From positions 1 to 45,953 of the forward strand of contig CANRBR010000003.1 in assembly GCA_947628915.1 (NCBI GenBank): DNA of 45,953 bases, written 5' to 3'. Made by a program: the position numbers and the translations under genes. This DNA is from an uncultured Bacilli bacterium. GTDB lineage: Bacteria; Bacillota_I; Bacilli_A; RF39; UBA660. The notes beneath the pieces were generated by a model. That model saw nothing but the letters and a program-made list of their open reading frames with translations. It ran no database searches and was not told the origin of the DNA. The stretch's first letter is position 1. Each line of letters opens with the position of its first letter. This document shows positions 1 through 45,953 of the stretch, in pieces.

Positions 1-14
1 TTCATTATAATAAT

Positions 15-923
15 TCATACTTCACTTCCTAACTTATATACAGTTTCATATATTCTTTCATCAGATGAATATTCAAGTACAAAAGAATTACCTTTTTTAC
101 ATATTATTATTCCTATAGTTTTGTCTTGATATATACTTTTTATATTTTTATCTATGTAATTCATATAAACCTGTATTTGACCGATGTGTTCTTTCTTTAA
201 AGCAGTAACCTTTGATTCTACAACTACATAACAGTTAAACTTTATATTAAATAAAAGTAAATCTATATAATTATAATCACCACCGATTTTTATCTTATAT
301 TCATTTTTAATAAAGGCAAATCCATCTCCAAGTTCTGTTAAAAAATTTTCTAAATCTTCTAATATAAGTTTCTTTAATATTGATTCACTTATCTTTTCAT
401 AGTTGTAACTATTTTTAATTAGTATTGGATTTTTTATGAAATCATTTATTTTGGTCTTTTCTTTTGTAATTAGTTTATTTTTAGTTTTATCATCTAATCT
501 CTCATATTCTTTATTTTTTATTTTATTTCTAAGTTCTCTTACCCCCAAGATTTTGTTCTTATGTTATTTTTATATAATAGTTTATTTTATTTATATCATC
601 AAACTTTAATAACTCTACATAGTGACTCCAAGTCAATTTGTCCGACAGTGTCGGACTTTTTTTATAAGTAAATAAAATTGTCTAGAATTTTTTAAAAGAG
701 TTACAGCAAATTTTTTATTTAGTTCTTTTGTTAGTTTTAAAGAATATTCTTTAATTAAATTATTACCATATTTAGCTCTTTTCTCACCGCCTTGGGCATC
801 TACAAGTAATTTACCAACATTATAGTAAGTAGTTAAATCACTTTTGTTTTTTGAATAATCCTTAACTTTCTTATATATCTCATTATTTATCAGTTCTTGC
901 TTTATCTCGTTATAATAATTCAT
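15..923 (-). pseudogene. YhcG/DUF1016-family PD-(D/E)xK nuclease, disrupted
   Basis: The N-terminal ORF (YYNVGKLL..AKYGNNLIKEYS) and C-terminal ORF (FLTELGDGFAF, YIDLLLFN, HIGQIQVYM) are joined by an out-of-frame SPTLSDKLTWSHYVELL segment. Lesions: frameshift at the T7 run 657-663, in-frame TAA at 559-561, frameshift at the C5 run 542-546. Likely ATG at 923 with RBS GAGGTGG. Confidence 0.85.
640..656. repeat. Perfect palindrome GTCCGACA-G-TGTCGGAC inside the yhcG-like gene
   Basis: Read directly. GC-rich 8-bp arms adjacent to the first frameshift. Confidence 0.9.
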
Positions 924-1068
924 ATTCCACCTCTCAACCACAATAACACACTCTCCACACCTAAGTCAAAAGGCAGTTTTTACTAAATTGAATATAAAAT
1001 ATTACAAAAATTATATCTACACATAACAGAAATTATAAATTCTGTAGACTACTTTAAAACAATTTATT

Positions 1069-1092
1069 AAAAAAAGAGTTTCCTCTTTTTTT
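1069..1092. terminator. Intrinsic terminator, symmetric A7/T7 flanks
   Basis: AAAAAAAGAG-TTTC-CTCTTTTTTT. The loop reads GAAA on the minus strand. Confidence 0.7.
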
Positions 1093-1112
1093 CGTGAATA
1101 CTGCGAATATTC
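1069..1112 (-). ncRNA. Candidate small RNA antisense to the sigG 5' coding region
   Basis: 1093-1110 (CGTGAATACTGCGAATAT) is identical to 32127-32144 in sigG. On the minus strand it is preceded by GTTTA-N17-CATAATA and followed by the hairpin AAGAG-GAAA-CTCTT plus a T tract. Confidence 0.5.
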
Positions 1113-1116
1113 ATTA

Positions 1117-1145
1117 TATTATGATACATTTAATTAAATTTAAAC
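1117..1145 (-). promoter_or_regulatory. SigG/SigF-type promoter candidate
   Basis: Minus strand GTTTA (1145-1141), 17 nt, CATAATA (1123-1117). Resembles the B. subtilis forespore sigma consensus. Confidence 0.4.
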
Positions 1146-1202
1146 ATATTAATTCTTTATTTTTTAAATATTATTTAGTATAATATTTGTGGAGTTGATA
1201 CT

Positions 1203-1994
1203 ATGAATACATTAAAAATAGAAAATTTAACTGTATCAGTTGATAATAAAATAATATTAAAAGACTTTAATCTAACTATAAATAGTGGTGAGATACACGT
1301 ACTTATGGGTGTGAATGGAATAGGTAAAAGTACTCTTACTAAAGTTATAATGGGAGATCCTACTTATAAGATAGAAGAAGGTAATATATATTATAACGAT
1401 ATATTATTAAATAATATGAGTGTAGATGAAAGAAGTAGACTAGGTATATTTTTAGGTATGCAACTACCTTTAGAAATAGAAGGGGTAACAAACGCAGACT
1501 TTTTAAGAAGTGCCTTAAGTATTAGAGAAAAAGAGTCTTTTAAATTATTTGATTTTATAAAAGAGTTAGATAAAAATGTAGAACTTTTGGATATGGATAA
1601 ATCTATGATACATAGAGGAATAAATCAAGGATTTAGTGGTGGGGAAAGAAAGAAAAACGAAATACTTCAGATGTATATGTTAAAGCCTAGCCTTGTAATG
1701 CTTGATGAAATAGATTCAGGACTAGATGTCGATAGCCTTAAAGTAATAGGAGATTCTATATATGAATACTATAAAAAATATAATCCCGGAATGATTTTAA
1801 TAACTCACTATGAAAGACTTTTAGACTATGTAAAACCTACACACGTACATATAATAAATAATGGTAAGATAGAGAGGTCTGGAGATGTATCTTTAGTTAA
1901 AGAAATAGAGGAAAACGGGTTTAAAAATATAAGTTCAAAAAAATTTGTTTCTACTAGTGAATGTATTATAAAGGAAAAATTAAAAAATGAATAA
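1203..1994 (+). CDS. sufC: Fe-S cluster assembly ATPase SufC
   Basis: Walker A GVNGIGKST, GFSGGERKKNEILQM, LDEIDSGLDVD, ITHYERLL. Confidence 0.97.
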   Translation: MNTLKIENLTVSVDNKIILKDFNLTINSGEIHVLMGVNGIGKSTLTKVIMGDPTYKIEEGNIYYNDILLNNMSVDERSRLGIFLGMQLPLEIEGVTNADFLRSALSIREKESFKLFDFIKELDKNVELLDMDKSMIHRGINQGFSGGERKKNEILQMYMLKPSLVMLDEIDSGLDVDSLKVIGDSIYEYYKKYNPGMILITHYERLLDYVKPTHVHIINNGKIERSGDVSLVKEIEENGFKNISSKKFVSTSECIIKEKLKNE

Positions 1995-2787
1995 AATAAA
2001 AGTAGTTGATGAGAATTTAAAAAGTGTACGAGTTAATGATTGTATTAACATAGAATACTTTGAGAAAGAATGTTTATTTGCAATAAACGAAATAAAAATA
2101 TCAGTAAATAAATCAACTGACCTAGAAATAGAAATAAATTTGAGTGAAGATAATAAACTAAACTTTAATATAGACTTAAAAGAAGATGTAAAATTAAACC
2201 TTAATATAATAACAAGTGGTAAAAATGGTAAAGTGCAGTATAAATATAACTTAAATAAAAATAGTTATTTAAATCTATTTAAATATCAAAATGTAGATAG
2301 TATAAAAGAGATGATAGTGGTTAATTTAATAGGTGAAAGTGCTAAAATAGATTATAATTTTAAAACTATTAGTAATAGTAAAGAGACATATGATTATCAC
2401 ATATTCCACAAGTGTAAAAACACTATAAGTAATATAAAAAATAACGGCGTATGTATTAATGACGGCAATATCATATATCAAGTATCTTCATTTGTACCAA
2501 AGGATATAACAGGTTGTAATGTCGTTCAAAATAATAGAATAATTAATTTAACCAATAATAAGTGTGAAATAAGACCTAATCTTTATATTGATACCTCTTT
2601 AGTTGAAGCGTCTCATAGTGCTTTGATAGGTAAATTTAGTGATGAAGAGATGTTCTATATAAAAAGTAGGGGAATAGATGAAGTAAGTGCATTAAAACTA
2701 CTTATAACTGGCTTTTTAACAAGTGATATAAATAATAAAAGGATTTTAAATTCAATAACGAAAGATATTAATAAGTATTGGAGGTGA
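1987..2787 (+). CDS. sufD: SufD-like Fe-S assembly protein (short)
   Basis: C-terminal PNLYID..VEASHSALIGK..EEMFYIKSRGI. Lies between sufC and sufS. Confidence 0.88.
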   Translation: MNKIKVVDENLKSVRVNDCINIEYFEKECLFAINEIKISVNKSTDLEIEINLSEDNKLNFNIDLKEDVKLNLNIITSGKNGKVQYKYNLNKNSYLNLFKYQNVDSIKEMIVVNLIGESAKIDYNFKTISNSKETYDYHIFHKCKNTISNIKNNGVCINDGNIIYQVSSFVPKDITGCNVVQNNRIINLTNNKCEIRPNLYIDTSLVEASHSALIGKFSDEEMFYIKSRGIDEVSALKLLITGFLTSDINNKRILNSITKDINKYWR

Positions 2788-2791
2788 TACT

Positions 2792-3985
2792 TTGAATAGA
2801 GAAGACTTTAACTTACTTAACAGCGATATAATTTATTTTGATAACGGTGCGACTACACTAAAACCTAAAATTCTAATAGATAGTTTAACTGATTATTATA
2901 GTAATTATAGTGCGAATGCACATAGAGGAGATTACGATATAAGTTTAAAAGTTGATGCTATGTATGAAAATACAAGAGAATTAGTAAGAAAGTTTATAAA
3001 TGCTAAAAAGAAAGATCAAATAGTATTTACTAATAATACTACTGATTCTATAAACAAGGCAGTATTTGGATATTTTAAAAATTATTTAAAAAAAGGTGAT
3101 GAAGTATTAATTACTGCATCGGAACACGCATCAAATATTCTTCCTTGGTTCGAGTTAGAAGATATGATAGGTATTAAAGTAAAGTATATTAAATTAGATT
3201 CTAACCATAAAGTAACTATGGATAGTGTAAAAGATGCTATAACGCCTAACACTAAAGTGATAAGTATTGCTCATGTAACTAATGTAGTAGGAGATATAAG
3301 ACCAATTAAGGAGATAGTAAAGTATGCGCATAGTAAAGGTATAAAAGTACTTGTAGATGGCGCACAATCAGTCCCACATAGAAAAATAGATGTAACAGAT
3401 ATAGATATGGATTTTCTTGCATTCTCCGCACACAAGATGTGTGGCCCAACAGGTGTTGGAGTATTATATGTAAAAGAAGATTTGATGAATGATGTAAAAC
3501 CTATTATATTTGGTGGAGGAATGAACTCATATTTTGAATTCGATGGTAAAAGAGAGTATAAAGCTCTTCCATATAACTTAGAGGCAGGTACTCCAAATAT
3601 TGCAGGAGTTATTGCATTTGGAAGTGTATTAAACTATCTATCTAAAATAGGTATAACAAATATTGAAGAAAAAGAAAAAGAATTAAAAGACTATTGTATA
3701 AAAAGACTAAAAGAAATAGATAATATTATAATATATAACGAAGAGTGTGATAGTGGTATTATAACATTTAATATGAAAGATATATTCTCACAAGACCTTG
3801 CTATATATTTAAATAAATACAATATATGTGTACGAGCAGGGAACCACTGCGCTAAAATATTAAAAGGTGAGTTAGGTATTAAAAACACTTGTAGAATAAG
3901 TTTTTATTTCTATAATACTAAAGATGAAATAGATAAACTAATAGAAGTTTTAAAAAATCCCAATATAATTGATGAAGTAATATAA
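2792..3985 (+). CDS. sufS: Cysteine desulfurase SufS
   Basis: YFDNGATT, FSAHKMCGPTGVG (PLP lysine), VRAGNHCA. TTG start after GGAGGTGA. Confidence 0.95.
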   Translation: MNREDFNLLNSDIIYFDNGATTLKPKILIDSLTDYYSNYSANAHRGDYDISLKVDAMYENTRELVRKFINAKKKDQIVFTNNTTDSINKAVFGYFKNYLKKGDEVLITASEHASNILPWFELEDMIGIKVKYIKLDSNHKVTMDSVKDAITPNTKVISIAHVTNVVGDIRPIKEIVKYAHSKGIKVLVDGAQSVPHRKIDVTDIDMDFLAFSAHKMCGPTGVGVLYVKEDLMNDVKPIIFGGGMNSYFEFDGKREYKALPYNLEAGTPNIAGVIAFGSVLNYLSKIGITNIEEKEKELKDYCIKRLKEIDNIIIYNEECDSGIITFNMKDIFSQDLAIYLNKYNICVRAGNHCAKILKGELGIKNTCRISFYFYNTKDEIDKLIEVLKNPNIIDEVI

Positions 3986-4014
3986 AAATCCAAGATTAAT
4001 TTCTTGGACTTTTT
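3984..4014. terminator. Bidirectional terminator between convergent genes
   Basis: AAAAA-TCCAAGA-TTAATT-TCTTGGA-C-TTTTT. Overlaps the last codons of the minus-strand gene. Confidence 0.75.
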
Positions 4015-5132
4015 AATATTTCTAAAACTTTTTGTTCTCTTTCTTGATACTCACTGTTTTCACTCTTAAGTTTACTTACTTCATCTGATAGAGAACTTTT
4101 CTCATTTAATAATATTTTATTTAGACTTTGTAATTTTTCACATTCTCTTTTTGCTTTTTCTAAGTTTTGTTTCATCTCTGTATATGATGCACCAATACTA
4201 TCATCTTGTGTTGCTTGTGTTCTACATAAATAGTCATTAAAACTTTCAATTATTTTTATTAAACTTGTATCTCTAAAGAGTTCTATATCTATTAATTTTC
4301 CACTCTTAATTGATTCTACTATAGAATCAATTAAGTAATTATCGCTTATATAATTACTTTTATTATTTCTTAACTTATTAAGAACATACTCGTAGTCTTT
4401 AGATATATCTATACAAGATTCAAATAATTCTTTGTAATTTAATAAATTATATAATTTTTCTATTTTAGAGTTAATAGATAAGTGAAATGGATTACTATAA
4501 TCGATTTCTTCATTAGATTGTTCTAAACCATTTGCTAAAGTAATCTCTTGATATTTTAGATATTTTTCAAGTGTTCCTTTAGCAGTCTCAAAATCATTAA
4601 AAGTTTGACTTGACATAGGAACATATCCGTTTCCATTATTTACAATACATAGTATTCCAATTTTTCCATCTTCATATCTTTTTACTATAATGTAATCATA
4701 TTTTTCAAATTTATCTGATGATGTATATGTTTTATTAGAGTTGTATTTACAAGCTAATTCAATGTCATTTAAGTTGATATTGATATTACGTTTAAAATTT
4801 TCAACTTTATTTAATATAAAATTTGAAAATAAATTTTCGTAGCTTATAATGCCTTCTTGTTTCATTTTGTAAATAGTATAGGCATTTTCGCACATTTCTT
4901 TTAATACTCCAAAAGAGTCTTTACTTTTGAATCTACCAGTTGAAACTAAAGCGTTTGTATCGATTCCAAGTAAATGGGCAACATGTTGTCTAGGTATGGA
5001 AAATTTAATTTTATCTCCATTACCTAAATATATTTGTTGAACTCTAGAATAATATCTAGAATTTTCAAAATCGTTTATTATTTCTTTTATAACATCAAAA
5101 AGATTTTCTAATTCTGAATATGAAAAATTCAT
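3996..5132 (-). CDS. Hypothetical protein with possible PBECR4-like nuclease domain and C-terminal coiled coil
   Basis: ATG 5132 after AAAGGAGG. HVAHLLGI resembles the HLLG motif of PBECR4. Heptad-rich last ~60 aa. Confidence 0.5.
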   Translation of the reverse strand: MNFSYSELENLFDVIKEIINDFENSRYYSRVQQIYLGNGDKIKFSIPRQHVAHLLGIDTNALVSTGRFKSKDSFGVLKEMCENAYTIYKMKQEGIISYENLFSNFILNKVENFKRNININLNDIELACKYNSNKTYTSSDKFEKYDYIIVKRYEDGKIGILCIVNNGNGYVPMSSQTFNDFETAKGTLEKYLKYQEITLANGLEQSNEEIDYSNPFHLSINSKIEKLYNLLNYKELFESCIDISKDYEYVLNKLRNNKSNYISDNYLIDSIVESIKSGKLIDIELFRDTSLIKIIESFNDYLCRTQATQDDSIGASYTEMKQNLEKAKRECEKLQSLNKILLNEKSSLSDEVSKLKSENSEYQEREQKVLEILKSPRN

Positions 5133-5158
5133 AAATTTCCCTCCTTTAATTAGTAGAT

Positions 5159-5187
5159 ATACTAACATTTATTTTATAATTTGTCAA
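5159..5187 (-). promoter_or_regulatory. Sigma-A promoter of the PBECR4-like gene
   Basis: TTGACA-N17-TAGTAT with TGn extension. Confidence 0.65.
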
Positions 5188-5237
5188 ATTTACTGGTTTT
5201 TATATTTTATTTATTATATAATAATTATGGTGGTTAT

Positions 5238-6980
5238 ATGTCAGTAATAAAGTTAATGGATGAGATATTATCAAATAAAATAGCTGCAGGTGAGGTAGTT
5301 GAGAGATGTTCATCTGTTGTAAAAGAATTAGTTGAAAACAGTATAGATGCTAAAAGCGATGAAATTAAAGTAGATTTGATTGAATCTGGTATTAAAGAAA
5401 TAAGAATAACTGATAATGGATGTGGGATGGATAAAAGCGATGCGGTTATGGCATTTAATAGACATGCGACAAGTAAAATAATTGATGAGGATGATTTATA
5501 CCACATACATACCTTAGGTTTTAGAGGAGAGGCCCTAGCCTCTATTGCATCTGTTTCTAAAGTAGATTTATATACATCTTTAGGAGATGTTGGAACTCAT
5601 GTAAGAATAGAGGGCGGTAAAGTAATTGAAGTAGATAATAGTGATGCAAGAAGCGGTACTATAATAAGTGTTAAAGAGTTGTTCTATAATACTCCAGCCC
5701 GTTTAAAACACTTAAAAAGTTTATATACTGAACTATCTAATATAATGGATTATATGAATAAAATAGCCTTATCACATCCAGATATTAGATTTATAGTAAC
5801 AAATGATTCTAAAGAGTTACTTAGAACTGATGGAAGTGGTAATCTACTTAAATGTATTAAAAATATATATGGTATAAATATTGCTAAGAAAATGATTGAG
5901 ATTAATAATGAAAATAGTGATTATAAAATAGAGGGATTCATTAGTCTACCTGAGGTTTATAGAACGAGTAGAAATAATATTATAACTATTGTAAACGGTA
6001 GAATAGTTAGAAATACTGAGTTAAATAGAACAATAAATGATTCGTACCACTCCTATAAACCTGATAATTACTATCCAATAGTAGTTTTAAATATAAGTGT
6101 GGATACTACACTGGTAGATGTTAATATTCACCCAACTAAGATGGATATAAAGTTTGGTAATATGGAAGATTTACTAAATCTCGTTAGTACTACTATAAAA
6201 GATGCGATAAATAAAAAAACATTGATACCTCATATAGAAGAGAAGCCTACATATGTAAAGAATAGTTACGAAGAGATTAAACTTGATTTTGATACACCAA
6301 CTGTAACTGACAATAATGAAGAATATGTTATAAATACTGACTTTGTAACTGAAGAAGTAGAGGTGCACGAAGATGTAAAAGAGGATACCTCAACTATGCC
6401 TTTAATGTATCCAATAGGTTCAGTATTTGGTACATATATAATATGTCAAAACGAACAAGGAATGTATATAATAGATCAACACGCTGCAAAAGAGCGTATC
6501 AATTATGAAATGGTTAAAAATAAACTAGCTCAAAAATTAAAAGAAAATATGCCTATGATGTTTCCATTAACGCTCGAATATACTACTTCGGAATATATAA
6601 TATTAAAAGAAAATTTAGACTTTTTAAGAGAACTTAATTTTGATATAGAAGAGTTTGGTATAAATTCAGTAATCGTCAAAGCACACCCGGTATGGCTTCC
6701 AGTGGGTAATGAAGATAATGCTATAAAGAAAATTATTGAACTTGTTATAAATAAAGAAAAGAATTTTGATTTAGACAAGTTCAACGACCATTTAGCAGCA
6801 ACTATGGCGTGTAAAATGTCGATTAAGGCAAATACTGCTATCACTTTAAAAGAGATGGAAAACTTAATCGACGATTTAAGAAAATGCGATAATCCATTTA
6901 ACTGCCCACATGGTAGACCAACTACTATATACTATTCTATAAGTGATTTAGAGAAGATGTTTAAAAGAAGTGGATTTTAA
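5238..6980 (+). CDS. mutL: DNA mismatch repair endonuclease MutL
   Basis: KIAAGEVVER, GFRGEALASI, DQHAAKERINYE, ACK, CPHGRP. Start revised to ATG 5238. Confidence 0.98.
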   Translation: MSVIKLMDEILSNKIAAGEVVERCSSVVKELVENSIDAKSDEIKVDLIESGIKEIRITDNGCGMDKSDAVMAFNRHATSKIIDEDDLYHIHTLGFRGEALASIASVSKVDLYTSLGDVGTHVRIEGGKVIEVDNSDARSGTIISVKELFYNTPARLKHLKSLYTELSNIMDYMNKIALSHPDIRFIVTNDSKELLRTDGSGNLLKCIKNIYGINIAKKMIEINNENSDYKIEGFISLPEVYRTSRNNIITIVNGRIVRNTELNRTINDSYHSYKPDNYYPIVVLNISVDTTLVDVNIHPTKMDIKFGNMEDLLNLVSTTIKDAINKKTLIPHIEEKPTYVKNSYEEIKLDFDTPTVTDNNEEYVINTDFVTEEVEVHEDVKEDTSTMPLMYPIGSVFGTYIICQNEQGMYIIDQHAAKERINYEMVKNKLAQKLKENMPMMFPLTLEYTTSEYIILKENLDFLRELNFDIEEFGINSVIVKAHPVWLPVGNEDNAIKKIIELVINKEKNFDLDKFNDHLAATMACKMSIKANTAITLKEMENLIDDLRKCDNPFNCPHGRPTTIYYSISDLEKMFKRSGF

Positions 6981-7002
6981 AAAAGTGTCATTTGACACTT
7001 TT
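6981..7002. terminator. Bidirectional terminator, mutL / LysR gene
   Basis: Perfect inverted repeat AAAAGTGTCA-TT-TGACACTTTT. Confidence 0.75.
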
Positions 7003-7918
7003 AATTTACACTAATCTCATTTAAATATTCTTTTAAATCTTTTATAAATTCTTCTGTTGTTTTGTTTAAAAAGTTTTTATCATAAGCAATGCTAAATTTA
7101 GTTGTAGGAACTCTAAAACTTACAGGTATAATAAATAATTCTTTGTTTTTTAATTCTTTTTCTATACACTTTTTAAGCCCCCAACCAATTCCAATATCAT
7201 TTTTTACTAATTCTTTAGTAAGGTCTGTAGTATAATTTGTAAATTGACTTTTTAATTGTAATTTGTGTTGTTTTAATGTTTCTTCTAAACAATTTATATC
7301 AGGATATCCACGCATTGGTAAGATTACAGGGAAATCTATGATATCACTATGATTTTTCTTATATATATCGTAATATTTCTTACTTGCAAAAAAGCATGTT
7401 TCAAGTTCGCAGACAATTTCTTCTGAGAGACTGTGTTCGTTTAAAAAAATTGGATACTGCAATATTACAAAATCTAACTCTTTATTGCGCAATTTCTCTA
7501 ACATCTCCATATTACTTGTCGAATAGATATAGAATTTAGCGTTAGGATGTTTAAGGTTAAATTCTTTTACTACTTTTGGAAGCATAAATAAAGATATATG
7601 AGCATAGATTCCAATCCTAATCACACCAGAAAAATCATCACTGTTTTCTTTTATTATTCTTTCTCCTGTTATTATATTGTCTAAAGCATTCTTTACATAG
7701 AATAAAAGTTTTTCTCCATCTTCTGTTAATAATACAGATTTATTATTACGAATAAATAGTTTTGTATTTAATTGCTCTTCTAATTCCTTTATCGCACGAC
7801 TTATAGCAGGCTGTGAGATATATAAATTTTCTGCTGCTTTAGAAAAACTTTTAAACTCAGCTACTGCATAAAAGAATTTATATTTATTAAAATCATTAAT
7901 ATTTTCAATAATTCCCAT
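7001..7918 (-). CDS. LysR-family transcriptional regulator
   Basis: SFSKAAENLYISQPAISRAIKELEEQL HTH. ATG 7918 after GGAGG. Confidence 0.95.
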   Translation of the reverse strand: MGIIENINDFNKYKFFYAVAEFKSFSKAAENLYISQPAISRAIKELEEQLNTKLFIRNNKSVLLTEDGEKLLFYVKNALDNIITGERIIKENSDDFSGVIRIGIYAHISLFMLPKVVKEFNLKHPNAKFYIYSTSNMEMLEKLRNKELDFVILQYPIFLNEHSLSEEIVCELETCFFASKKYYDIYKKNHSDIIDFPVILPMRGYPDINCLEETLKQHKLQLKSQFTNYTTDLTKELVKNDIGIGWGLKKCIEKELKNKELFIIPVSFRVPTTKFSIAYDKNFLNKTTEEFIKDLKEYLNEISVN

Positions 7919-7940
7919 AATTTCCTCCAAGACTATAGTA

Positions 7941-8969
7941 TCACATATTTAATTTTTTTACCAAATTTTTTTCGTTTTGATATATATTTGAATATTCCTC
8001 TATGTAACTGTTATTTCCATTTAAATAAAGTTTATATAGTTTAAAATCTTTTATAAAACTTATTTCTAAACCACTTTCATATTTTATAGGAAGAGTAGAA
8101 TGTATAATTTTATCGTACTCGCACTCATCTAATTTCTTAAAATCATAATTTATGTACTCGCTATCTATTTCTTGATATTCTTCTTTAAAGTAAAAACTTT
8201 GATTTTCATATTCCATTTTAGTTAATCTAAATACATAATCAGGTTTATCTGAATTTAAATATATTCTTGATACACTAACAACTTTAGATGTATCATTATT
8301 TATAAGTTGAAAAATAGATTTAATTTCTTTAGGATTTAATGGGTAGGTGCTTTTATTGAGTGTTCTTTTGTTGTTTAACAAATCCATAATATGTTTCATT
8401 ACTATATTTTCTTTTTCCTCTATAGTTTCAGTAGGTAAAATAATTTTTAAATTACGGTTTAATAGCCATGCATTACTAGTTTTTTCATCTCTAATTCTTG
8501 CTTGTTCTATATTTTCTAACCTTTCACTGTCATTCATATAAATATTTTGATAACAATTAGCAGGTGAGATAAGATCTAAAACTAAATCATATTTTTGAAT
8601 AGTATATAATTCACTTAAATTGTTATCTCTCATAATTTTTTTAAAATCTTTAACATCATCAAAATAAGCACAATTATCCATAATAGCTCTATCATATATT
8701 ATAATTACATCTTTTGACTTTGAAAGACTAGCAAATTTTAAAGTTATTCTTTCTCTTAGTTCCTGCTGTTTTAAAATCGAATCTTGAAATTTAATAGTAT
8801 AGTCTAATTCATCACTAGGTTTAATCCCACTTTCAATAAAAGACCTTGCTGTTTCTGGTACAATAAAAATTGTATAACCTAAGTCATTTAATTTTTCTTT
8901 TATACTATTTAGGATAGTCGTTTTACCCGCACCTGGGCCACCTGTAAGTACTATATTATATAGTTTCAT
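7941..8969 (-). CDS. AAA_28 (NadR/Ttd14-like) P-loop protein with possible degenerate CYTH-like C-terminus
   Basis: IVLTGGPGAGKTT, IVPETAR, IIYDRAIMD. ATG 8969 fits AGGAG spacing. Confidence 0.75.
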   Translation of the reverse strand: MKLYNIVLTGGPGAGKTTILNSIKEKLNDLGYTIFIVPETARSFIESGIKPSDELDYTIKFQDSILKQQELRERITLKFASLSKSKDVIIIYDRAIMDNCAYFDDVKDFKKIMRDNNLSELYTIQKYDLVLDLISPANCYQNIYMNDSERLENIEQARIRDEKTSNAWLLNRNLKIILPTETIEEKENIVMKHIMDLLNNKRTLNKSTYPLNPKEIKSIFQLINNDTSKVVSVSRIYLNSDKPDYVFRLTKMEYENQSFYFKEEYQEIDSEYINYDFKKLDECEYDKIIHSTLPIKYESGLEISFIKDFKLYKLYLNGNNSYIEEYSNIYQNEKNLVKKLNM

Positions 8970-8993
8970 TAAATTCATCTCCTTTACACCTGT

Positions 8994-9022
8994 ATTGTAA
9001 TAAAAATATCTTTCTTTGTAAA
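8994..9022 (-). promoter_or_regulatory. Sigma-A promoter of the AAA_28 gene
   Basis: TTTACA-N17-TACAAT. Confidence 0.55.
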
Positions 9023-9071
9023 ATACTTCTTTGTTATAGCAATTATAATTTAAATTTATAAATAATAGTAT

Positions 9072-9099
9072 TTGACAAATAAAATTGTTGTGTTAAAAT
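9072..9099 (+). promoter_or_regulatory. Sigma-A promoter of the amidoligase gene
   Basis: TTGACA-N16-TAAAAT with TGn extension. Confidence 0.6.
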
Positions 9100-9116
9100 A
9101 ATTAATCGGTGATTTC

Positions 9117-10040
9117 ATGACTTTAAATGAATACAAAAAAAATTTAAAAAACAAAGTAATTAATTATAGAGCTGACATTAAAATACCTTCTAATGTTACA
9201 TTTGGGGTTGAAATAGAATATGAAAATGCTGTTAAAGATAATATATCGTATTTTCTAAAAGAAATAGAGTATTACTATCCAAAATTTACTGGCTGGATTA
9301 ATGAAGTAGAGCCTGATATATCTGAATATAACAAACATGGAGATATTATTAATGGCGAGATTTCTTCTCCAATATTAAAAAATGACTTAAAAACATGGAA
9401 AGAGTTGAAACTGGTTTTGGAGTTGCTAAAAAGAAATGGTGCGATTACAACCGAAAAATGTGGTGGGCATGTAAATATAGGTGCGCAGATATTTGATGGG
9501 AATTCCAATTATTTTAGAAATTTCATTTTACTTTGGATATTATATAATAAAGAAATATATATATTTTCAAGTGGTGAATATTCTAAGGTAAGATCTGATT
9601 TAAACTCAGTTATAAAAATGACAGCGAGTTTATTTAAGAAAAATATTGGTAGTATTTTAAATTCTAGTGATAACTTTATTTACTATTTGAGTAATATTTT
9701 AAATATCATACCAAATAAAAGTTATGATATACATTTAAGTGATATAGTAAGTACAAAATATAGACCAAATAATGTTATAGAATTTAGAGTACCAAATGGA
9801 ACACTTAAAGAAGAAATTTGGCAAAACTACATAAACTTCTTTGTTAAATTTATACTCGCATGTAAAAAAGATTTAGATATAGAAAAAATTCTATATAAAA
9901 TAAAGAATGATGAACACTCACTAATAGAACTTTCTGATTTCGTGTTTAGTGATGATATCGATAAAGAAAACTTTTTAATACAAACACTTAAAACAAATAA
10001 AATATATAAAAAGGAATTACCAAGGCATTTACACTCTTAA
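9117..10040 (+). CDS. Amidoligase-family (COOH-NH2 ligase-like) protein
   Basis: TFGVEIEY, GEISSPIL, CGGHVNIG, IEFRVPNGT motifs. Confidence 0.8.
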   Translation: MTLNEYKKNLKNKVINYRADIKIPSNVTFGVEIEYENAVKDNISYFLKEIEYYYPKFTGWINEVEPDISEYNKHGDIINGEISSPILKNDLKTWKELKLVLELLKRNGAITTEKCGGHVNIGAQIFDGNSNYFRNFILLWILYNKEIYIFSSGEYSKVRSDLNSVIKMTASLFKKNIGSILNSSDNFIYYLSNILNIIPNKSYDIHLSDIVSTKYRPNNVIEFRVPNGTLKEEIWQNYINFFVKFILACKKDLDIEKILYKIKNDEHSLIELSDFVFSDDIDKENFLIQTLKTNKIYKKELPRHLHS

Positions 10041-10049
10041 TTCCTTTTT
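10008..10049 (+). terminator. Possible terminator overlapping the amidoligase gene end
   Basis: AAAAAGGAATTA...TAATTCCTTTTT with a large loop. Confidence 0.5.
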
Positions 10050-10107
10050 ATTTATATTATTTATTGTAATTGAATATAATTATGGTATAATTAGAGTAGG
10101 TGATTGA

Positions 10108-11190
10108 ATGAAAGTCATAATAAGTGCGGGAGGTACAGGAGGACATATTTATCCTGCTCTTGCTATTATAAATAAGATAAAAGAAGTAGAACCTAAATCA
10201 GAATTTTTATATATAGGCACACATAACAGAATGGAAAACGACATAGTACCTAAAAAAGGTATTCCTTTTAAACCTATAGAAATATATGGATTTAATAGAC
10301 ATAATTTACTTAAAAACTTTAAAACTATTAAGTGTTTAATTAAAGCAAAAAAAGAATGCGCAAAAATAATAAAAGAGTTTAAACCTGATATAGTTATAGG
10401 TGTTGGTGGATATGTTACAGTACCAGTTATAATGGCTGCTCATAAACTTAAAATTAAGACATTTATACACGAACAAAATAGTATTGCTGGAAAGGCAAAC
10501 ATCACACTTTCTAAATACGCAGATTTAATAGGTGTATCATTTAAAAGTAGTATGAAAGACTTTCCAAGTGAAAAGGCCATATTTACAGGTAATCCTTGCG
10601 GGGAGGACGCACTTAAAACTAGTGCATCAGATAAAAAAGAATTTAAACTATCTATAAATAAAAAACTAGTACTATTTGTAATGGGCTCACTAGGAGCATC
10701 TAAAGTAAACGAATTTTTAGTTAAATGTATGCCTAAATTTAAAAATAAGGACTATGAAATACTTTATGTAACAGGAAATAGCGATTATGATAGTATTATT
10801 AAAAATAAATTTCCAAGTAATGTTAAAGTAGTTCAATATGTAGATACACTATCAAGAGTAATGAAAGTAACAGATTTAATAGTAACACGCGCAGGAGCAT
10901 CCACATTAAGTGAGGTAATTGCCTTAGATTTACCTTCAATACTAATTCCAAGTCCATATGTACCAAACAATCATCAATATAAAAATGCACTTGACCTTGT
11001 AAATAACAATGCCGCACTTTTACTTGAAGAAAAGGATTTAGACGAAGAAAAATTAGTTAGTATGATAGATAGTGTGATTAATGATGATAAGAAACTAAAA
11101 GATATGAAAAACAACCTTAAATCATTAAAAGTAAATGACAGTGCGAAAATAATATACGATAATATTAAAAAATTAATAGACAGGAAGTAA
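10108..11190 (+). CDS. murG: Lipid II GlcNAc transferase MurG
   Basis: GGTGGHIYPA, HEQNSIAG, GSLGA, RAGASTLSE, HQYKNA. Confidence 0.98.
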   Translation: MKVIISAGGTGGHIYPALAIINKIKEVEPKSEFLYIGTHNRMENDIVPKKGIPFKPIEIYGFNRHNLLKNFKTIKCLIKAKKECAKIIKEFKPDIVIGVGGYVTVPVIMAAHKLKIKTFIHEQNSIAGKANITLSKYADLIGVSFKSSMKDFPSEKAIFTGNPCGEDALKTSASDKKEFKLSINKKLVLFVMGSLGASKVNEFLVKCMPKFKNKDYEILYVTGNSDYDSIIKNKFPSNVKVVQYVDTLSRVMKVTDLIVTRAGASTLSEVIALDLPSILIPSPYVPNNHQYKNALDLVNNNAALLLEEKDLDEEKLVSMIDSVINDDKKLKDMKNNLKSLKVNDSAKIIYDNIKKLIDRK

Positions 11191-11192
11191 TT

Positions 11193-12089
11193 ATGAATAT
11201 AATTAAAGATATTAAAAGTTTAAATGTAGGTAGAGTAGATAGCAATTACTATCTAAAAGACCACACTACATATAAAGTTGGGGGTAAGGCTATATGTGCG
11301 GTATCTCCTGAAGATGAGAAAAAACTTATAGACTTACTTATGTATTTAAAAGAAAATAATATAAAATATAAAGTACTAGGTAATGGCTCTAACGTTATAT
11401 TTAATAGTTCTAACTACGATGGGGTAATAATTAAACTAGATAACTTTAATAGTCTAAAAATAATTAATAATAAAATTATTGTAGGTGCGGGATACCCATT
11501 AAATAAACTTGCAATAAGAGTATCTAGACTAGGTCTTACTGGGCTTGAATTTGCAACAGGTATACCAGGTACTGTGGGTGGCGCAGTATATATGAATGCA
11601 GGAGCCTATAAAACAGATATGGGTTATATAGTTACAAGTGTTAAAGTACTCACACCAGATTATAAAATAAAGACTATGACTAATAAAGAGTTAGACTTTC
11701 ATTATAGAACATCTTTCTTACAAAAAAATAGAGGTTATATATGTATAGAGGCAACACTCACCCTTATTAAAGGTAATACTGATGAGATAATGGAGTTAAT
11801 AGAAGAAAGAAAGATGAGAAGATTAGAAACACAACCATTAGAATATCCATCTGCAGGTTCGGTATTTAGAAATCCAGAAGGGGACTTTGCAGGTAGATTA
11901 ATAGAAGAAATTGGCTATAAGGGAAAAAGTATTGGTGGTGCGATGGTTAGTTTAAAACATGCTAACTTTATAATAAATACAGGTAATGCTAAGGGTGAAG
12001 ACATTAAAAAACTTATTATGGAAATAAAAGATAAAGTAAAAGAAAAGTATAATATAGATTTAAAAGTTGAACAAGAATTTGTAGAATAG
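11193..12089 (+). CDS. murB: UDP-N-acetylmuramate dehydrogenase MurB
   Basis: GNGSNV, GIPGTVGGAVYMNAGAY, PSAGSVFRNP, KHANFIIN. Confidence 0.98.
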   Translation: MNIIKDIKSLNVGRVDSNYYLKDHTTYKVGGKAICAVSPEDEKKLIDLLMYLKENNIKYKVLGNGSNVIFNSSNYDGVIIKLDNFNSLKIINNKIIVGAGYPLNKLAIRVSRLGLTGLEFATGIPGTVGGAVYMNAGAYKTDMGYIVTSVKVLTPDYKIKTMTNKELDFHYRTSFLQKNRGYICIEATLTLIKGNTDEIMELIEERKMRRLETQPLEYPSAGSVFRNPEGDFAGRLIEEIGYKGKSIGGAMVSLKHANFIINTGNAKGEDIKKLIMEIKDKVKEKYNIDLKVEQEFVE

Positions 12090-12097
12090 GTGATTAA

Positions 12098-12784
12098 ATG
12101 GCTAAGAGTAAAAAGAAGGGTAAAAAAAGAAAATTAAATAAAAAAAGATTTTTTATAGTATTAATAGTCTTTTTACTTTTAGTTTTATTTATTTATAAGT
12201 TATTTAATACTAATATAAAAAATATTGTTATAAAAGGTAATGACTTTTTAACTGACCAAGAGATTATAGATATAGCAGGATTAAAAGATTATCCAAATAG
12301 TATTAATAACTTATCGTTTAATATAAAAGATAAATTAGAAAAAAATACTTATATATTAAAGGCTAAAGTTACTAAAAAGAACTTTATAAGTAAAGTATAT
12401 ATAGAGGTTAAAGAAAACTATCCATTATTCTTTTATCAAGTAGAAGATAAGACTGTTTTATATAATGGTGATAAAGTAGTAAATAAGTTTACTATTCCTA
12501 CTGTTATAAATCAAATACCAAATACTATTTATGATGAGTTTTTAAAGAATATGGAAAGTGTAGATAAAGATATATTAAATAGAATGTCTGAGATTGAGTA
12601 TGCTCCTAATGATGTAGATGAAGAAAGATTCTTTATACTTATGAATGATGGTAATTATGTATATTTAACTTTAAATAAATTCTTATCTATTAATAAATAT
12701 GTAAGTATAATTAAGTCATTTGATAATAAAAAAGGGATATTATATTTAGATAGTGGGGAATACTTTGAGGTGTTTCATGAATGA
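12098..12784 (+). CDS. divIB: Cell division protein DivIB/FtsQ
   Basis: Basic N-terminus, single TM helix, POTRA-like region, MNDGN motif. Follows murG-murB. Confidence 0.88.
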   Translation: MAKSKKKGKKRKLNKKRFFIVLIVFLLLVLFIYKLFNTNIKNIVIKGNDFLTDQEIIDIAGLKDYPNSINNLSFNIKDKLEKNTYILKAKVTKKNFISKVYIEVKENYPLFFYQVEDKTVLYNGDKVVNKFTIPTVINQIPNTIYDEFLKNMESVDKDILNRMSEIEYAPNDVDEERFFILMNDGNYVYLTLNKFLSINKYVSIIKSFDNKKGILYLDSGEYFEVFHE

Positions 12785-13304
12785 TGATATTAAACTTGTC
12801 CCACTAAAAGACTGTATCACAAGAGATTTATATGAAATGTATAAAGATATTCCAAAAGAGGAATTAGGTTCTTTAAATCCACTTAATAATGTTAGTTTTG
12901 ATGAGTTTAAAAATATATGTAGTAATTATTTAAAAGAAGAAAAAGAGATTAATAAAAGTATAAATACAACAACTTCAAGATATATACTATTTTGTAATAA
13001 TAGACCTATTGGAGAAATTGGAATAAGGACTACACTAAATGAGTATTGGATTAATAAAGGAAGTCAAATATATTATAAAATAAGGTTATCAGAGCGTGGT
13101 AAAGGATATGGTAATATAATACTTAAATTAGGGCTTGAAAAGGCAAAGGAACTTGGATTTAAAAGTATTAGAATAAATTGTAATAATGATAATATAATAT
13201 CTAAAAAAGTTATTTTAAGTAATGGTGGTATAGTAGATATTGATAGTTATAAAACTAAAGATGGATATAGTTCAAGTTATATAATAGATTTAAAGGATAA
13301 GTAA
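12777..13304 (+). CDS. GNAT-family N-acetyltransferase
   Basis: IRLSERGKGYG acetyl-CoA motif, NIISKKVILSNGG. ATG 12777 after GAGGTG. Confidence 0.88.
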   Translation: MNDDIKLVPLKDCITRDLYEMYKDIPKEELGSLNPLNNVSFDEFKNICSNYLKEEKEINKSINTTTSRYILFCNNRPIGEIGIRTTLNEYWINKGSQIYYKIRLSERGKGYGNIILKLGLEKAKELGFKSIRINCNNDNIISKKVILSNGGIVDIDSYKTKDGYSSSYIIDLKDK

Positions 13305-13319
13305 AATGCTTATCTTTTT
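13244..13319 (+). repeat. 76-bp direct repeat, copy 1 (GNAT 3' end plus terminator)
   Basis: Matches 14038-14113 with 3 mismatches. Ends in the hairpin GATAAGTA-AAA-TGCTTATC plus T tract. Confidence 0.95.
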
Positions 13320-13337
13320 AAATACATGATGGTGAAT

Positions 13338-13365
13338 TTGACTTTTTTTAAAAAATGTGTATAAT
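13338..13365 (+). promoter_or_regulatory. Sigma-A promoter
   Basis: TTGACT-N16-TATAAT. Confidence 0.65.
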
Positions 13366-13392
13366 ATATACACGAAATGGGGGGAATAATTT

Positions 13393-14040
13393 ATGGATAA
13401 AGCAATGATAGAAATAGAAAAATTAAAAGAGGAAATTAAATTACTAAAAGAAGAAAAAAGAGAAAATTCTGAAAAACAAAACGAATTGGAAAATGATTTA
13501 AGCGTTTATAATCGCGTAACTTCTGGAAAAAAACATTTTATGAAAGAATTAAAAATTTTGAAAATTAAAAAAGCAATGTTATATTCAATTTATGCTATAT
13601 TATGTTCATTAATGCTTTTAGGTGGTATTGTAGGGAGTTTTTTGAATCCAACTATTGGTGGATTGCTTGTATTTATTGGTGCAGTCTCACTTATAGTAAA
13701 TGAAATTCCTAATATTGGAACACCAACTGGAGATAGAATAATAGATTCTGCTGTAGGCAATGTACAATCAGATATAAATGAAATTAAAGAAAAATTTGAA
13801 AAAGCTAAAGAAGTAGTTAAAAATAGAACAAAATATGAAAATGATTTATCTGAGTTAAAAGTTAGAGACGAAGAAATAACTGATAGTATAAATGATAAAA
13901 ATAATAGAATTACTAAATTAGAAAATTTAAGAAAAGAAGTTATAGAAAAATTTTCACCAACATTAGAACAAAAAATAAGTATTAGTTATGAAAATTTTGA
14001 AGAAGAAAATACTAAAGCAAAAATGAAAATAAAAAGTTAG
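13393..14040 (+). CDS. Hypothetical coiled-coil protein with two central hydrophobic helices
   Basis: Heptad-rich flanks around a hydrophobic hairpin (AMLYSIYAILCSLMLLGG..., IGGLLVFIGAVSLIV). Ends KAKMKIKS. Confidence 0.75.
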   Translation: MDKAMIEIEKLKEEIKLLKEEKRENSEKQNELENDLSVYNRVTSGKKHFMKELKILKIKKAMLYSIYAILCSLMLLGGIVGSFLNPTIGGLLVFIGAVSLIVNEIPNIGTPTGDRIIDSAVGNVQSDINEIKEKFEKAKEVVKNRTKYENDLSELKVRDEEITDSINDKNNRITKLENLRKEVIEKFSPTLEQKISISYENFEEENTKAKMKIKS

Positions 14041-14113
14041 TTATAAAACTAAAGTGGGATATAGTTCAAGTTATATAATAGATTTAAAGGATAAGTAAAA
14101 AGCTTATCTTTTT
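14038..14113 (+). repeat. 76-bp direct repeat, copy 2
   Basis: Offset 794 bp from copy 1. Its first three bases are the TAG stop of the enclosed gene. Confidence 0.95.
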
Positions 14114-14194
14114 TGTATAAATTATATAATAATTATAATTGAAAAAAACAGTTATTTATAATATAATTGTTTTGTAGAAAGGATGGTAATAAGC

Positions 14195-14665
14195 ATGTAT
14201 GAAATAGAAAGAAAATATTTAGTAAAAAATCTTCCTGAAAATATTGATAAATTAAGGTTTTCAATAATTAAGCAAGGATATTTAAACACATCATCTGAAC
14301 CAATACTTAGGATAAGGCAAAAGGATAATGACTATTTTTTAACATATAAATTTTCAAGTGATGATCAAAAATCAAAAAAATATAATATTTGTACAGAGTA
14401 TGAACTTCCAATAACTAAAGAAGCTTTTGAACATTTGTCATTAAAAGTAGATGGGAAAATGATTATAAAGAGAAGATATTATATAGATTTTAACGATTTA
14501 ACTTTAGAACTTGATATTTTTGAAGGTGATCTTAATGGGTTACAGATTGTTGAAGTTGAGTTTGAATCAGAAGAACAAGCAGAGAGTTTTGTTAAGCCTA
14601 AATGGTTTGGTAAAGATGTATCAAAAGATCCTAAGTATAGAAATTCTAATCTTTCAAATAGATAA
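14195..14665 (+). CDS. CYTH-domain protein
   Basis: EIERKYLV, QGYL, LRIRQ, ELDIFEG, VEVEF, PKWFGKDVS. Confidence 0.92.
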   Translation: MYEIERKYLVKNLPENIDKLRFSIIKQGYLNTSSEPILRIRQKDNDYFLTYKFSSDDQKSKKYNICTEYELPITKEAFEHLSLKVDGKMIIKRRYYIDFNDLTLELDIFEGDLNGLQIVEVEFESEEQAESFVKPKWFGKDVSKDPKYRNSNLSNR

Positions 14666-14699
14666 ACAATTTTAATTCATAATTTTAGTTGGTGAGAAT

Positions 14700-16460
14700 G
14701 TGCAAAAGAAACAAAATTTAGTAAAAAGAATATATCAAATGTTGAGTACAAGACAAAAAATAAATTTTATAATAATTATCATTATAATGATTTTATCTGC
14801 GTTCTTAAGTCAGTTACTTCCACTTTCTATAGGTAACTTAACAGATAATATATTAAATCAACAAAATTTATCATTTACAAAAGTTATACCTTTTTTAATA
14901 TTTATATTAACAGTAACAGTAGTAAATGAAATAATAAAAGTAATACGTCATTTAATTGTAGAAGATACATGTACTAGGTGTGAAAAGAATGCTAGAAAAG
15001 ATGCAGTAAATTCCTTATTACACGCACCTTTATCATATTTTAAAGAAAACATGACAGGTAATATTCATGGTAAATTAAATAGAAGTTTGGAAGGAACAAT
15101 AAAATTATTAAAACTATTATTTATGGATTTTGCACCTGCAATATTTAGTGGGATTGCTGCTATTATAGTAATATTTACTAAGTTGCCACTTTTTCTATCA
15201 ATACTTATGCTATTTGTTATTCCAATAGGAGTTGCTATTGTATATAGACAAATATCTACTCAAAAAGGTATTAGAGTTGAATTGTTAGAAGAAAAGTCTT
15301 CAATGGATGGTGTGATGGTTGAATTAATAAATGGAATAGAAGTAATAAGAGTTACTGATAGTGCGGAAAGTGAAGTTGATAGATTTAAAGATAAGTCTGA
15401 ATACTTAAGAATAAAAGAAATGAAACATCATAAATCTATGGCATTTTACGATTGTTTAAAATTTATAAATGAAGCTATATTTACTGTATTAGTAATAGGT
15501 GCCTCTGCATATCTAGCAGGAGAGGGAGTTATAAGTGTTGGTACTGTATTAACTGCATATTTATGTTTTACGCAACTAACAACTCCTATTCGTGAACTAC
15601 ACCGTATATTTGATGAGTTATCTGAGTCTTTAATACTTGCTAGGGAATACTTTAATATAATTGATTTAGAAAAAGACTTTTCATATAGAAAAAACATAAG
15701 TAATAATAATGATATTAAATCAAAGTCGTTTATACAAGTAAAAAATGTATATTTTAAATATAAAAATAGTGATAAAGATGTAATATCAAATCTAAATATA
15801 GATATAAATAAAGGAGAGTTTATAGGTATAGCAGGTCCTAGTGGATGTGGTAAATCTTCATTTATAAAATTATTAACTAAGTTAGAAAAAAATACATCAG
15901 GCAATATTACTATCGATGGAAAAAATATAGAAAATTTATCACGTAAAAATATTTCTGATATTATCGCATTAGTACCCCAGACACCTTTTATTATAGCAGG
16001 TACTATAAAAGAAAATATTTGTTATGGAATTAATAGAAAAGTTAGTGATGAAGAAATTAAGCAGTCTGCAAGTAAAGCATATATAGATGATTTTATAGAA
16101 TCTCTTCCTAATGGTTATGATACTATTATTTCTGAAGGTGGGAGTAATTTATCAGGTGGACAAAAACAAAGAATAGCAATAGCAAGAATATTTTTAAGAA
16201 AGCCTAAAATTTTAATACTAGATGAGGCAACAAGCGCACTAGATAATACTTCAGAAAAATATATTCAAAAACAAATAGAGAAGTTACAAAAAGAGAATAA
16301 TACATCAATAATATCAATAGCCCATAGGTTAACAACACTTCAAAATTGTGATTCTATATTAGTATTTGATAAAGGACAGATTGTACAAAGAGGAAAGTAT
16401 AATGAATTAATAGAGACTAATGGAATATTTCAAGATATGTATAATGGTAAGTTAAAGTAA
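14700..16460 (+). CDS. ABC exporter, fused permease/ATPase
   Basis: N-terminal TM domain. GPSGCGKS, LSGGQKQRIAIAR, LDEATSALD, IAHRL. Confidence 0.95.
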   Translation: MQKKQNLVKRIYQMLSTRQKINFIIIIIIMILSAFLSQLLPLSIGNLTDNILNQQNLSFTKVIPFLIFILTVTVVNEIIKVIRHLIVEDTCTRCEKNARKDAVNSLLHAPLSYFKENMTGNIHGKLNRSLEGTIKLLKLLFMDFAPAIFSGIAAIIVIFTKLPLFLSILMLFVIPIGVAIVYRQISTQKGIRVELLEEKSSMDGVMVELINGIEVIRVTDSAESEVDRFKDKSEYLRIKEMKHHKSMAFYDCLKFINEAIFTVLVIGASAYLAGEGVISVGTVLTAYLCFTQLTTPIRELHRIFDELSESLILAREYFNIIDLEKDFSYRKNISNNNDIKSKSFIQVKNVYFKYKNSDKDVISNLNIDINKGEFIGIAGPSGCGKSSFIKLLTKLEKNTSGNITIDGKNIENLSRKNISDIIALVPQTPFIIAGTIKENICYGINRKVSDEEIKQSASKAYIDDFIESLPNGYDTIISEGGSNLSGGQKQRIAIARIFLRKPKILILDEATSALDNTSEKYIQKQIEKLQKENNTSIISIAHRLTTLQNCDSILVFDKGQIVQRGKYNELIETNGIFQDMYNGKLK

Positions 16461-16473
16461 TAAATGCTTTAGT

Positions 16474-16496
16474 TATTTCATACATAAAGAGTTGTA
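16474..16496 (+). repeat. 23-bp direct repeat, copy 1
   Basis: TATTTCATACATAAAGAGTTGTA matches 17072-17094 at 21/23 positions. Confidence 0.8.
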
Positions 16497-16523
16497 ATAA
16501 AAAAAATATAAGGAGTAATTTTA

Positions 16524-17015
16524 ATGGTATATTTAGTTAAACAAAATTATAAAGAAAATAAAAAACTGTATAAAAGGATAGAGCAAAATTTAAGAAAAGT
16601 TTTACTTAAAAATGTACAAATTGAACATGTTGGCTCAACAGCAATACCCAATATGTATGGAAAAAATATAATAGATATATTAATAGGCGTGGAAAACAAT
16701 TCTGAGTTTGAAAATATAAGTAATATATTAGAAGATAATAATTATATATCCAGTGAGAAAAGTAAGACTGATATATATAAATTTTTTGCATCTACTTCAA
16801 ATGAGACAGAATCAGGAGATATACATATTCATTTAGTAATTAAGAATACACAAAGATTTAATGATTATATAATACTCAGAAATTATTTACTTAGCAATAA
16901 AAAAGAAGCAAAAAATTATTCTGATTTAAAAAGAAAATTAATAAATGATGGTGTAACAGATAGAAAAGAATACAAAAAGAAAAAGAGCGAATATGTATCT
17001 AACTTACTTGACTGA
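16524..17015 (+). CDS. GrpB-family nucleotidyltransferase-like protein, probably slightly truncated
   Basis: IEHVGSTAIP, KNIIDILIGV, HIHLV, LRNYL. The frame continues past TGA as ARKFIDK to TAA at 17037-17039. Confidence 0.88.
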   Translation: MVYLVKQNYKENKKLYKRIEQNLRKVLLKNVQIEHVGSTAIPNMYGKNIIDILIGVENNSEFENISNILEDNNYISSEKSKTDIYKFFASTSNETESGDIHIHLVIKNTQRFNDYIILRNYLLSNKKEAKNYSDLKRKLINDGVTDRKEYKKKKSEYVSNLLD

Positions 17016-17030
17016 GCTCGTAAATTTATT

Positions 17031-17056
17031 GATAAGTAAAATGCTTATCCTTTTTT
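17031..17056 (+). terminator. Third copy of the GATAAGTAAAATGCTTATC hairpin
   Basis: 19-mer identical to 13296-13314, followed by CTTTTTT. Confidence 0.85.
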
Positions 17057-17071
17057 ATGCATAAAAATGGC

Positions 17072-17094
17072 TATTTCATACATAAGAAGTTGTA
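17072..17094 (+). repeat. 23-bp direct repeat, copy 2
   Basis: TATTTCATACATAAGAAGTTGTA, offset 598 bp from copy 1. Confidence 0.8.
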
Positions 17095-17181
17095 TTTATA
17101 ACAAATAAATAGTATTTTACTTGTAATTTGTTTGAGAAGTGTGTTACAATAAAGGTGTAATGGTAAACATATCAAGATGCA

Positions 17182-17210
17182 TTGACAAACAGTATATATA
17201 GTGATAATAT
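17182..17210 (+). promoter_or_regulatory. Sigma-A promoter
   Basis: TTGACA-N17-TAATAT with TGn. The TTG start in the ORF track is really this -35 box. Confidence 0.6.
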
Positions 17211-17238
17211 AAAAACTAATTTGAACGGGGGAATAATG

Positions 17239-19236
17239 ATGAATAAAAAAGAATTAACTGGATATCCACATATAGATAAGCCATGGATGAAATATTATGA
17301 TAAAAATAATCAGAATATCAAAACATTTGAAGGTAATCCTGTAGATTATTTAAAAGAGAAAAATACAAATAGAAAAAGTAAAACTGCTGAGAGTTATTAT
17401 GGTAAGAAGTTTTCTTATGATGAGATTTTATTTGATGACACTGCTACAAAAGTGTTAAAATCACTTGACGTAAAAAAAGGTGATATAATTTTAAATTTAG
17501 TCCCAAATATTCCAGAGGCTGGATTACTTTGGAGAGCTGCAACTAATTTGGGTGCAGTATCAGATTTTATTGATCCAAGACCAGATTCATCAAATTTAAA
17601 AGCAAATGCACAAAAATTATTAGAAATTATTAAATTTGAAAAGCCTAAATATATTATTGTCCTTGATATGTGTTATTTAGGTATGCTTAAGCCTGTTGAA
17701 AACGAATTAAAAAATTTAGGAATTGATACCATAATTGTTTTAAGTGCAAGTGATTCTATGAATTTATCTGCTAAAATAAGTTATTTAAAAGATGTTGTTA
17801 ATTATAACGAATTAAAGAATATTAGAACTGCAACAGATATTAATATTAAAAAAATAAAATGGTATGAGGCATTACGCACAAAACTAGAATCAATGAAAAA
17901 AAGTGAGAATGCTTTTAATATGGCAATTAAGTCATCTCCAATTAATGTATATAGATATAATGATTTAGCAAATAATGTAAAATATTCAATTAATTATGAT
18001 ATTGAAACAGATGAAAATTTAATGACTTATATAGGTCACACATCTGGGACAAGTGGTTCAAGACCAAAACCAATACCTGTAACAAATAAGAATATTATTT
18101 CTAAATTACAACAATTCGAACTTGCAGGAATGAATATTGAAGAAGGGGATAAAATTCTTAGGATTCTTCCTTTATTTGCCCCATTTGGAGCCTTTGATAA
18201 TTATTTAATTAATTTATCATATGGTGCTATAAGTGTTGATGTACCTGAATTTGATTTAAGTGAGATAGGTTATTTATTAAAAAAATATCAACCTAATATA
18301 ATAGTTGCAACACCATCATGGCTAGCATCATTGCCAAAATGTAAATATTTAGAAAAAATGGACTTATCATTTATAAAAAAAATGACTTACGGTGGGGATT
18401 CTATGCCTTCATCTGAAGAAGAAAATCTTAATAAATGGTTGAAAGATCACGGAAGTAAAACTACAATACGTAAAGGTTATGGAATGAGCGAATTTATTGG
18501 GTGTGGTTCGTATGCTAAGGATGAATATAACAAATTTGGAACTATTGGTATACCACTTCCAGAAATAACTTTCGGTATAGTTGACCCTAATATTGAAGAT
18601 AAATTGGTGCCATTAAAATTCGAAGATGGTAAAGATAGATTAGAGGGAGAGTTAATAGTTTCTGGAGATACTGTTACAAATGGTATTTTACACGATAATA
18701 TAATAGTTCCACATTTTGAACTTGATGGTAAATCTTATATTAGAACAAGAGATTTAACTCAAATGGATAGAGATGGTTTATTTTATCATTTAGAAAGAAA
18801 AGATCGTTCTTTTGTTAGATTTGATGGTTTTAAATATAAACCACATGAAATTGAACCTGTATTAGAAAGTCATCCTGATGTGGAATACGCTAGAGTTGTA
18901 GAGTATTATGATGATAGATATAAAGGATTTATGCCAATATGTCATTTATTGCTAAATAAACAATATGATACAGATGATGATTATGTACGATTAGTAGAAG
19001 AAATTGTATATAAATATATTATTGATAACCCAAATATGTCATCAAGACATATACCAACAAAATTTAAAATAAGACAGTCAATGCCATTTACTAAAAATAG
19101 TAAAATAAATTTCAATGCATTAAAAAATGAAGAACTTGATGGAGATGAAATTAATGTTGATATAGAAGAATCAAATTTAACAGTTGGTAACATTAATATA
19201 TATAAAAATAAACAAAAAACATTAAAAATAAAATAA
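17239..19236 (+). CDS. AMP-binding (class I adenylate-forming, acyl-CoA synthetase-like) enzyme
   Basis: HTSGTSGSRPKPI, GYGMSE, RTRDL, PFTKNSKIN. ATG after GGGGG RBS. Ends KQKTLKIK. Confidence 0.88.
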   Translation: MNKKELTGYPHIDKPWMKYYDKNNQNIKTFEGNPVDYLKEKNTNRKSKTAESYYGKKFSYDEILFDDTATKVLKSLDVKKGDIILNLVPNIPEAGLLWRAATNLGAVSDFIDPRPDSSNLKANAQKLLEIIKFEKPKYIIVLDMCYLGMLKPVENELKNLGIDTIIVLSASDSMNLSAKISYLKDVVNYNELKNIRTATDINIKKIKWYEALRTKLESMKKSENAFNMAIKSSPINVYRYNDLANNVKYSINYDIETDENLMTYIGHTSGTSGSRPKPIPVTNKNIISKLQQFELAGMNIEEGDKILRILPLFAPFGAFDNYLINLSYGAISVDVPEFDLSEIGYLLKKYQPNIIVATPSWLASLPKCKYLEKMDLSFIKKMTYGGDSMPSSEEENLNKWLKDHGSKTTIRKGYGMSEFIGCGSYAKDEYNKFGTIGIPLPEITFGIVDPNIEDKLVPLKFEDGKDRLEGELIVSGDTVTNGILHDNIIVPHFELDGKSYIRTRDLTQMDRDGLFYHLERKDRSFVRFDGFKYKPHEIEPVLESHPDVEYARVVEYYDDRYKGFMPICHLLLNKQYDTDDDYVRLVEEIVYKYIIDNPNMSSRHIPTKFKIRQSMPFTKNSKINFNALKNEELDGDEINVDIEESNLTVGNINIYKNKQKTLKIK

Positions 19237-19270
19237 ATATTAAATAAAAAGGTTTGTTGAGGTGTGAGAT

Positions 19271-21553
19271 ATGCAAGATATACAAGGATTTATGCTTATA
19301 AATTTATATGCTTTTGTTATAATAATATCAATAGCAATAATATTTTTCAGAAAAAAACGTTTAAAAAAAATAGAAGATGAAACTTATGCAAAATTTGTGT
19401 TAACTAATGTATTTTTATCTTTTAGTGGCTTAATATTAGGATTATTGGTTATTCCTTCACTAAAGGCTAGTACTATTTTAATTTATATAATAAATGATTT
19501 ATATTTAATCAGTACATTTTTGTGGGTTTATTATTTAACTTTTTATACATATTTTATTTCATCTAAACATGAAGAAAATATAAATCGTATGACAAAAATA
19601 TTTAAAATTATAAAATATATCAGTATAATATTGATTTTGTTACTTCCACGTTCTATAGAAGTTATGCAAAATGGATCTACTGCACAAGGTCCTGCTGTAA
19701 TTTTTACATATTTAACTTACATAGTTGGAATTATAACTCAAGTTATTTGTATATTGTTGAAACATAATTTTAAAAGCAAAAAATATATCCCAATGTATTT
19801 GTTAATAGTCTTGGGAAGTATTGTTTTTGTAATTTTGTCAATTAATCCAACTTTAAATTATATTATTAATCCAACGCTGATATTTATATGTGTTATTATG
19901 TACTTCACCATTGAAAACCCAGATGTAAAAATGATAAATGAACTAGAACTTGCTAAGAATCAAGCAGAAAAAGCAAACCGTGCTAAAAGTGATTTCTTAA
20001 GTAGTATGTCTCACGAGATAAGGACACCTCTTAATGCCATAGTAGGACTATCTGAAGTAATTAAGACAAGTAATGATATAGATGAGATACACGAGGATGC
20101 AACAGATGTAGTAATGGCATCTCAAAATTTACTTGAAATAGTAAATGGAATACTAGATATAAGTAAGATAGAAGCAGATAAAATGGAAGTTGTAGAAACT
20201 GACTATAATTTACTTGATGAGTTAAATGAATTAAAGAAATTAACTGAGGTTAGAATAGGTGAAAAAGAGTTAGAATTAAGATGTAATTTTGCAAGTGACC
20301 TACCTCAAAATTTATATGGAGATAAAGGCAAAATAAAACAAATAATAACTAATCTACTTACAAATGCAGTTAAATATACAGAAAAAGGATATATAGATTT
20401 TAGTGTCAGTTCTATAAATGAAAAAGATTTATGTAAATTAAAAATAACAGTTGCTGATACAGGTAGAGGTATTAAAAAAGAGCAAATGGATAAATTATTT
20501 ACTAAATTTAATAGACTTGAAGAAGATATGAATACTACAATAGAAGGAACAGGACTTGGACTTGCTATTACTAAATCATTAGTAGAATTAATGGGTGGTA
20601 ATATAGTAGTTGATTCGGTATATGGTGAAGGTTCTAAATTTACTGTATTTGTAGGTCAAAAAATATCAAATGGAGTAGTAAAGAAAGAAGAAATAGAAGA
20701 AATTATTACATTTGATAACAAAAAAGTATTAGTAGTAGATGATAATAACTTAAATATTAAAGTAGCCTCTAAAATATTAAAAGAATTTAATCTAATTATA
20801 GATAGTGCGTTTAGTGGGGAAGAATGTATTAATAAAGTTAAAGAAAATAATTATGATTTAATACTAATGGATATAATGATGCCTCATATGAGCGGTGTTG
20901 AAACACTAAAAAAACTAAAAGAAATAGAAAACTTTAATACTAAAGTAGTTGCTCTTACAGCAGATGTAATGGAAGGTAAATCAACTAAATATATAGAAGT
21001 AGGATTTAATGATTATTTATCTAAACCAATACAAAAAGATGAGTTAAAAAGAGTTTTAAATAAATGTTTAAATGGAATTGAAGTAAATGAAACAAAAGAA
21101 ACTACTAAAGCAAAAATAAATCCTATAACTGATGAAGATATAGAAGTATTAAATAAAAAATTAGAGAGTATGAATGATAATACTTCTAATGAATATAAAG
21201 GCAATATAGATTATTTAAAAGAAAATGATATAGATGTAGATGCAGCGCTAGAACTACTTGGTGATATTGAGATGTATAACGATACACTTAAGACATTTAA
21301 AGAAGAATCTAAAGAAAGAATGCCTAGAATAGAAAAAAATAAAAAAGATAAGAATATGAAGGATTATAGTATTGATGTACATGCATTAAAGAGTGATAGT
21401 AAATATTTAGGATTTAAAAAACTTGCTAGTCTTTCATATGACCATGAGATGAAATCTAAAGAAAACAACTCTGATTACGTTTTAGAACACTACGATGAAT
21501 TATTAAATGAATATAATAGAGTTGCTAATATAATTGATAAATACTTAGGATAG
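19271..21553 (+). CDS. Membrane hybrid sensor histidine kinase (HisKA-HATPase-REC-HPt)
   Basis: [39 protein letters not shown]. Multi-TM N-terminus. Confidence 0.93.
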
Positions 21554-21559
21554 ATTGAT

Positions 21560-22192
21560 ATGGAATATGAAGTAAGATTTTATTTTTCAAAGAAAAAATT
21601 AGAAAATATTATATCAAAATTAAAAGGCATAAAAGAACTTAAAATGAATGAAAGGTCTTATGAGAAAACTTTGCAATACGACCATCCAAATTGTAATATG
21701 AGTTTTTACTCTAAAGATATTGATGGAAGATTTAGGATTAGAGTTACAAAGTCTAGTTCTAAATCTAAGTGTAAAATAAGTTGGAAAAAGCGTTTATCTA
21801 ATACAACTAAAACTGATGTAAATAAAGAAGAGGAAGTAGAACTAAATATTAAATATGAAGAATACGATAATTTGATGTTCTTAATAAATAATGTATTAAA
21901 GATGAAATTTATAGAAAGTTATGAAAGATATAGAACAACATTTGAAAATGATGAAGTTGAGATTTCAGTTGACGAATATCCTTTTGGAATCGCACTTGAA
22001 ATAGAAAATAAAAGTAAGGATAAAGATGCTTCTTTAATAGTTAGAAAATGGACTGATATTTTAGGTTTAAATATTAATAATGCGTATAGGTTGTCGTGGG
22101 ATGATAAATATTCTAGTCTTTGTAAGGAACAAAACATAAAACAGTATAAAGAAGTTTCTTTTGATTTGCCAATGCCTGAAATTAAAGATTAA
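21560..22192 (+). CDS. CYTH-like (CyaB-type) domain protein
   Basis: MEYEVRF, RFRIR, EEEVE, YERYRTTF, VDEYPFG.ALEIE. Confidence 0.75.
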   Translation: MEYEVRFYFSKKKLENIISKLKGIKELKMNERSYEKTLQYDHPNCNMSFYSKDIDGRFRIRVTKSSSKSKCKISWKKRLSNTTKTDVNKEEEVELNIKYEEYDNLMFLINNVLKMKFIESYERYRTTFENDEVEISVDEYPFGIALEIENKSKDKDASLIVRKWTDILGLNINNAYRLSWDDKYSSLCKEQNIKQYKEVSFDLPMPEIKD

Positions 22193-22214
22193 CTAGAGAT
22201 TACCTCTAGTTTTT
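22191..22214 (+). terminator. Intrinsic terminator
   Basis: AACTAGAG-ATTAC-CTCTAGTT-TTT. Confidence 0.75.
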
Positions 22215-22215
22215 A

Positions 22216-22244
22216 TTGACATCTTAAAGCATATATGTTACAAT
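22216..22244 (+). promoter_or_regulatory. Sigma-A promoter
   Basis: TTGACA-N17-TACAAT with TGn. Confidence 0.75.
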
Positions 22245-22273
22245 AATCTTGCAAATCAAAGGAGGGTTTTGTT

Positions 22274-22879
22274 ATGAGTTCAGAAGAAGAAAATGAAATA
22301 ATGAGCAAATTTATTAAGGAGTATATTGAAAAAGAAAATGTCGAAAGAAAAAAAACTAAAGCTTTAATGTCTAATACAAATTATTTAGAATGGCTTAATC
22401 AATTCACTCAAGATAAAGAAGGATTTTCAGATAATGACTGGCTATATTTTCCAGAAAGAATAAAAAAATCTGATAATGAAAATGTTGATAAATTATGCTT
22501 ATTCTATGAAGGAATTAGACAGTATGCAGAGTCAAATCATATTTATCCATTAAAATGTAATTTTGGTAATTTTTACAAAATTAGATTAAATAAAATTGGT
22601 TTTGAAATTGGAATTTTAAATGGTCAAGGAACAAAATTTTTTTGTAACAAGGTTGCAGTAGAAAATGAACAAGAGTTTATTGATTTTAATGACATTATGA
22701 CTGGCAAAAAACAAGAAAATGTTGATAAAATTAATGCAAGTTTAGAATCTTTATCAAATATGATTTTAACTGCTTATGAAAGTGGTGTTCCAATAGAATC
22801 AATAATTTATACAATAGAAAAAACAATAAATGAAATAACTTATAAAAAAGAAGGCAAAGCAAAAGTATTTACAAGATAA
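22274..22879 (+). CDS. Hypothetical protein
   Basis: RBS AAGGAGG, own promoter and terminator. No recognised family. Ends KAKVFTR. Confidence 0.75.
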   Translation: MSSEEENEIMSKFIKEYIEKENVERKKTKALMSNTNYLEWLNQFTQDKEGFSDNDWLYFPERIKKSDNENVDKLCLFYEGIRQYAESNHIYPLKCNFGNFYKIRLNKIGFEIGILNGQGTKFFCNKVAVENEQEFIDFNDIMTGKKQENVDKINASLESLSNMILTAYESGVPIESIIYTIEKTINEITYKKEGKAKVFTR

Positions 22880-22917
22880 AAGACTTAGTATGTTTTGCTA
22901 AAATAAAATAATTTATT

Positions 22918-22948
22918 AAAGCCGAGTATTAAAATTACTTGGCTTTTA
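22918..22948 (+). terminator. Intrinsic terminator
   Basis: AAAGCCGAGTA...TACTTGGCTTT. Confidence 0.7.
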
Positions 22949-22992
22949 ATATCAAAAAAGACTAACAATTTACTAAACAATCATTAAAACTA

Positions 22993-23021
22993 TTGACAAT
23001 ATCGATTATTTAGTGTAGAAT
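22993..23021 (+). promoter_or_regulatory. Sigma-A promoter of helD
   Basis: TTGACA-N17-TAGAAT. Confidence 0.7.
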
Positions 23022-23068
23022 GGTGAGTAAGATAATTATAATACGCCGTAGGCTATTAAGGAGGTCAT

Positions 23069-25003
23069 ATGGAAGAAGAATTAAAACACTTATCATATAC
23101 ACTTGATAAGTATAATGAAGTAATTGATGATTCAAAACTAAAACTAAATAATTTAAAGAATTTATACAAAAATGATTATGATGCAATGCTGGAAGAAAAA
23201 TTCAAATTAGAAGGTGAAATCAAATCTATTGAAAGAGCAAAACACTCACCATATTTCGCTAGAATAGACTTTGAAAGTAAAACAAATAAAGATGTTTGCT
23301 ATATAGGTAAACTTGGAGTAAGTGACTATGATAACAATTTAATAACAGTAGACTGGAGAGCCCCTATATCAAGTCTATATTATGATTCAAATGTAGGGAA
23401 TGCTAAATACAACTCTCCAGATGGAATAATATCTGGTAAATTACTTTTAAAAAGGCAGTACACTATAGAAAACAGTAAACTTATAAATTATAACGATGTA
23501 GATACAGTATCTAACGATGAATTATTAAAACCATACTTAAGTGTAAATGCTGATACAAGACTTAAAAATATAGTATCTACTATACAAAGTGAACAAAATA
23601 AAATAATAAGAGAGCCTATTACAAAAAACTTAATAGTACAGGGTGTTGCCGGAAGTGGTAAAACCACAGTCGCACTACATAGAATTGCCTATCTAGTTTA
23701 TAATTATAGAGACTTATACAAATCTAGTGATTATATGGTAATAGGTCCAAATAAATTCTTTGTAAGTTATATATCAGGAATACTACCTGATTTAGATGTA
23801 AATGGTGTTAGTGAATACACCACTTTAGAACTCGCACTAAACTATATAGAAGAACCATTTAAAGTAAATAATTCACTAGATATATTAAAAGTTAAAGATG
23901 ACATATCTAAATTTAAAATATCTATGGATATGAAAAATAAAATAGATTCATATTTTAATTCACTTGAGATTTTGCCCAATACTGACTTTACTATAAGGGG
24001 AGTTAAAATATTAAGTAAAAGTTTAATAAAAAGCCTTTATGAAGAAATAAATAAAAATATATATAAGAGTGTTAAAAGTAGGATAGATAGATTAATATTA
24101 CTTATAGATAAATATATTGAAGAGAATAATGATTTAATACTATCCCGTTTAATTAAAGATAAAACAGATAAAAAAGTAATAGATGATTATAAAAATAATA
24201 TAAATATTTATTTAAAAAGATACTTTACAGTATTAAATATAAAAGTTAAAGATATTTATATGGAGATATTAAATAATAACAATATAGACATTAAAAATAT
24301 TAATATAAACGAAATAGATATAGAAGATATATACCCTCTTATGTATATTAAATATAAAATGGTTGGAAGTAATTTTGATAACTATAAACATATTGTAATC
24401 GATGAAGCACAAGATTATGGAGAGTTTAATTTCTATGTATTAAAAAAATTGTTTAAAAATGCAACATTTAGTATATATGGAGATTTAGCCCAAAGTCTAT
24501 ACTCATATAGAAGTATAACAGCTTGGGATAGTTTATTAGATATATTTAATAATGCAGAAATACTTAAATTAAATAAAAGTTATAGAACTACAATAGAAAT
24601 AATGAATGAGGCAAACAAAATTAATGAAAGACTTAATCTTGATATAGCAACTCCTGTAATTAGACATGGTGACGAAGTAGAATATACTAATAAAGATATA
24701 TTGGATATAATAAATGAATTAAAAGGAAAATATAAATCAGTTGCTATTATAACTAAAGATGCTTTAGAAGCTCAAGCACTCTATACAAAATTAAATAATA
24801 AGATAGATATAAACTTAATAGATAAAGATAATATCAATTTTGATAGTAATATAAATATACTTCCAAGTTATTTATCCAAAGGACTTGAATTTGATGCAGT
24901 AGTAATAGTAAATAGAAATAACTTTAAAGATAATATATTAGATTTAAAACTTCTTTATGTTTCAATGACAAGAGCCTTGCATAAACTTGTTATAATTAAC
25001 TAA
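23069..25003 (+). CDS. helD: RNA polymerase recycling motor HelD-family ATPase
   Basis: SPYFARIDF, VDWRAPISSLYY, IVSTIQSEQN, GVAGSGKTTVALHRIAYL, IDEAQD, KGLEFD, LYVSMTRA. Confidence 0.9.
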   Translation: MEEELKHLSYTLDKYNEVIDDSKLKLNNLKNLYKNDYDAMLEEKFKLEGEIKSIERAKHSPYFARIDFESKTNKDVCYIGKLGVSDYDNNLITVDWRAPISSLYYDSNVGNAKYNSPDGIISGKLLLKRQYTIENSKLINYNDVDTVSNDELLKPYLSVNADTRLKNIVSTIQSEQNKIIREPITKNLIVQGVAGSGKTTVALHRIAYLVYNYRDLYKSSDYMVIGPNKFFVSYISGILPDLDVNGVSEYTTLELALNYIEEPFKVNNSLDILKVKDDISKFKISMDMKNKIDSYFNSLEILPNTDFTIRGVKILSKSLIKSLYEEINKNIYKSVKSRIDRLILLIDKYIEENNDLILSRLIKDKTDKKVIDDYKNNINIYLKRYFTVLNIKVKDIYMEILNNNNIDIKNININEIDIEDIYPLMYIKYKMVGSNFDNYKHIVIDEAQDYGEFNFYVLKKLFKNATFSIYGDLAQSLYSYRSITAWDSLLDIFNNAEILKLNKSYRTTIEIMNEANKINERLNLDIATPVIRHGDEVEYTNKDILDIINELKGKYKSVAIITKDALEAQALYTKLNNKIDINLIDKDNINFDSNINILPSYLSKGLEFDAVVIVNRNNFKDNILDLKLLYVSMTRALHKLVIIN

Positions 25004-25047
25004 AAAGTGTTTTGGTGAATTTTATAAAAGAAAGGAGGAACTTATAT

Positions 25048-25971
25048 ATGCTAAATAAATCTAGAAAGTTGATAGAGAAAATATGTGAAAGAAATAATAT
25101 AACTTTTAAATTATTATCTAATGATTGGATAATAATGTTAGAAAAAGATAGTAAAACAAAATTTATTACTGGATGTAAGTTTCCTTTAAATAATCATGCT
25201 ATAGGTGAAATATTAGATGATAAATATGCATTATATTGTGTATTAAAAGAAAAGAATATTCCTATTATAAAACACAATATACTATACTCAAATAGTAATA
25301 TGAATGATTATGCAATAAATTCTAAAGATTCTAAATTAGTTAATGATTATTTTCTTAAAAATGGTAATAGTATCGTATTAAAGCCCTGTAACGGAACATG
25401 CGGACAAAATGTATATCATGTAACTTCATTTGATGATATTGATAAAATATTAGAAAAACTTTTTCAAAAAAACACATCCATCGTTTACTGTCCTTTTTAT
25501 AATATTAAAAATGAATATAGAGTTATAGTACTCGATGGTAATATTGAATTTATTTATTGCAAGCAAAGACCAATTGTTAAAGGAAATGGTAAAAGTTCAA
25601 TAAGAAATCTATTGTTAGAATTTAACTATGAATATTTTAAGGATAAATTATACGATAAAATTTATGATACTATATTACAAGATGGTGAAATATATGAATA
25701 CGATTGGAGATTTAATTTATCTAATGGAGCAATAGCGTCTTTTGATATTGATTCAAATATAAAATTCAAGTTAGAAAAACTTGCAAAAGATGTTATAAAT
25801 AAATTAGAGTTAAAATTTGTAAGTATTGATATTATTGAAACTGATGAGGAATTATCTGTATTAGAAATTAACAGTGGGGTAATGATGGAAAACTTAATTA
25901 ATATGGTTGATGATATTAGCATAATTGAGAATATATACGAAAAAGCAATATTATTAATGTTTAATGAGTAA
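25048..25971 (+). CDS. ATP-grasp (RimK/cyanophycin synthetase-like) ligase
   Basis: VLKPCNGTCG, EYRVIVL, FNLSNGA, SIDII, LEINSG. ATG 25048 after AAGGAGG. Confidence 0.8.
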   Translation: MLNKSRKLIEKICERNNITFKLLSNDWIIMLEKDSKTKFITGCKFPLNNHAIGEILDDKYALYCVLKEKNIPIIKHNILYSNSNMNDYAINSKDSKLVNDYFLKNGNSIVLKPCNGTCGQNVYHVTSFDDIDKILEKLFQKNTSIVYCPFYNIKNEYRVIVLDGNIEFIYCKQRPIVKGNGKSSIRNLLLEFNYEYFKDKLYDKIYDTILQDGEIYEYDWRFNLSNGAIASFDIDSNIKFKLEKLAKDVINKLELKFVSIDIIETDEELSVLEINSGVMMENLINMVDDISIIENIYEKAILLMFNE

Positions 25972-26020
25972 TTATTTTAATTTATATCTAGATAGTTTAA
26001 TTTACTATGAATAATTTACT

Positions 26021-26045
26021 AAAAAAGCAAACAATTGCTTTTTTT
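26021..26045 (+). terminator. Hairpin whose right arm doubles as the rnjB -35 box
   Basis: AAAAAAGCAA-ACAA-TTGCTTTTTT, overlapping TTGCTT-N17-TATACT. Confidence 0.55.
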
Positions 26046-26097
26046 CTTCTTTAATGTTATACTTATTAAGTATTAAATCTAAAGAAAGGAGGGAAAT

Positions 26098-27741
26098 ATG
26101 AGTAAGATTAGAATATTTGCTTTAGGTGGTCAAAACGAAGTAGGAAAGAATATGTATGTAGTTGAAGTTGATAAGAATATATATGTATTTGAAGCAGGTT
26201 TAAAACACGCTGATGATAAATTATTGGGTGTTGATTATATAATTCCAAATTATGACTATCTAAAAGAAAATAAAGAAAGAATTAAAGGTTTATTTATCAC
26301 GCATGGTCATGATGAACAAATGGGTGCGATATCAGATATATTAGTAGATTTACCTGATATAAATATATATGGAGGTAAATTTACTTTAGAAATTATTAAA
26401 CAAGACTTAGAAGAAAGTGGGATAAAGAATGCTCATTTAATTGAAATTAAAGCAAATAAAAAAATAGACTTTAAAACTGAAAGTGTATTTCCAATACAAA
26501 TCTCACATTCTATACCAGATAGTTATTTATATGTATTAAATACTAAAGATGGTTCTATTGTATTTACTGGTAATTACTTATTTGACCCATCTATGATGGG
26601 ACCATACGCTACTGATATAGGTAAACTTGCATATATTGGTAAACAAAATGTGCTTTGTTTAATGAATGAATCACTTTATGCAGATAAAAAAGGCTTTACA
26701 AGTCCAAAACATAGAACAACTTTAATGGTTAGAGATATATTAAGTGATAACGAAGGTAGACTATTTTTCAATATATTTGAAAATCAAATATATAGAATTC
26801 AAGAAGTATTTGATGAAATATCTAAAACTGATAGAAATGTAGTAATAATGGGGAAATCTTTAGAAAGTATTATATTAAAAGGAATAGAATTAAACTATAT
26901 AAAATTCGATAAAGAAAGAATTAAACCTATAACTCATGTAACAGATGAAAATATTATAGTAATAATATCTAATGAAAGAGAAAAACCATATTCTAGTTTA
27001 AAAAGAATACTTAGAAATTCAGATAAGTTTGTTACTTTAAAGGAAACTGATACAATAGTTATATTATCACCCTTATATGCAGGTAGTGAAATTACAGCAA
27101 CTAAAGTATTCAATAAAATATCTAAAGTTGGAGCGAATCTAATGATATTATCTAAGCAATTACTATCTCCTCATGCATCTAGTGAGGATATAATGCTTAT
27201 GATAAACTTAATGAAACCTAAATACTATTTTCCAGTTACTGGAGAATATAAAGACCAAGTAGAAAATGCTGTAATAGCAACTGAATTAAATATACCAAAG
27301 GATAATATAATATTAAACTTGAACGGTGAAGTTGCAACATTTGTAGATGGTAAACTTGTAGATAACTCTGATAAAATACCTGTTGATGATATACTAATAG
27401 ATGGTAAAACTGCAGGCGACATTGGTGATTTAGTGCTAAAAGATAGAGAGATGTTATCTGATAGTGGGATTGTTATAGTAAATGCTAATATAGATAAAAA
27501 AACAAGAGCAATTATTAATAAACCAAATATATCTACTAAAGGATTTATATATGTAAAAGATAATATAGATATAATTAAAGAAGCTGAGACTATAGTAAGT
27601 TCAGTAATTCAAGAAAATGTTAAAGAAAACTATATAGATTATAATAAATTAAAATTAGATATAAGAGATAAACTTGGTAAATATTTCTATAAAGAAACAG
27701 AATGTAAACCTATGATAGTAATAGTTGTACAAGAAGTATAA
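26098..27741 (+). CDS. rnjB: Ribonuclease J, J2-like
   Basis: ALGGQNEVGKNM. The metallo-beta-lactamase motif is degenerate (THGHDEQ instead of HGHEDH), as in RNase J2. Confidence 0.85.
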   Translation: MSKIRIFALGGQNEVGKNMYVVEVDKNIYVFEAGLKHADDKLLGVDYIIPNYDYLKENKERIKGLFITHGHDEQMGAISDILVDLPDINIYGGKFTLEIIKQDLEESGIKNAHLIEIKANKKIDFKTESVFPIQISHSIPDSYLYVLNTKDGSIVFTGNYLFDPSMMGPYATDIGKLAYIGKQNVLCLMNESLYADKKGFTSPKHRTTLMVRDILSDNEGRLFFNIFENQIYRIQEVFDEISKTDRNVVIMGKSLESIILKGIELNYIKFDKERIKPITHVTDENIIVIISNEREKPYSSLKRILRNSDKFVTLKETDTIVILSPLYAGSEITATKVFNKISKVGANLMILSKQLLSPHASSEDIMLMINLMKPKYYFPVTGEYKDQVENAVIATELNIPKDNIILNLNGEVATFVDGKLVDNSDKIPVDDILIDGKTAGDIGDLVLKDREMLSDSGIVIVNANIDKKTRAIINKPNISTKGFIYVKDNIDIIKEAETIVSSVIQENVKENYIDYNKLKLDIRDKLGKYFYKETECKPMIVIVVQEV

Positions 27742-27747
27742 ATACTT

Positions 27748-27777
27748 AAAAAATTGCAAAAAAATGCAATTTTTTTT
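27748..27777 (+). terminator. rnjB terminator
   Basis: AAAAATTGCA-AAAAAA-TGCAATTTTT plus T tract. Confidence 0.7.
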
Positions 27778-27835
27778 GTTTAAAAAAAGGAAATTCAAGT
27801 TTTACGAAGTATGATATATATAGGAGGTATTTGAA

Positions 27836-27895
27836 GTGAATGAAATAGATGATAAAAATATTTTAGAAACAATGCTAAAAACGATTAAATTTTAG
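27836..27895 (+). CDS. Candidate 19-aa peptide MNEIDDKNILETMLKTIKF
   Basis: AGGAGG 8 nt before a GTG start. Flanked by hairpins on both sides. Confidence 0.35.
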   Translation: MNEIDDKNILETMLKTIKF

Positions 27896-27927
27896 AAAAT
27901 AATCTTAAAAAATTCAGTATTTTTAGG

Positions 27928-27955
27928 AAAAGTAAAAAATGTTTTTACTTTTTTT
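27928..27955 (+). terminator. Inverted repeat upstream of ftsA (terminator or operator)
   Basis: AAAAGTAAAAA-ATG-TTTTTACTTTT. Confidence 0.5.
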
Positions 27956-27995
27956 ACTTTTTATAGTATAATTAATATAGATTGTAGGAGATGAT

Positions 27996-29243
27996 ATGAT
28001 GAAACATATTTATACAAGTCTTGATATCGGTTCGGATACAATAAAAATAGTAGTATGTGAACTATATCAAAATAAGTTAAATTTACTTGCAGCATCTTCA
28101 TATAAATCTAAAGGAATTAAAAAGGGATTAATAACAGATGTAGAACTTGCTAAAGAATCTATTAAAAATGCATTTGATGAAGTAGAAGAGATGTTAGGTA
28201 TAAAAATAAATAAAGTAATCACATCAGTTCCTTCTTTTAATGCAGAATACAATATTATAAAAGGTAATGTTAAAATAACTAATGAAAATCATATAGTTAC
28301 AAGTGACGACATAATAAAATCATTAGAAGTTGCTGCTAGGGCAAATCCATACAATTCAAGAGAAATGGTTACAATACTTCCAATAGATTATACAGTTGAT
28401 GATAAAACACTTATTAAAAACCCTAAAGGTATGCCTTGTTCAGTACTTGGATGCCGTGCGGTACTTGTAACTACTCCTAAAAAGAATGTTTATTCTGTAG
28501 TAAGTTTACTTGAAAATATAGGTAAAGAGGTTGTAGATATAACACTCAATGATATAGGAGACCTTTACTCATTTAATAATAAACTATTTGAAGAAAAGGT
28601 TGGCGCGATAATAAATATCGGTAGTGAGATAACAAACGTATCTTTATACAATAAAAGCGTATTAGTTAAAAGCAGTATAGTAAATATGGGTGGTAAAAAC
28701 GTAGATAGTGATATATCTTATATGTATAAAGTAGATATTCCAACTGCTCGTAATTTAAAATTAAAATTTGCTTTAGCCCACAAAAAGAATGCTAGTGTGA
28801 ACGATATTGTAGAAGTTAAGAGTGCTGTTGATAATAACTTAAAGATAAATCAGTTTGAACTATCAGAAGTAGTTATGTCGAGACTAGAAGAAATATTAAA
28901 CGAAGCAAAAAAAGAGATAAATCTCTTGACAAGTAGGAAAATAGATTATATTATAATTACAGGAGGTACTAGCAATATGATAGGATTCGAATATGTCGTA
29001 AGAGATATATTTGGAGATAGTGCCAATATTGGTAATGTTAAAATGCTAGGAATAAGAGATAATATATATTCATCTTGTATAGGTAATATAGTATACTTTA
29101 TAAGTAAATTAAAACTAAAGGGAAAAGATTATAGTATGATAAGTGATAATGAGGCTTATCAAATGACAGCTGTAAATTCTAGAAAATTAAGTACATCAGA
29201 TTCAATGCTAGGGAAAATATTTGGATTTTTCTTTAGTGAATAG
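27996..29243 (+). CDS. ftsA: Cell division protein FtsA
   Basis: [25 protein letters not shown]. Directly upstream of ftsZ. Confidence 0.95.
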
Positions 29244-29254
29244 AGGAGGAAATT

Positions 29255-30343
29255 ATGTTTGGATTAGAAATGGATCAAGTTGCTAAAATAAAAGTTATTG
29301 GAGTTGGTGGAGGTGGAAATAACGCCGTAAACCGAATGATAGAATCAGGAGTAAAAGGTGTTGAATTCATAGTTGCTAATACCGATTTACAAGTTTTAAA
29401 TGTATCTAAAGCTCCAACTAAAATACAAATAGGAGAGAATTTAACTGGTGGTAGAGGTGCTGGTGCTAAACCTGAAATAGGAAGAGAAGCTGCTCTTGAA
29501 AGTAAAAAAGAAATAGAAGAGGCTCTAGCTGGAGCTGACATGGTATTTGTTACTTGCGGTATGGGTGGAGGAACTGGTACAGGTGCTGCTCCAGTAATTG
29601 CAAATATCGCACAAGAACAAGGGGCTCTAACTGTTGGTATAGTTACTAAGCCATTCTCATTTGAAGGTAAAAAAAGAATGGAACAGGCAATAGTAGGACT
29701 TGAAGAGTTAAAGAAAAATGTAGATACGCTAATTGTTATACCAAATGATAAATTAAGAGAGATTATAGATAAGTCAACACCACTTCTAGAATCATTTAAA
29801 GAAGTAGATAACGTATTAAGAAGAGGAGTACAATCTATATCAGATTTAATAGCTGTTGCAGGACTAATTAACTTAGACTTTGCAGATGTTAAAACTGTTA
29901 TGGAAAAACGTGGTACTGCTTTAATTGGTATTGGTATAGGTGTTGGTGAAAATAGAGCAACTGAGGCTGCAGAACAAGCAATATCTAGTCCATTACTAGA
30001 GACAAGTATCGATGGTGCAACTGATGCAATAATAAATGTTACAGGTGGTAATAATTTAACGCTCTTTGAAGTAGAAGAAGCTGCAGATGTAATTAGAAAA
30101 AGTGCTAAAACTGATATGAATACAATATTCGGTGCAGTTATCAATGAAAATCTTAATGATGAGATTATTGTTACTGTAATTGCTACTGGATTTGATGATG
30201 ATAAGAAAACTCAGGAGCAATCATCAAGAGTAGAAAGTAGAGAAGATAATAATTCTAATATTAGTTTTAGAAGTACAACTGATGAAGACTCTGATGATTC
30301 TGATGATATAATACCATCATTCTTAAGAAGAAGAGGATTTTAA
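29255..30343 (+). CDS. ftsZ: Cell division protein FtsZ
   Basis: [29 protein letters not shown]-terminal IPSFLRR. Confidence 0.99.
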
Positions 30344-30348
30344 ACATT

Positions 30349-30374
30349 AAGAATAGATTTTTCTATTCTTTTTT
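30349..30374 (+). terminator. ftsZ terminator
   Basis: AAGAATAGA-TTTT-TCTATTCTT-TTTT. Confidence 0.75.
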
Positions 30375-30398
30375 AGTATAATTATATTGGTGATATAA

Positions 30399-32045
30399 AT
30401 GACTGATATAGAAATAAGTAAAAATTCAAATATGTTAAATATTAAAGATGTAGCTAGTAAGTTAAATATAAGTGAAGATAATTTAGAATATTATGGTAAA
30501 TATAAAGCAAAACTAAATATAAATATAGATAACTTAAATAATGATTTAGGTAAATTAATACTTGTAACATCTATTAATCCAACACCTTTTGGAGAAGGTA
30601 AAACAACTGTTAGTATAGGTATTAACGATGCCTTAAATAAACTTGGCAAAAAGTCAATTGTAGTATTAAGAGAACCTTCACTTGGCCCTGTATTTGGAAT
30701 TAAAGGCGGGGCAACTGGTGGTGGTTATTCTCAAGTTGTACCTATGGAAGATATTAATTTACATTTCACAGGAGATATACATGCAATAGAAGCTGCAAAT
30801 AATCTTTTATGTGCGATAATTGATAATCATATATATCAAGGAAATGAACTTGGAATAGATAAAGTCGTATTCAACAGATGCATTGACCTTAATGATAGAG
30901 CCCTAAGAAATGTCTTAATAAAGTATGATAATAATGGTTTAGAAAGACCTGATAACTATCAAATTACAGTTGCAAGCGAAATAATGGCAATACTTTGCTT
31001 GTCTAAGAATTTAGAGGATTTAAAAAGAAGAATTGGTAATATTTTAGTTGGATATACTAAAGATAATAAAATGATATTTGCTCGTGATTTAAACTGTGTT
31101 GGGGCTATAGCCTTACTTCTTAAGGACGCTATTAAACCAAACCTAGTTCAAACACTTGAAAACAATCCTGCAATAATACATGGAGGTCCATTTGCTAATA
31201 TCGCACATGGATGTAATTCAATAATCGCAACAACTCTAGGTTTGAAATTATCTGATTATGTAGTAACTGAGGCTGGATTTGGAGCTGATTTAGGTGCTGA
31301 AAAGTTTTTAGATATAAAGTGTCAAATCGCTAATTTAAAACCCAATTGTGTAGTTATAAATGCTACTTTAAGAAGTTTAAAATATAATGGTGGCGTATCT
31401 AAAGAATTAGTTAATACTCCAAATATTGATGCTTTAAAAAAAGGTATAGTAAACCTTAAAAGACATATAGAAAATATAAGTAAATATACTAAGAATATAG
31501 TAGTTGTAATAAATAGATTTGAAACTGATACTAATGATGAGATAGACTATGTAAAAGATTATGTAGAAAATATGGGATATAAGATAAGTATATGTACATC
31601 TTTTAAAGATGGAAGTAATGGCGCTATAGAAGTTGCTAAAAAAGTACTAGATGTATGTAATAATGATGCAGATTTTAAACCTTTATATAATTTTAATGAT
31701 AAAATAATAGATAAAATAAATAAAATATCTAAAGAAATATATAGAGCAGATGAAGTAATAATAAGTGATGAAATAAAAGATAAAATAAACTACTTAGAAG
31801 AAAATGGATTTGGTAATCTACCTATATGTATTGCTAAAACCCAGTATTCTTTTACAGATAATCCTAAACTTTTAGGCGCACCATTAAACTTTAATATGAC
31901 AGTTAGAGATATTAAACTATCTAGTGGTGCTGGATTTATTGTAGTATTAATGGGAAGTATTATGACTATGCCAGGCTTAGGTAAAAATAGTGCCTATTTA
32001 AATATGAATATAGATAATAGTGGTAATATAACAGGTTTATTTTAA
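30399..32045 (+). CDS. fhs: Formate--tetrahydrofolate ligase
   Basis: PTPFGEGKTT, GIKGGATGGGYSQV, HGGPFANIAHG, IMTMPGL. Confidence 0.98.
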   Translation: MTDIEISKNSNMLNIKDVASKLNISEDNLEYYGKYKAKLNINIDNLNNDLGKLILVTSINPTPFGEGKTTVSIGINDALNKLGKKSIVVLREPSLGPVFGIKGGATGGGYSQVVPMEDINLHFTGDIHAIEAANNLLCAIIDNHIYQGNELGIDKVVFNRCIDLNDRALRNVLIKYDNNGLERPDNYQITVASEIMAILCLSKNLEDLKRRIGNILVGYTKDNKMIFARDLNCVGAIALLLKDAIKPNLVQTLENNPAIIHGGPFANIAHGCNSIIATTLGLKLSDYVVTEAGFGADLGAEKFLDIKCQIANLKPNCVVINATLRSLKYNGGVSKELVNTPNIDALKKGIVNLKRHIENISKYTKNIVVVINRFETDTNDEIDYVKDYVENMGYKISICTSFKDGSNGAIEVAKKVLDVCNNDADFKPLYNFNDKIIDKINKISKEIYRADEVIISDEIKDKINYLEENGFGNLPICIAKTQYSFTDNPKLLGAPLNFNMTVRDIKLSSGAGFIVVLMGSIMTMPGLGKNSAYLNMNIDNSGNITGLF

Positions 32046-32047
32046 TT

Positions 32048-32097
32048 GTATAAATTAATCTTCTTTCACTCAATATGAAGTGAAAGGAGATTTTTTT
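32048..32097 (+). promoter_or_regulatory. sigG leader: RBS-sequestering/terminator hairpin overlapping a forespore-type promoter
   Basis: A 14-bp stem 32057-32070/32079-32092 covers AAAGGAG and runs into T7 then ATG. GTATA-N16-CTCAATA overlaps it. Confidence 0.65.
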
Positions 32098-32874
32098 ATG
32101 GCGCGTCACAAAGTTGAGATATGTGGCGTGAATACTGCGAATATAAAAGTTTTAAATAATGATGAGATGAACTCTTTATTTAAAAAATATAAAGAAGGAG
32201 ATTCATTTGCTAAAGAAGAATTGGTTAATGGTAATTTGAAACTAGTTTTAAGTATTTTAAAAAAATACAACAATAGATGTGATAATATGGATGATTTATT
32301 TCAAGTAGGTTGTATTGGACTGATTAAAGCAATAGATAACTTTGATCTTAATTTTGATGTAAAATTTTCTACATATGCAGTACCAATGATACTAGGTGAG
32401 GTAAAAAGATATTTAAGGGATAATAATAGTATTAGAATCGCTCGTAGTATTAAAGATATCGCATACCACGCTTTAATAGTTAAAGAAGAGTTAACAAACA
32501 GCTTAAATAGAGAACCTACTATAAAAGAGATTTCAGATAAACTATCTCTTAGTGAATTTGAGGTTAGTAATGCTTTAGATAGTATGAAAGAAACATTAAG
32601 TATATCAGAGCCTATTTATAACGATGGAGGAGATACTATATACTTACAAGACCAAATAGAAGATAAAAATAATAATATGAAATATATCGATGAGAAAGTT
32701 GCTTTAAAAGAGGCAATAAATTCTTTAAAAGATAAAGAAAAATATATTATAACAGAAAGATATATAATAGGTAAAACTCAAATGGAACTAGCTGAAGAAA
32801 TTGGTATATCACAGGCACAAATATCAAGAATTGAAAAAAGTGCCTTAAACAACATAAAAAATAAAATAAGTTAG
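32098..32874 (+). CDS. sigG: Forespore sporulation sigma factor SigG
   Basis: KVEICGVNT N-terminus, DDLFQVGCIGLIKAIDNFD, EPIYNDGGD, GISQAQISRIEK. Followed by ylmC. Confidence 0.93.
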   Translation: MARHKVEICGVNTANIKVLNNDEMNSLFKKYKEGDSFAKEELVNGNLKLVLSILKKYNNRCDNMDDLFQVGCIGLIKAIDNFDLNFDVKFSTYAVPMILGEVKRYLRDNNSIRIARSIKDIAYHALIVKEELTNSLNREPTIKEISDKLSLSEFEVSNALDSMKETLSISEPIYNDGGDTIYLQDQIEDKNNNMKYIDEKVALKEAINSLKDKEKYIITERYIIGKTQMELAEEIGISQAQISRIEKSALNNIKNKIS

Positions 32875-32914
32875 GCAAATATACTATTTTTTCATATAAT
32901 ATAGTGGTGATTAT

Positions 32915-33145
32915 ATGAGACTATCTGATTTACAAAACAAAACCGTTATAAATTTAATAGATGGTAAAAATATAGGAAATATAATTGATTTGAGTATAGA
33001 TGAAAATGGTAAAACAACAGGATTAATAGTTGAAAAACATAAGTTTATTATTTCATACTTTACTAGTAAAAAAGAATTTTCTGTTAGATGGGATCAAATA
33101 GAAAAAATAGGTGAGGATGTAATACTCGTTAGGGTTGTCTATTAA
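32915..33145 (+). CDS. ylmC: YlmC/YmxH-family PRC-barrel sporulation protein
   Basis: MRLSDLQNK.VIN..DG..IG, WDQIEKIGEDVILV. Confidence 0.9.
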   Translation: MRLSDLQNKTVINLIDGKNIGNIIDLSIDENGKTTGLIVEKHKFIISYFTSKKEFSVRWDQIEKIGEDVILVRVVY

Positions 33146-33178
33146 ATATTTTTGTGTTATACTTAAATTGGTGATTGA

Positions 33179-34195
33179 ATGAAAGTCTTACTATATACAG
33201 AAAATGAAAAGATGATTAGTAAATCTGGACTCGGTAAAGCCATAAAACACCAGATGAATGCCTTGAAAGACAATAATATTGAATATACAACAGATCCAAA
33301 TGATGATTATGATATAGTACATATAAACTTTTATGGTCCTAAATCTTATATGCTTGCAAAAAAAGCAAAAAAACTAGGTAAAAAAGTTATATACCATGCT
33401 CATTCTACTGAGGAGGATTTTAGAAATTCGTTTGTACTTTCCAATCAAGTTGCCCCAGCATTTAAGCAGTGGTTGATTAAGTGCTACACACTTGGAGACC
33501 ATATATTAACCCCAACTCCTTATTCAAAAAAATTATTAAAAAGTTACGGTATAAAAGTCCCAATAACTGATATAAGTAATGGTATAAATGTTAAGTTTTT
33601 CGAGAAAAATGAAGAGTTAGGTAAGAAGTTTAGAAAAGACTTTGGATATAAAGATACAGATAAAATAATAATGGGTGTAGGTTTATATATAGAAAGAAAA
33701 GGAATACTCGATTTTGTTGAACTTGCAAAAAGACTACCTGAGTATAAATTTATATGGTTTGGGTATTCACCACTTTCAGCATCTCCAGCTAAAATTAGAA
33801 AAGCAGTTAATACTAAATTAGATAATTTGTGTTTTGCTGGATATGTAGAGCCTGAGGTTTTAAGAGGTGCGTATAGTGGTTGTAATTTATATTTATTTCC
33901 AACACTTGAAGAAACTGAAGGTATTCCAATAATGGAAGCATGTGCGGCTAGAATACCTTCATTAATAAGAGATATACCTGTATTTGATGGATGGCTTAAA
34001 GATGGTGTAAATGTATATAAAGCAAAAAATTTAGATGAATTTGAAGATAAAATTAAAAAAATATTAGAAGGTAAGTTACCTGATTTAACTTTAGAAGGTT
34101 ATAAACTCGCAAAAACAAGAGATATAAAAAGAGTTGGTAGAAAACTTATCAATATATATAGAAAAGTATTAGAAGGTGATGTTCTTGATAAATGA
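33179..34195 (+). CDS. GT4 glycosyltransferase (CpoA-like glycolipid synthase)
   Basis: HAHSTEEDFRNSF, RKGILDFVELA, EETEGIPIMEA. Confidence 0.88.
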   Translation: MKVLLYTENEKMISKSGLGKAIKHQMNALKDNNIEYTTDPNDDYDIVHINFYGPKSYMLAKKAKKLGKKVIYHAHSTEEDFRNSFVLSNQVAPAFKQWLIKCYTLGDHILTPTPYSKKLLKSYGIKVPITDISNGINVKFFEKNEELGKKFRKDFGYKDTDKIIMGVGLYIERKGILDFVELAKRLPEYKFIWFGYSPLSASPAKIRKAVNTKLDNLCFAGYVEPEVLRGAYSGCNLYLFPTLEETEGIPIMEACAARIPSLIRDIPVFDGWLKDGVNVYKAKNLDEFEDKIKKILEGKLPDLTLEGYKLAKTRDIKRVGRKLINIYRKVLEGDVLDK

Positions 34196-34634
34196 TATTA
34201 AACTATTAGGGCCAAAAGAAATAACTAAAATTGGAGAAAATGCCTATATTGAAAAATGCTTTTATGAAAAAAGAGGAAATAGATTTTATGATGTTGTATT
34301 ACACATAAACGGTAAAGATGTATTTATTGGAAGATTTAATAAAATATATAACAACATAAATGTAATTTACAATAACGGAAAAATACTAGTATGTTGTTGT
34401 GGTTATACTAAAGAATCACACTCAATAGTTGTTTTAGATGTATTATCGCTTTATGATATAGTCGACGATACATTCTATTCTTGTACTAAGGAAGAAGCAC
34501 TCCAACTATTCAATGAAAAAATTAGTGATAATAACAATATAGGTTATATTAATATAGCAGATACAAAATACTTAAAAAACAAGAATGCTTTAATAGTAAG
34601 AGAAGATTTAGAAAAAATGAAAAGACTAAAATAA
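34176..34634 (+). CDS. Hypothetical protein
   Basis: Overlaps the GT4 stop and has a downstream hairpin. Start uncertain (34176-34185). Ends EKMKRLK. Confidence 0.65.
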   Translation: MMFLINDIKLLGPKEITKIGENAYIEKCFYEKRGNRFYDVVLHINGKDVFIGRFNKIYNNINVIYNNGKILVCCCGYTKESHSIVVLDVLSLYDIVDDTFYSCTKEEALQLFNEKISDNNNIGYINIADTKYLKNKNALIVREDLEKMKRLK

Positions 34635-34697
34635 TTAGCCTTTTTTCTTGTTTTTAAATACTTTTATTGATATAATAATTAAGTAAGGTGATAATAG

Positions 34698-37640
34698 ATG
34701 TACTTAAAAAAGATAATCGCACATGGTTTTAAATCATTTGCTGATAATACAATAATAGATTTAGAAAATAATATTGCAGGAATAGTTGGGCCAAATGGTT
34801 CAGGTAAAAGTAATGTTGTAGATGCAGTAAGGTGGGTGCTTGGAGAACAATCAGTTAAGGCTTTAAGAGGAGATCTAAGCATGACTGATGTAATATTTCA
34901 AGGAAGTAAGAGCAGAAATCCTATGAATACTGCATCAGTAACTTTAATATTTGATAATACTGACCACTACTTAAATATAGCATTTGATGAAGTATCAATT
35001 AAAAGAAGATTATATAAAGACGGTACTAATGAATTTTTTATAAATGGAGAGAAATGTAGATTAAAAGATGTATCAGACCTACTTATAGATAGTGGTGTTG
35101 CTAAAGAATCATTCAATATTATCTCACAAGGTAAAATAGATGATATATTATCTAGTAAACCTGAAAATAGAAGAATTATATTTGAAGAGGCAGCAGGTGT
35201 TTTAAAGTACAAAAAAAGAAAAGAAGAGGCTTTAAGAAAATTAGAAAAAACTCATGAAAATATTGAGAGAATAAACGATATTATAAAAGAGTTAGAAGTA
35301 CAAGTAGAGCCTTTAAGAGAACAAAAAATAAAAGCAGAAGAATACGAAAGTTTAAGTGATGAACTTAAAGATTTAGAAATATCTTTAATAGCTAGTGAAA
35401 TAACTAATATTAACTATAAATACCAAGAAAATAAAGAAAAAATAGATGAATTAAATAAAGCGTTATTGAAACTAACTACTGATAATTCGACTAATGAAGC
35501 AAAAAGTTCATCATATAAACTAAAAATAAACAATATAGATAATGAGATTAGAAAATCTCAAAAAGAACTTTTAGAACTTACTTCTTTAACAGAACAGATA
35601 AATGCTAGAAAACAAATAATACTTGAAAGAAAGAAATACGAAGTAGAAGATAGTAAACTTCACGATAATATTGTTAGACTTAAAGAAGATGAGTTAAATT
35701 TAAGAAATAGTATAGATTCTAATAATAAAGAAATAAGCATTAAAGAAGATGAGTTAAAAAACGTATTAAAAGATATAGATACTTATGAAAGTTCTATTAT
35801 AGATATTAAAGAAGATAAAGGAGATTTATTAGATAAATTAAATACTACTTTAAAAAATATTAGTATTTTAAACTCTAAAATAGATGCTTTAAAAGAAAGT
35901 ATAGAAAACGATTCTACACTTCCATATGCAGTTAAAAATGTATTAGATAATCCCAAACTTAGAGGAATACATAACGTAATAGGTTCTTTAATAGAAGTTG
36001 AAGAGACTTATTCTAAGGCTATTTCTATAACTCTTTCATCTAGTGCATCAAATGTAGTAGTAGACAACGAGATATGTGCTAAAGAAGCTATAAACTACCT
36101 TAAAGCAAACAATTTGGGTAGAGTAACATTCTTCCCACTAAATATAATTAAAGAAAAATTTGTAGATACAAATACACTAAATATAGCTAAAAAAGAAATA
36201 GGATTTATAGATATTGCAAGCAATCTTGTTAAATATGATAAAAAATATGAAAATATAATTAAAAATCAACTAGGAAATGTGATAGTAGTAGATAATATAG
36301 ATAACGCTAATATAATAAGTAAAAAAATTGATTATAAATATAGAGTAGTAACAATCGATGGAGAAATACTTCATGTAGGTGGTTCACTTACTGGAGGTAA
36401 TATTAAAGTTAGAAATATTATTACTGATAAATATGAACTTGAAAACAATTTAAAACAGTTAACTAAATTAGAAGAAGAGCAAAAAGAAATAGAAAATAAT
36501 ATAAATAAATATGACTACGATTTAAAGGCTTTAGAAGATAAATTATACTTATCAAATAAAGAAAAGATTAATATAGAAGAATTTATAGACCTCAAGAAAA
36601 AAAGTATTATGGATATAGATAAAAAAATAGATGAGATAACTCTTGAGATTAATAGTAATAATAGTGCTTTAAATAGTACTCTAGATATTGAAGAAGAAAA
36701 CATATTAAATGAGTATTATATAACTAATCAAAAGAAATTAGATAAAGAAAAAGAAATAGAGTTACTAAACAATAATAGAGTTAGATTATCTAGTGAATTA
36801 GATGATTTTGAGAGTACGCTTAAACACGATAATGCTATATATACTGAGAAGACTAACTTAATACATGAACTTGAAATAGAAGTAAATAGAGCAGATGTAA
36901 AACTAGATAATTTACTTAATACATTAAATGAAACGTATTCTATGACATATGAAAATGCAGTTAGTATGTATAAACTTGATATGGATGAAAACCTTGCTAG
37001 AAATAAAGTAAATTCTTTAAAAAGAAAGATTAAAGACTTAGGACCAGTAAATGTACTTGCTAAAGAAGAATACGAAAGAGTTAGTACTAGATATGAGTTC
37101 TTAATACATCAAGAAGAGGATTTATCTAAAGCTGAGACTACACTTTTAGAGATAATCGATGAGATGGATAGCGTTATGAAACAAGAGTTCTTAAGTACCT
37201 TTAAAGTTATTGAAGAAAACTTCTCTACAACATTTAAAGAATTATTTAAAGGTGGTACTGCTAAACTTTCATTAACTGATAAAGATAACATACTTGAAAC
37301 AGGAATAGAAATAGAGGCATGTCCTCCAGGTAAAACTTTAAAAAGTATAAGTTTATTATCAGGTGGAGAGAAGACATTTACAGCAATCAGTTTACTCTTT
37401 GCAATACTTAAATCACGTCCTGTACCATTTTGTATATTAGATGAGGTAGAGGCAGCACTAGATGAAGTAAACGTTGACGCATTTGGGAAATACATAAGAA
37501 AATTAAAAGAAAAAACACAGTTTATAGTAATCACACACAAGAAAAAGACAATGGAATATGTAGATGTATTATATGGTATAACAATGCAAGAATCTGGTGT
37601 TAGTAAACTTGTAAGCGTAAAATTAGAAGAAATTAAATAA
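34698..37640 (+). CDS. smc: Chromosome segregation protein SMC (short, 980 aa)
   Basis: GFKSFAD, GPNGSGKSN, hinge GRVTFFPL, LSGGEK, LDEVEAALD. Confidence 0.97.
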   Translation: MYLKKIIAHGFKSFADNTIIDLENNIAGIVGPNGSGKSNVVDAVRWVLGEQSVKALRGDLSMTDVIFQGSKSRNPMNTASVTLIFDNTDHYLNIAFDEVSIKRRLYKDGTNEFFINGEKCRLKDVSDLLIDSGVAKESFNIISQGKIDDILSSKPENRRIIFEEAAGVLKYKKRKEEALRKLEKTHENIERINDIIKELEVQVEPLREQKIKAEEYESLSDELKDLEISLIASEITNINYKYQENKEKIDELNKALLKLTTDNSTNEAKSSSYKLKINNIDNEIRKSQKELLELTSLTEQINARKQIILERKKYEVEDSKLHDNIVRLKEDELNLRNSIDSNNKEISIKEDELKNVLKDIDTYESSIIDIKEDKGDLLDKLNTTLKNISILNSKIDALKESIENDSTLPYAVKNVLDNPKLRGIHNVIGSLIEVEETYSKAISITLSSSASNVVVDNEICAKEAINYLKANNLGRVTFFPLNIIKEKFVDTNTLNIAKKEIGFIDIASNLVKYDKKYENIIKNQLGNVIVVDNIDNANIISKKIDYKYRVVTIDGEILHVGGSLTGGNIKVRNIITDKYELENNLKQLTKLEEEQKEIENNINKYDYDLKALEDKLYLSNKEKINIEEFIDLKKKSIMDIDKKIDEITLEINSNNSALNSTLDIEEENILNEYYITNQKKLDKEKEIELLNNNRVRLSSELDDFESTLKHDNAIYTEKTNLIHELEIEVNRADVKLDNLLNTLNETYSMTYENAVSMYKLDMDENLARNKVNSLKRKIKDLGPVNVLAKEEYERVSTRYEFLIHQEEDLSKAETTLLEIIDEMDSVMKQEFLSTFKVIEENFSTTFKELFKGGTAKLSLTDKDNILETGIEIEACPPGKTLKSISLLSGGEKTFTAISLLFAILKSRPVPFCILDEVEAALDEVNVDAFGKYIRKLKEKTQFIVITHKKKTMEYVDVLYGITMQESGVSKLVSVKLEEIK

Positions 37641-37654
37641 TTGGAAGTGATATA

Positions 37655-38593
37655 GTGAATTATTTATTATATGGATTAGATAAGTTTTTAATAGATAAAG
37701 AAATTAAAAATATAATAAATAAGAATAATATAGATGAGATAAATATATCAAGATATGACTTAGAGGAAAATTCTTTAAAAGAAATACTTGATGATGCTAT
37801 GACTATATCACTTTTTTCATCTAATAAATTAATAATAGTAGATAATGCTTTTATATTTAATAGAGTTCAAAGTAAAAAAATGGATGATATAGAACTTTTA
37901 GAAAGTTATCTTAATAACCCTAATAAAGATACGACTATTATATTTATAGACCTTAATGAAAAAGTAGATAGTGCTAAAAAAATAGTTAAGTTAATTAAGG
38001 ATAAAGGTGTTTTAAAAGAGTTTAATCCTTTAAAAAATATAAATAGTACAGTTAGTTCAATGTTTGATGATTATAAAATTGACTATGGCGTTATTGATGC
38101 ACTAATAAATAGAGTAGGTAGTGACCTAGAACTTATATATCAAGAAGTAGAAAAACTAAAGATATATAAAATAGATGATAAAACTATCACTTTAAAAGAT
38201 GTAGAAGATTTAGTAGTTGAAAATATTAATATAGATATATTTAAGTTTGTCGATGATATAATAAATAAAAATAAAAGTAGTGCGATTAAAACCTATAAGG
38301 AACTACTTAAGTTAAACGAAGAGCCAATAAAAATAGTCGCATTACTTGCAAGTAAGTTTAGACTTATGTATCAAGCAAGCACACTAGTAAAAAAAGGATA
38401 TACAGAAGAGGATATTTCTGAAATACTTAAAGTACATAAATATCCAGTACATCTTTCTATAACTGCAGGACATAAATACAATCCTAAATTATTACTTAAA
38501 TACTTAAATGAGTTAGCAGATTTAGATATTGGAATGAAGACAGGTGAAAAGGATAAAGAACTTGCTTTAGAATTATTTATACTTAGTTTATAA
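37655..38593 (+). CDS. holA: DNA polymerase III delta subunit
   Basis: YLLYG, SLFSSNKLIIV, EVEKL, IFKFVD, HKYPV, DIGMKTG, LELFIL. Confidence 0.9.
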   Translation: MNYLLYGLDKFLIDKEIKNIINKNNIDEINISRYDLEENSLKEILDDAMTISLFSSNKLIIVDNAFIFNRVQSKKMDDIELLESYLNNPNKDTTIIFIDLNEKVDSAKKIVKLIKDKGVLKEFNPLKNINSTVSSMFDDYKIDYGVIDALINRVGSDLELIYQEVEKLKIYKIDDKTITLKDVEDLVVENINIDIFKFVDDIINKNKSSAIKTYKELLKLNEEPIKIVALLASKFRLMYQASTLVKKGYTEEDISEILKVHKYPVHLSITAGHKYNPKLLLKYLNELADLDIGMKTGEKDKELALELFILSL

Positions 38594-38614
38594 CAGTAAA
38601 TACTTACTGTTTTT
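38592..38614 (+). terminator. holA terminator
   Basis: AACAGTAA-ATAC-TTACTGTT-TTT. Confidence 0.75.
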
Positions 38615-38619
38615 AATTG

Positions 38620-38669
38620 AAAAAAGAACTGACCATAACCAAACATACGGGTTACAACCAGTCCTTACT
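38620..38669 (-). ncRNA. Candidate ~50-nt single-hairpin sRNA downstream of rarA
   Basis: Promoter TTGACT-N17-TATATT (38704-38676). A 15-bp stem with 5 G-U pairs forms only on the minus strand. U6 tail. Confidence 0.55.
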
Positions 38670-38707
38670 AATTAAAATATACAAAATTTTATTAAATAAG
38701 TCAAGTA

Positions 38708-39910
38708 TTAATCAATAATTTCTTTAATTCTATCATTTACTTCTTTTAAAATTATTTCATTTTTATTATTTTGCGGATTATAATATCTTTTACTTTTTAA
38801 ATTATCAGGTAAGTATTGTTGCTTAACTATATGGTTTTTATAATCATGGGCATACTTATAGTTTGGAGATGTAGTTTTAATATGCTCAGGTACATTTCCA
38901 GTATTTCCTTTTCTTATATCGTTCAATGCTTCATCTATTGCCATAATCGCACTATTAGATTTAGGAGATAAAGCAAGTTCTATAACTGTTTTTGCAAGAG
39001 GAATACGTGCCTCAGGCAATCCTAGACGCTCACACGCACTAATACAAGCCTCAACTTTTAAAGCCATATTTGGATTAGCAAGTCCAATATCTTCGTATAC
39101 AATCACACTCATTCTTCTAAATATAATATCTAAATCTTCTGCTTCTATAAGTCTTGCAAGATAATGTAGCGCGGCATCAACATCAGAACCTCTAATACTT
39201 TTTTGAAACGCACTTATGACATCATAATATCCATCTTCATTTTTATCGTGAAATAAGTTAGGTTTATTACTTATATTTTTTAGCGATTCTAAAGTAACTT
39301 TTTTATCAGTAGAGTAGTAGGCAACTTCAAGTAGATTATATGCATATCTAAGGTCTCCACTTGATGTATTTGCTATAAAGTCTATACATTCATCATCTAT
39401 TTTAATATCATTTAATTCTGTTTTAATAGCTTTATTAATAGCCATTTTAATATCATCACTAGTTAGTTCTTTAAGTTCAAATATTTGACATCTAGAACGT
39501 ATTGCCGGATTAATAGAGTGGTACGGATTAGATGTAGTCATACCAATTAAGGTAATTAATCCATTTTCTAGATATGGTAAAAGTAAGTCTTGTTTATCTT
39601 TATTTAGCCTATGTATCTCATCCATGATAACTACAAGTCCTTTATACATTTTAGCTTCTTCTACAACTACATCGAAGTCTTTTTTATTATTGATAACTGC
39701 ATTAAGCATTCTATATTGTAGTCCAAGTTCCTCAACTATTGCAGTTGCTATTGTAGTTTTTCCAATTCCAGGCTTACCGTATAATATCATTGAAAATAAT
39801 TTCTTATTCTTTACTAAATTAGTAAGTACTTTATTTTTATCGATTAAATGTTTTTGTCCTATAACATCATCTAAACATTTAGGTCTAAGTTTTAATGCCA
39901 ATGGTTCCAT
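38708..39910 (-). CDS. rarA: Replication-associated recombination protein RarA/MgsA
   Basis: PLALKLRP, GKPGIGKT, DEIHRLNKDKQD, SAFQKSIRGSD, EDIGLANP. Confidence 0.96.
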   Translation of the reverse strand: MEPLALKLRPKCLDDVIGQKHLIDKNKVLTNLVKNKKLFSMILYGKPGIGKTTIATAIVEELGLQYRMLNAVINNKKDFDVVVEEAKMYKGLVVIMDEIHRLNKDKQDLLLPYLENGLITLIGMTTSNPYHSINPAIRSRCQIFELKELTSDDIKMAINKAIKTELNDIKIDDECIDFIANTSSGDLRYAYNLLEVAYYSTDKKVTLESLKNISNKPNLFHDKNEDGYYDVISAFQKSIRGSDVDAALHYLARLIEAEDLDIIFRRMSVIVYEDIGLANPNMALKVEACISACERLGLPEARIPLAKTVIELALSPKSNSAIMAIDEALNDIRKGNTGNVPEHIKTTSPNYKYAHDYKNHIVKQQYLPDNLKSKRYYNPQNNKNEIILKEVNDRIKEIID

Positions 39911-39973
39911 AATCTCACCAATAATATTTTACCATAATATATAAAAAAGTGGTATAATAAGTATGGTGATGAT

Positions 39974-40861
39974 ATGAATAATCTAAGTGAATTAGTAGAA
40001 GAGTTTTTAAGATATTTACTTATAGATAAAGGCTATAGCAACAATACTATCGCTTCATATAAAATAGATTTAGAAAAATTTTTAGAGTATAATAAAGGAA
40101 AAAGTATAGATAATATAACTAATAGTGATTTAAAAGAGTATGTTAAGTGGTTAAATAAAGAAAATTTAAACGAGAAATCTATATCTAGAAATATATCCTG
40201 CCTAAAAAGTTTTTATAAGTTTTTAGTAATAGAAAAATATGTAAAAAATAATCCTAGCGATTTAATATCTATACCAAAAGTAAAAAAGAGTCTACCTAAA
40301 ACACTTACTGAAGATGAAGTAATTAAACTACTTGATATAGATTTAACCGATAACTTCAGTTATAGAAATAAAGCAATGCTTGAAGTGATGTATGCAACTG
40401 GACTTCGTGTAAGTGAACTAGTTAATTTGAAACTTCAAGATGTAGATTTATCTCAAGATTTAGTTAGAACATTTGGAAAAGGTAGTAAAGAACGCGTTAT
40501 TCCAATAGGGGAATATGCTAGAGAGTACTTAGAAAAATATATATATGAATATAGAGGTTCTATGGTAAAAAGGACTAATAATGAATATTTATTTTTAAAT
40601 AATCATGGAAATAAAATGACTAGACAAGGTTTCTTTAAAATAATAAAGAAAATTGCTAAAGAAAAGGGTATAGATAAAGAGTTATCACCTCATACACTTA
40701 GACATTCATTTGCAACTCACTTACTTAAATATGGAGCAGATTTAAGGACTATACAGGAACTTTTAGGACACTCAGATATTTCAACAACTCAGATTTATAC
40801 ATATATCAGTAATGAAGAATTAAAGAAAAATTACGAAAATTTTCATCCACATGGTAATTAA
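39974..40861 (+). CDS. xerD: Tyrosine recombinase XerD (RipX)
   Basis: YATGLRVSEL, GKGSKER, PHTLRHSFATHLL, LLGHSDISTTQIY. Upstream of deoB, as in ripX-drm. Confidence 0.93.
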   Translation: MNNLSELVEEFLRYLLIDKGYSNNTIASYKIDLEKFLEYNKGKSIDNITNSDLKEYVKWLNKENLNEKSISRNISCLKSFYKFLVIEKYVKNNPSDLISIPKVKKSLPKTLTEDEVIKLLDIDLTDNFSYRNKAMLEVMYATGLRVSELVNLKLQDVDLSQDLVRTFGKGSKERVIPIGEYAREYLEKYIYEYRGSMVKRTNNEYLFLNNHGNKMTRQGFFKIIKKIAKEKGIDKELSPHTLRHSFATHLLKYGADLRTIQELLGHSDISTTQIYTYISNEELKKNYENFHPHGN

Positions 40862-40917
40862 GTGTAGATTTATAACACAAAATTTGATACAATAGTATTA
40901 GATAAAAGGAGGGTTGT

Positions 40918-42084
40918 ATGAAATTTAAAAGAATATTTTTAATTGTACTAGATTCACTTGGGGTAGGGGAAGCAATAGACGCTAAAAAGTTTGACGATGT
41001 AGGGGCTAATACACTAGGTCATATATTAGAATTTAATCCAATAGACTATCCTAATTTAGAGCAAATGGGATTTTTAAATCTTGTCAATCACAATACTGAT
41101 AAGAAGATAGATTCCTATTATACAAAAGCACACCCAAAGGCAAACGGTAAAGATACACTAACAGGTCATTTAGAGATGATGGGGATAAGAACACTCATCC
41201 CATTTAAAACATTTACCAATACTGGATTCCCTAAAGAATTAATAGATGAACTCGAGAAAAGAACTGGTAGAAAAGTAATTGGAAATTGTAATGCTAGTGG
41301 TACTGAAATAATAGAAAGACTTGGACAAGAACAAATCGATACTGGTGCATTAATAGTATATACATCAGCTGATTCAGTACTTCAAATAGCCGCGCATGAA
41401 GATGTAATTCCACTTAATGAATTATATAAAGACTGTGAGATTGCACGTGAATTAACTTTAAAAGATGAATGGAAAGTCGGTAGAATTATTGCAAGACCAT
41501 ATGTTGGAACTCCTGGTAATTTTACTCGTACATCAAATAGGCACGATTACGCATTAGACCCGGTTAGTGATACTGTGTTAGATAATTTAAAAAATAGTGG
41601 CTTTGATGTAATATCTATAGGTAAAATAAGTGATATATTTAATAACTGTGGTATTACTAAAAGTACTAAAACTAAAGATAATTTAGATGGTATAATTAAA
41701 ATAATAGAAACTGAAAAAGATGATTTTAGAGGTTTATGCTTTGCTAATCTAAATGATTTTGATTCAAAATATGGACATAGAAGAAATATAAAGGGGTATG
41801 CAGAGGCAATAAAAGAGTTTGATACTTATTTGCCTGTCATTAAAGACAATTTAAAGGAGGACGATTTACTTATGATAGTAGCAGATCACGGAAATGATCC
41901 ATCATATAAAGGAACAGACCATACAAGAGAAAATATCCCTGTACTCATATATTCAAAAATATTTACTGATCCAAAACACTTAAGAGAACTTGATTGCTTT
42001 TCAGATATAGGCGCAACAGTTGCAGACAATTTTAATGTTAAATTACCATTGGTTGGAAAGAGTTTTTTAGGTAAATTAAAATGA
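40918..42084 (+). CDS. deoB: Phosphopentomutase
   Basis: IVLDSLGVG, GKDTLTGH, YTSADSVLQIAAHE, ADHGNDP, TDHTRE. Confidence 0.97.
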   Translation: MKFKRIFLIVLDSLGVGEAIDAKKFDDVGANTLGHILEFNPIDYPNLEQMGFLNLVNHNTDKKIDSYYTKAHPKANGKDTLTGHLEMMGIRTLIPFKTFTNTGFPKELIDELEKRTGRKVIGNCNASGTEIIERLGQEQIDTGALIVYTSADSVLQIAAHEDVIPLNELYKDCEIARELTLKDEWKVGRIIARPYVGTPGNFTRTSNRHDYALDPVSDTVLDNLKNSGFDVISIGKISDIFNNCGITKSTKTKDNLDGIIKIIETEKDDFRGLCFANLNDFDSKYGHRRNIKGYAEAIKEFDTYLPVIKDNLKEDDLLMIVADHGNDPSYKGTDHTRENIPVLIYSKIFTDPKHLRELDCFSDIGATVADNFNVKLPLVGKSFLGKLK

Positions 42085-42767
42085 GATATGAAGAGTTTTT
42101 AAAAGAATTAAATAGTCTGCAAGATTTAAAATTTAAAGATTTTCATTCAAACTTAATTCACGATGATAATTTAATAGGTGTTAAGACAGCTGATTTAAAA
42201 AATGTTGCTAAAAAAATTGTCAAAGCTGATTATGATGCATTCATAAAAGAAAATAAACATTCATTTTATGAAGAAAATTTAGTACACGGATTATTACTTG
42301 GATATATAAAAAAAGATTATATTGAGCTCAAAAAGTATATAGATGATTTTATACCATATATAGATAATTGGGCAGTTTGTGACCTCACTGCTGCAAATTT
42401 AAAAATATATAAGAAAAAGGCTATAAGAGAAGAGGCATTTAACGATATAAAAGGATATATCAACGATAAAAATCCTTGGATAAATAGATTTGGATATGTA
42501 CTTCTTTTATACTATTACATAGATGATGAGCATATAGATGAAATATTTAAATTGTGTGAAAAAGAAACGCAAGAATATTTTGTTAAAATGGCAGTAGCGT
42601 GGTTACTTTCTATGTGCTTTGTATCATATAAAAAAGATACTTTAGCGTTCTTTAAAGATAACAAATTAGATAAATGGACATATAATAAAGCACTTCAAAA
42701 ATTAATCGAATCTAAAATGATTACTGATAAAGAAAAAGATAAATTAAGAAAGATGAAAAAGAAATGA
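42081..42767 (+). CDS. AlkD-like DNA alkylation repair protein
   Basis: IDNWAVCD, YFVKMAVAWLLS, NKALQKLIES. Confidence 0.88.
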   Translation: MRYEEFLKELNSLQDLKFKDFHSNLIHDDNLIGVKTADLKNVAKKIVKADYDAFIKENKHSFYEENLVHGLLLGYIKKDYIELKKYIDDFIPYIDNWAVCDLTAANLKIYKKKAIREEAFNDIKGYINDKNPWINRFGYVLLLYYYIDDEHIDEIFKLCEKETQEYFVKMAVAWLLSMCFVSYKKDTLAFFKDNKLDKWTYNKALQKLIESKMITDKEKDKLRKMKKK

Positions 42768-43276
42768 AATACTTAGTTATTTCCGATATACATGGTAATA
42801 TTTATAATTTAAATAAAGTACTTGATATATATTTGTTAGAACACGCATCAAAACTTATTATACTCGGCGATTTATTTAATTATGGAATAGATTTAAATAG
42901 AGCTGATATTATTAATAGATTAAATCTTATGAAAGATAATATTATTGCTGTTAGTGGAAACTGTGATAATAATATAAAAGACATATTATTTGATATGCCA
43001 TATATAAATAAAACTAATCTAAATAATAAAAATATTATACTTACTCATGGACATTTATATAGTAAAGAATATCTATTAAATACAGATGCTGATATTATAT
43101 TTACTGGACATTCACATATAGCAGATATTAGTGAAGTAGGGGACAAACTATTTATTAATCCTGGGTCAATTTCTAAATCTAGGAAAGGAGAAAATAGTTT
43201 TGTTATCGTAGATGAAACTAAAGTTAGTATAAGAAATTTAGATAATGAGATACTAGAAGAATACAAACTTAAATAG
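42764..43276 (+). CDS. YfcE-family metallophosphoesterase
   Basis: SDIHG, LGD, GNCD, THGH, GHSH, NPGS. Confidence 0.92.
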   Translation: MKYLVISDIHGNIYNLNKVLDIYLLEHASKLIILGDLFNYGIDLNRADIINRLNLMKDNIIAVSGNCDNNIKDILFDMPYINKTNLNNKNIILTHGHLYSKEYLLNTDADIIFTGHSHIADISEVGDKLFINPGSISKSRKGENSFVIVDETKVSIRNLDNEILEEYKLK

Positions 43277-43361
43277 TTTGTGTTTTTTATTGATTGTTGG
43301 TGAATATTTCAAAAAATATGTTATAATTAAATTGACTTTTCTTTTTTTCTATATTATAATT

Positions 43362-43402
43362 AGAAATAGGAGAAGGGATTTTGTCGTACTTCTCTTTTTC
43401 TA
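43362..43402 (+). ncRNA. Candidate ~40-nt hairpin RNA or leader attenuator
   Basis: TTGACT-N17-TATAAT (43332-43360) is immediately followed by a GGAGAAG/CTTCTCT stem and T tract. Confidence 0.4.
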
Positions 43403-43491
43403 AATATTGATATTATTTAATAGTATACAATTAAATATACAAAAGGTTATTGAACACATTCAAAGTAAATGAACTAAAGGAAGTTGATAAA

Positions 43492-43563
43492 ATGTTATTG
43501 TTTATTATAATTATATTGGCAATATGGTGTGGCTTTTGTGACTTTGCTAACAAAAGAAAATAA
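43492..43563 (+). CDS. Candidate 23-aa membrane peptide MLLFIIIILAIWCGFCDFANKRK
   Basis: AAGGA RBS, hydrophobic helix, CxxC, basic tail. Confidence 0.55.
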   Translation: MLLFIIIILAIWCGFCDFANKRK

Positions 43564-43566
43564 ATT

Positions 43567-43596
43567 TAATATTAATTAAATTAAAATGCATACAAT
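43567..43596 (+). promoter_or_regulatory. SigE-type promoter upstream of zupT
   Basis: TAATATT-N15-CATACAAT, close to the B. subtilis SigE consensus. Confidence 0.5.
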
Positions 43597-43610
43597 TAAC
43601 TGGTGATACT

Positions 43611-44360
43611 ATGTCAGGTAATATGTATGCTTTTTTACTTTCTACTATTGCTGGAATATCCACATTAATAGGATTTCTATTCATATATATAAAAAAAGAC
43701 AGAGATAGTATGATTAGTAAAGCACTAGGTTTTGCAAGTGGAGTTATGCTTACAATATCAGTAATTGATTTAATACCTAGTTCGTTTTTATTAATGATTA
43801 AAAATAATTCAAATATTTATACATTATTATTCATTTTAATAGGATTTTTAATAGGTGTTATTATATCCAGTGTAATTGATAAAAGAGTAGGGGAGCAATA
43901 TAAAAAAGGTACTAAATTATATAAACTTGGGCTAATTACAATGTTAGTTATAATGATGCATAATATACCTGAGGGAATTGCAACATTTATAACAACTACA
44001 AATAACACCAAATTAGGATTAATATTAACAATCGCAATCGCACTGCACAATATTCCAGAAGGAATATCTATAAGTATACCAATATATTATTCAACTAATA
44101 GTAAATTAAAAGCATTTTTATATACATTTATATCAGGTATGTCTGAGCCACTTGGAGCATTAATTTCATATCTCTTTCTTGCTAGATTTGTAAATGATAC
44201 TATATTAGGTATTATATACTCAATAATTGCTGGAATGATGATTAATATATCTATAAATGAATTATATAAAGAAGCAACAAATTACAATAGAAAAAATACT
44301 GTTATCTATTTTATAATTGGTTCATTTATTATGATATTAAACCATATATTATTTGGATAG
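43611..44360 (+). CDS. zupT: ZIP-family metal transporter
   Basis: GFASGVML, HNIPEG twice, SGMSEPLGA. Confidence 0.9.
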   Translation: MSGNMYAFLLSTIAGISTLIGFLFIYIKKDRDSMISKALGFASGVMLTISVIDLIPSSFLLMIKNNSNIYTLLFILIGFLIGVIISSVIDKRVGEQYKKGTKLYKLGLITMLVIMMHNIPEGIATFITTTNNTKLGLILTIAIALHNIPEGISISIPIYYSTNSKLKAFLYTFISGMSEPLGALISYLFLARFVNDTILGIIYSIIAGMMINISINELYKEATNYNRKNTVIYFIIGSFIMILNHILFG

Positions 44361-44386
44361 CAAAAAAGACTAAATAGTCTTTTTTG
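44361..44386. terminator. Bidirectional terminator
   Basis: CAAAAAAGACTA-AA-TAGTCTTTTTTG. Confidence 0.85.
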
Positions 44387-44390
44387 TGGG

Positions 44391-44516
44391 TTATTTACAA
44401 TCTATATCAGAATTTGATTTAGAATTGTTTGATTTAGAACTAGAAGATTGAGCGTTAGTACTTTTATTCATACTATTGCTTTTTTTCATATTAGTTTCTT
44501 TATTATTCTTTCTCAT
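44391..44516 (-). CDS. 41-aa Asn/Ser/Lys-rich small protein, possibly a forespore protein
   Basis: MRKNNKETNMKKSNSMNKSTNAQSSSSKSNNSKSNSDIDCK. GGTGA RBS, GTATA-N17-AATAATA promoter, ends at the terminator. Confidence 0.65.
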   Translation of the reverse strand: MRKNNKETNMKKSNSMNKSTNAQSSSSKSNNSKSNSDIDCK

Positions 44517-44718
44517 TTAAATCACCCAATAATATTATTTACTGATAAATTAAATATATACATAATTTATTATGATAATAGAATAAAAGATAGAGTATAA
44601 ATATAAATTAATATTTTATAACATAGGATTGATATAGAAGAGAATGCATATTTTAAATTAAATAGATATAAGTTATTATTAGTAGTATTAAATATATATC
44701 ACTTTTATTCTACTAGGA

Positions 44719-44746
44719 AGTTAACATAATATATATTGTCGGATAT
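44719..44746 (-). other. Chromosomal dif (XerCD) site
   Basis: Minus strand ATATCCGACAA-TATATA-TTATGTTAACT, 23/28 identical to B. subtilis dif ACTTCCTAGAATATATATTATGTAAACT. Intergenic, near xerD. Confidence 0.8.
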
Positions 44747-45048
44747 TTTAAATCTTCAAATTATATCATTAACTAATCACCTAAATTTATATATCTGATA
44801 TTGCTACATCTATTTAGATGTATGTATACAAACGCTAATCAGGTTTCATAAGTTTTTAAAATTTTAAAAATTATTTTAAATTTAATTTATTATATATTAT
44901 ACTATATATATATACTAAATACTACATTCATTTTAAGCAATCGAGAAATAATTTTATGATTAATTATATGTCTAAATACTAAATTTCACATACTCTACTC
45001 CCCTATTAGAATATGACAAAGTAGGGGACTTATCCAAAAAAATAGAGA

Positions 45049-45852
45049 CTAGTCTTTGTCATCTATTTTCTTAAATGCAGTTTTTCTTGATTCGATTTCA
45101 GCAATCTTTTCAAATATCTCAGTCGCATTGTGCTCATTCATCTCAGAATATCCAAGTTCTTTTAAAGCCTGACTTTTAATATTATTAAGTTCCATAGTAC
45201 GACTTAGTTTTTCTTCAATTTTTTGTTCGATTTGATTTACAAATCTCCTATGTGATTCAGCAAGTTTGCTTTTTGATGCTTTACCACTTCTATATAATAT
45301 CATAGCAGAGAACATTACACTTTCAAATATAAATTGTTCGTCTTCTTCAAATGCGAATTCCATAGGTTTTTCAAATCCAGTTTCTTTTGCTACATAAGCA
45401 AGAATATATTTGAGTTCTTTTGTATTATTCATAGCTTGTAAATAATGATATAAATAATTAACAATATTTACTCCTTCAGTACCATTATCTTCTAAGTATT
45501 CCTTAATTAAGTCAACTACACCTATAAATAATTCTTGATTTTTATCACTTATCCCACTAAGTAATTCATTCCCTACTCCACTATTATCTACTACTTTAGT
45601 CTCACATAAACTATTTAGTTTAACTTCAACAGAAGTAATATATTCTGTATTTACTTTTATTTTATCTATGTCTTTAACGTCTTTAACTCCTAAAAGATTT
45701 AGTAGTAGTACTTTTTTATCTTTAGGCCATTTATTAATATCATCCATCTCTAAGTAGTTATATATCATTTGTCTAGAAACGCCTAAAAATTTAGCAAGTT
45801 TTACTTTTGATATACCTAACTCGTGTAACAAATCAGCTAACTTAGTCTTCAT
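45049..45852 (-). CDS. XRE-type HTH domain protein
   Basis: LGISKVKLAKFLGVSRQMIYNY HTH, GGAGG RBS, TTGACA-type promoter upstream. Confidence 0.75.
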   Translation of the reverse strand: MKTKLADLLHELGISKVKLAKFLGVSRQMIYNYLEMDDINKWPKDKKVLLLNLLGVKDVKDIDKIKVNTEYITSVEVKLNSLCETKVVDNSGVGNELLSGISDKNQELFIGVVDLIKEYLEDNGTEGVNIVNYLYHYLQAMNNTKELKYILAYVAKETGFEKPMEFAFEEDEQFIFESVMFSAMILYRSGKASKSKLAESHRRFVNQIEQKIEEKLSRTMELNNIKSQALKELGYSEMNEHNATEIFEKIAEIESRKTAFKKIDDKD

Positions 45853-45953
45853 TTACCTACCCTCCTATAAATAATTTTATCACATTATTTACATTTGTCA
45901 AGTGTAAAGTAAGGTAAATGTAACTTTTGTCAAGACATCGTGACCCCAAAGTA

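Follow-up and report, generated by a model that had tools for sequence, protein, structure and literature searches.

Why should a short stretch of an intergenic region recur, letter for letter, inside the gene of a sporulation sigma factor? The question is raised by a window of 45,953 nucleotides (by which we mean the whole stretch of DNA analysed here) from an uncultured Bacilli bacterium. Its initial annotation, made from the letters alone, had drawn attention to an exact 18-mer shared by the gap upstream of sufC and the first codons of sigG, and had proposed a small RNA antisense to the sigG mRNA. One of the central questions of sporulation is what keeps SigG from acting before its time. 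The sequences supply here a kind of evidence that is usually obtained from compensatory mutants, as the putative RNA gene and its sigG target change together across dozens of genera, and this covariation points to RNA-level control of a key sporulation step. From such comparisons we hold it probable (at roughly 0.8) that a small RNA encoded in trans pairs with the sigG mRNA, and we give more tentatively, further below, a view of what the pairing would do.

The repeated 18-mer and the elements around it

The two exact copies of CGTGAATACTGCGAATAT are found at 1093-1110 and at 32127-32144, where the initial annotation had placed them, both on the plus strand and 31 kb apart in the source genome (hereafter G000; ~1.06 Mb, in an assembly 90% complete). 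The first copy lies within a 261-bp gap between a minus-strand ORF (633-941) and sufC (1203-1994, plus strand; NCBIfam TIGR01978). That ORF and the adjacent one on the same strand (15-548) have no NCBIfam matches and look like the halves of one broken gene. In the same gap, a TTCTTTATTTTTT block (1154-1166, with its equivalent in L004-L022) stands upstream of the suf −10 (TAGTATAAT) and is conserved across the genus. The second copy belongs to a coding sequence that starts at 32098 and has SigG as its best NCBIfam match (NF006071, 373 bits for a cut-off of 372), SigF scoring lower. This sigG, with a promoter-like element of its own, comes after ftsZ and a formate-tetrahydrofolate ligase gene (29255-32874 for the whole), and not after a spoIIGA-sigE pair, unlike the arrangement that the available parts of the literature give for B. 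subtilis and C. difficile. The genome (1.06 Mb, 90% complete) keeps SigG, SpoIIR, Gpr and ORFs reading like SpoVT and SpoVAC; SASP (PF00269), Gin/CsfB (PF10764) and Hfq (PF17209) were not found in this 90% complete assembly.

Only these two matches to CGTGAATACTGCGAATAT occur in the window when up to three mismatches are allowed (shuffled sequences gave a mean of 0.02), and only these two in the whole assembly (1,056,540 bp, 90 contigs) when up to two are allowed; the initial annotation had named recurrence at many loci, as of a protein-binding operator, as what would speak against a pairing RNA, and the genome does not hold it. The window has a G+C content of 25.7% and contains 34 repeated 18-mers in about six unrelated families, among them one other with 7 G/C, as in CGTGAATACTGCGAATAT. 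Exact 18-mer repeats being not rare there, the window by itself leaves room for chance, and the significance of the pair rests therefore on comparative data. The other repeat with 7 G/C is found at 10099-10116 and 33170-33187, and its copy at 33170 spans the ribosome-binding site and the start codon of a glycosyltransferase gene (33179-34195).

The half-dozen unrelated repeat families, together with a second partial fragment of the sigG 5′ end in one relative (G075), are what could suggest a chance similarity or a functionless, decaying duplicate of the 5′ end of sigG. Either seems scarcely credible for an element that is conserved in 83 genomes, has a promoter and a terminator on the antisense strand, and shows substitutions matched to those of sigG, as set out below.

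Read on the minus strand from 1145 down to 1066, the gap holds in succession a −35-like GTTTA (1141-1145), a 17-nt spacer, a −10-like CATAATA (1117-1123), about 7 nt, a predicted 5′ stem-loop UGAAUAUUCGCAGUAUUCA (1095-1113; UGAAUAUU-CGC-AGUAUUCA), the dinucleotide CG, and the hairpin A7GAG-GAAA-CUCU7 (1069-1092), which would form an intrinsic terminator with a 10-bp A/U-rich stem, a GAAA loop and a U-run (1066-1092). The promoter with its 17-nt spacer and the GAAA-loop terminator had both been described in the initial annotation, as had the perfect inverted repeat TGAATA-N7-TATTCA at 1095-1113, and all three are present. The stretch complementary to the sigG mRNA (18 nt in G000, recognised by match, RNAduplex and covariation) occupies 1093-1110, and the RNA would start at about 1111-1113, as judged from the −10 spacing alone. 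A 48-nt minus-strand RNA folds into two hairpins with −13.4 kcal/mol (z = −4.8), none of 200 shuffles being as good. A simple consensus scan for terminators found no site between 850 and 1300, because the stem has fewer than three G-C pairs, and the terminator was judged by folding instead. We propose that the minus strand at about 1066-1113 would encode a small RNA, some 45-50 nt long, whose transcription would begin at a forespore-type promoter (SigF and/or SigG) and stop at the intrinsic terminator; a minus-strand RNA of about 45 nt had been suggested before, and the orientation of promoter and terminator fits a length of about 45-50 nt in 83 genomes.

The elements of the putative promoter are conserved. 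In 36 aligned loci the −35 reads G-[T/A]-[T/A]-T-A, where the G and the fourth-position T are invariant, the C, the A and the A-T step of the −10 are at least 90% conserved, and the distance between the two elements is fixed; in other genera the −35 of the RNA is GTATA or GAATA. The promoter-like element of sigG in G000 (GTATA-N18-CAATATG, 32048-32077, plus strand) has the same architecture as that of the small RNA (GTTTA-N17-CATAATA), and the promoters of spoIIR, spoVT and spoVAC read GTATA-N18-CAATATT, GAATA-N17-CAAAATA and GAATA-N17-CATAATA, respectively, the −10 of the last being identical to that of the small RNA (spoVT and spoVAC were recognised by eye from the ORF, without a family search). 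We take −35 elements of the GTATA/GAATA type to be those of SigF and SigG. As a genome-wide predictor, a loose regular expression for this promoter was discarded, since it is not enriched (84 matches in the genome, about 150 in shuffles). This, and the overlap of SigF and SigG promoter specificities reported for C. difficile in the part of the source available (PMC7438776), is why we infer, rather than assert, that the small-RNA promoter is of the forespore type, with SigF not distinguishable from SigG.

Conservation among relatives and joint change with sigG

In total, 83 small-RNA loci were compiled, 24 in the genus (the window included) and 59 in other genera of the family, which comprises more than 200 genera and was sampled at one genome per genus, from metagenome-assembled genomes that are 62-99% complete. 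Within the genus the core is present in all 24 genomes, the intergenic element in 23 (it was not found in G013) and the sigG copy also in 23 (it was not found in G024). Conservation in these genomes extends from the hairpin to sufC and does not reach the DNA past the hairpin. The hairpin beside the core varies in sequence from species to species and always keeps its pairing and, where the strands differ, the good T-run is on the minus strand only (e.g., G024, G010, G006 and G232).

Across the family, a 17-mer scan gave matches in 102 of 200 other genera (those in G052, G079, G237, G109:C1 and G106:C4 were dismissed as chance), and a sequence-only model of promoter and core (R1), made from the 36 aligned loci (alignment A2), matched 64 of 150 other genera at E ≤ 0.01. 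Forty R1 matches were fetched, of which 33 have the full architecture, three are the antisense strand of sigG itself (G108, G072 and G103) and four are without a terminator (G084, G143, G179 and G085), the last seven being rejected; a pattern scan with 20 fetched regions gave 13 further loci and six palindromes in coding sequence. Also rejected were pattern matches in G133, G058, G144, G105 and G049, whose sigG is of the non-canonical kind described below, and a second match in G186, all of them inside coding sequence and without a terminator. Both the 17-mer scan and the core-containing R1 model bias discovery towards loci resembling the query. In G085, where SigG had no match, a 14-nt core-like stretch follows a −10-like TATAAT and has neither second arm nor terminator (L130, G085:C9:28832-29113); it may be a decayed remnant or chance. 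In G171 the RNA locus is found on two contigs, the copies agreeing fully, flanks included (G171:C2:141-159 and G171:C34:13718-13736; L358, L359), probably an assembly duplicate.

By a heuristic search, a 3′ hairpin accompanies 82 of the 83 loci, with 80 distinct stem-loop sequences (in G095 the hairpin lies farther away), and in 75 of the 82 the T-run is stronger on the RNA strand. When 70 of the loci were folded, nearly all gave a two-hairpin RNA of about 40-60 nt, the few others being without a predicted 5′ stem (G075 and G081, at the assumed start) or shortened by the end rule. Changes in the arms of the 5′ stem-loop are compensated in G139 and G075.

As to the range of the element, an order-level sample consisting almost entirely of this family gave matches at E ≤ 1e-4 in 23/119 for f1 and 0/1 for f2. 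In a public species collection, most full-length matches bear the title 'uncultured Bacilli bacterium', other titles being Clostridium sp., Firmicutes/Bacillota, Tenericutes, Erysipelotrichaceae and Candidatus Coprosoma, and three very low-GC contigs labelled Bacteroidales are also among them. These contigs (L254, L248 and L307), with 15-21% G+C and full-length matches to the RNA model of 29-38 bits, come from MAGs labelled Muribaculaceae/Paludibacteraceae, labels that are probably binning errors. Matches in other phyla cover the 18-19 nt core only and were rejected. No Rfam family reached its gathering score in the window, and a relaxed Rfam scan of 940-1210 gave only sub-threshold hits to cow-rumen-4 (17.4 bits, E = 2) and STnc40 (13.9 bits). 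The small RNA would, by its sequence, constitute a new family of an already known kind, that of trans base-pairing sRNAs, of use in annotating a large group of uncultured gut Bacilli with genomes of about 1 Mb that still carry sporulation genes.

The surroundings of the locus suggest a reading of another sort. In all five other genera examined for this purpose (G159, G099, G145, G078 and G064; L372-L376) the RNA gene is divergent from sufC and, in four of the five, a HIT-family (hinT-like) gene lies on the same strand about 50-100 nt past the RNA terminator, where the element could act in cis on the downstream gene, as its 5′ leader or attenuator. G000 and its genus, however, keep the element though the downstream DNA is not conserved (matches start at query ~131-165), and hinT is absent downstream in G000, so that the linkage a leader calls for is not constant. 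In several loci an extended −10, TGTTATAAT, also lies past the terminator and before hinT, an alternative antiterminator is not evident, and a leader would leave the covariation with sigG unexplained. We consider it very unlikely and return to the RNA acting in trans.

The target of this RNA would be CDS nt 30-47 of the sigG mRNA (32127-32144, plus strand), in codons 10-16 (G V N T A N I). It is the best RNAduplex site in the genome, at −29.1 kcal/mol as against −21.4 kcal/mol for the next (a gap of 7.7). Comparison of self and cross duplex energies was also tried as a test and abandoned: its own sigG was best or tied-best for only 7 of 62 RNAs, and such energies are uninformative, the sigG targets being for the most part identical. 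A search for SigG N-termini was positive in 131 of 150 other genera. From genomes in which R1 gave no locus, 58 of the ~87 sigG genes were fetched (G147-G189 were left out), and 132 sigG 5′ ends were collected in all, 130 of which were parsed.

These 5′ ends fall into two groups. A canonical target (GGC/AAC GTG AAT/GAT/AAC AC...) is present in 84 genomes, and the RNA locus was found in 73 of them, the remaining 11 being G013, G050, G067, G094, G098, G102, G106, G107, G109, G131 and G134; the other 46 genomes have a non-canonical target, and the RNA locus was found in none. At the target, the non-canonical genes encode other residues or use synonymous codons rich in A and T (G069, for instance, encodes the same peptide as GGT GTA AAT ACA GCT AAT), and the R1 matches in this group stop before the core or are without a terminator (G084 alone having been inspected directly). 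Synonymous positions that are kept in the 84 are free in the 46, and in a genome of 27% G+C the codons GTG and GCG are retained solely alongside the RNA, which points to selection on the nucleotides of the target codons. The second sigG N-terminal frame of G075 is partial (28 aa matched in a 56-aa ORF), lies 1.2 kb from sigG (G075:C74:5437-5520) and holds a target-like 17-mer with one change (5474-5490).

The locus and the target do not merely occur together; they also change together. In many genomes outside the genus the same non-reference variant stands in both loci, as in G194 (ACAGCGAGT), in G124 (ACAGCAAAT), in G042 and G096 (GCA), in G046 (AAC) and in G104 (GCAGAT). Over 62 pairs of sigG and locus, the Thr wobble (CDS nt 39) is T/T in 51, A/A in 10 and A/gap in one, and the Ala wobble (CDS nt 42) is G/G in 56 and A/A in 6. 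Over 73 pairs, 36 positions of sigG differ from the majority core (nt 31-45), and there the locus has the same base at 27, an A-to-G difference compatible with G·U pairing at 7, a gap at one and a mismatch at one, the alignment of G095 in this count being doubtful. The three states of nt 39 (T, A and, in G068, G) are each mirrored in the RNA locus, and matched changes at nt 36, 43, 44 and 45 are seen in separate genera. Between them, nt 39 and nt 42 show every one of the four possible combinations, which requires at least three events at those two sites; independent events were counted by this haplotype logic, and counts of cells overstate them because the genomes are related. Two genomes served as a blind test, as G065 and G068 had an RNA locus and no sigG match in the pattern scans, and their sigG genes, found later by protein search, carry the variants predicted from the RNA (AAC-ACA-GCA in G065 and ACG with AGT in G068).

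The match is not complete. An indel of 1-4 nt in the middle of the duplex separates locus from sigG in 42 of the 83 loci, and the changes confined to the locus comprise nine that are G·U-compatible, 10 mismatches and two gaps, several of them strengthening the RNA's own stem (G075 and G139); from the 42 indels and the 10 mismatches it follows that perfect pairing is not required. In other genomes the RNA locus and the sigG gene either share a contig, at a distance of 15-99 kb, or belong to different contigs. One of the marks of a trans base-pairing sRNA, namely that compensatory changes preserve its complementarity to an mRNA from another locus, is found here, and so, as far as folding predicts it, is another, a terminator that would define a short transcript. 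The search in relatives which the initial annotation had advised thus finds the intergenic antisense copy retained, with substitutions that co-vary with those of sigG.

A perfect inverted repeat in a gap which is divergent from sufC, in G000 as in the five other genera, and whose arms are compensated in G139 and G075, could also be an operator in the DNA, bound by a dimeric protein that regulates either the divergent suf operon or the small promoter, with sigG holding a second binding site. Such an operator would be expected to recur across a regulon, however, and there are two copies in the genome; the additional pattern matches in other genomes are within coding sequence and have none of the surrounding architecture. 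The sigG of the genus is without the second arm (it has AATTTA in its place), the spacing of the arms differs between locus and sigG in 42 of 83 genomes, and the matched wobble changes in sigG would require a protein that co-evolves with both sites. Neither would an operator explain a terminator 2-6 nt away with a strand-biased T-run. We find it highly improbable, and a small RNA pairing with the sigG mRNA accounts better for the joint changes.

The start-proximal hairpin and the sign of regulation

Folding predicts a hairpin within the mRNA of sigG between nt 5-12 and nt 26-33 (32102-32130, plus strand), which begins 2 nt past the AUG. RNAalifold on the 84 canonical 5′ ends pairs CDS nt 5-10 with nt 28-33 (six pairs, −6.5 kcal/mol), and in the 8-bp version of the hairpin 96.3% of 670 cells are paired, the slid controls giving 13-49%. 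Only two cells have double changes (G094 and G131, TAC plus AAC), so that this nearly invariant hairpin is not proven by covariation. Its pair probability is 0.88 in canonical as against 0.01 in non-canonical sigG, and the mean MFE of the 5′ end is −13.9 as against −6.4 kcal/mol.

The target begins at nt 30/31 and overlaps the base of the stem, on the 3′ arm, by 3-4 nt only; the overlap had been noted in the initial annotation, and it stands for a hairpin that is itself predicted. Because of this overlap, pairing should open the hairpin. With nt 31-47 blocked, the predicted accessibility of +1..+13 rises from 0.25 to 0.44 (up in 78 of 84 sequences and down in one), and that of the SD changes little (0.60 to 0.65), folding of such short windows being a model-dependent prediction.

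We suggest that the 5′ stem-loop of the RNA would pair in trans with codons 11-16 of the sigG mRNA, and that the pairing would peel the start-proximal hairpin open, free the first codons for the ribosome and raise the synthesis of SigG, so that the SigF-to-SigG switch would be subject to a positive or feed-forward loop. This full reading, of a forespore sRNA that pairs with sigG and activates it by opening the hairpin, we offer tentatively, its odds being a little short of even. We lean to activation because the hairpin and the RNA co-occur, because the site is outside the initiation footprint and because the duplex is bulged in half the genera.

The same sRNA could instead repress sigG, if a duplex of 17-18 bp in codons 11-16 triggered cleavage (e.g., by RNase III) or stalled early elongation. 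Driven by SigG, the promoter would then give a negative feedback and, driven by SigF, a brake on premature SigG in place of Gin/CsfB. All the evidence for pairing applies to repression equally well, RNase III is encoded in G000, and most base-pairing sRNAs that bind inside coding regions do repress. A bulged duplex is on the other hand a poorer substrate for RNase III, and the duplex is bulged in 42 of the 83 loci; the site lies beyond the usual ribosome footprint, which makes direct occlusion of initiation unlikely, and repression alone would not account for the restriction of the start-proximal hairpin to sigG genes with the canonical target. The failure to find Gin/CsfB in G000, by a search that detected the B. 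subtilis control, would leave room for an RNA brake, and counts for little in an assembly 90% complete. In B. subtilis the expression of sigG is dampened, and its misexpression without the dampening features leads to premature SigG activity, as far as the available part of the source goes (PMC5942855), which would agree with a repressor. We judge repression by duplex-dependent cleavage to be possible, and nearly as likely as the activation that we prefer. The RNA of ~50 nt and the first ~60 nt of sigG make up a portable test system.

Comparison with known systems

The activation favoured here has a model in the enterobacteria, where DsrA, RprA and ArcZ act on the rpoS mRNA by anti-antisense activation. 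In both cases a trans sRNA would act on the mRNA of an alternative sigma factor at a target that touches one arm of an inhibitory hairpin (a predicted one in the case of sigG), and pairing is predicted to make the initiation region accessible. The rpoS hairpin, however, is in a long 5′ leader, whereas the one proposed for sigG is just inside the coding region. Here, moreover, the overlap with the stem is 3-4 nt, a stretch of 17-18 nt is almost perfectly complementary, no Hfq was found in the assembly, and activation has the standing of a proposal.

In B. subtilis, structure in the leader and in the 5′ coding sequence lowers the translation of sigG, and these features are reported to matter for when the SigF-to-SigG switch takes place (Mearls et al. 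2018, PMC5942855). The main element of that dampening is a hairpin at the RBS in the leader, and the available part of the source proposes no sRNA (PMC5942855).

The initial annotation knew of no trans sRNA that pairs with the sigG mRNA, a view which has to be revised in the light of C. difficile, where RIL-seq gave chimeras of sigG with CDIF630nc_161 (at the sigG RBS) and with SrsA (inside sigG), as reported in the available parts of two sources (PMC10267692, PMC13753753). An sRNA touching sigG is therefore not unprecedented, though for the contact with SrsA experimental validation is still needed according to the source (PMC10267692/PMC13753753). The likeness is that trans-encoded sRNAs are reported to contact the sigG mRNA in a spore former. 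Those contacts are described as Hfq-associated and as falling either on the RBS or over 150 nt past the start codon; the RNA proposed here differs from the C. difficile sRNAs (nc161 being compared by its description) in being much shorter, in its forespore-type promoter, in its site at codons 11-16 and in its covariation. The portions of the B. subtilis and C. difficile literature available to us give transcriptional, translational and RIL-seq answers, and no functionally tested sRNA on sigG was found in them, nor, in the literature seen to the same extent, any forespore sRNA that pairs with the beginning of the sigG coding sequence.

Forespore sRNAs as such are known. CsfG (the ylbH leader motif) is controlled by SigF and SigG, is conserved in spore formers and measures 136 nt, with loops that are CU-rich; it co-precipitates with Hfq, and no target of it is known, according to the parts of the sources available (PMC9147052, PMC3574147). 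It resembles the present RNA as a small RNA under forespore control, which here would follow from the inferred promoter. Identity with CsfG was considered and rejected, as the window has no Rfam match at gathering score and the relaxed hits are unrelated to CsfG.

A closer parallel in position is offered by Bvs196/S547 of Bacillus, forespore-specific and driven by SigF/SigG, which is encoded between hinT and ecsA, is 294 nt long and has spo0A and sspN-tlp as proposed targets, as far as described in the available part of the source (PMC9147052). Like the RNA gene in four of the five other genera, it has hinT for a neighbour, the likeness being one of position alone, and by this analogy the RNA/hinT neighbourhood may be an old forespore sRNA locus. 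It is tempting to go further and to imagine, in a lineage where a search did not find Gin/CsfB, a minimal forespore RNA that times the SigF-to-SigG switch, with a hairpin that keeps the sigG mRNA closed until the RNA has built up and opens it, and with the gene beside hinT as the same ancient forespore sRNA locus as Bvs196/S547. We think this extended picture unlikely as a whole; if it were true, RNA control of sigG would be wider among spore formers than is known at present.
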